From Kudoa neothunni (lineage: Eukaryota > Animalia > Cnidaria), in the NCBI GenBank assembly GCA_964304625.1, contig OZ199839.1:1487893-1551892 (forward strand): a stretch of 64,000 nucleotides of DNA, written 5' to 3'. Positions 1 to 64,000 of the stretch are shown one piece after another. The position numbers and the translations under genes are program-made. How positions within the stretch are numbered: the first letter of the stretch is position 1; each line of letters begins with the position of its first letter. The notes beneath the pieces are model-generated. The model saw only the letters and a list, made by a program, of their open reading frames with translations, was not told where the DNA came from and made no database searches.

Positions 1-931
1 GGATAGTAAATTAAGTAACATCAAAGTTGGATAGGGGAAATTTTTGCATAATACGGTTTGCGACGTACTTAAGTATGTCTAAGGGATTATATTATTTAGG
101 CTGTTAAATTTAATAATAAGTCGTCAGAAATGCCTAAAATGTTTTTAGGAATAAGTATTTAACAATTAAATACTTATAAAGTTATTGTTAGCCCCTTTCT
201 TTTATCCTCGTTTATCTTTTAGAGGTGCAGCCTAATAATAATAATAATACTTAAGTCGCTATTTTCATGATAAATAGTATTCAGGTGTCACCTTTTTTGT
301 CCATTTTTAATTATTTATGGCCTACAAATCCAAAGAAATGGTTAAGAAATAGTTTAATTTGGAGAAATTTACAAAATTAAATCGGTAAACAGCTTATGAG
401 CAAAAGTTTCTGGGATTGAAAATTGTCTTTAAACAAACGTACTTACCTTTAGAATTGAATTTACCGTGAGAATATCCTCTACTTAGCTTAACCAGTATAA
501 AACCCTAAAGTAAGTATGAATTTGGCTTCCAAGTTAAGGGGGTAAATTTGAAAAAACAGTTGAAATACCCTGTACTAGGTAGGGATTAATCTAATTTTTT
601 AGTACTAAAACTCTGTTTTTTCGCTATTAAAAGGAGAGGAATTTCAATTAGTTTAACTTCCACCGTTTATAATTAAAAAAGAGAAAACTCCTAAATGTTA
701 AAAATAACTGTTTGTAATTTTGGATCAGGAGTTTGCTAACGTTTTAAAATTCTGTTAATTGAAGGAATGCATCGATGAGATGTTTTGGTTTGCACTATCA
801 TTCGAGTAAGCTTTAAAAAGAAAAATTGGAATAATGTAATCGCAACATTTGTTTTCCTTAAATAACTCAATACACACGAAGTGCTGTAACGACTAACGTA
901 TGTCAATAGATGCGTAATTTGGCGTGGAAGT

Positions 932-3650
<2,719 letters not shown>

Positions 3651-4560
3651 GTTTCAAAAAAAGTACAACCCAATAGAGATTAGGTTTAATTCAGTACACG
3701 ATCAGTACTTTTAGAAGATTAGAAGGGAGCGCATCGCTTAACATCGGATCAAAGAAATAGAAATTCCTTGCAATTCGATGGTTTAATATTTATTTCCATC
3801 CTATAATTCTTCAGTTTATAGCTTATTTGTTGATCGGATGCAGTTACAAGATTAATTAGTTAACTAATTTAGCCATTCACTCTTCCTAAGGGCATAATAA
3901 GATTTACACCTGTTAAATTCAGGATCATTTCGAGGACGTAACAATTAATTCTGGTCGAGATATTGTATATACATACATAATTCCCTACATATTTATTTAA
4001 AGATACAAATGAACTATATTTATGGATAGAGAGATGATTATTTCTTTTATACAGATGACTATTCAACTTAATAGTTTGATCACGTTTTACAATCTTGGTT
4101 CTGTAATTGTAATAAATACTCGTTAAAGGCAAGATTTTTCCGATTTTTAGTGACTGATACGCTTTGATAAAGTATTATGCATTCTCAAGGCGTTAAAGAT
4201 GTGAAAGAGTTTTGTCATCTTTCTTAGCTTTTATATTAATGATGTCTGTAGGTGTGACCTAAATATCCCCAGATAGTGAAATTATTAAAAAAGGGATTCA
4301 ATAAATACAAGTTAAACTTTAATGCAAATGCTGTCATCTAAAGAAATCTACATTGATTTAATTCGGTTTGCTTAATCCGACAAACGTTACCATAATTTAA
4401 ATGACATTATCTTATTATTTTGAGTTTTAATAGAAATGAATAAAAAAATTGATAGGATTGAAAAAAAGCATGATAAAAAATAGAGGTGCCCTACAAAAAG
4501 TCAAATATTGAAATAGTCACGTTGCACATGCGCAATATATAAGAATGTATCTATATATAC

Positions 4561-5400
4561 CAGGGGCGACCGGACTTGCCCAGATCGAGAGAAAATTTTA
4601 AGGTTGCCAATATTTTCAAGAGTCACAAGGCATTAAAATCATTTATGTACCTCATACTTATTTAAAACTTACATCTTTGGTGAATATCAAGAAAATAAAT
4701 TTGTAATTATTCAAGTTTAATTACCAGTTTTTGCAACCTGAACCGGACTTGTTGTCATCAAAACATCAAAACCGGAATACCTTACGTTACGGTTAATGTC
4801 AATTTTTGTTATTTATTTAATAGCGTTGGATAAACAAAGAGAAGTTTATATGTATAAGTACCAAATATAAATATTATTTTAATCCAGTTACGGTTGATAT
4901 CCATAGGAGAAAAACACTGACCAAAGAATGTCTTCGAATACTGAAAATAACATTTTAGATTATGTTCAGTCACCTTGATTGAGAAGTTTCTCATATTCCC
5001 TGTAATAGTGCTTTTGGGTGAATTAGCGGTCCTATAGTTTTTTCTCCAAATCATTTAGTGTTGACCTCGGAAACTTCTTTCTAGTCCTTCTACTCTGTTA
5101 ACGACAAGATAACAAGCAAGAGCTCTCTTATCCTCAAAATGGCGCTTTTTTGACGTCTTGAATGCCACTTGATTTAGATCTAGTTTCATTGGCGATGAAT
5201 GCGGTTTAAATATTGAAAAACCTAGTTTAAATTACAATGAATCCGGTTTAGGATGCAAAAACAAATATAACAAATAAATATTATTAATTTTTTTTAAGCT
5301 GTTTATATCTAAAAGAAAACGAAATATCAGAGATCAGCCAATTTTTGCATGTTTGCATTTCTGCAGCTAGGGGGGGAAGAAAATATTACTGATTTTTAGA
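4561..5400 (-). mobile_element. Degraded hAT (Buster/Charlie-like) transposon remnant
   Basis: CAGGGGCG hAT-type end at 4561. Minus-strand fragments (PMKL...ALACYLVVNRV; HNLKCYFQY...NWIK) loosely resemble Buster transposase. Partner TIR not found. Confidence 0.4.
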
Positions 5401-5526
5401 GCTCACTCTTATTTTTATATTGGTTGAAACCTAGTTTTTGTAAAAAAACATATAGATTTATAAAATAATCAAAATTTAATTAGTTGAATATTAATTTTTC
5501 TTCGAATACAGCAGCATTCACGGAAC

Positions 5527-7702
5527 GGTACCAGAATCGGTGGTACCTTTGTACACATGCGCCAATAAATGTCGCGAATTAATAAAGAAACGACTTTAGA
5601 AGCGCGCAGCCGACCACAGGACACAATTATACACCAAATTCGTGCACCACGTGATTTGTTTTTTTAAGCTCGCGCGTTTATCATAGAGCAGGATTCGAAC
5701 TCGCTGCCTTAACACCTACTGAAGGTTGCTAATCACAGACACCGTCTGGGCACGATATTAATTTATATATGTCATTTTGTATAACTTTTTTGGGCATGCA
5801 GCAACTTTCTATTTTGATATAATAACGAATCATGATGTATAACTTTAAAAAAATGATCGAAAATTAACGCTTTCAAAAATATTTTCCTAATATATTATAT
5901 ATGTGGATTAAAACCATATGAGTTTTCGTCGGTTATAACAAACGTATTGCAAAAGTAATTATTTAAATTATCATATATAGAATATAGTTCATTAATTAAG
6001 TTTAAAAGTCAAGTCGTCCCAATTGTCTTAACATTTCCAAAAAGGGATCTTCCTTGTTTTTCAGATATTTTCGTTTGAAAATATATTTATAGAAATAACT
6101 AAGTCAAAATTTAATAATTGATCAATTATCTATATAAAAACCTTGAGTACAAGTATTTTCTCGTTCCATTAGACGGTAAAGAAAGTTTCAACTGGCACCA
6201 AGTTGATTCAATAGTGTTAGTGTGTGTGCCGTCTTTCGCAACAGCACTCACTATGGTTTACCACGCGATGTTGATAACCTAATGAGGACAACTTTTTATA
6301 TACTTTCGCTGCATCGGTATGTATAGTGGTACCTAAATACAGTTATATTGTTTTTATTTAAGATAAAAACCAGGTAAAATATATTTCTTGATCAATGGTA
6401 TTAGAGTTTGGTGGTTTCTTTTATTGACTGGGACGGCAAAAATACTGTGAGATCCTCGCTCTATACCACCAAATACCCATTGTCCTTCGATAGTTCGGTC
6501 GCGATTATACTTGCGTTTCCCGAATTTCGATTCGTCTATTTCGACGATTTTACCAGGACCTAACGAAATATTAATTATAAATAGAAAATATAATTACCTC
6601 CAATCTTTTGGGAATCCATTTGGAGAATTTCTCCACACAGGAACCTAAATTCTTTTTTCCAGTCCACAAGTGTGTTTAAGGAGGAAATCCTTAAATCGGA
6701 TATTATGAATTTATTCCTACATTCATGGATCCAATAATAAATAAGTAATAAGATCGTCTAAAACTATTATATATAATGTTGAGTAAATCAAAATACTTTA
6801 ATTTTTAACTTTGAAAATTCGAAAATAGAATTCTTACGAAGAGAAATAAATTTCCGACATTTTTTATTGTTACATCTCCAAGCAACTTTATGTATAATCA
6901 TTTTTGTTTCTTTCACCAGTTTCACTGTACCGGTTTTACATTTGGTACATACACCGGCTTTATCTTTTAACAAATTATAATTTGTTAAAAACTCTATAAG
7001 TCTGTTCTTGTTCGAGCACAACTTGTATATTTTGTTAGTGTTGAAACTTTTACTTAAATATATTATTCCGCGATATAATAAATTGGTTCTAGTAATTCCA
7101 TAATTTATATAGCATTGTTCTTAAGGTTTGAGCATTTAATTGGTTAAATAATTTGCTTTATTTCTCTTTTTACTATTCATTTACCTTTTTTGAATTAATT
7201 AACGAAGACATTGAAATGTTCTAGACTTTAAATTTGTTGCAGATGATGATATTAAAATAAGTTTAAATGCTTTTAATCAATTATTAACTTTATTATTAAT
7301 ATGAAGTAGCTTTAAATTTGAAATATTAATCATATTATTTCTGCCATGCCTTTATCAACTCATATATTAATAATCACATCAAATATAATTTTCGTAAAAT
7401 TATTAATCGGGGTCCAAATAGCATAAATAAGACGTAATATGTATTATAATAATTCTAAGTTGCAATAACCATGTTTTAGTTCTTAAAATTAATGATTTAT
7501 GATCGGTGATTAGAGTCTTTGAGGATTTTGACATCAGTATTGTTGACATGTAACCCTGAAAAAATTCCTCAAACTAAAATAGCCGTGAAAATATTGTTTG
7601 AAACATAAACGAATGCGCCAGCTACAGAATATCAGGCGATTTCTCGCTTTAGAGCGAACCTGGTTGGCGCACGCGCATAAGGGTACCACCGATTCTGATA
7701 TG
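5527..7702 (-). mobile_element. Merlin (IS1595/ISXO2-like) DNA transposon with ~40-bp TIRs and an intron-containing transposase (~6030-7120)
   Basis: Left TIR GGTACCAGAATCGGTGGTACCTTTGTACACATGCGCCAA at 5527 matches an inverted copy at ~7664-7702. Spliced protein has an N-terminal CxxC...CxxxxC zinc ribbon, IGGPGKIVEIDESKFGKRKYNR, QWVFGGIERG, PGTTIHTD, VNHS and HTNTIESTW. One frameshift at ~6243. No TSD seen. Confidence 0.92.
5686..5756 (-). repeat. Possible tRNA-derived SINE head inside the Merlin element
   Basis: Minus strand has an A-box-like GTGCCCAGACGG and a B-box AGTTCGAATCC at tRNA-like spacing. No cloverleaf could be folded. Confidence 0.35.
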
Positions 7703-8061
7703 GAGGGATTTTGTTTGTTCATTTGATGTGACTTATACAAAAATATTCAGAGACCAAAATTCATATTAAGACAAAGATGAAGCCGCTCCCGGTAAAAATA
7801 ATTCAAAGATCATGTAATCTTCCACGCATGCGCTCAGACACAAAAACGGAGAATTGTGATCTGTTTTTAGCGTCTACGTTGACTTTATACAGTAACAGTT
7901 CCATATCAAAATAAAAAATGATTTTGTTTAATATTATCCATCCAAAGAAAACAAATATCAAACATTTTATTTGACCATTTTCCCTAATCTTTAATCTCCG
8001 AAATTTGTTCATCTAATTTGTTTCGTATAGATTTTTAATTTTTCAAATAAATCCTATAACG

Positions 8062-10007
8062 ATGGAAATGCTGACGGAGTACGAATGGCCAACGGGATCT
8101 AATGAAAAATGGTTTGTTATGGAGCATGCTGGAAATTTTTTATCGATAAAATCTTTTAACCGCAAACACCGCGGTATTCGTGGAATTTGTTGATTTAGTT
8201 TTTATTTAAATAGAATTGAATCCAAGGACTTTGAGTGCCGAAGAAAAAGAGGAGCTTTTATCTAGCCGAATTATCAGCCAAATCGAAAGCACATTAAGTA
8301 ATTTATGTTGAAGCTCATTCGTTAATATCGATTTTTTTCTTGGATAGACCTACAAGCAGTCAAGTCAGATGACCTTCTCGACTTGATGGCTCAGAAATAT
8401 CCTCATAAATATTATGTAAAATTAAATCAAATTGTACTGAATGAGTAGCTGTGATGTAGCTTTATTGTCTTGTTCAAAACTTCAGTGGCACGTCTAATGA
8501 AAAAGATTTCGACCATTCAGAAGTATATTATTCAGGGCCGGTTATAGATTGAGGGTTTAATTAGGGAGACAGTAAAGTGGATAAATCATTCGCCATTCCT
8601 ACCTTTAAACCTTACGTAATAACCAAGGATGGATTCATATTTGATAGGTGTGTTTATTTGGTCTGTGGTGGTTTTTTGAAATCTCTCGATTCATAGAAAT
8701 AACTACTCGATCCATCAATTACAGTCCACCTCTAACAATTTTTATACATCCGCACCAAAGTCACCAGAAAACTCAATCCAATCAATGTTGCAAATGAAAC
8801 AAGTAAATTCATGTGTTATGTGTACTCTATGACAATAACTATTGGATTGGGTAGGAATTTTTACAAACTATAGATTCCATAGCAATCCCTCATAATGTTT
8901 CCATGACTAGCCTAAGTTGTTCCCCTGTCAAAAACACGACTGAATCTGTTCCTCAGAACAATGGAGTCGGTCGTAATTCTAAGAGTAATTTTCATAACAA
9001 TAATTATTTGTTGGCGATTAGAAGGCAGATTTGCCTTGGTAATAACTCATTTACTTTTAGAAAAAGTGCTCTGTGGCATTTGTAGTGCCGAATGTAGCGG
9101 CATTCGTATACCCAACCATAGGAATATTGGTTGTTCAAAATGTAAACGCTCATGTAGATAGAAAAGATTTTTAGCAGTTGTTTGAATTGTCACTTAGTTC
9201 ATATGAAATGTCTGGGAATATCGTTTCGTTCTGCTGACGTCATGAAGAAATACAATTGGAAGTGTGTGGAATGCAAAATATGCGAAAAATGTCTAAAGCC
9301 TGTTGGCGATGTAAATTTGCCTTTAGGTATGAGACGATTTCTCATATCTTGGTATTTTTATTACAGATGATATTTTGCGATCGTTGTGATAGATCATATC
9401 ACTCATTGTGTGTGGGTTTGAAGGAAATCCCTTTAGGTAACTCCATAGATGACTGTTCGTCTTATACACTTTTTTTTATTCGTTACAATTAGGCAGATGG
9501 ATATGCTCTCATTGTGGATTCTGTTCCTCGTGCACTAAAAGAAGACCCGGAAGCTGTGGATGGAGCACTGAAGTGGTTTCTTAAGAGATGGATTTTTTTT
9601 GATTTCACCTCGTAGGTTATGAAGATAGGTAATGATACCAAAAAAAATACAAGTCCATTGTTCAAACTGTTCCAAGTTAATTTTATTTTAATTTTGAAAT
9701 TAAACTCAACTTATTTTTCTAACCTAAAAAATTTTAGACTTTTCAATACTGGAAAATTCTGTCTGGTTTGTTTGGAAGTATTCCATGGTGTTTTGGAACA
9801 AAAAAATCCATCAAATAATAAAGCGTTGGTTAAATGCCCGTGTTGTAAGCATCTAATTCATAAAGGTACATTTATTGGGATGATTCCTTACAAAAGTTCA
9901 TTAATCTAGAATGCTACGATCGAAGTTTGAAAGGCTGTTTCGTTTGTTTGGGAGAGGTGCAACGTGATATCAACTTAAATGATTTGCTAAAAAATTCCAA
10001 CAACTAA
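8062..10007 (+). CDS. PHF10: PHD finger protein 10 (BAF45a/SAYP)-like, multi-exon
   Basis: N-terminus LTEYEWP...[14 protein letters not shown]...[18 protein letters not shown] matches the SAY domain. Tandem PHD fingers follow (CGIC...CSKCKRSFHMKC; [12 protein letters not shown]...[15 protein letters not shown]...WIC), then a further Cys-rich/PHD-like tail. Confidence 0.88.
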
Positions 10008-12965
10008 CCATCCAACTGCAATAGAGGTTAAACTCACCTAATATTTATATATATAACTTTAATCGAATATTGTTCATCCTTTCTTTTTTTTTGATTTAAT
10101 AAATAATTTAATTATCAAGATTTGTTGGGTATAATTTTAACAAGGTCTCAATACTGCGTAATATAACGACCATTTTTCTTTTTTCAACATGTTCTACGAC
10201 AGGGATGAGAAAACTGTTTATCTGCACACCACATTGAAATAATATGTTAAGATAAAGGGTCACATCATTTATAAATGACGATTAGTATTCACACTAAAAT
10301 GTAAATAGAGCTATAATTTTTTATTTTAAATTAAATTATTTTGAATCGAATTGGCGACATCATTTAAGAAAATGTTTTCTAGGAAACGAGGACAAAATAC
10401 ATATTTGACATTAAATAATATCAAACTTTGCTGAGGTTCGTAATAAAAGAGCTCGGGAGGGAACTGTAACCTCTCACGAGTCACATGCGACCCGTGAGCT
10501 GTAATTTGCCGGACCTTGTTCTATGACAAAATGCTCCTTAAATCATGAGAAGCTGGAAATTTCGCGCTACTAGTAAATAATTTAAAACTAGAGATATATT
10601 TGCTTTTTAGGATATTACAAATTTTTGAAAACGTGTTATCAGGAATTATAATTTCTGTTGTCTCTAGCTCAAACAAGTTCGCGCACTAATGCTTTGCTGT
10701 ATGCCTTAATATTGAGAATTTAAATATATTGTTTGCAACAATCAACTCAAACATGATTTTTAAAAATACATATTTTAACATTTCGTCCAATATTTTAAGA
10801 ATAATTTTACACTCAAGGCAGAGTGTGATAAATAATTAAAAGATCAAAAGAATAATCCATTTAAGTTTTTGATCACAGAAGATTAAAAATGTTCATATAA
10901 TATCTGAATTTAACGAGAAAAATTGGGTTTAGACTAAAGAATTAATAATATATTAATAATGAATAAAATAACCCTCTAATGATCCCAAAGACGATGAACG
11001 CGTAATTGTGTTGGGGTAAATTTTACCCAAAATCCGTTTCAAGATAAAATAAAAATTAAAACTTATACAATAATTTCTCGAAAAAATTTCATTGGAAGAA
11101 TAACTGGAATCTATTAAGTAGTGGTTTACTGTGCAAAAAGATGTACCATTAATAAAATCGTTTTGGGGTAAACTTGTTTATAGATATAGAAAATCTTACA
11201 GTTGATCTAAATAATATTGACTTTAGGCAAGAAACCATCGTTCAAATAGGACAATAATAATGAGTTAACTGGCAGGTTCTTATATAACCGACTAATATTA
11301 TACAAGGAGGTTTTCACAGATAGCGGTATATCCTAGAATCCCACACATTATCTTTCAGTCTCAACAATTGTTATTAGTAATTTGTTTTATTTTGTGTAAA
11401 ATAAACTAGTCAGAATATCGACTTCCGTACCTGGGAGTCGTTTATAATCACTTAAAGTCAATATACCTCGATAATATAGTATTCCGGTTATTGGATTTAA
11501 ACATCTTGAATAACTATTATCTTGATCAAAAAGATCCATTGATTTTTTTAATTAATATAAAATCAATTTTATTTTAATCTTTATAAGAAAGTGTTTTCTT
11601 GTGCGAATTAAAGCTACCTCATATGTGATATTACTTTTATGTGACTTTGTAATAAATTTGAGATGGATCTCTAAAATATTTTAAATTCCATTATTTTATA
11701 TTATTCATGTAAAACTGAAATTTTGTTGACCCATCAATTGAATTAATTTAGAATAGTATACAATTGCGAAAAAATTTAATGATATATGAATGGTAAAATT
11801 ATTTATTTATTTAATATAAATATATATTATCAATACGGCGTTAAAAACATACTTCGAATATTTTATTATTAAAAAATTAATTCTACATTTAAAAGTATTA
11901 TGAAATGTTTAATGACTTGAACTCATGCAGGACCCGAATGAGTTAAATAATTAATGCTAAGGGACTACTTATGACCTAGTCTTGATAGGAATTGGTGGGA
12001 ATAGTCGGTTATTAGGTTTTAAAAAAATTGTCTCATTTATCACGATAACGAATACGAAATGTCATGTGGCGAGAGTCACTTACTATCTGACGTAATAATA
12101 ACAACATTACTTGTGCGTCTAAAATCAAGGTGATCATTTGTGACGATCACCAACACACTAGAACTAGAGACAACAGTTGACTTTGACAACAAGGGAGACA
12201 GGTTCGAATTTTAACAATTATAATCCGATTAGGGTTCATCAAGGTATAATTCTTAATAAATTCACAAATTATTTCGGCTTAACTTATAATGACAAATTTT
12301 ATTTAGAAAAAATTAAAACCTATATTTAATAAATTATTTATAATATATGAAGTTTTTATTTTTTTGATGTAACGATTGAATATTTAATGAGAAACTATCA
12401 AAATCGATTATATTCAACACAATGGAGTAAAATCAACTGATAAATATTTGGATAGTTTTATATAATCAGAATAGCCGCCGCTCACCAATCCATAAACATG
12501 ATTATAATGTTGACAACAAATTTGATGTCACACTGGCATTAGGATTAGGCTCACGTAGGTAACGTCACGAGAATATATTATTAAATTATATGTATTACGA
12601 TTATTCCCGAAAATCAAAATTTAATTAACTTAGAATCTAAAAATGACCTAATAAAAACAAAATTTTAATGTTAATATTATTCCGATTCATAATGTACTAG
12701 TTTTTAAGTTTAGAATTATATTTATGAGAAGATAATGAATTTTTCTAATTGTCGTTTGGCGGGATTAATATTCTCTAGAAAATAATTGATTAATGAGGTA
12801 ATAAATTATTAAAAACCATCTAATTTTTTACAAAAACTCTATATGAGCCAATAACAACGATCACATTATAAACAGCGGTCTTCATCAACAATGGAATAAA
12901 TATCACATGAAATAATAATATTAAATATATTAGTGGAATTCAAAGCGATAACATACGAACAAGAA

Positions 12966-15193
12966 ATGACGGAAATGGTGGAAAATGAAAACCAGTTGGA
13001 TTGTAATGATCACAACCAAACTAATGCAAAAAATGAAATTATTGAAGAATGTGAAATTTTCAAGTCGGGTGTAAAGTATAATTGAATATCGTCATTACAC
13101 ATATACAAATATTTGTTACCTTTAAACATCATTTTTATATTTTTCATATCAATGATAGAGATATTCATGCGTGCAGCATGTTATATAACCAATATGGCGG
13201 CGAAATTTTTAAACTTTTCGATGAGTCTGGTAACAGTGTATTACACTGGGCTGCATTACGTGGCAATTTGAATATCATCACAATGGTCGTATCAGGAGGA
13301 AAAACTCACAATCCAAACGATCTAAATGAGACAAATGTTGTCAATTTGAACGTGATCGCAGAGAACGATTCCAAGTCTCATCCAATTCATTGGGCTTGCG
13401 ATGTTGGACATATGCATGTGGTTGAGTTGTTTTTGAGATTGGGAGTCGACATAAATGTGTTGGACTCGAAAGATTACACACCTCAAATGGTCGCCATTCA
13501 AAACAATCATATATTGTTGACAATTTTCCTCACATCTAAAGGAACAGATATCACTCATGTGGATAGTAGTGGTGACAATTGTTTGCATTGGTCGGCATAT
13601 ACGGGTATGTGCAAAAACTTTTTGTGTGTTACTGTATACAATCGCGTCATTGGTACTCTAAATTTCCTTAGGAAACTTGAGATTAGTTAAATACTTCCTT
13701 GAAGCGAATCAAATGGATCCTTCGTTAAAAGATAATTTCAATCAAGTAAATATACCTGTTAAATTGTATAAATAGATGATACTGTTAATTAAAATATATT
13801 TTTTGTAGAACTGTTTACATTTGGCTTGTTTGAGTGGAAATGTAGAATTGATTGAATTTCTAGTCGAAGAGGTATTCAATTAATGGTAGGGTTGATTTAA
13901 TTGATGTGAAGTTGGGGATGGATTACTTGGAGGGTGGAAACAACGGCCAAAATTGTGTAGATATTGTGAAAGATAAGAATCACGTAAAGGCTATCGCATA
14001 TTTCGAAAAACTACCTTCGAAATCTGTTCACAAAGCTTCCACAGATACTTCCTCCCTAAATATCAAACTGAGTGATGTTCATTCTGTGGAAGATTTTCTC
14101 AATTACACTAAAAACACCTATCTCGTTATGCCCCAAAGATTGTATTCTACTTCATTTATAACACACAAAAACTATGCTATATCTAATCTATTGTATAGAG
14201 TCTCATTGTGGAGCAGCTACAGTGGTGTTGAAGTAATTTCAATTGCATCGAAGTTGTCGTTTTGGTTGAATTGTGTCATTTCATTTTTCTATTTTTATGA
14301 TCTGGCTAGTGTATGGTGTCTCTCCCTAATATCTTTTTAAAAATATCATATTTAGTCATGGCGGTTCTCGTTCCCCTTTTACATCTTTTACACTTTCAAT
14401 TACATATTAATGATCGTATTCTTTATCAAGATGTTAAAAGTGAATAATGATATGTCCTATTTGAACAATATGGATTCATACGAAAAAACCATGGATCAAG
14501 TAATAGTTATTTTAGCTAAAGTTATTGTTACACATTTCATACAATTCTGGAAGTTATGTTGGATCATTTTACGGATTTATAATTTAGGTTTCAACCAAAA
14601 ATGACTGTACCATTCAGCTAATTAATACACCTCAACTTTGCCACAAATGTTGTGTAGTGCAACCTGAAGATTGCGAGCATTGTATAATTTGTGAAAAATG
14701 CGTCAATGAAATGATATTTCATGATTTCACTTTTGGTAAATGCATAACTAAAAACTCCATGTATGTGAATCTTCTTTTAATTATTGAGGAAAAATGGATG
14801 GAGATTGTAATTTTTTCTTAGGGGAATATACTTTGCTTTTGTTTTCCACAGAGCGATATTGTTTTTAACTATGACTACCGGCTACATTATTGATTGGCAC
14901 CGCTGGTATCACATTTACCATTATGTTTTTCTTGTCTACTTGATTGTTTGTGCAACTTCATACACTTACACTCTTTTGACTGCAGTAATATATTTCTTTA
15001 TATATGATGTAACACCGCTAATTGATGCATTAAGGTTGTTCTAGTAATTGGTAACAGTTTTGTCAATATTGTAGTACCCAATTTAGAAAAAGGTGAAAGC
15101 ATTGGTGGTTTAAAAAAAGGTTCAATGAAAAGGCGAGGAATCAAAATTTTCCTCAAAAGAGATTTAATATCTGCATACAAATCATTGTTATAA
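12966..15193 (+). CDS. Ankyrin-repeat DHHC-family protein (ZDHHC13/17/Akr1-like), paralog 1; catalytic motif degenerate (IFHD)
   Basis: Ankyrin repeats (VLHWAALRGN, PIHWACDVGH, CLHWSAYTGN, CLHLACLSGN), hydrophobic TM segments and the Cys-rich domain CHKC-x9-HCIICEKCVNEMIFHDFTFGKC. Spliced frame is open through to TAA at 15191. Confidence 0.9.
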
Positions 15194-15485
15194 GATTTTT
15201 CAAATTTCAATTGAGTTTGAATAATTTTTTTTTAATTATATTTGGTCGACTTGTTAAAACAGGCCCAACAAACATCTGTATCTGAGTGGAGCGTTCATCT
15301 CAAAGCGACTCAGAAATACATAATCATTTAATTTTAGAAGTTATTATGTATAAAATGTATTGATTGTGGGAATCAATAGAAAAACGTTAAAATGAACCTC
15401 CAACTATTTGCGCGCAAAATTTTGCGATAAGTTTAATGCGAATTACATAAAATATTTCTCGATGAAGTTGCAAGTTCCAATAATA

Positions 15486-18158
15486 CATGGGCTAATCAAA
15501 AAGTATCGAGATTTATTAAATAAAAAGATATATACACAAATATAATGAATTTTTTTAATCTCCCACAACATACTCACCATCCGCATCAGTACATTTTTCC
15601 AGTGTTGCTTGCACTGGAGGAAGCATTATTAAAAATCATTTTTTTTCATTATCTTGAGCTGCTCTGTCGCATTCTCTTTTATTTCCTCAATGGAATGGAA
15701 TCTCCTTCCTTGACGTTGGAATTTAATTTTTGGGAGCCGCATGGAGCAAGATCTGGTGAGTATGGAGGATTCTATAGCTGGGTGAAGTTCACCTTGGCTA
15801 AAACTTTTGGATTTTTAATGACTTGTATGAGGGGAAATTATCGTGATGAAGTATCCAACGTCCACAGGAATTCATGTGGGGTCGTTTACGACGAATGGCA
15901 TCCGTAAATTCCGCAAAACTCTGAGAAAATACTCACTTGTGACTGTAAAAGCTTCAGGTGTGTATTCATAATAAATTTTCCCCGGATTTCAAAAAAAACT
16001 GAATAGTACTTTCATTTTACTCCGAACGTTGGTGGACTCTCTTTGGTCTGGGCGACGATGATGTTTTCCAAATGGAAGATTGAACTTTTGTTTCGGGATC
16101 ATAACCATAAACCCAAGTTTCATCGCCTGTTACGATAAAATTCATGAAGTTATCGTCTGTTGATGAGCATTGAAGTAAATATTGAAGTTATAAATCGCAA
16201 TTCTTTATGTTCGGACGTGAGCATTCGGGGGACAAATTTGGCGGCGGCTCTTCTCATACGAAGATCATCAGTCAAAATAGCTTGACATGATCCAAAAGGT
16301 ATTCCAATATCATTCGCAATTTTCCTAATAGTAAGTATACGTTCAAAATTGATCATATCCTTATTATCATTAATTTTTTCATGATTTCTGCTAGTTAAAG
16401 GTGGACCAGAACTATCCAAACTACCAATCGAACTCCTATTTTCTTTTAATCGGTTATGCCACTCAAAGCCTCTACTTCTACTCATGGGAATGCCTAAAAA
16501 TGCTTTTTGAATCATTTCATAAATTTCGGTACAGCTTATCTCCATTTTGACGCAGAATTTAATACAAATTCTCTGCTAGTAGTTTTCTGACATTCTCGCA
16601 AGCAACGTCGTCCCATTTCTCCACTTAAACAACTACGGTCGAACCTGGATATTGCGCAATTTTTCTAGAATGGGAAAACATTACGCAGTACAAGTTATTA
16701 ATGCAAGCGTTTATGCACAAAAAATAATAATTTATTGGGGTTTAAGATAAAAAATAACTGGTAATTTCAGTTTATTTGCACATACTTTCGATTATTTCAG
16801 GTATGAACTCAAAACTATGTTTTGACAATAATGCTGTTGAGTTTTCTAACAAAAGTTTTATGATTAAATTAATTGATTGTTTGAGTTCCGCAGTTGACAC
16901 AATCGCTTCCTCTTTTAGAAAAGTTGGATCGAAATTTCCTTGAAATTTATCAGATGCATAAGCTTCAGGTAAAGCTATTGACTCCTCATGTATTTTCCCT
17001 CTTCTTCAATATTGTTGGTTTCATCGTATTTTTACCTAAAAGTTAAAGTCTATAAACAATTAAATAATGTGACTAAATTTTCATTATCTGTTAATTAATC
17101 TTTAATTTGGTATATTGTAGTACCAGAGTACAGTGTTCAAAAAATCTAGATTTTCTAAATCAGTTTTGAATTATATTCGATGATACGTTTTCCCATACAT
17201 GATTTAAAGTTTTAGTAAAACTAAAATTATATACTTAATTAAATTTGAATTATCCATATTTATTACGTTGCACTTTTCATATCGTAGTGCAATTTTTTGA
17301 AATTTTACCAAAAACCCATCATAGTTTGATTATTCACATTATTGGATTCATCATGAAATTTTTTTATAATTAATTCCAAATCTATTTTTAAATTCTACGA
17401 ACCAATCGTTACTATCGGTGAATTTGTCAATACCTATGGGTTTAACGATATTTTTTGTCTTTTCAACCATTAAGTAAGCAGGAACAACCTTTTTTTCAAT
17501 TCGCATTTTAGTTATTCATGTATAGAATAAATTAACTAACTCCGTGTACTCGTCTTCTTTTATTTTGTTTGGAGCCGAAATAATAGAATTAATAATATCA
17601 TGCTGAGAAGCTATAATTCTATCAATTGTAGAATGCCTTGCAAATATATTATATAGCTTGAGAAGTTTAAAAGTCATTCCTTTTTCTCTTTTGAGTGATT
17701 TAATCGAATTGTAATATTCGATTATTTCAATTTTTTAAGCCATTGTTCGTTGATTACTTACCATTTTTGTTTCGCAGAATTCAAAAAGGAGATTAATTGA
17801 GAATTAAACTGAACAAAATGTTACGCCGTAGCGAGAGTTGAGTTATAACACACTAACTTAAATTTATACTTCTTTAATCAAATCTTTTTATCTTCGATTG
17901 CTCAGTAAACATCAATTTAAATAGTGTAAAAGCAAAGTTTGAGTAAAAAATTTAAAATATCCTTTATATTTCTATGAATTTGTGAAATTACACAGTATCT
18001 AGGTTCGACTGTAGCCGCTAGATTTTATTATTGATTTGTTAAATTTGTTTTCAAAAATATGCGAATACATATCTTTTACAACATTCTATTTTTTTAATTA
18101 CATCTTGGTCATACGAGGAGATATTTAAAAATTCTCGATACTTTTTGATTTTCCCAGG
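15486..18158 (-). mobile_element. Mariner transposon with defective transposase (~15560-16592)
   Basis: TIR CATGGGCTAATCAAAAAGTATCGAGA with inverted copy at 18133-18158 and TA TSD. Motifs QRICIKFCVK, AAKFVPRML, VTGDETWVYGYDPETK, LHHDN and PYSPDLAPCG (third catalytic Asp changed to Gly). Contains stops and frameshifts. Confidence 0.93.
16636..18011 (-). mobile_element. Tigger/pogo-like transposon remnant nested in the mariner 5' region
   Basis: TIRs CGGTCGAACCTGGATATTGCGCAATTT and CAGTCGAACCTAGATACTGTGTAATTT with TA TSDs. Minus strand encodes a degraded psq/CENP-B HTH (KIEIIEYY...STIDRII) and a QTEITSYF-like C-terminus. Confidence 0.8.
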
Positions 18159-18743
18159 TATGATGGGTGAAGAATCAAAAAATGAATAAAATTATTGTAG
18201 CTGTCTCCATACTTTCCGTGTTTTAAATCGAACGAATAAATTTTTTATGGGCTTAAATCCATAATGAAAATAACATAGCCGAAAATTCATAGACTCGATT
18301 GAGTGTATTGAGAAAAGCCAAAAGGGTATTTCATCAACATATTGCTGAAACTATCTAAAACATTTCAAGTTTTAATGTTTCTGTTCTTCAAAATGAAAAC
18401 AAATTAACCTTTAGAAGTATTTTGGAGCATACATACGATTAATTATCTTTTTTGTGTTTATTGACAAAATTTTTAATGCCGCAGGAAATTTTCAGGTTTT
18501 CTGAACATTAAAACAGCTTAATTGAGTATAATTACAAAATATTCCAGAAACTTGCAACTTGATGGAGAAATACTGTATTAATCCTTATGGCTCATTACTG
18601 GATCTACAATCAATTTGTTTTCAACCTTAAAAAGGCTCAAATTTTGTTGCAATTCTACGTGAGTGAATACCAAAATATTTTTATCATTTTGTTCCATTAA
18701 AAAAATCATTATTTTTGTTTGTTTAAAGCTTTGTTGGTATTAA

Positions 18744-19723
18744 CTTTCTAATGATTTTGGGGTGTATTACCCAAACATTATTAAAACCAATAATAACTTA
18801 TCTTTCATGTTCTTTTCACGAGGTTAAACTCAGGATATTTTAATAGATTAATTTGAAATTTCATTTTGTCAGATCTGATTAAAAAATAGATTATATAGGA
18901 TCAATAAAAAAATATGTTCAAGCGATTTTTAGGGTGTAATACACCCCGGTTTTTTATTGATTGGAAACGATATTGCTTATGCCTTGGTATGAAAAAGTTT
19001 AGGAGAATATTATCGAGTAGATTTTCATTAGGTCTGAAGTTCGCAATTTTAATTTTCGCAAGTTCCGTGTTGTTAATGGCGTGCAGCTCTAAAGACTACA
19101 ATAGTGAAAACCAATCATCTGGTAATGATTCGGATGATTTTGTTGTTGGATCTGTGATAAATTCAGACGAATTCATCGAAATCCACTCCTCTGCCGGATC
19201 ATTGAAAAATAATAATAATGTTGTGTGGAATTTAAATCAAGAACTTCTTTTGAAAACATTATGCATAGTCATCCAGAACCAACAAATTACTATCGTCAAC
19301 GGATTAAATGTATTTATGATGATTTGTTATTTTCTATAACCTAAATATTTATTGTGAAATAATGAATTATTCCAATTTATTTGTAAAAACATATTATAAG
19401 GAGCATTAGTAGGAGATTGATGGAGTCGAATCAACATATACCTAGTAATTCTGATCTCAATGGTTATCCATAAAGATAGACAAGAACGACTTTGTGTATT
19501 GTTTAGTGTAGATGATGGTAGAAAAATATATCGTCACATTTTATCGCTACGAAAATCTAGGTGGGTGCCAAGGGCCTTGTATTTCGACGATGCTAGGATG
19601 CTAGACCCAAGAGAAGAGGCGAACTAGCAATAAATTTTGTTCCGTCAGTGGGGTGTAACTATTGTTGAGCGGTTGGTAGCGTTAAGAGGATGATTTCCTC
19701 TCAAGCAATATTTGCCTCCAAAG
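18744..19723 (+). mobile_element. piggyBac transposon remnant (5' part), cut by a hAT insertion
   Basis: TTAA-flanked end at 18740-18744, then an acidic N-terminal stretch, ALYFDD (canonical LRFDD) and VTIVERLVALRG*FPLKQYLPPK (canonical VTIDEQLVAFRGRCPFRQYIPSK). Confidence 0.8.
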
Positions 19724-20891
19724 CAGCGGTTCTTAACCTTTATTCCTTGCGGATCCGTAATGTGTTCAATTGACTTTACACGGTTCCCACCTATTTCAAT
19801 GCATGTTCAAACGTACCTTAAATAGTTGAACCCTTTCATTCACATTGTCTATCTTAGTGGACATATGAAAAAGATCCTAAATTATTTATTTTTAAAAGAA
19901 TAAAATTCTAATTGTATATAATTTTAATACTAGTTTAGTATAACAAGTTCTCGATGCAAAAGAAAAATTTGGGAACGAGAGGGTTAATTTAAGTTACTCA
20001 TCTAAATCCCCAATTTTATTGAAATATTTATTATGTAAATTAAATACGAAGTAGTTTTGTTTGTAAATCATAAATTTTTAATCATTTGGAAATGAATTAT
20101 TTTTAATACTAAAACAAAAAATTGACAACGATTAAATCATTCTCAGTGATTTTTGTTGGAAAATATTAGAACACTAACCGAGTATAAACAATGACGCGCA
20201 ACATATTCAAAGAAATATATTTATGAAATTTTTTAAATCGTCATATACACATATTTAAATATTAAAAGTAAAATCCATAAAAAAATTTCAACGAGAAAAA
20301 TTCTCTTATAATAATAGGAATATTTTGCTATACATCGTCTTTTTTGATTAGTGATGGTGTTTATTAAAATAGAGTGAAAAAGTATTATCATATAATAGAA
20401 TTCGAATTTAATACAAAACGCATATTTCTTATATATAATAATAAACACTATTGAATATTTAATGATATTTTTGTCAACAAGACTACGAAAATTTGACAAT
20501 GCTTTCGAAACAACCAACAAACATATAAACGATGTCGTAATTTTGTTTTTATGGTATCAAGTGAGGAAAATCTAGATCCGCAAAAATAGGTTGCTGTAAA
20601 AGGAGTAATTATTCTGATTGCGTAACCTTCATCATTAATAAACACCTGTTTAAATTTTGTTTATCGAATAACTTGTTTGTATGGATTTTTTTTGTCAAAA
20701 TAAATTTAACACAAAATTTTATGACAAATATAAAATATTAATAAAAGATAATAACACAAAGATATATTAGAAACTTTAATAATTACATTAACACTAAAAA
20801 ATACCTAATTACAAGGAATGTGTGTTGATAAGATAGGATTCAAATTCGATTGAAATCACCCACGGACAGACCTCAGGTTAAGAACCGCATG
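19724..20891 (-). mobile_element. hAT (Buster/Charlie-like) deletion derivative
   Basis: TIR CAGCGGTTCTTAACCT with inverted AGGTTAAGAACCGCATG. ORF 20448-20645 (AIRIITPFTATYFCGSRFSSLDTIKTKLRHRL) matches the hAT C-terminal dimerisation region. No clear 8-bp TSD. Confidence 0.82.
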
Positions 20892-21673
20892 TTTAATGAC
20901 TTTAATATAGAATTCCTTTATTCCTCAAGGCAGCCCTGTTAGATCCAACTAGTACTTTGTAGATGGGATAAATATGTGCTTAATCGGATGTTTTTATAAT
21001 AAAACAAAAACAATCGCACGCTATTAGTGATCTTAATGTTATTTCCAAACAAATCAAAAATTATATGAAAAATTATTGGAAAGGTAAAGTTGGAATCAAA
21101 AAATACACCGTATCGATGTCTCGCTTAGATCATGCGCGCACATGGTTACACAATAGCGAAAACCGGATAATTTAGCAAATCAGATATGTTAAAATAATTT
21201 AATAATATTTACAACATTTTAACATACTGTATTAAAGTAATTTCAACTATCCTTGGTAGTCTCTATATGGAACATATATATCACGACACTTAACAGATAA
21301 CGGTAGTTGCCGACAATAAAGAATTAACCTTTCTACAATCTAAAAAATTGTATATGATAACATATATTTCTTAAAAAGCATTTTTTGTGGTATTTGGATA
21401 ATTAATATAATAACAATGAGGCTGCATCTTCAAATATTAAAAATGAAGAGAGAGCTTCGAAAATTCGTTAGGAGGATTAATGTTCTCTGGGAAAAGTGAG
21501 AAAATAAATAGAAAATTCATAAAATACCTCTAAAAATAATAGATTGGCCTCGTTTATTCCACTAGGGGAAACATCACTATAAACAGGTGGCCTGCTCCGA
21601 AAGAGAAAAAATTACACATGAAATAATACTTAATTTATTAAGAGACTTAAAGTCGATAACAAACGAAAAGAAA

Positions 21674-23895
21674 ATGTCAGAAAAGCTTGAGGAGGCTGAG
21701 ATTTCACTGATTTCAGAAGAAAATAGCCGTGCAACCTCAAGAAGTGAATTTATTGACGAATGTGAAATTTTCAAGTCTGGTATAAAGTAATCGTCAAAAT
21801 CAACTAATACTAATTATTATACTTGAAAATCATTTTCAAATTTTCTATATCAATAATAGAGATATCCATGTGTGTAGTATGCTATATAATCAACATGGTG
21901 AAGATATTTTTAAAAAATTTGATGAGTTTGGCAATGGCGTGCTGCATTGGGCTGCATTACGTGGCAACTTGAATATAATCACAATGGTCGTATCAGGAGG
22001 AAAAACTCACAATCCAAACGATCTAAATGAGACAAATGTTGTCAATTTGAACGTGATCGCAGAGAACGATTCCAAGTCTCATCCAATTCATTGGGCTTGC
22101 GATGTTGGACATATGCATGTGGTTGAGTTGTTTTTGAGATTGGGAGTCGACATAAATGTGTTGGACTCGAAAGATTACACACCTCAAATGATTGCCATCC
22201 AGAATAATCATATATTGTTGACAATTTTCCTCACATCTAAAGGTACAGATATCAATCATGTGGATAGTAGTGGTGACAATTGTTTGCATTGGTCGGCCTA
22301 TATGGGTATGTGAAAAATTTGTGTGTGTGTTGTTTGCAATCACCTCACTAACATTCCACTAATTGTCAGGGAATTTGAAATTAGTCAAATACTTCCTTGA
22401 ATCGAATCACATGAATCCTTCGTTAAAAGATAATTTCAATCAAGTAAACAAACTGATTAAATTCTATTCGTAGATAATAGTTTAAATAAAAATTTATTCT
22501 TTGTAGAACTGTTTACATTTGGCTTGTTTGAGTGGAAATGTAGAATTGATTGAATTTCTAGTTGAAGAGGTATTCAATTAATGGTAGGATAAATTTAATT
22601 AATGTGAAGATGAGGATGGACTATTTGGAATGTGGAAACAATGGAAAAAATTGTTTCGATATAGTGAAAGAAAAGAACCACTTGAAGGCCATTGAATTTT
22701 TCAAAAAATTGTCTCCAACATTTTCCGAACAAGAACACACTGCTACTCCCATGGAAAACATGTCACTTAGTGATGTTCAGTCAGTGAAAGATTTTATTAT
22801 TTACACACACAATATCTATCACAAAATGCCTCCAAAATTGTAATTTACCTCATTTATAACACATCAAAGTTATTCGCTATATCTGATTTGTCGTATAGAG
22901 TTTCTTTATGGGGTAGTTACAACAACATTGAAGTGATGTCAATGGCATCAAGATCATTTTTTTGGTTGAATTGTGTGATTGTCCTCTTCGGCTTCGCTGA
23001 ACAGTTTTATGTATGGTTTCTATTCTAAAAAATTTTTTCAATGCATCATATCTAGATGTCGTCTTTTACTTACTCATATTTCATCTTTTTCCTTTTCAAT
23101 TACTTGTTGATGATTATATTTTTTATCAAATTATCAAAAGTGAATAATGATATATCCTGCTTGAACAATATGGATTCATACAAAAAAACCATGGATCAGG
23201 TAATAATTACTTAAAAAAATTAATGTTACACATTTAATTTAATTGTAATAGTTATAATTGATTATTTGATGAATTTAAAATTTAGATTTCAACCAAAAAT
23301 GACTGTAGTATTCAGCTAATTAATACACCTAAACTCTGTCACAAATGCTGTGTAGTACAACCTGAAGATTGTGAACACTGTATTATTTGTGGGAAATGCG
23401 TAAATGAAGTGATGTTTCATGATTTCACTTTTGGTAAATGCATAACTAAAAACTCCATGTATATGAATCGTCTTTTAATTGTTGGGGAAAATGAACGGAG
23501 ATTGTAATTCTTGCTTAGGGGGATATACTTTGCTTTTGTTTTCCACAGATCTGTATTGTTTTCAATCTTAGCCGTTAGCTACATATATCATTCGGGATTG
23601 TGGAACAGATTTTTCCGCTTTGTTTTTGTAGGCTACTTAATCGTATGTGCGATCTCATTTACTTACACATTTTTGGCAACAGTAATTTTTTGTTTTTATT
23701 AGTTTAAATGTCACTGATTATTTAAATTAGACGGTCTTGTTGATTGGTGACAGTTTCGTCAATATGGTAGCACCCAGGCTAGTAAAACGTGAAAATTTCG
23801 GTTCCCTCCCAAAAAAAGGTTCCATGAAGGAAAGGGGATTAAAGGTTTTCCTTAGAAGAGACTTGGTTACTACATACAAATCATTATTTTCTTAG
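21674..23895 (+). CDS. Ankyrin-repeat DHHC-family protein, paralog 2; catalytic motif degenerate (MFHD)
   Basis: Same exon-intron layout as 12966-15193. Cys-rich domain CHKC-x9-HCIICGKCVNEVMFHDFTFGKC. Ends in TAG at 23893-23895. Confidence 0.9.
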
Positions 23896-26800
23896 TATTT
23901 TCATGAGTGTACTTTTCTTTGATAAATTTTAAAGACTATGCTTTTTAAACTGTATTCTCGATAATATATAATTATTGCATCTACAGAAAAATATATTTTT
24001 TAAGAATATTTATATTATTAAGTAGTTGTTGTAATTATATTTCTACCAGTCGTTTGTTCATTGTGTATCATAATCGTATACGAATGCTAGTAGGTTTTTA
24101 TATCCAAAAAAAATAAAATTTTGGTAGGTAAGAATGACTTTCGAACCCAGTTATTCCATTCGCCTTTATATGATCCACTTTTTCGTTAAAGATGGATTCG
24201 TCGAAAAAAAATAATTTTATATTATAGCTAGAACTTTAAAAATCGAGGATGATTATGTGTTGAAGTGAGGATTTAAGCAAACATATACATCATTTCGTTA
24301 AAATGTTAAAAAATTAACGTTAAACGTATCATAGTGTTTATTTTACTTTAAAATTATTGAAAAGTAATTTAGTAATCGAATTAGTTCAAATAAAAAAGGT
24401 AATATTAGGTTATATCGCCAAGCATTAATATGAAATTCATTTGTTGATGTTTAACAAGATTAGTCCAATTCATATGGTATGATTTAGAGACTACTGTGAA
24501 CAACAATGAGAAATTCGATTTTTAGGATCTCTAAAGAGGAAATTTTAAACACTCAGTAGTGTTTATTCCTTTTTAAAAATATTAAATAAGGTTCCTGCGT
24601 CCAATTATTTAAGGTAAGTTAATTAAATACAATTTAGGACTAACTACAGTAACTGTACAGGAACTTAGTGCGGCACCGACCTACTATCGGAACAAAGTCG
24701 TTTCTTACAATTTGTCCTACTAATTGATTTCTCTTTCAAAAATCTTCCATATTTCATTATATCATAAAAAATAACATTAAATAACTGAAATTCAGATCGA
24801 AAAATAACTTTAAAACCCTAAACCGAGCATATTCAGATTCTAATGTAGTTTCCATTTTATTTAGAAAAAGTTTAAAATTCTTTTACTTTTTGTGTTAAAC
24901 ATAGTTACTTACATTTATTACTCTAAAATTTGTTTATAATAAATAATAGAGACCAATCAAATAACTCGTTGGTTGTCGCTTTTTATATTTTAATGCATTA
25001 CAACATTAAAATAAATTAAAGCAAGCTCATGTGATATTTAAGTTTACTTTCTTGAAACGTACATTTTTATGAACGTACTATGTACAACACAACAATTAAA
25101 TGTCAAGACACCTAAATGGGTCATATATTCACATACCAAAGGATGGTATTTCAGTAGATTATAAATATATGACGTAGTGTTACATTCTATATTCAAAAAC
25201 TAGGTAACAGATTTTTATTTTTAGGTTTTACGTCATTTTTGTATTGCTGCGATAAACAAAAAATGCCGTTGACTTATTAACATCCATGATTGATTTAACT
25301 TAAAATACTTAAAAATAATACATTTGGGGTTGTGATAATTGCTCTACTTTAAAGTTAATTTTAATTAAAATATAATTATTGAATATTTTTGTTTTTAGTT
25401 ACTTAATATATATAAATAAAAAGATAACTTGATAAAATAAATTAAAAATTTTCATGTGTGAATTTTGGAACAAATATTGTTATAAAATTTTTGTATTCAT
25501 GAATAAATTGCCCAAAAAATTTATAAACTAAAAACCATATTTAGTTACGCTATCGTTAAATTTAAATATCTTCGTTCTAATTTGGACTATAATAAATCAG
25601 AAAGGTCTGGTTTTAAAATACGAAGTCAATATTGAACATTTACAAACTTTTACTAATAGATACAAATAACAAAAATTCAGTGAACAATTAAAGACTTCGA
25701 ATTTGTTAAAATTATAGAGTCAAAAATAATTTTTTTGATGTATTTATTAACAGCATAGGCATTCCACGTGAATCCAAATATGTCCGACATAAGATTTATT
25801 TCTGGTTGATATATGAATTCTTTTTGAGCTAAATTTAACTACACGATGTAATTTTTTGTGATAAGATCAAAAATGAAAAAACTTTTTAAAAAAGAGTGAA
25901 CTAACAGGGCGAATTGTTGGAAACGACTTTATTTCCGATTTTGTATGCGACACCGCCCGAAGTTCGTACACACATAATGTAGTACTCTATTTTAGTTGTT
26001 ATTTAAAAAAAATAAGGCACTGCTGAATTTGATGAGAAAATATCTTCTAACATTTATTACAGAAATACACTGTGAACGAATCACATAATCTTGTTAATAC
26101 ATTGACTTAATGCCTTCGAAACCAACCCTCGATTGCTTGAAGCCCTAATTATAGCTAATCATACTCTGGAATCGATTTCAGATTCCACATTACAGTTTTA
26201 AATAGTAAACGTACTATAGTTAGATTTATCTATTTTCGACATGGGTCAGTCTGTACTTTATAATGGCGCTGTAATTATTAAACATAGTTCAACTTTGTTT
26301 ATTTCAGCTTATCTTGATATAAATTTTGTTGGGTTTATTGAGAAAATTTTGTTAAATGACTAGTTATTTTATTATAAAAATTTGACATGTTAAACAATGT
26401 TAATATGTATTTTTTAGGATTAGAAATAATTTAAATTATAAATAATTTTTGAATATATATTATTGTTGTAATTAATTGAATACATCCTCTTGTGTTAATA
26501 CAATGCAACTTCTATACATTTTATTAGGTTGTAGAGTTTTGGTTGATTAGATCCAACTCCATGGACGTTCTAAGCACTGCAGAGAATAGCATGTGACCCC
26601 TTGACATATCTTCTGGGGTAGAGCGTGAATCACCTCATTAAACATATTCTTCTTTAACGACCATCACCTTAAACTTAACATATGAAAAGGAATTGACAGC
26701 AGAAACTTTATTACCTAATACACTTATCGCTATTTCAAATGTCTAACCAAACCTACCTTCTTGATCAATCTATAACTTCAGAAAATCGCAGGTAACAATG

Positions 26801-28102
26801 AGCTTGAACATTTACTAATGTCCTAATTGTGGATTATTTGTACGTAGCACAGAAGCGATGCCACATAAATGCTGGGATTTCTTTTAATTTTTTAAATGAA
26901 ATATGGTCTACAGCAATAAAAGACAAGAAAACCAGATTAAAACATTAAGGACAATGTATCTATTGAGGTAAACTGAAATTTCTTAATATTGCAACATTTT
27001 CAGCCAAAATTTGTAATCTAACTAAGAGGTCTTCAAACTAAAGCTTTCCGACATTTTTAATGTGACCCCCAAAGTTTACGATAACAAATATAAAAATGTT
27101 TCAGTAGATTTGTTTAAGATTTGACGTTATAAACTGTATCAAAATTGGCGAAATCCATAAATAAATTAAAGTCATTCCTATTAAAAATTGTGTTTATAGC
27201 TAAACTGAACCGTGGGCGGCGCTTATGCTCGTAATTTGTAACACAGTACTATTCATCGCATGAGAGAAATATATGGAAATATTAAAAAATTTACTTTTTA
27301 ATTAATTTTAATTATATTAAGTCAATTTATCATTACATTGATACATATGTAACACGCTTTAAAATAAAATTTATCGTAAATATTATAAATCTAAACATTA
27401 ATTCGAATATTCAAAATAACCAGGAATAATTCGTACGGAGAAACATAAAATTACATGAAGAATTTTTGTCTCGGTTTTTATTACAAAAATTATAGAATAA
27501 AATGAAGCAGAAATAGAGCCAATTTTTGTGTGGCTCTGGAGTAACAACTTTGTTTGATTGTGACCCTCGTGTAATGAAAATCTCTTCGCCAAACTGGCGC
27601 TGATTAGAAATATCTCCGCTTATTTTTGAGTTTAATATATAATTCTTAACATTAAGATAATTAGAAAAAATAAAATAATTATAAAACTTAAGGAAAACTA
27701 AGTTTTAATAGAAAGAAGCGCAAAATCATATGCACATATCTCGATATTACGTAAAATATTTTTTCTTATGTAAATATCCTTCCGAACAAATTACGCAGTA
27801 TTCAATGTCGGCTGCAAATTGTATTTAAATTATGCTCATTCAGGTATATCACTAATTTCAAAAATTAAATTAAACTACTCTGAGTTCAGTTAAATATGTT
27901 AAATTTTACATTAATGAACAGCACGAATAAGTTTCACCTTATAGAATGTATTATAGATAGATCGTTTTTATTTTAAAATCCATTTGAAGAATCATGGGTC
28001 ATTTTATAGTGTAAGCTTCCAAAATCGATATTTTGCCTAAGCGTAACAAAAAATAGCGTTAATGAATGAAAAACAAAAACTAAATAGATTGCTGAATGAA
28101 TT

Positions 28103-29316
28103 TTAACGATTGTTGGGGAAATTAATAAATGCAGTAAATACTGGAATCTGTTTTTCATCATTCCAAATAAGGTAGAGAAATGGTCGATTAACTTCGAAAA
28201 TGACAGGTCTAGCAGGCATACAATACGTGTTCATTACAACTGCAGTTGCGACAGCTGCCACGGTTTCTTCTTCATCAACTATGACTTTTGCAGATTGAAG
28301 TATTGCGGACACAGAAATATCTTCCTCAGTAATTCCACTGAAATCGCAGCGACTAGGATCGAAAATTATACCTAGATTCTTCCCTCCGTTAGACGTTTGG
28401 TCAGAGAGAAAATTTTTAAAGTTTAAATCATATGCAACTGAAAATTTAGGTAAAGAAAGTCTCACGGACTCATAATGAGATTTTTCTAGTTCAGAAATTG
28501 TTTCCAAGATCTAAAAATAATTAGAAAATAAAATATAATACCACAAAAATTCACGATTTCAGATTGAAAGAGTTGTCTGTATGAATCTCTTATGGGCGGT
28601 AAAATCAAAATGGCAGCATACTCTTTACTGTTGAACGGCAGTTTAATGGAGTGAATATCTAGTATGTCATCATAAAAATATTTGAATTCTTGTTTTTGTC
28701 GCATATACTGCACTTTAACGGTAGACTTATTGTTTAGATAAAATTCACCCAAAGTTGTTTTAGTTTTGTCAAAAGGATACAACCATTTGGCCTTGAATAA
28801 TGCGGTATTTATTAGAATCACCGAAGTAAGATGTATGATGCAATCAGCATTTTTTATCATGTCATTGATGAGATGATTGGTTGCTTCAGATATCCATTGA
28901 TCGATGAGGGTGACACTGGCTTCAACATCACGAAAATTTACATGTTTTATTGTGGTATCAAATAATCGGGTAACATTATCAATGTAATCTTTTTTGATAT
29001 GGCCAGAAGTAAACACACCATTATTAAGATCCAATAGCGAGTCACTATGTCCCTTAATTTGTTTGAAGGTAGCAATATTTGAATATTTTGATTTTGGTTG
29101 GTCAAGTTGTGCGAGCAACTTGTAATTAACTCTGGTAACTTCATACAGAGCGCTGTAGGTTTGTGCTTTCGAGCCAAGTTGTAGTATAGTTAATAGTTGA
29201 TAAAGACTTGGAGATGAAAATACCATATTTTGAGACCAATTATTATTCTCTCCAGCATAGCAAAGGAATTCAAATGAAAGTTTAACGATGACATTGGCAA
29301 TAGCTTCATTATCCAT
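28103..29316 (-). CDS. Serpin, 2 exons, no obvious signal peptide
   Basis: Motifs NMVFSSPSLY, INTALFKAKWLYPFD, VKVQYM, LPKF, hinge/RCL VDEEETVAAVATAVVMNTYCM and FEVNRPFLYLI. One GT-AG intron at ~28511-28554 joins the two ORFs. Confidence 0.96.
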
Positions 29317-43102: not shown

Positions 43103-46016
43103 TGTTTATTGTGAAAAAATGTAGAATTCTCAATCAAATATATATTTTAAGTATTAAATTAAATAAAATATTAGATAGTTTAGTGAAATTCTGTTATCTT
43201 TTTAATAATTTATTAATCAATGTTTTATTATTTATTGGGTATTAAGTACGTATACAAATTGAATAAAAACGATTTTGTGAGGAATTGAAAATTACGTTTC
43301 CGTTTCCGTTCATTTGAGTGTTAGTTTGATCAACGTTTCTAACGACAACCAGAATCAACCAAATTATTTTGCATACTATAAACATTATTGTGCCCGCTCG
43401 ACTGTCCAAACGAAATTAGCTTATCGGTAAATCTATTGATATGCATATTAAAAGCCATAAGGAGCGTTTATTCGGTAGATTACCTGGGCCGATCGGTTTT
43501 GTAGGAATTAAAGGATTTGGTATATATTGGATTGTAGGAGTGACGTCGGAGATTTTTAATTATAATTTTAAAAAGAATAATGATTTTATTTTTGTCTTAC
43601 ATAACTAATTTTTCATCAATCTTTTATGCTCAAATTAATTAAAGTTAACTTTGCATCTACGCCAAATAAATATAATAAACTTATATAATTTTTTTTCTAT
43701 TCTGATATTATTTTAGTCTTTTAGCAAGAGTAAGAAGTAGGTTTTGATTATTTGTCCTAAATATTACAGTTATTTTTTAAGCGTTTTATATAAATAAAAT
43801 GCTAAAAAATCATTTTCATATGATCTACAAACACAATTCGATATTATAAAAATTATTTTTTCGCTAAAATCCTAAATGATTAACACTAAAATAAATAATT
43901 CATAGTATTTACAGATTGAAATTATAATAATATCAAAAATGGAATTATCACTATATTTTTAAAACATTGTACTGCCTAATTCTCTTAAGAGATTCTAAGA
44001 AAAGTCAACATATAATCATTATTAGCAATATCGAATATTTTATACAATTATTTATTACAAAAAACGTTTCTTTGTAAATTTATTTAAAAATACATGAGTA
44101 ATATTTGGTGTTGTCTATAAGCTATGATATTGAGTTTGATAAAAGATTCCTATATTTCAAATTTTATAAAGCTATGTCAAAAAATATAATAAAATTAAAA
44201 AATAGCAAATTTTGAATATATAAAGTAATTTTTGATATATAAGCATTTCCGATAAAAAGATTATCAGATACCTAAGACAGCTATTGGCTAAAATTACTTG
44301 CTAATTTTATAAAAAGTCCAAATTATTTGTAGTATTCCTCCATAAATGTATTTATTGTTTGTTATATAATGCATTTAAAGATGTTTTTGAATATAAATTT
44401 CTATAGTTACTCTACAATACACAAATACCTTCACGGCTACGAATACATTATAAATAAATTGTTAATATTAACCTTCAGAGCGCATCAAAATCGACTATAC
44501 ATTTGTTGCTTTTGGGATAAATTTGACCTCAGAAACGCTCGGAAGGTTAATTATTTTAGAATTCAAATTTTTTCAATCGATAAAGAAGTATTTAACACAA
44601 AATTAATTAAAAATAAGTTAGAATATGTGGCAATACTTTGTGTTTTATTGAGATGAATATTATTCCCTCGTTTTACAAAATAGTAAAGTATTGGAATCAA
44701 ATCTTATTCATCAATTATTGAAGAGATACGGTTGGCGTGTTTTAATTTTTCTAAAATTTTTATTGGTTTTGGATGTATTTCGATAGGATAAGGCCAATTA
44801 ACTTTTACCTTGTTCTCCCATTAAAGATCTACCTCGGAAATAATAACTAATTGCATTCCTGATCTAGTTTTAGTAAAAGACACCCCGAAAATAATACAGA
44901 ATGATATTCCTGATCTAGTTTGTAATATTAACCCGTGTAAAATACTCAAAATCTGGATATTCTGAATTACTTAAAAAATAACTCTAACAATGTAATTTAA
45001 ATTGGTAGTTAATAATAACAAAAATATTGACGGCAATATACTAATTAATCACGTAGATTTCATGATTTTATTGTCGTATCACCTTCATTTTTATATAAAA
45101 AATAAACCTACTCATCAAATTATATATTCTACGCCTAACTTTTCCCAATAATAATGTTACTTTTTCTATTTAAAAATATCGTTTTTAATTCGATTATAGA
45201 AGCTAAATAACGCGTAGAGAGTTTGATATGTTAGAAATATAAGATTTTATGTCCTTTATAAAACAAAAAAATTTTTTTCTAATCCACATTATATTCAGAA
45301 AGATAAGGTGGTAAATAAGTTATTTCCAAAAAATTGGAATGTTATTAAAGTTAACAAAATCGCATGAATAAAACGATATAAAATACGTATCTAAAAATTA
45401 TATAAAATATTTTTCATCCCCAAGAGCTCACGAAATCTCTTCTACTTTATGGTTTAGCTTGAATATGTTTTTTTGTTCCCAGCAGCTTATGGGAAATATC
45501 TCGAAGACAATCAAATATTCGTTTTATCCTCTCTGTGCTCAAATAATGATTATAATTGTCATGTTTCGGATTTATTATTAGCGCTTTATCAGATCCAGCC
45601 TATTTGTAGTTGTATAGACTAAAATACGATAACGAGATACCGATATAAACTCTCGAACGTCCACATTTTTCTTGGGTTTATCCAAGTTCTCTACTCAAAA
45701 TGTTAAAAACATTTATGAAACGCAATAAAAACTTGTTTGATAGGAGAATAAGTGAATTTTTGAAATAATTATTAAAAATAAAATGTTCATCGAACTCAAC
45801 CAACAAAAGAATAGACGCAAGTTCTGTGTGACGCCTCAGTAACAATTGCATTTACAACAACAATAACAATTTATATTTCTCGTATGTTTATCATTGCTAT
45901 CTAAGCGAGTTACATAAATATGTGAATTTATATAAAATATTAATTGAAATACACCCCAAAAATGGAAACTAAATCTATTACAAAACTAAACTATCAACAA
46001 TTTCGGTATCTAAAAA

Positions 46017-46706
46017 TTATGAAATATCTTTTATAAAATCAGGAATGATGGCATTGCCGATGGTTTCCACTTCGGCCAACGAATTTAGAATGTTTTGAAA
46101 CTTTTGAATATCTTCATGGGAAACTGATTCATCGCCGATTATTCGTTTGACCAATCTTTCTCTCTTTGGTAGTAGAAACGATGCGGCTGCAACAGCCTTA
46201 CGTATGATCCAAATGTGTTTTTTCGAAATAGTCAAATCATAGCAATCACGAATAATTTGGCTTGAACTCATGTAGTGGTAAGAGTTGTTCAAAAGTCTAG
46301 TCAACCGTAATTAAAATAACGATTTTCAAACAGCATTGGGACACCTTTCGAATACGAGTCTAATGAATTCATAAGCGCGATGAAGAACAACAAAATTCCG
46401 TGTTCCGCTATCGAATACCAGCTTAGGATCGCTCAACATACCACTCGTCTTTTCGAACTCAATCATATCGACCACACTGATGTAATGCTGTTTGTTGGAT
46501 GTGGTGAGGAACGCACGTAATATAGCAAGTTTATTGTCAATGTCCAATCGCGCGAATCCAAATATTCCTCCAAATGCACCCACCACATCTCTGAAGCTCT
46601 CATAGATGTCACAATATAATTCAAGTGGTACAAGATTTTTGTGGGGTGATTCCAAAAATAAGGCAACCTTTGGTTCTAACTGTTCGAGATAATTTAACGA
46701 ACACAT
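46017..46706 (-). CDS. CPTP: GLTP-fold lipid transfer protein, CPTP/GLTPD1-like, 2 exons
   Basis: Motifs FGFARLDIDNKL, MIEFE, SGTRNFVVLHRAYEF and CYDLTISKKHIWIIRKAV...LPKR. One intron at ~46298-46344. Confidence 0.85.
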
Positions 46707-48523
46707 TCAATCGCTCCGTAACTCTACTATATATTCAATTCATAAATTTGGATGATGTTTTCGATGATTATTTACTTAAGCGAAACCTAAACGTATTCAG
46801 CCGATACATTGATACTTGTTGTGAGGTCCTATGGGTGTGATGACGTTCCTATGACGTTAACGGTAATCCAACCTAAGAATTAGATTAACAACAAATCATC
46901 AATATAGTAATCATTAGATGTCGAACGATTGTTCTTTTGATCCACAAAAGACGTTCCAATTTGTATAGACAAATAAAGCAGTATAATTTCGCTCCAATAT
47001 TCCAACGTTACACAAATAACTTGACGCCTTCAAGTGCAACCTATGCAAAATAATCATTTCTAATTGCTACAAGGTGCAGACTTTTTAAGTGATGTTACCA
47101 TTAATCAATTCTGTTTTTCTCTTCGATGGCAAAAATAATTGTACTAATGAAAGCAATTTTTATCTTTTAATATTAATCGTTTAAAGTAATCTTTGGCAAG
47201 TTAGTGATTAAAAAGTGTTTCTTGTTGTATCAAACTTAGATTTTGTCTTATTGAGGTATTTGAGCTCAAATTTTTATGTTATAACAATCAATTTTAAAAA
47301 AAGTTATTACAACCAAATATTAAGAGCCCCTATGGAAGCTTTTTTCAAAATAATTAAATAGATATATTTGTATATATACATCTGACTGTAAATCAACGAG
47401 ATAAAACCACTAGGAAAAAATAAAATAAATTAAATTTTACAAATAATTAGATTTTAGGCATGGTTTAACTAATACAATTCCCATAATGGATCAAAATATG
47501 ACATTGGGATTAAAATTGCGTGATAAATCAAATTCTCTTCCCTTTCTATGAATTGCCGTCTTTAATGATGTCCCATGTTTTAAATTCCTATTCTTGAATG
47601 GTTGCATAACCGCAAAATAGTATTCAAAAATAAGAAATTTTCGCACATTATAGAGAATATAAATATTACCGTAATTTTTTTAAGTGCGAAAAATCCGAAT
47701 GGATGTCTTTATAATTAACGATATGCTTTATTTAAAATTAAAATACCTACAATACAAATGTATCAAAATAATGTTAAAATTAAACGTTATACCAAACCAT
47801 TCTTAGATTCCACAAAACATAAATTTAAGCTAAAAAGAATATGCCAATAATTCATTAAAATAAGCACATTTTTAAATTTTATATTTGAATTGAGACCTTT
47901 TTCGAATTTTTCATCATCAAAAGCGACGATGCAAAGCCTTTATAACCGCGGATAATTTTGGAAATATGACGAAGCGTTAATGTGTCAGAATTGTAAATGT
48001 TTTAAATTGTACAAAACTTTTGGATTTAGGATATTTAGTGATAAGCTATGATTAAAAGTATTTACTAATAAATTATCAAAAAATTCTAAATTAACGCAAT
48101 ATTTCAACATTTTCTAGCAAATCGCGCACGCGTAACATATCACCTCATAATTTGCTCAAAATCAGGGTTTTTTATTAAAAACGTTTAAAATCAAAAAATT
48201 TTATGTTTTAAGATTATTTCCATAATTTTCATCGCATTTAATCATTCATTAATACGAAACCTAATAACTAAATAATTTCTTTGAATCTGTTCTCTATTTG
48301 GATATAAATGCAAACAATTATTTAAGGGATGATACAAATGTTCGTTTCAGTTCTCAATTCTTTAGATGATGATTTTTATAGGTTCTATAACATTTAACAG
48401 ATAGCGAACACATAATCTAACATGATAAAATTATATAATGACCGCTTTCGAATTCTGTATATCAAAAAAAATATTTTGTATTAAATATTCGTCAAAATAA
48501 TTGGAATTTTTAATCTAACTTAA

Positions 48524-49324
48524 CCCTCTAATGTACTAAAAATAGACTGCGCTACGATGAATTTTGAGGTAAAAAATTACCCCAGTATTTTATTTCTCCA
48601 TTCGAACCATAAAAAATATTTGGTTCCAGAAAATAAAAATGGGCATAATCTCATGGGTAGATTCAGCTGTAAAACAACTAACATCTCATGCAGTAATCCT
48701 CATAATCCCACGAAAACTGTATTCTTTAGGATCTCTCATGGCAGTTTTTGATTAAAGCTTAATGTTAGAGTAGATTGCATATTTATATCAAGCAATAAAT
48801 ATTTTTCTTATTATTCAATCAATAAAATAGAATATTTAATGAGAACAATATTTGCAAGTACTCAGAATGAATTTTGCAACAGTTTCATACATCTGAAACA
48901 AGCAATAATGGGTTTCTTATCGATTTGCCGTAAAAAACATTTAAACCTTGAAAACATTGTTCATTTATTTGGTGTGCTGAGTTATAACCGATTAGATAAG
49001 GTTGAGCTCGTAGGATTTTGGGGCTTCAGGATGTTTCTTTCTATTAACGGAAAGATATAATAACTTTGTCTTATTTTCAAAAACTTTCTCCTAACCATAT
49101 TATCTCCAAAGTTTTGTTTGTATACGGAAAACGCATTTATAAATAATGATGCAATTAATTATAGAGACAACACCATAGGTCGTCATTACTGATTGTGGAT
49201 TGAGCCGAATTCTCAAAATTTTCAATCTCGTTAGATTCTTACGACATATCAATTTCAAAGTATTCATAATCATTTAACTGCTATTGGTGAAAATCCATCT
49301 CCATCATTGTTATGATAAAATTAA
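48524..49324 (-). mobile_element. Internally deleted piggyBac remnant abutting the MULE
   Basis: TTAA|CCCTCTAATG end. Minus strand reads RPMVLSL*LIASLFINAFSVYK...RRKFL (canonical RWPM...INAF...RRKFL) followed by a degraded Cys-rich C-terminal domain. Confidence 0.65.
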
Positions 49325-52300
49325 GGCAGTGGCTATTACCACGGGAATCAATTTCTCTGCAATTATTATCTCTATTAAATAACTAATTTCATAATACTAT
49401 TATTTATATTTTTCTCCACCTAAATTATTGAATTAGGTAACAATTGAGAATATCTTTTTTTACATATTTATATTGTTTATTTTATTGATTGTTTTCCATA
49501 ATTAAATGAAAAATTTATTAATCTTAATTTAATACATGATCAAAATTGTATTATATCATTTTCTGTCAATAATAATATTAAAGTTGAAGAATTGTGTGTG
49601 TTATTGTTTAAGTCTGACATTACTATAGAAGCGCGCGCTTCCACATGATATATTCAACCTCGTGTTATTTAATTTATTTTCAATCTTTATAATGTTTAAA
49701 TTATGTGATTTATCGTATTCTATTAATAAATTATGAACTTAAAGATAATATATGCTCACTATATTTCACAGATATGATGTGAATTTTCCGCTTTATATTT
49801 CAATATAGACAAGAAATTTGAGAAAAACTAATCATAATTAGGTCATTTTTCAGAAATTAGATGAATATAACACGATGAACAATGGCTATCCTAGTCAAAT
49901 AAATAATGAGAGATCTAAGAAAATTTAGTTTTTTTGTTGTATCCAATAGTGGTTAAAGCGTATCCCCTTGGTCTCCCAACAGACTTCACTCGAGAGGGAA
50001 TTTTTAAGGCTAAAATAATTTAAAAAAAGAAAGGAAATGAAAGTACCATCAAGCTCGATCATATTTAAAGTAGGTGCTAATTGATCTTTAGATAAAACAA
50101 TTTGGAGCTCGGGAGCAATTTTCATTTGAAATATTATTAACAATAATATTCTCGATAATCTCCTCACCTTGCGGAACAATATTATTACCAACACCCTCAA
50201 CAATTATTTGAGAATTAAAAATATTCTCAATAACATCTATTTTTTGTAAGTTAGATACGAGTAAAATATTCAAGTTAAGCGTCATATACCTCTTCCTTCA
50301 GAGATATCTTCATCTTCGGCTATAGCCTCAGAGTATTCAATGGTGCGATTTCCTAAAAATAAATCAAGAAAAATTAAGTTTTCTTAAAATACCTAATTGA
50401 TTTTTTTTTATTAATTTGATGTCGTGGTTCTTGATTATTTTTTCTATTGTGTTGAATAGTGATAGGCAACTATCATATAACTCCCCACAATATTCAGCGG
50501 ACAAAGCTGCTAGCTTATTTGTGTAAATCACAGAGTTTTTTAAATGTTTTCCATAAGAATTTAAAAATTCCTTTTGGTTTTATTGTAATACTCTCTTTTG
50601 GTGTTATATTTATAGTTTCCATTTCCAAGAATTGGCTCATGTAATCTTTTGACCATCTAGGGTGGTATCGATTTGAACCGAACATTGGAAGCAGGTTAAA
50701 CGCTCTCTTTTTAAAAATATGACTACATGGAAGGAGATACGATCTGTAAATATAACAATTGCATCTTATGGATGTAGTTAAACTATCTGTATTCGTGTTT
50801 TCGTCAAAATTTTGAATTTGTGGATTATATTGAAGGCAAATGGATTTAAATGATTAAAATACGCGTTTTAGAACTTCACTTGAGGTATCAACATTAATTG
50901 GGTTCAGTAATATTTTGGTTATATTGTATTTTCTTTCTATTCTCACTGATTTGAGAGCGTCAAAGAAATAGCGGAAAAAATCATGGAGATTCGAAAATTT
51001 CTTTATTGTTTGTTTTAGTTGGCCGTTAATGACTTCTAATCTATTATTGGTCAAGTTTTCATAGAAACGATATGCTACACTTAATCCTATGACCCATTCA
51101 TCAGCGATTGGTTCCCAATTGGATTTAAAAATAGTTAATAAACTTATCGTTGCTTTGTTGAAAAAGGTTATTGCATAACTTATCGAATTCATGTTTATTT
51201 TTCGAATAGATAATTTTTATTAAGAGTTTCAAGCAGTTGGTCCCTTTTCTCTCGTGTGATACCGTATTTCGACATAGTTATTTCACGTCTGAAACTTTGA
51301 GAAACATGAAATATACAGATCATTAGATTGGGAGTTTGGCAATAATTCTTTCAAACACTTCCTTAGAGTGTGGTGCTTGTCAGTAATGGTCGTTCGGACA
51401 TTTTGAGTCATGTTCAGCATCATTTTTATTAGTTGAGAAATATACCATTTAATTGACTCCGCCGTTTCATCGTACAAGATGCAGCCGCTAGTTATGTGGG
51501 CTTCACCAACCGAGTCTTCTGCAACAGACATACAATGGCGCACTAATAAACTAATAAAACAACGAAATAGAGAAAACCTCCTAAGATTACCGTGAGACTA
51601 GCAGTTTATAGATTGCATCAAACATGGATAACTGGGAAGAAATTAATTGTGTTGAATATCTGCTTATCCATAAAAAAGATTCCACAAACATTTTTATTAT
51701 CACCTAATAAAACGCTCACTATGCAGTATCAGTATTAGTGATTTTTTAAAATTTCCACAACTAAAGTAATGTTATCAGATCCGACTTTTGAGATTTTTTT
51801 TAATGTTGTGAATAGCTTTCAAAGGTATATTCTTGCCTGAATCGCCATTTAACTTGGCTTGTATGAGTTTTTTGTTCGTTTCTGAGAGAAAGAAGCTCTG
51901 ACAAATAGCCATCACTTTGGTTTAATTTCCTCTGACTGGGTAAGTTTTTCATAGATCAACGGATCATTTGGATAGTTAGGGGTAGTGTTAGAAGATCTAA
52001 TCTCCAGGAAATTTCCATCTACACTTACTCTTAATGTAACTTTACATGGGCAATTTCTCTTAAGGGAAATTTTCTTATGCTTTCGCCTTTAACTCTATTT
52101 CGATAATGGGCTCCAAAGTAACATACATAAGTTATTTCGTAATACATTGGCGTGTTTTTAATATTTCGATTAACCCGGTTTTACACTGAGTCCAATTCTT
52201 CTTGAATCTTTAGATTCACAAAATGACTTTTCTCATACTCTTTAATATAGACTTTTAAACTTTTAAAAGTTTAAAATTTCATTCCAACATGAAAATTGTC

Positions 52301-52661
52301 CGAATTCGAATCTCTCATTGTAGTTCAACCAAATTCGTAAAACACGTTAGAGTTATGTTTACACTGGCATGGCTCAGAGCAATAATTTAGAAAATTATTA
52401 ATATTTATAATTAATTTAACGTTAATATTGTTTTAGTCTATTAAATTGGCTAACATTTATGTTACTAGCCGTCTATTTTCCATAAATTTACAACCATCTC
52501 AAATTTCTTTATTTTTCATAATTTAGTAGAGAAAAATATAAATAATAGTAATGTGAAATTAGTTATTTAATAGAGATAATAATTGCAGAGACATTGATTC
52601 CCGTGGTAAGAGCATGTGCCGAAGGTGGGGATTACACGGATCCATGGTAATAGCCACTGCC
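49325..52661 (-). mobile_element. Mutator-like (MULE) transposon with ~100-bp TIRs and a fragmented MULE+SWIM transposase (~50290-52310)
   Basis: TIR GGCAGTGGCTATTACC...ATTTCTCTGCAATTATTATCTCTATTAAATAACTAATTTC at 49325-49427 matches an inverted copy at 52518-52661. Internal TTITDKHHTLRKCLKELLP and a SWIM finger CNCYIYRSYLLPCSHIF. Many stops and frameshifts; TSD not evident. Confidence 0.88.
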
Positions 52662-53892
52662 AATTTTGAATGATTTTTTTTTTCAATTTTGATGAATTAA
52701 ATTGATCTGTTATCGTACACATTTTACTTTTATTATCTTCTCGCCTAGTTAAAACGACACTTTTTGTGGTAAATTCAAATTTTGTTAGAAAATGATTAGT
52801 TATCAAGAAAAAGAATTATTTTTATTTTTAAAGTTAATTGGTTTTTTCTCTGTTTATCGTATGCTATATTAGACTCACCAGTTAATGAAAGTGTGCTGCC
52901 CGTCGTGAGCCATAGTTCATATTTGACCCTCAATTATTAATGTACTAACTATAAGTATTATGATTTAGTCGCAAGGCTGATTTTCAAATATTCGATTAAG
53001 ATTAAGTATATTAATAGCCACATAGATGTTTAGCTCAGTATTTGACAAGTAATGAAGTAATCCAAAGGATATAAATCACAATATTTAGATTTATCTGAAT
53101 ATAAATAAGAAACCTAATATTTTTCTTATAACGAGTAAATGGGTACTTTGTTTGAGCATAATCTTATTTTTTTATTATTTAAGAAAACTCAAAAAGAAGT
53201 TATTTAGGATTATAAAGTAGTAAATATGAACTTGAGAAATCTCAATTTTGAAATGAATAAGATTTGTTTAATGATCTGTTAACAAATTAAATTATTTTAC
53301 ATTATTTTGGTCACCATTTTTACTGTTAAATAATTCAATCACAATCTCTAATTAGTCGATATTTTACAGGATCATTTTATGTGATTAAAAATGAATATAT
53401 TTATGAGAGTTAAAAAGGATTAAAATTTAAACAAATTTGGAACAAATAATTAAGAATTATTTTTATGTCCATTAACACGAAAATACTATATTATTGTATT
53501 TATCAAACTTTGAGTTTTTTTAGTCGGTAACATAATTGAACAACTTTTCTTGCCTGTACACCATTAGCAGATTTGGAATTATTGGTACGGAACCATTTCG
53601 GATAATTAAGTGAGATTATAATAATTAGGTTTAAGGTAACGCAAAACATACCAATAAAAAAATATTGTCAATAGATGGATAATTAATTGAAATAATAAAT
53701 AAATAGTCAACCAGAAAATTTTCGCCAAGTATGATACTCCTAAAGTATTTTTACCATAAAAAATTGGTACGTACTGAAAGTATAATAAATGGTTTAGCGG
53801 AAGTATTTTTTGAGATTAGATTAAATTCAATTGTACTTCGAAGTATTGAAATATGACTAATCCTAATTTTTGCTCTCTCTGGTTGTGACATT

Positions 53893-56800
53893 ATGATGTT
53901 TCGCTCAAAATCGTCTTTGGGTGATGATCTCCAAAATGAAAAAGGTATACCAACATCTCTAACTAAATAGAATTAACACAATTTATTTAAAATTTACCTT
54001 CTACATCATTAAAGATATGTCGGTACAATTGAAAACAACCGAGGCAGCGCTACGTCCGCAGAAAGTCACAGAACAAGATGATTGAAAAAGATTTGATTGA
54101 GATTCTTCAAATGAAACACGAAATGGAGTCAGCTTATTTGAAATCATTAAATAGGATTCAAAGTATGTGCTCAGAAAGAGGAAATAAATATTGTAATGAT
54201 CAAGATGATTTGTAAGAGTTGAACTTTTATCGTATTATTCTAATAAATAAGTATAGTTCTTCGACGAGTTTTGTGTTTTCATTTTATGAAATCGTTCGGA
54301 TTGTATATGCAACAGAGACATGAAAGCTTGAAAGAGAATTTAACATTCTCCTCTGAATTCATCAAATACATTTCTGAAGGACTAGACAATATTTCTAGTT
54401 ATACGGCCAAGCAGGTAATTCATTCTAAATAGCTATAAGCATACTTTATAAAGAATTTTATTCTTTTTAATTTAATCCTCTAATGAATTCGTGATGTATT
54501 AAATACCAAATAACCTCTCCCACGAACTTGACGTGTGTTACACATCAAATAATTCTCTCACAATCTTGTGGTGTATTTTACACAAAATCAACTTTGATCT
54601 CCTCCTAAAACCTTGTGTATTCCTTTCAAATTCGTGGAGTTAGCCTTATTCGTCTAAATAAGTGACGTATACCATTGGTTTAAGTTTGAAATAAATAATC
54701 GTGAATCAACTGTAAAATAATCTTCTAACGCTAACGAACATAGATACCTTAGTAACACCAGATATTTTCATAATTATTTTTTATCCCGTTCTCACCAATG
54801 CTCATTTAAAAATTTAAATAAATAAGAGAAAACGTCGCAGAGTTATGGGGATTTACTTGAATATGTATTCAAAACTAGTTTTAAAATATTATAGTGAATT
54901 TTATCAATTTAGAAACAAATTAAAAATAATTTTAGTGAGTTATAACACTAGAATACGCATTCGAAAATTTAAAGTAGTGTAATTCTAGACAAAGTAATTA
55001 ATTTTAAGGTATTATAACAATAATTTTTATAAAATAATATAATTACCATGCTTTATAAATGTTCATAAATATATTTAAACAGTTTTTTTAATTTAAATAA
55101 TGTATACAGAATTTATTGCTATGTATTATCTAATAAATCATTATTATTATCATTTATAATTATACAAAATATCCACCTCAAGCAGATTATTAGTCCAACC
55201 TCAAGGGAAAAATATACATACTAAAACTCAATTTACTGTGAAAATTATTAAAAGTATCAGTCTTGAATATTTTTAGGTACGAAATAACAATCTGTTGTAT
55301 CTTTTTTTAATAGCTTCATCTTTAAACATTTATGAACTTTTCATAACTTTGAAAATGAAAAGTTTACACCAAAACTGGTGCGAATAAACAAAAAAATTGA
55401 TTGTTATGGTTAGATTGACTATATAAGGCCACAGTTTACAAATGAGATACAAAACACATTTTCAATGCATTTTATATTCATCGTGAGATTTTCTCGCTGT
55501 TATGGTGCATAAGAATAGGATTTCTATTTAATTTTCATTTATTCTAATAATTTGATGATATAAATTAGTAGAAATAATTCATCGAGTATTTTTACTTTTT
55601 AATTCGTTTTAACTAACCATTTTCATCTAATATAATATCTTCAGGCCACAAACAAAAAACTTGTGAATAAAAGGATTAATAATTATATTTGAAGTAACTC
55701 CGAGAATAATAGTAACTTTTATCGATGAATGTTGGAAAAAAATATTAAAAAAATTTATATTTAATAATCAGACTCAGTAAATTCGCGAAATAACTCTTTT
55801 TTAATAATTCGTAATCGTGATAATTGTTGGCTTTCAAAAGGCCGATCAACAATGCTTTATCAAACTTAATATTTTAAACTGAAGATAGATTTTAATTTAT
55901 GTAAAATTTTAATATTTGTTGTCTTGTTTTTTGGCCAATACACAATAATATAAATTTTAACAGCGGCAAAAAATTAGAAAAGTGTATAATATACTCATCG
56001 AACTGGATTAATGGGGATAAAATGAAACAGCGGTTATGATTTTTCCAAAATTCGAAACGATAAAATATTTTTAATTAAATCAAACGTTATAAAATATTTT
56101 TGCTAAAATATTACTCGATAAAAATGGGATTAATACAATTTCATGATTCGTTTGAGCGTTGGAGTGTGGTTGTATTCGAATAACTTAGAGGATAAAATAT
56201 TTATTAGTAAATGTATCGCCTTTTGTGTATTATCGAGGTGTGAAAGTTATCATCTTTACAATCACATGACGATTGCACATTAAATTCTGTTTAATTTCTT
56301 CAGATTATTAAAATTGTTATAAAAAATCAACATAGAGCAAAGAAAATATAAAAAATCTATATAACGAAATATTTAAGGCAACCCGCGAATGCGATAATGT
56401 AAGTTATTCTAAATCACAAATAAATTGATATTATTCACCCGTAATTTTAGGACAAAACAAAGTATCAAAAGGCCTTCCATGAATATAAGGAAGGTTCTTC
56501 AAAATATGTTCGTGAGAAGAGTAAGTGGACATCAGCATCCTCGTCCTCAGAATCAAACGGATCTAAGTTTCATGAAGTAATAGATTGATAAATTTTTAAC
56601 TTAAGCATTTCTATAGCTGGAAGAACATTTAAAGACTCTTCGCAATAATCTAGCGCATTCTAGATTTATTTATATGGAAAGTTTTCAAAGAACACAAAAT
56701 TTAGTCACGTTCCTACAGAATAAACAACAGCATGAAATTCCTTTTGTATCTCATTAGTTTATATTTCATAATTTATTTACACTTTTATCACTTTATATAC

Positions 56801-58565
56801 CCACGTATAGCCAGAAAATCAATACTACCCCTCATTTGTGAAGTCAATTGCAGAATCTTATTTCAATAGAGAACTTGATTATTTGGAGAAATCTACATGT
56901 GCTGCGTATGGTTGTCGCAGTGAAATTGTTTCTAAGGAACATGATAACACTTTGCCAGATTCTTGTCCTCATGACCCAGTAGGAGATTACACCCTTTATT
57001 TCTCTTCCCTCACAGATCCTAAAGATGAAGTATACAACCACTGTTGATAATTGAGATAAGGAATTTATTATCTATCTAGTACGATAGTGTATTTGATATA
57101 AGCTCTGATATTATCCATAAAAGAAGTTCCGTCAAAGAATTACAAACCAAAAATTCTGAGACCTATAATCAAATGAAGCAGGTAATTATTTACTTATTTT
57201 AAATTATTATATGCTGATTTTCCGTAATATTTTAATGGTACTGTAGGAGTTGTGGAATTTATCGGTGGAAATTGAGCATTGGTTGACTCGTTGTAATTCC
57301 TTAACAAAAAATAATGTTTCTGATTGGTCAAAAACATCTCAATTATTAGAAGAAAACATGTTTTTTCCAGTGGGTTTCCTAATTCACATCTCAAACTGTC
57401 ATATTTGTTTAGAAATGGATTTGTTATAATCAACACATTCAATCATATATTAAGGATAAAACCCAAGAAAATGTGATGCAACGTTTCACTAAAAGTTGTT
57501 CCAGTCAAATTTACTCTCAAAATAATTAATATTTTCGAATATAGAAATTGAAATTAAGACTATTAAAGATAAAGCCGAAAGGTATTTATTAAAGAACTTT
57601 ACATGATTGAGTTGCTCTAGTCGAAAACGCAGAAAACTGATACTTGATCTTGACACTTGTGAAAAGGTTTCTTAGATCATAGTGTTTGAAGTAATTTTAA
57701 CGATAATAAAGGATAAAGATGGAATTCCCGTTATAATTTCAATGTGTTTTAATCATATCTTCCAAAACCATGTTACTGTCAAGGGTGTCTTTCGTGAGCC
57801 GGGCACTGCTACGCATATTGATGAGCTAGAAATTAACTTGGCAAATGGTATGTGCATCATTAATCTCTTTTGTATAATCGTTTTATCCCTTTAGGTGAAC
57901 AAATACCAGATGAACTCGAAAAAGGAATTGTTCCAGACTTACTAAAAAGAGTAATTCGAAATATTACTAATTTCGTGCCTGAGGAATCAATTCAGCTGAT
58001 TGCAAACGCGAAGAGTATTTAACTGATCAGATTTTATAACTTTATTGTAATTTTATCAAGATTTTAAGGAAAGCACCGAACTAGAATGTTACCATGTTTG
58101 TTGTCGGTTCATTGACTCATTAAAGTCGTCATCTCAGAAATTGTATTTTTATATACAGGAAAAACTCTGCGAGTCTCTTTATTTAACATATGTACATGGT
58201 TGGAATAGGTTACATTTAGATTTACTCAATTTGAAGAGGCGACTAGCATGAATGCAGCCAATCTTGCTCGTATATTTCGGCCTAATGTTTTACCGTATAA
58301 TGTTCTCGAATTGAGCCCGGGCTATATATTTATTACAACATAAATACGAATTTATGATTAGAAATATTCATGAAATAAGAAATTATTTCAATAAATATAA
58401 GGGTAAATTGACGATTTATGTATTTTTAATTTGTTCGGAAATTGAAAAGTTGGAGAATTTCCGAAGGAAGATTTAGAAAAGAGTTCAAGTTCTAACGAAA
58501 ACATAATCAATACGAAGTCAGGTAAATTTTTTCTTTCGGACTTAACAGTATCAAAAGTATGTTAA
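53893..58565 (+). CDS. srGAP/ARHGAP4-like F-BAR + RhoGAP protein; 3' end uncertain
   Basis: F-BAR start QL...L...DL...K.E.E..Y...L is in register with srGAP, followed by SKE... helices. RhoGAP motifs IPVIISMC...GVFREPG (Arg finger), DLLKRVIR and MNAANLARIFRPNV. A ~1.9-kb intron spans 54415-56335. No SH3 recognised. A possible distal exon lies at ~62962-63030. Confidence 0.8.
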
Positions 58566-61500
58566 GAGTTTAACCGATTCACTACCCCTTAAACATGGCA
58601 AAAAGTTACATGCTGTCTAAAGTTCATATGCTTATTCTCGTCATTTATAAAATAGCCTTGTTCAAAAATTTAGCTTTTTAATCACCGAGCTAAATACTGT
58701 AATGTACAAAATGTTTAGTTCATTTATAAAAATATTTAGATTACATCCTTTAATTAATTTTGTTGTAAATTCTTATTGTAATGAAAAATAATTTTTGAAA
58801 TAAATTTAAATTTTCTTTCTAAAATTAAACGTTGGTTCAGTTATATACTTTAAAAAATAAAAATAAAAAAAATTAAAAATTAATGTTTTTTAAATGGAAT
58901 TTTAGTGATTTTCTATGGTGTAATAGATATCTCCGTGTTTAACCTGATTAATCGCCAGTTACACTTCAAAACGTTTAATATGGATGAGATTACAGCGAAG
59001 ATTAAATTATAAAATATTATTATGAATTAATACAATAAGCTAAAACCACCTTTTTAAATAACAATGCCGTTAAACCATATTGGCTTACTGGGAATTTTTA
59101 ACGCAACTTCAATTTAAAATGGTTAGGATTAATTATCTCCCAATATTGTTTCTTCTAGAGGAATATTATCATTTTTCTGATTAGATAGAGGCCATAGATT
59201 CAAAATTTTACTCCATTAAAATTATATGACAAAGAATTTAGCACCTTCAAATTGAATTAATCTATAATCTGCGAGATTATGGGGAAATAATTTCTTGGTT
59301 CTTGATAACCAAACGAGCGATAATCAATGAAATTTACTTTATTATATATTCTTTAATTTGATGCGGAAGTCCCATTTCAAATATTGAAATCTTTTGTGTA
59401 CCAGAAAAACACTATATTACGTTTAATGTAAGTATCATATTTGAAATAAACCAATCAACAGTTATTCTTCTTAATAATCTGCCATAAAAGCGCATTTGTC
59501 GTTTAGTGTTATAATTAGAGGCCGGAATTTTCGTCGACTATTATTAAGAAATAGCGCATGAGCTGCATAAAAATTTATTACCAAGCTCAATGTCAACGAA
59601 ACAAACGTAGATGTAAATTTTTTGTAAAAATTTCCTTTAGAATATAATAGTTAACACATTCTAATTCTTTTGGATGCTATGTTTAATTTATAACCGATAA
59701 AATGCTTCAATTTTGAGAAACTTCTTTCCATGGCTGTATGTGATAGCGGTATAAGCACAAAATCTTGGTCTACCCTAGACAATACGAAATTCTTTGATTT
59801 TTTTTACTTTTTAAATCCAGGACCTATCATTTTGTCATTTTTATGGAGTGAAAGTTTCAACAACTCTTTGTTGTGGAATTCTCGATGATCGACGTTAACT
59901 AATTTTGGCATATTTTTTGGGTCATTTTCCTCATTTAAACCTGTTTATTTAACTATATAATTGTCAATCCGTTTCCCATAAGAAGACGCAAAATAATTCA
60001 ACAGATTATTTTGATTTTAACCGAAAAAATGTAGAAATATTTAAAAAAATTCGACGTTTTTCGATTTTAAACGATAATTGCGGTCTCTAGTTATAATTTA
60101 ATACATCATATCACTCGATGGGCAGAAATTATCCAATCCATACGGATCTCTAAAATAAAACTCCCAACGTATTTCTAAAAGGGGGCTTTTAAGTTGCTCG
60201 TTATTTACAACAATTGATTTGGTCAATTATATTGATTATAGCATTACAGAATGCTTTTTTTCTAGGAATGGATTTAGATTAGTCCACTTTAATATTTATA
60301 GTTTTAATTAAAGTCATGTTTGCAGCATTCAAAAAATATTAATTCTTCTGCCAAATATTTATTATTTTTAAAATTTTCCAATAATTTCAAAAACCAACAA
60401 TTTTTTTATTTTATAAATTTTTCTAACATAAGTTGATGTTTTAAATTATGCGTTACATAACTATTAACAGAAGATATTTTAAACAAATTTTTAAAATCAA
60501 TATTTTCTATATCCTCGTGGTATAAATCTGAATGTCACTTGTAATAAAGTTATTATAAAAATATGAAATTATATTAATTACGCATATATCAAAGACATAT
60601 TTTCATGGAATTGACATAAACGTATGTTTAATATGCAATGTTTCATGTCACATTTATTCGAAATTCTTTGCTTTTATATGTTATGCTGTTATTTATTGAC
60701 TTTTTTTCAAAATAAGTGATTGATTCAAAAATAATTGTCAGAAAAGTTTATTATTTTGGTTTTAAGGATTAAAAACAAAGATGTCCATTTATAAAAGCAC
60801 CAAATTACAGTACGGCGTATTGTTAAAGCGAAAAAATTATTCGTCCCTATAATTATTTGATTCATTACTAAAATAAAACTTTATTTAAAATGTAGCATAG
60901 TCATAAATCGTTTTCGCGCATTTAATTTATTTAAAAAGGAAACAAGTAAATATTCTGCTACATAAAGTCATTATATTGCATAGACAAACCAAAAATCGAT
61001 AAATATTTTGATATTAAAGTGATATATGAATATTTGAAGAAAAACAATAAAAATCTTATTTTATGATTTCATTATTTCCATATTTCAAGTTATGATTAAC
61101 GACAATAATTTCAGTCACCCTTATCATTTCATACAATATTTGAAAATATAAAAAAAACACTTTATAATAAATTATTATTCGATAATTTTATAATTTTATT
61201 TGTTTTTGATAAAATAATAAAAAAAAAGATTAAATAATTTTGTTAAGATTCATTGCGGACGATAGTATTGGTTCAAGATTTCATCCGATCATTTATATTT
61301 TATTTATTAGTAATGTGATCTATATTATTAGACTTAAAAGGTTGTATTTATAAAGGAAATAACTTTCCGTACAGGCGTTAAATTCGCTATTTTCTATTAT
61401 CTACATTTCAATGATATTTAAATTATTAGTATTATCGTTTTAAAGTACAAAGTTTTTCGTCCAATATTGGATTATTGCAATTATTAAAAATTCCAACGTT

Positions 61501-63495
61501 ATAAATACACTGTAAAATCATCCATTTTCAGCATTTATAATTATAAACAACTTTTTCTTATATTTATTTATTTATTTCTTACTTCCTTACTTAATTAATT
61601 AATTAATAAATAAATGAATGACGAATTGATCACAAAGAGAGATAACCAAACAGTTAGGATAAATATTCTTTCCTTTTTTTTATTATCATAAATGTTTACG
61701 GGAGATTTCCTCAAAGTATACACAATGCAAGGAGGTACGTAATCATAAAAATTAACATATTAAAATTCATAAAAATAATTTTCCAAGTTAAACTAACAAT
61801 GAAATCAATGAGATAATTGTTATTTACAAAATTCAGGGCATATGATTGTTCTTATTTCTCGAATTGTAGTCGGTTATTGCAGAACCAATAATTTCTTTTT
61901 ACACATAAAGGAAACTTAGAACTTGTTCCATGTTTATATTTATTTAATTTCTGTTGATTCATTAAGGATGTTTTAAGTTTTAAATTTGTTCCGACAAAAT
62001 ATTTTAATACTATATTATGAGAAAAAATTTTTGAAAATTTGCATAATTGATGGCTAGAATATTTAACAAGAATATAAACCCTTTATTATACCAATTAAGA
62101 CGCATGTAAATGCCAATACCGAACGATAATATTAATATTTATTTAAAGTGGCGCAATCTTGACAATGGATTTTGAGATACACATTATATCTCTTTCCCTG
62201 TATTTTCCCCAACTGTTATTGCAGTATACAAAATTGAACCATTAATTATTAATATTACATTATTAAGCCTAATATTTTTTTTAATAATTTTCATTAGGCA
62301 TTTCAGGCTTATAATTTCCTATTTATTCAGCAATGAAATAATGTACTAGGAGTTCCAAGTTAGCTATAGTTTTTTTATGAATTATTTCATTTTAATAGAA
62401 AGCTGTAATATCTTATTGAGTTAATTTTAAAATTAAACTTCTAATTACTATTTGAAGGAAAAGTAATTCAAAGATATTAGTTATCAATTTTAGCAATTAT
62501 TAGAGAAAACCATTGATTTTAGGTCGTTGATGGATATTTTTATGAATGCCATATTTTTATTAAAGCCATTCTGCTTCGTTAATATTATATACATTAGAAT
62601 GACTTTAATATTATTTAAATTGTTTGCAGTCGGATTAATAACAAATAATCCCAGTCTACCTTATGTGCATAAGCGTTTGCATAACGAACTAAAAAAATAA
62701 ATAAGATTTTTTCATAATCGGCATATGAGACATATTCATAAGGGAAAAAAATCTTATCCATAATTTCATTAATCAGAATAGAAAATAAAATATGAAATAG
62801 GTCAACCTCAAAACTGGTGTGTCTTGTCCTATTGGACAACTTGAAAGGTTAAATAAATTTATAAATACCTTGATACATGATAAAATAACATTTAATACGA
62901 AATATAATAATATTAAATTCGAATTGTATGATTTTGTAGAAAATAATAATTATTTTCTATAGGTGAGGGTACTCCGGCAGAAGCGTCAATTACCAAAGGC
63001 CCCAACTCCAAGGCCAATCCATAGCTTATGATTCCCAACGTGCTATTCACTAACAAAACCTAAGAAAATTATTTATTTACTTGTCATAAAATTTTAATTA
63101 ATTATTCGTACTACTAGTTTTTCTTATATAACATGTTATGACATCCTATTCGTCTCGTTACTTATATGTATTTTTTGCATGATCTAAGCTGTTGCAATGT
63201 TGTAATAAGTGTAAGCTCTAAATATCACTCAAACATCTGTTTTCAGACTACTTAGATTATATTTTGAGCATATGATGAATCACAAAAATTATCAAAAATT
63301 TTAATCGATGAAGATTTTTATTTCCATTTCACTTTCAGTATTAAATTTAAGATTAAAAATGGCGAAAGAATATAAATTCAAAAAAACTTATTTGCTTCGA
63401 AAATAAAAAGGAAATTGACTGTTTTATTTAAATTATGAAAACTAACATGGTTATCATTAAAGAACGAATCTTTTTTTTGTTTACAAGGTCAAACC

Positions 63496-63741
63496 CCTGG
63501 CGCAAATTGTTAGGTTGTGAAGTTCGGGCCGGTTAGACCTTCTCCATTTATGCTGTAGGCACCGCAGCGTCATATTAAGACGACTTAGGTTTATCCAATT
63601 GTGTGGGATTTTAACTCACTAGCCATGCTCGTTCGGAGCAACCACCCTCCCAACCATACCCTGAATTAATACAGAATTGGTCTAAGAAAGTCGCTTGAAT
63701 GCAGGCGTCGGCTCTACAGATACCCCTACTCCTATTGGGTT
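63496..63741. repeat. Dispersed ~250-bp repeat, copy 2 (inverted relative to 32011-32266)
   Basis: By-eye alignment to the reverse complement of 32011-32266. Confidence 0.88.
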
Positions 63742-63877
63742 TTATTTCATTCCTCTACTCCGGCGTTTATGAGCACCAAATATCTACCTTTCCTTTTTCA
63801 AGTATGATCACGATAAATTGTAGATCCTTGCGATTACAACAACCTTCCTACCGAATTTCGGATTTAGAGATCAGGAA

Positions 63878-63951
63878 CGCCCAGATTGCGCATCGAACCT
63901 CGTAACCTCAAGGTAAACGATCTCGACCTAACACCATTATGCCATATTGTC
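63878..63951 (-). repeat. tRNA-like Pol III (A/B box) head, possible SINE 5' end
   Basis: Minus strand has an A box TGGCATAATGG and a B-box-like GGTTCGATGC at tRNA spacing. No complete cloverleaf. Confidence 0.45.
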
Positions 63952-64000
63952 TAGGCAGTTAAAGATCGAGGTTGCATTATTCGAAAACTGTTCTTTCTTT

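Follow-up and report, generated by a model that had tools for sequence, protein, structure and literature searches.

A tandem pair of ankyrin-DHHC genes is present in a 64,000-nucleotide stretch of the Kudoa neothunni genome (the window, to which all positions refer). Kudoa neothunni is a fish parasite related to the jellyfish, and its genome is heavily reduced. Each gene joins N-terminal ankyrin repeats to a DHHC domain, which places both in the ankyrin-DHHC subfamily by descent and confirms the original prediction on this point. The features identified are as follows.

12966..15193, + strand: paralogue 1, very probable ankyrin-DHHC pseudo-palmitoyltransferase, 557 aa, 10 exons (12966-13075, 13159-13604, 13672-13745, 13809-13871, 13912-14141, 14199-14310, 14356-14499, 14588-14760, 14822-14984, 15035-15193)
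13159..14010, + strand: ankyrin-repeat domain of paralogue 1 (exons 2-5), Pfam Ank_2 E 6.2e-15
13277..13489, + strand: 213-nt tract in exon 2 identical in both copies, pS 0.02 inside vs 0.47 outside
14199..14499, + strand: exons 6-7 of paralogue 1, two hydrophobic segments (predicted TM1-2), arthropod exons collinear
14588..14760, + strand: exon 8 of paralogue 1, DHHC cysteine-rich domain, 173 nt
14639, 14648, 14678, 14681, 14690, 14699, 14720 and 14741, + strand: Zn ligands of paralogue 1
14660..14686, + strand: former acyl-CoA phosphate-binding loop of paralogue 1, with K135 to Q, R138 to D, H140 to E and S143 to I (hDHHC20 numbering)
14714..14725, + strand: IFHD at the DHHC position of paralogue 1, followed by F-T where P-W is expected
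14822..14984, + strand: exon 9 of paralogue 1, predicted TM3-4, arthropod exons collinear
15059..15070, + strand: FVNI at the TTxE position of paralogue 1 (exon 10), gapless from shared intron 9; FVNM in paralogue 2
21674..23895, + strand: paralogue 2, structure as paralogue 1, 560 aa, 10 exons (21674-21786, 21860-22305, 22370-22443, 22507-22569, 22610-22839, 22899-23010, 23056-23199, 23286-23458, 23519-23681, 23731-23895)
21860..22710, + strand: ankyrin-repeat domain of paralogue 2
23286..23458, + strand: exon 8 of paralogue 2, Zn ligands and acidic loop as in paralogue 1
23412..23423, + strand: MFHD at the DHHC position of paralogue 2

The introns of both paralogues are of the GT-AG type, 40-88 nt long and identical in phase, and neither 10-exon model contains an internal stop, in agreement with the intact spliced frames originally claimed. 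The two copies share 72% amino acid and 78% DNA identity. A false duplication was rejected on this DNA identity and because the letters of both copies are present in short-read contigs. The ankyrin domain of paralogue 1 comprises approximately six repeats, collinear with those of the arthropod gene; repeat 1 is followed by a conserved insert of about 15-20 aa. Exons 6, 7 and 9 show hydropathy maxima of 1.6-2.2, which suggest about four hydrophobic segments per protein (single-exon data).

Exon 8 alone matches the Pfam DHHC profile PF01529 at E 2.6e-5 in paralogue 1 (profile 3-46 of 133) and 7.1e-5 in paralogue 2, both below the gathering score. It aligns without gaps to zebrafish DHHC15, human DHHC20/ZDHHC9 (best E 5.9e-5) and arthropod ankyrin-DHHC exons, so that I/M-F-H-D falls on D-H-H-C. 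The letters and positions of IFHD and MFHD were found as the original prediction had given them. The catalytic Asp, His and Cys are thus replaced by I/M, F and D, respectively, and Trp158 is also gone. All eight Zn ligands are retained in both paralogues in the alignment to active enzymes, as had been claimed; identity to an active arthropod enzyme is 8/8 at these ligands vs 5/49 at the remaining positions (Fisher p 7.8e-7). The reported absence of the TTxE motif was also borne out, the arthropod TTNE corresponding to FVNI or FVNM in a gapless register counted from the common intron, and the DPG position is degenerate (DMS in paralogue 1, DIS in paralogue 2). A search for an alternative exon with a true DHHC, covering all + frames of both loci and their introns, found nothing resembling the motif; therefore, no whole alternative exon provides DHHC. 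Sequencing error was rejected as the source of the motif change, which is carried by both copies at a dS of 0.6.

In hDHHC20, CoA is contacted by K135, H140, S143 and R126 (PMC8851515). In addition to the loop substitutions listed above, R126 is replaced by Q/K in the window genes, and the net charge of the loop changes from +4 to -3. Position 135 is Lys or Arg in the canonical DHHC genes of the same genome. The CoA-phosphate pocket has turned acidic, which disfavours residual or new acyl-CoA chemistry, including the earlier suggestion that the Cys-to-Asp change might support a new chemistry, as far as acyl-CoA is concerned.

The dN/dS ratio between the copies is 0.27 overall (95% 0.21-0.35) and 0.10 in exon 8, where the differences are mostly synonymous, as first noticed (11 synonymous, 6 non-synonymous; Fisher p 1.6e-5). 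Against a relative (L014), dN/dS over exons 2-4 is approximately 0.08-0.10, with dS near saturation. Identity between the copies is 93% in the ankyrin exons, 89% in exon 8 and 52-65% in TM exons 6, 7 and 9; the ankyrin exons are the best conserved part and are 61% identical to L014. The 213-nt identical tract, covered by a contig of about double depth (run X1), is probably a recent gene conversion, to which part of the inter-copy similarity would be due. Both paralogues combine the loss of catalytic residues with purifying selection, and the pair very probably represents pseudoenzymes. The original prediction of folded, selected pseudoenzymes is supported as to selection and pseudoenzyme status by dN/dS, the retained Zn ligands and the loss of the TTxE motif and of the residues for catalysis and CoA binding; that the proteins fold and are expressed is what we infer.

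Seven of nine introns are common, by position and phase, to the window genes and the arthropod ankyrin-DHHC genes L102, L105 and L107, and all seven occur in L102. Introns are also shared with L014. The DHHC exon is 173 nt long in the window genes and in the arthropod genes. These features tie the window genes to the arthropod ankyrin-DHHC lineage and probably not to HIP14/ZDHHC17. The arthropod genes and their kin are presumably orthologues of Drosophila Patsas (CG6618). ZDHHC17, named in the original prediction, was set aside as the default orthologue on the shared arthropod intron structure and collinear repeats. The ZDHHC17 ankyrin chain was not among the best 60 PDB matches of L105 (at least 112 bits), which is indirect but consistent with a non-HIP14 identity. 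Orthology with ZDHHC13 was ruled out for this myxozoan genome, since ZDHHC13 is restricted to jawed vertebrates and originated from a gnathostome duplication of a HIP14-like gene.

Canonical non-ankyrin DHHC genes of four types are located at C3:8.61, C2:2.74, C1:8.72 and C2:6.60/6.84 Mb. A search of the rest of the genome for an active ankyrin-DHHC was negative: as judged by coordinates, none of the ankyrin matches has a DH[HY]C-coding 12-mer within 46 kb, but intron-split DHHC genes may have escaped this search. A HIP14-like gene was likewise not detected. The window pair therefore appears to be the only ankyrin-type DHHC in the genome. The two window genes are missing from the results of a genome-wide DHHC family scan, and Pfam-style annotation can miss or mislabel genes encoding pseudo-palmitoyltransferases (pseudo-PATs).

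Searches and structure predictions were run on the individual exons of the spliced models. A word search with exon 8 gave no candidates, and poly-ankyrin proteins dominated a profile search with exon 2, P0001 being the sole close relative among the matches listed (at least 246 bits). A word search with the exon-2 sequences and an aligned 558-aa ankyrin match retrieved mostly abalone ankyrin proteins, with no DHHC protein among the best 120. No related loci were found in metagenomes, and the word, profile and metagenome searches did not recover the DHHC exon of any relative. The ESM Atlas returned a generic DHHC cluster (0.91) and ankyrin clusters. The AlphaFold single-exon models are of low confidence (exon 2 pLDDT 40; exon 8 pLDDT 54), their alignments being too shallow, and a fold search with the exon-8 model gave weak rows only, with ZCCHC4 (PDB 6UCA) on top at E 0.15, ahead of DHHC15/20. 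Parasite reads were essentially absent from three host RNA runs (X5-X7), and parasite RNA reads were likewise too few in the Kudoa genome paper. A literature search found no publication on DHHC proteins in Myxozoa.

Cys-less ankyrin-DHHCs have already been described in nature: ZDHHC13 carries DHHS in ray-finned fish and DQHS in chicken (bioRxiv 10.64898/2026.04.20.719575), which corrects the original statement that natural variants retain the Cys. ZDHHC13 has been proposed as a pseudoenzyme scaffold for non-ankyrin PATs, and its Cys-to-Ser form, when overexpressed in cells lacking ZDHHC17, continues to increase HTT acylation (same source, a preprint); this points to a non-ankyrin PAT as the partner. 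In yeast Akr1, the ankyrin and DHHC functions complement in trans (PMC3234281). We lean towards a similar scaffold mechanism for the window pair. An ancestral Patsas-type ankyrin-DHHC gene would have lost its active site before the tandem duplication, or the loss may have been homogenised later. The products would be membrane-anchored scaffolds, probably in the Golgi, whose ankyrin repeats may capture client proteins, and the Zn-stabilised cysteine-rich domain and helices would keep the fold and present the clients to an active non-ankyrin DHHC enzyme of one of the four types. The presumed partnership with active PATs is modelled on the proposal for vertebrate ZDHHC13.

The pair could also be palmitoylation-independent adaptors, a possible but less probable reading in which the ankyrins would recruit a partner, for example G-beta-gamma or a trafficking cargo, and the rest would be a Zn-stabilised membrane anchor. 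The ankyrins of Akr1 have acylation-independent functions and sequester G-beta-gamma without S-acylation (PMC3234281). The strong conservation of the ankyrin exons relative to the TM exons agrees with such a role, whereas constraint on the cysteine-rich exon equals that on the ankyrins, beyond what a passive anchor requires, although fold stability alone could suffice. Decaying pseudogenes or an assembly artefact are extremely unlikely: the assembly is of low coverage and the RNA runs contain hardly any parasite reads, but two intact 10-exon frames at a dS of 0.6, a dN/dS far under 1, an intact fragment of an orthologue from a separate sample (L014, SRR33529766) and the short-read contigs argue against them.

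A repurposed site, in which the Cys-to-Asp change, the acidic loop and two extra cysteines present in both copies form a new metal or cation site for transport or chemistry, is improbable. The new residues are the same in both copies while adjacent codons differ synonymously, and the loop charge is reversed beyond neutralisation; however, this conservation is read from two copies in a single species, the 44 identical nucleotides spanning F-H-D may stem from conversion, and the site lacks a catalytic base. For HIP14-like proteins, Mg2+ transport is contested. Equally doubtful is the wider proposal that Kudoa has no active ankyrin palmitoyltransferase and has retooled its Patsas-type pair, with an acidic, cysteine-enriched pocket for a cationic ligand or metal serving in sensing, transport or catalysis. 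Residual non-canonical acyltransferase activity is very unlikely. Cys-to-Arg mutants of yeast Swf1 and Pfa4 are cited, in a passage of PMC8107437, as partially active, but a Cys-less route still requires acyl-CoA binding, and Asp, His, Cys, Trp158, K135, H140, TTxE and DPG are all gone.

With scaffolding as the preferred reading, the apparently sole ankyrin-type copies of a genome would isolate the suspected non-enzymatic role. Such a role has so far been argued from Akr1 mutants and, recently, from ZDHHC13, whose active site is largely preserved and whose sister enzyme is still active. The window pair would provide a natural, fully disarmed ankyrin-DHHC from a separate lineage, under selection in a reduced parasite genome. 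Heterologous expression of the pair offers a direct test of the scaffold model, and the pair indicates that pseudo-PATs arose more than once. The organism itself is intractable and represented by one genome.

Judging by its sequence, the pair is an independent and further-going instance of the Cys-less ankyrin-DHHCs. The arthropod genes share with it the repeat-for-repeat collinear ankyrins, seven introns, the 173-nt exon, the Zn ligands and the overall layout, but retain DHHC, DPG, TTNE and the basic CoA loop, all four of which the window genes have lost; the window gene is further distinguished by its tandem duplication. ZCCHC4 contains a similar Zn module outside the palmitoyltransferases (a non-significant match from a low-confidence 57-residue model), but is a soluble SAH-binding protein. 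ZDHHC17/HIP14 and yeast Akr1 also combine ankyrin repeats with a TM-embedded DHHC cysteine-rich domain, but are active enzymes, and six TM segments are predicted for ZDHHC17 (PMC8059564) compared with about four hydrophobic segments here. ZDHHC13/HIP14L, also an ankyrin-DHHC, resembles the pair in that its active site is defective (DQHC, DQHS, DHHS), its TTxE is altered and a scaffold function has been proposed for it. Only one or two motif residues are changed in ZDHHC13, which occurs beside active ZDHHC17, whereas three of four and the CoA pocket are gone from the independently derived Kudoa genes, in a genome where no active ankyrin-DHHC was found.

The two ankyrin-DHHC genes were obtained by translation and alignment, and the following elements are used below.

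12966-15193, plus strand: paralogue 1, ten exons, 557 aa
21674-23895, plus strand: paralogue 2, ten exons, 560 aa
14714-14725, plus strand: IFHD at the DHHC position of paralogue 1
23412-23423, plus strand: MFHD at the DHHC position of paralogue 2
13872-13911 (paralogue 1), 22570-22609 (paralogue 2), 943-984 (L014, a contig of a relative): intron 4, 40-42 nt, ending in AAG
13277-13489 in exon 2, and its paralogue 2 counterpart: identical 213-nt tract, from sequence comparison

As originally predicted, translation gave both motifs and intact spliced frames; the introns are GT-AG with identical phases, and internal stops are absent. Searches, comparisons and folding were all run exon by exon on the spliced models. 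Pfam identifies exon 2 as ankyrin repeat (E 6e-15); the match of exon 8 to its DHHC profile, a comparison that had been proposed earlier, is weak (E 2.6e-5 and 7.1e-5, under the cut-off). The genome (40.26 Mb, 4 contigs, GC ~30%) has short introns; the published Kudoa neothunni assembly has 40.2 Mb, three chromosomes, 30.41% GC and an intron length of 49 (PMC12239612). The gene model is independently supported by arthropod-like genes and by L014 (SRR33529766, another sample), which contains exons 1-5 of a relative with exon 2-4 lengths identical to those of the window genes. Intron 4 is kept in L014 and has an equivalent position in arthropod genes. This stretch was present in four runs from one sample, none recorded as RNA; contigs assembled from the short-read run X1 span the gene, introns included, with the bases of each copy represented. 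From three RNA runs labelled as the same species, 0-3 poor reads each were obtained, too few to bear on expression.

The neighbourhood contains the following features.

~1300-2830, minus strand: phosphoglucose isomerase
6357-7120, minus strand: Merlin/ISXO2-like transposase fragments, by eye
about 8800-9900, plus strand: PHD-finger protein
~15440-16600, minus strand, between the paralogues: broken mariner-like transposase remnant, by eye, no Pfam match
15477-15522 and 18122-18167: imperfect inverted repeats, with the mariner-like remnant
18908-19336, plus strand, between the paralogues: open frame of 143 aa, no Pfam match
28103-29316, minus strand: serpin split over two frames by an intron or frameshift near 28490
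32007-32290 and 63472-63745: inverted dispersed repeat pair, 78% identical
38731-39222, plus strand: SNF2-family ATPase
46326-46706, minus strand: glycolipid transfer protein
49332-49428 and 52518-52613: inverted dispersed repeat pair, 94% identical

A pattern scan of metagenome contigs recovered arthropod-like ankyrin-DHHC genes whose ankyrin repeats are collinear with those of the window genes. Introns 2, 4, 5, 6, 7, 8 and 9 of the window genes, seven out of nine, have a counterpart at an equivalent position and phase in these genes (7/7 in one of them, L102); the register can be placed exactly for introns 2, 4, 7 and 8 but only roughly for 5, 6 and 9. Window and arthropod-like genes share a DHHC exon length of 173 nt, and together these features fix the register of the DHHC and TTxE motifs without a profile. 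We take the arthropod-like sequences to be Patsas (Drosophila CG6618), the second ankyrin palmitoyltransferase (PAT) of invertebrates. The best 60 PDB matches of these sequences do not include the ankyrin chain of ZDHHC17, which agrees indirectly with this naming. Patsas is farther from Hip14 and does not use the Hip14 interaction motif (PMC9374236).

Exon 8 aligned without gaps to the solved DHHC15, DHHC20 and ZDHHC9. The eight zinc ligands (C128, C131, H141, C142, C145, C148, H155 and C162 in human DHHC20 numbering) are all retained, whereas D153, H154, C156, P157 and W158 are replaced by I/M, F, D, F and T, respectively. The TTxE motif, reported earlier as missing, is FVNI/FVNM in place of arthropod TTNE. 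Identity to the active arthropod orthologue in exon 8 is 8/8 at the zinc ligands and 5/49 at other residues (p 7.8e-7). Judged from these residues, the window genes appear to have retained the structure and dropped the chemistry. No DHHC-like motif occurs in any plus-strand frame at either locus, introns included, and thus no whole alternative exon supplies a true DHHC.

In human DHHC20, the CoA phosphates are contacted by K135, H140, R126 and S143, and activity is lost in K135 and H140 mutants (PMC8851515). These contacts are Q, E, Q/K and I, respectively, in the window genes, and R138 is D; Lys or Arg is retained at position 135 in the canonical DHHC genes found elsewhere in the genome. Because the contacts are replaced and the loop charge is -3 in both copies versus +4 in the arthropod enzyme, acyl-CoA binding has probably also been lost, a point absent from the original prediction. 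This probable loss weakens the view that the proteins retain residual activity of the Swf1/Pfa4 kind, as well as the earlier suggestion of a new chemistry, insofar as that chemistry would act on acyl-CoA.

Selection between the copies was estimated from Nei-Gojobori counts, exon by exon, with bootstrap. The overall dS is 0.60 and dN 0.165, a ratio of 0.27 (bootstrap 0.21-0.35) rather than the value near 1 of pseudogenes. The ratio for exon 8 is 0.10 (Fisher p 1.6e-5), in keeping with the mostly synonymous differences noted there. Comparison with L014 over exons 2-4 gave ~0.08-0.10, with dS close to saturation. The 213-nt tract is a probable recent gene conversion, supported by doubled contig depth, and conversion probably keeps the two ankyrin domains alike as the TM exons drift apart (52-65% aa identity). 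The purifying signal is independent of this tract, because pN is 0.06 and pS 0.47 outside it. The IFHD/MFHD gene pair is real and under selection.

Four canonical DHHC types are present elsewhere in the genome.

C3:8.61 Mb: canonical DHHC gene
C2:2.74 Mb: canonical DHHC gene
C1:8.72 Mb: canonical DHHC gene
C2:6.60 Mb (6.599): canonical DHHC gene L055, second copy L057 at 6.84 Mb (6.839)

L055 and L057 are 98.9% identical, lie 240 kb apart and differ mostly by single-base indels; they represent a recent duplication or an unpurged haplotype with errors. A helicase gene of the DEAD-box family, by eye DDX56-like, also occurs twice (L071/L072, C2:9.455 and 9.474 Mb; 99% identical, 19 kb apart), possibly as an assembly duplicate. 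Further genome scans found no other cysteine-rich domains. No ankyrin matches lie near the canonical genes, and every Ank_2 match is more than 46 kb from the nearest DH[HY]C-coding 12-mer. The dead pair therefore comprises the only ankyrin-DHHC genes detected, by searches that miss some intron-split genes, in a low-coverage assembly whose other ankyrin loci were compared by coordinates. The proposed search for a separate canonical ZDHHC17 detected none within this scope, and the pair is apparently without an active ankyrin sister.

A 2026 preprint reports ZDHHC13 to be DHHS in ray-finned fish and DQHS in chicken, contrary to the earlier statement that natural variants retain the Cys. The study also shows that a Cys-to-Ser mutant continues to raise huntingtin acylation, also in cells lacking ZDHHC17, and proposes ZDHHC13 as a scaffold recruiting a non-ankyrin PAT (bioRxiv 10.64898/2026.04.20.719575). 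The window proteins may be scaffolds of the same kind, a model that would suit them well because only non-ankyrin PATs are left as partners. The main rival is a purely acylation-independent adaptor; in yeast, the ankyrin repeats of Akr1 bind G-beta-gamma without any need for acylation, and they also complement the DHHC domain in trans (PMC3234281). The original prediction of selected pseudoenzymes holds for selection and for the loss of catalytic residues, and an adaptor role would be one reading of them. From its residues, the pair does not appear to be one of the active DHHC enzymes. By analogy, the recruiting scaffold would work like the ZDHHC13 pseudoenzyme, to which the pair is not orthologous; its disarming is independent of that of ZDHHC13, more complete, and occurred within a putative Patsas-type lineage.
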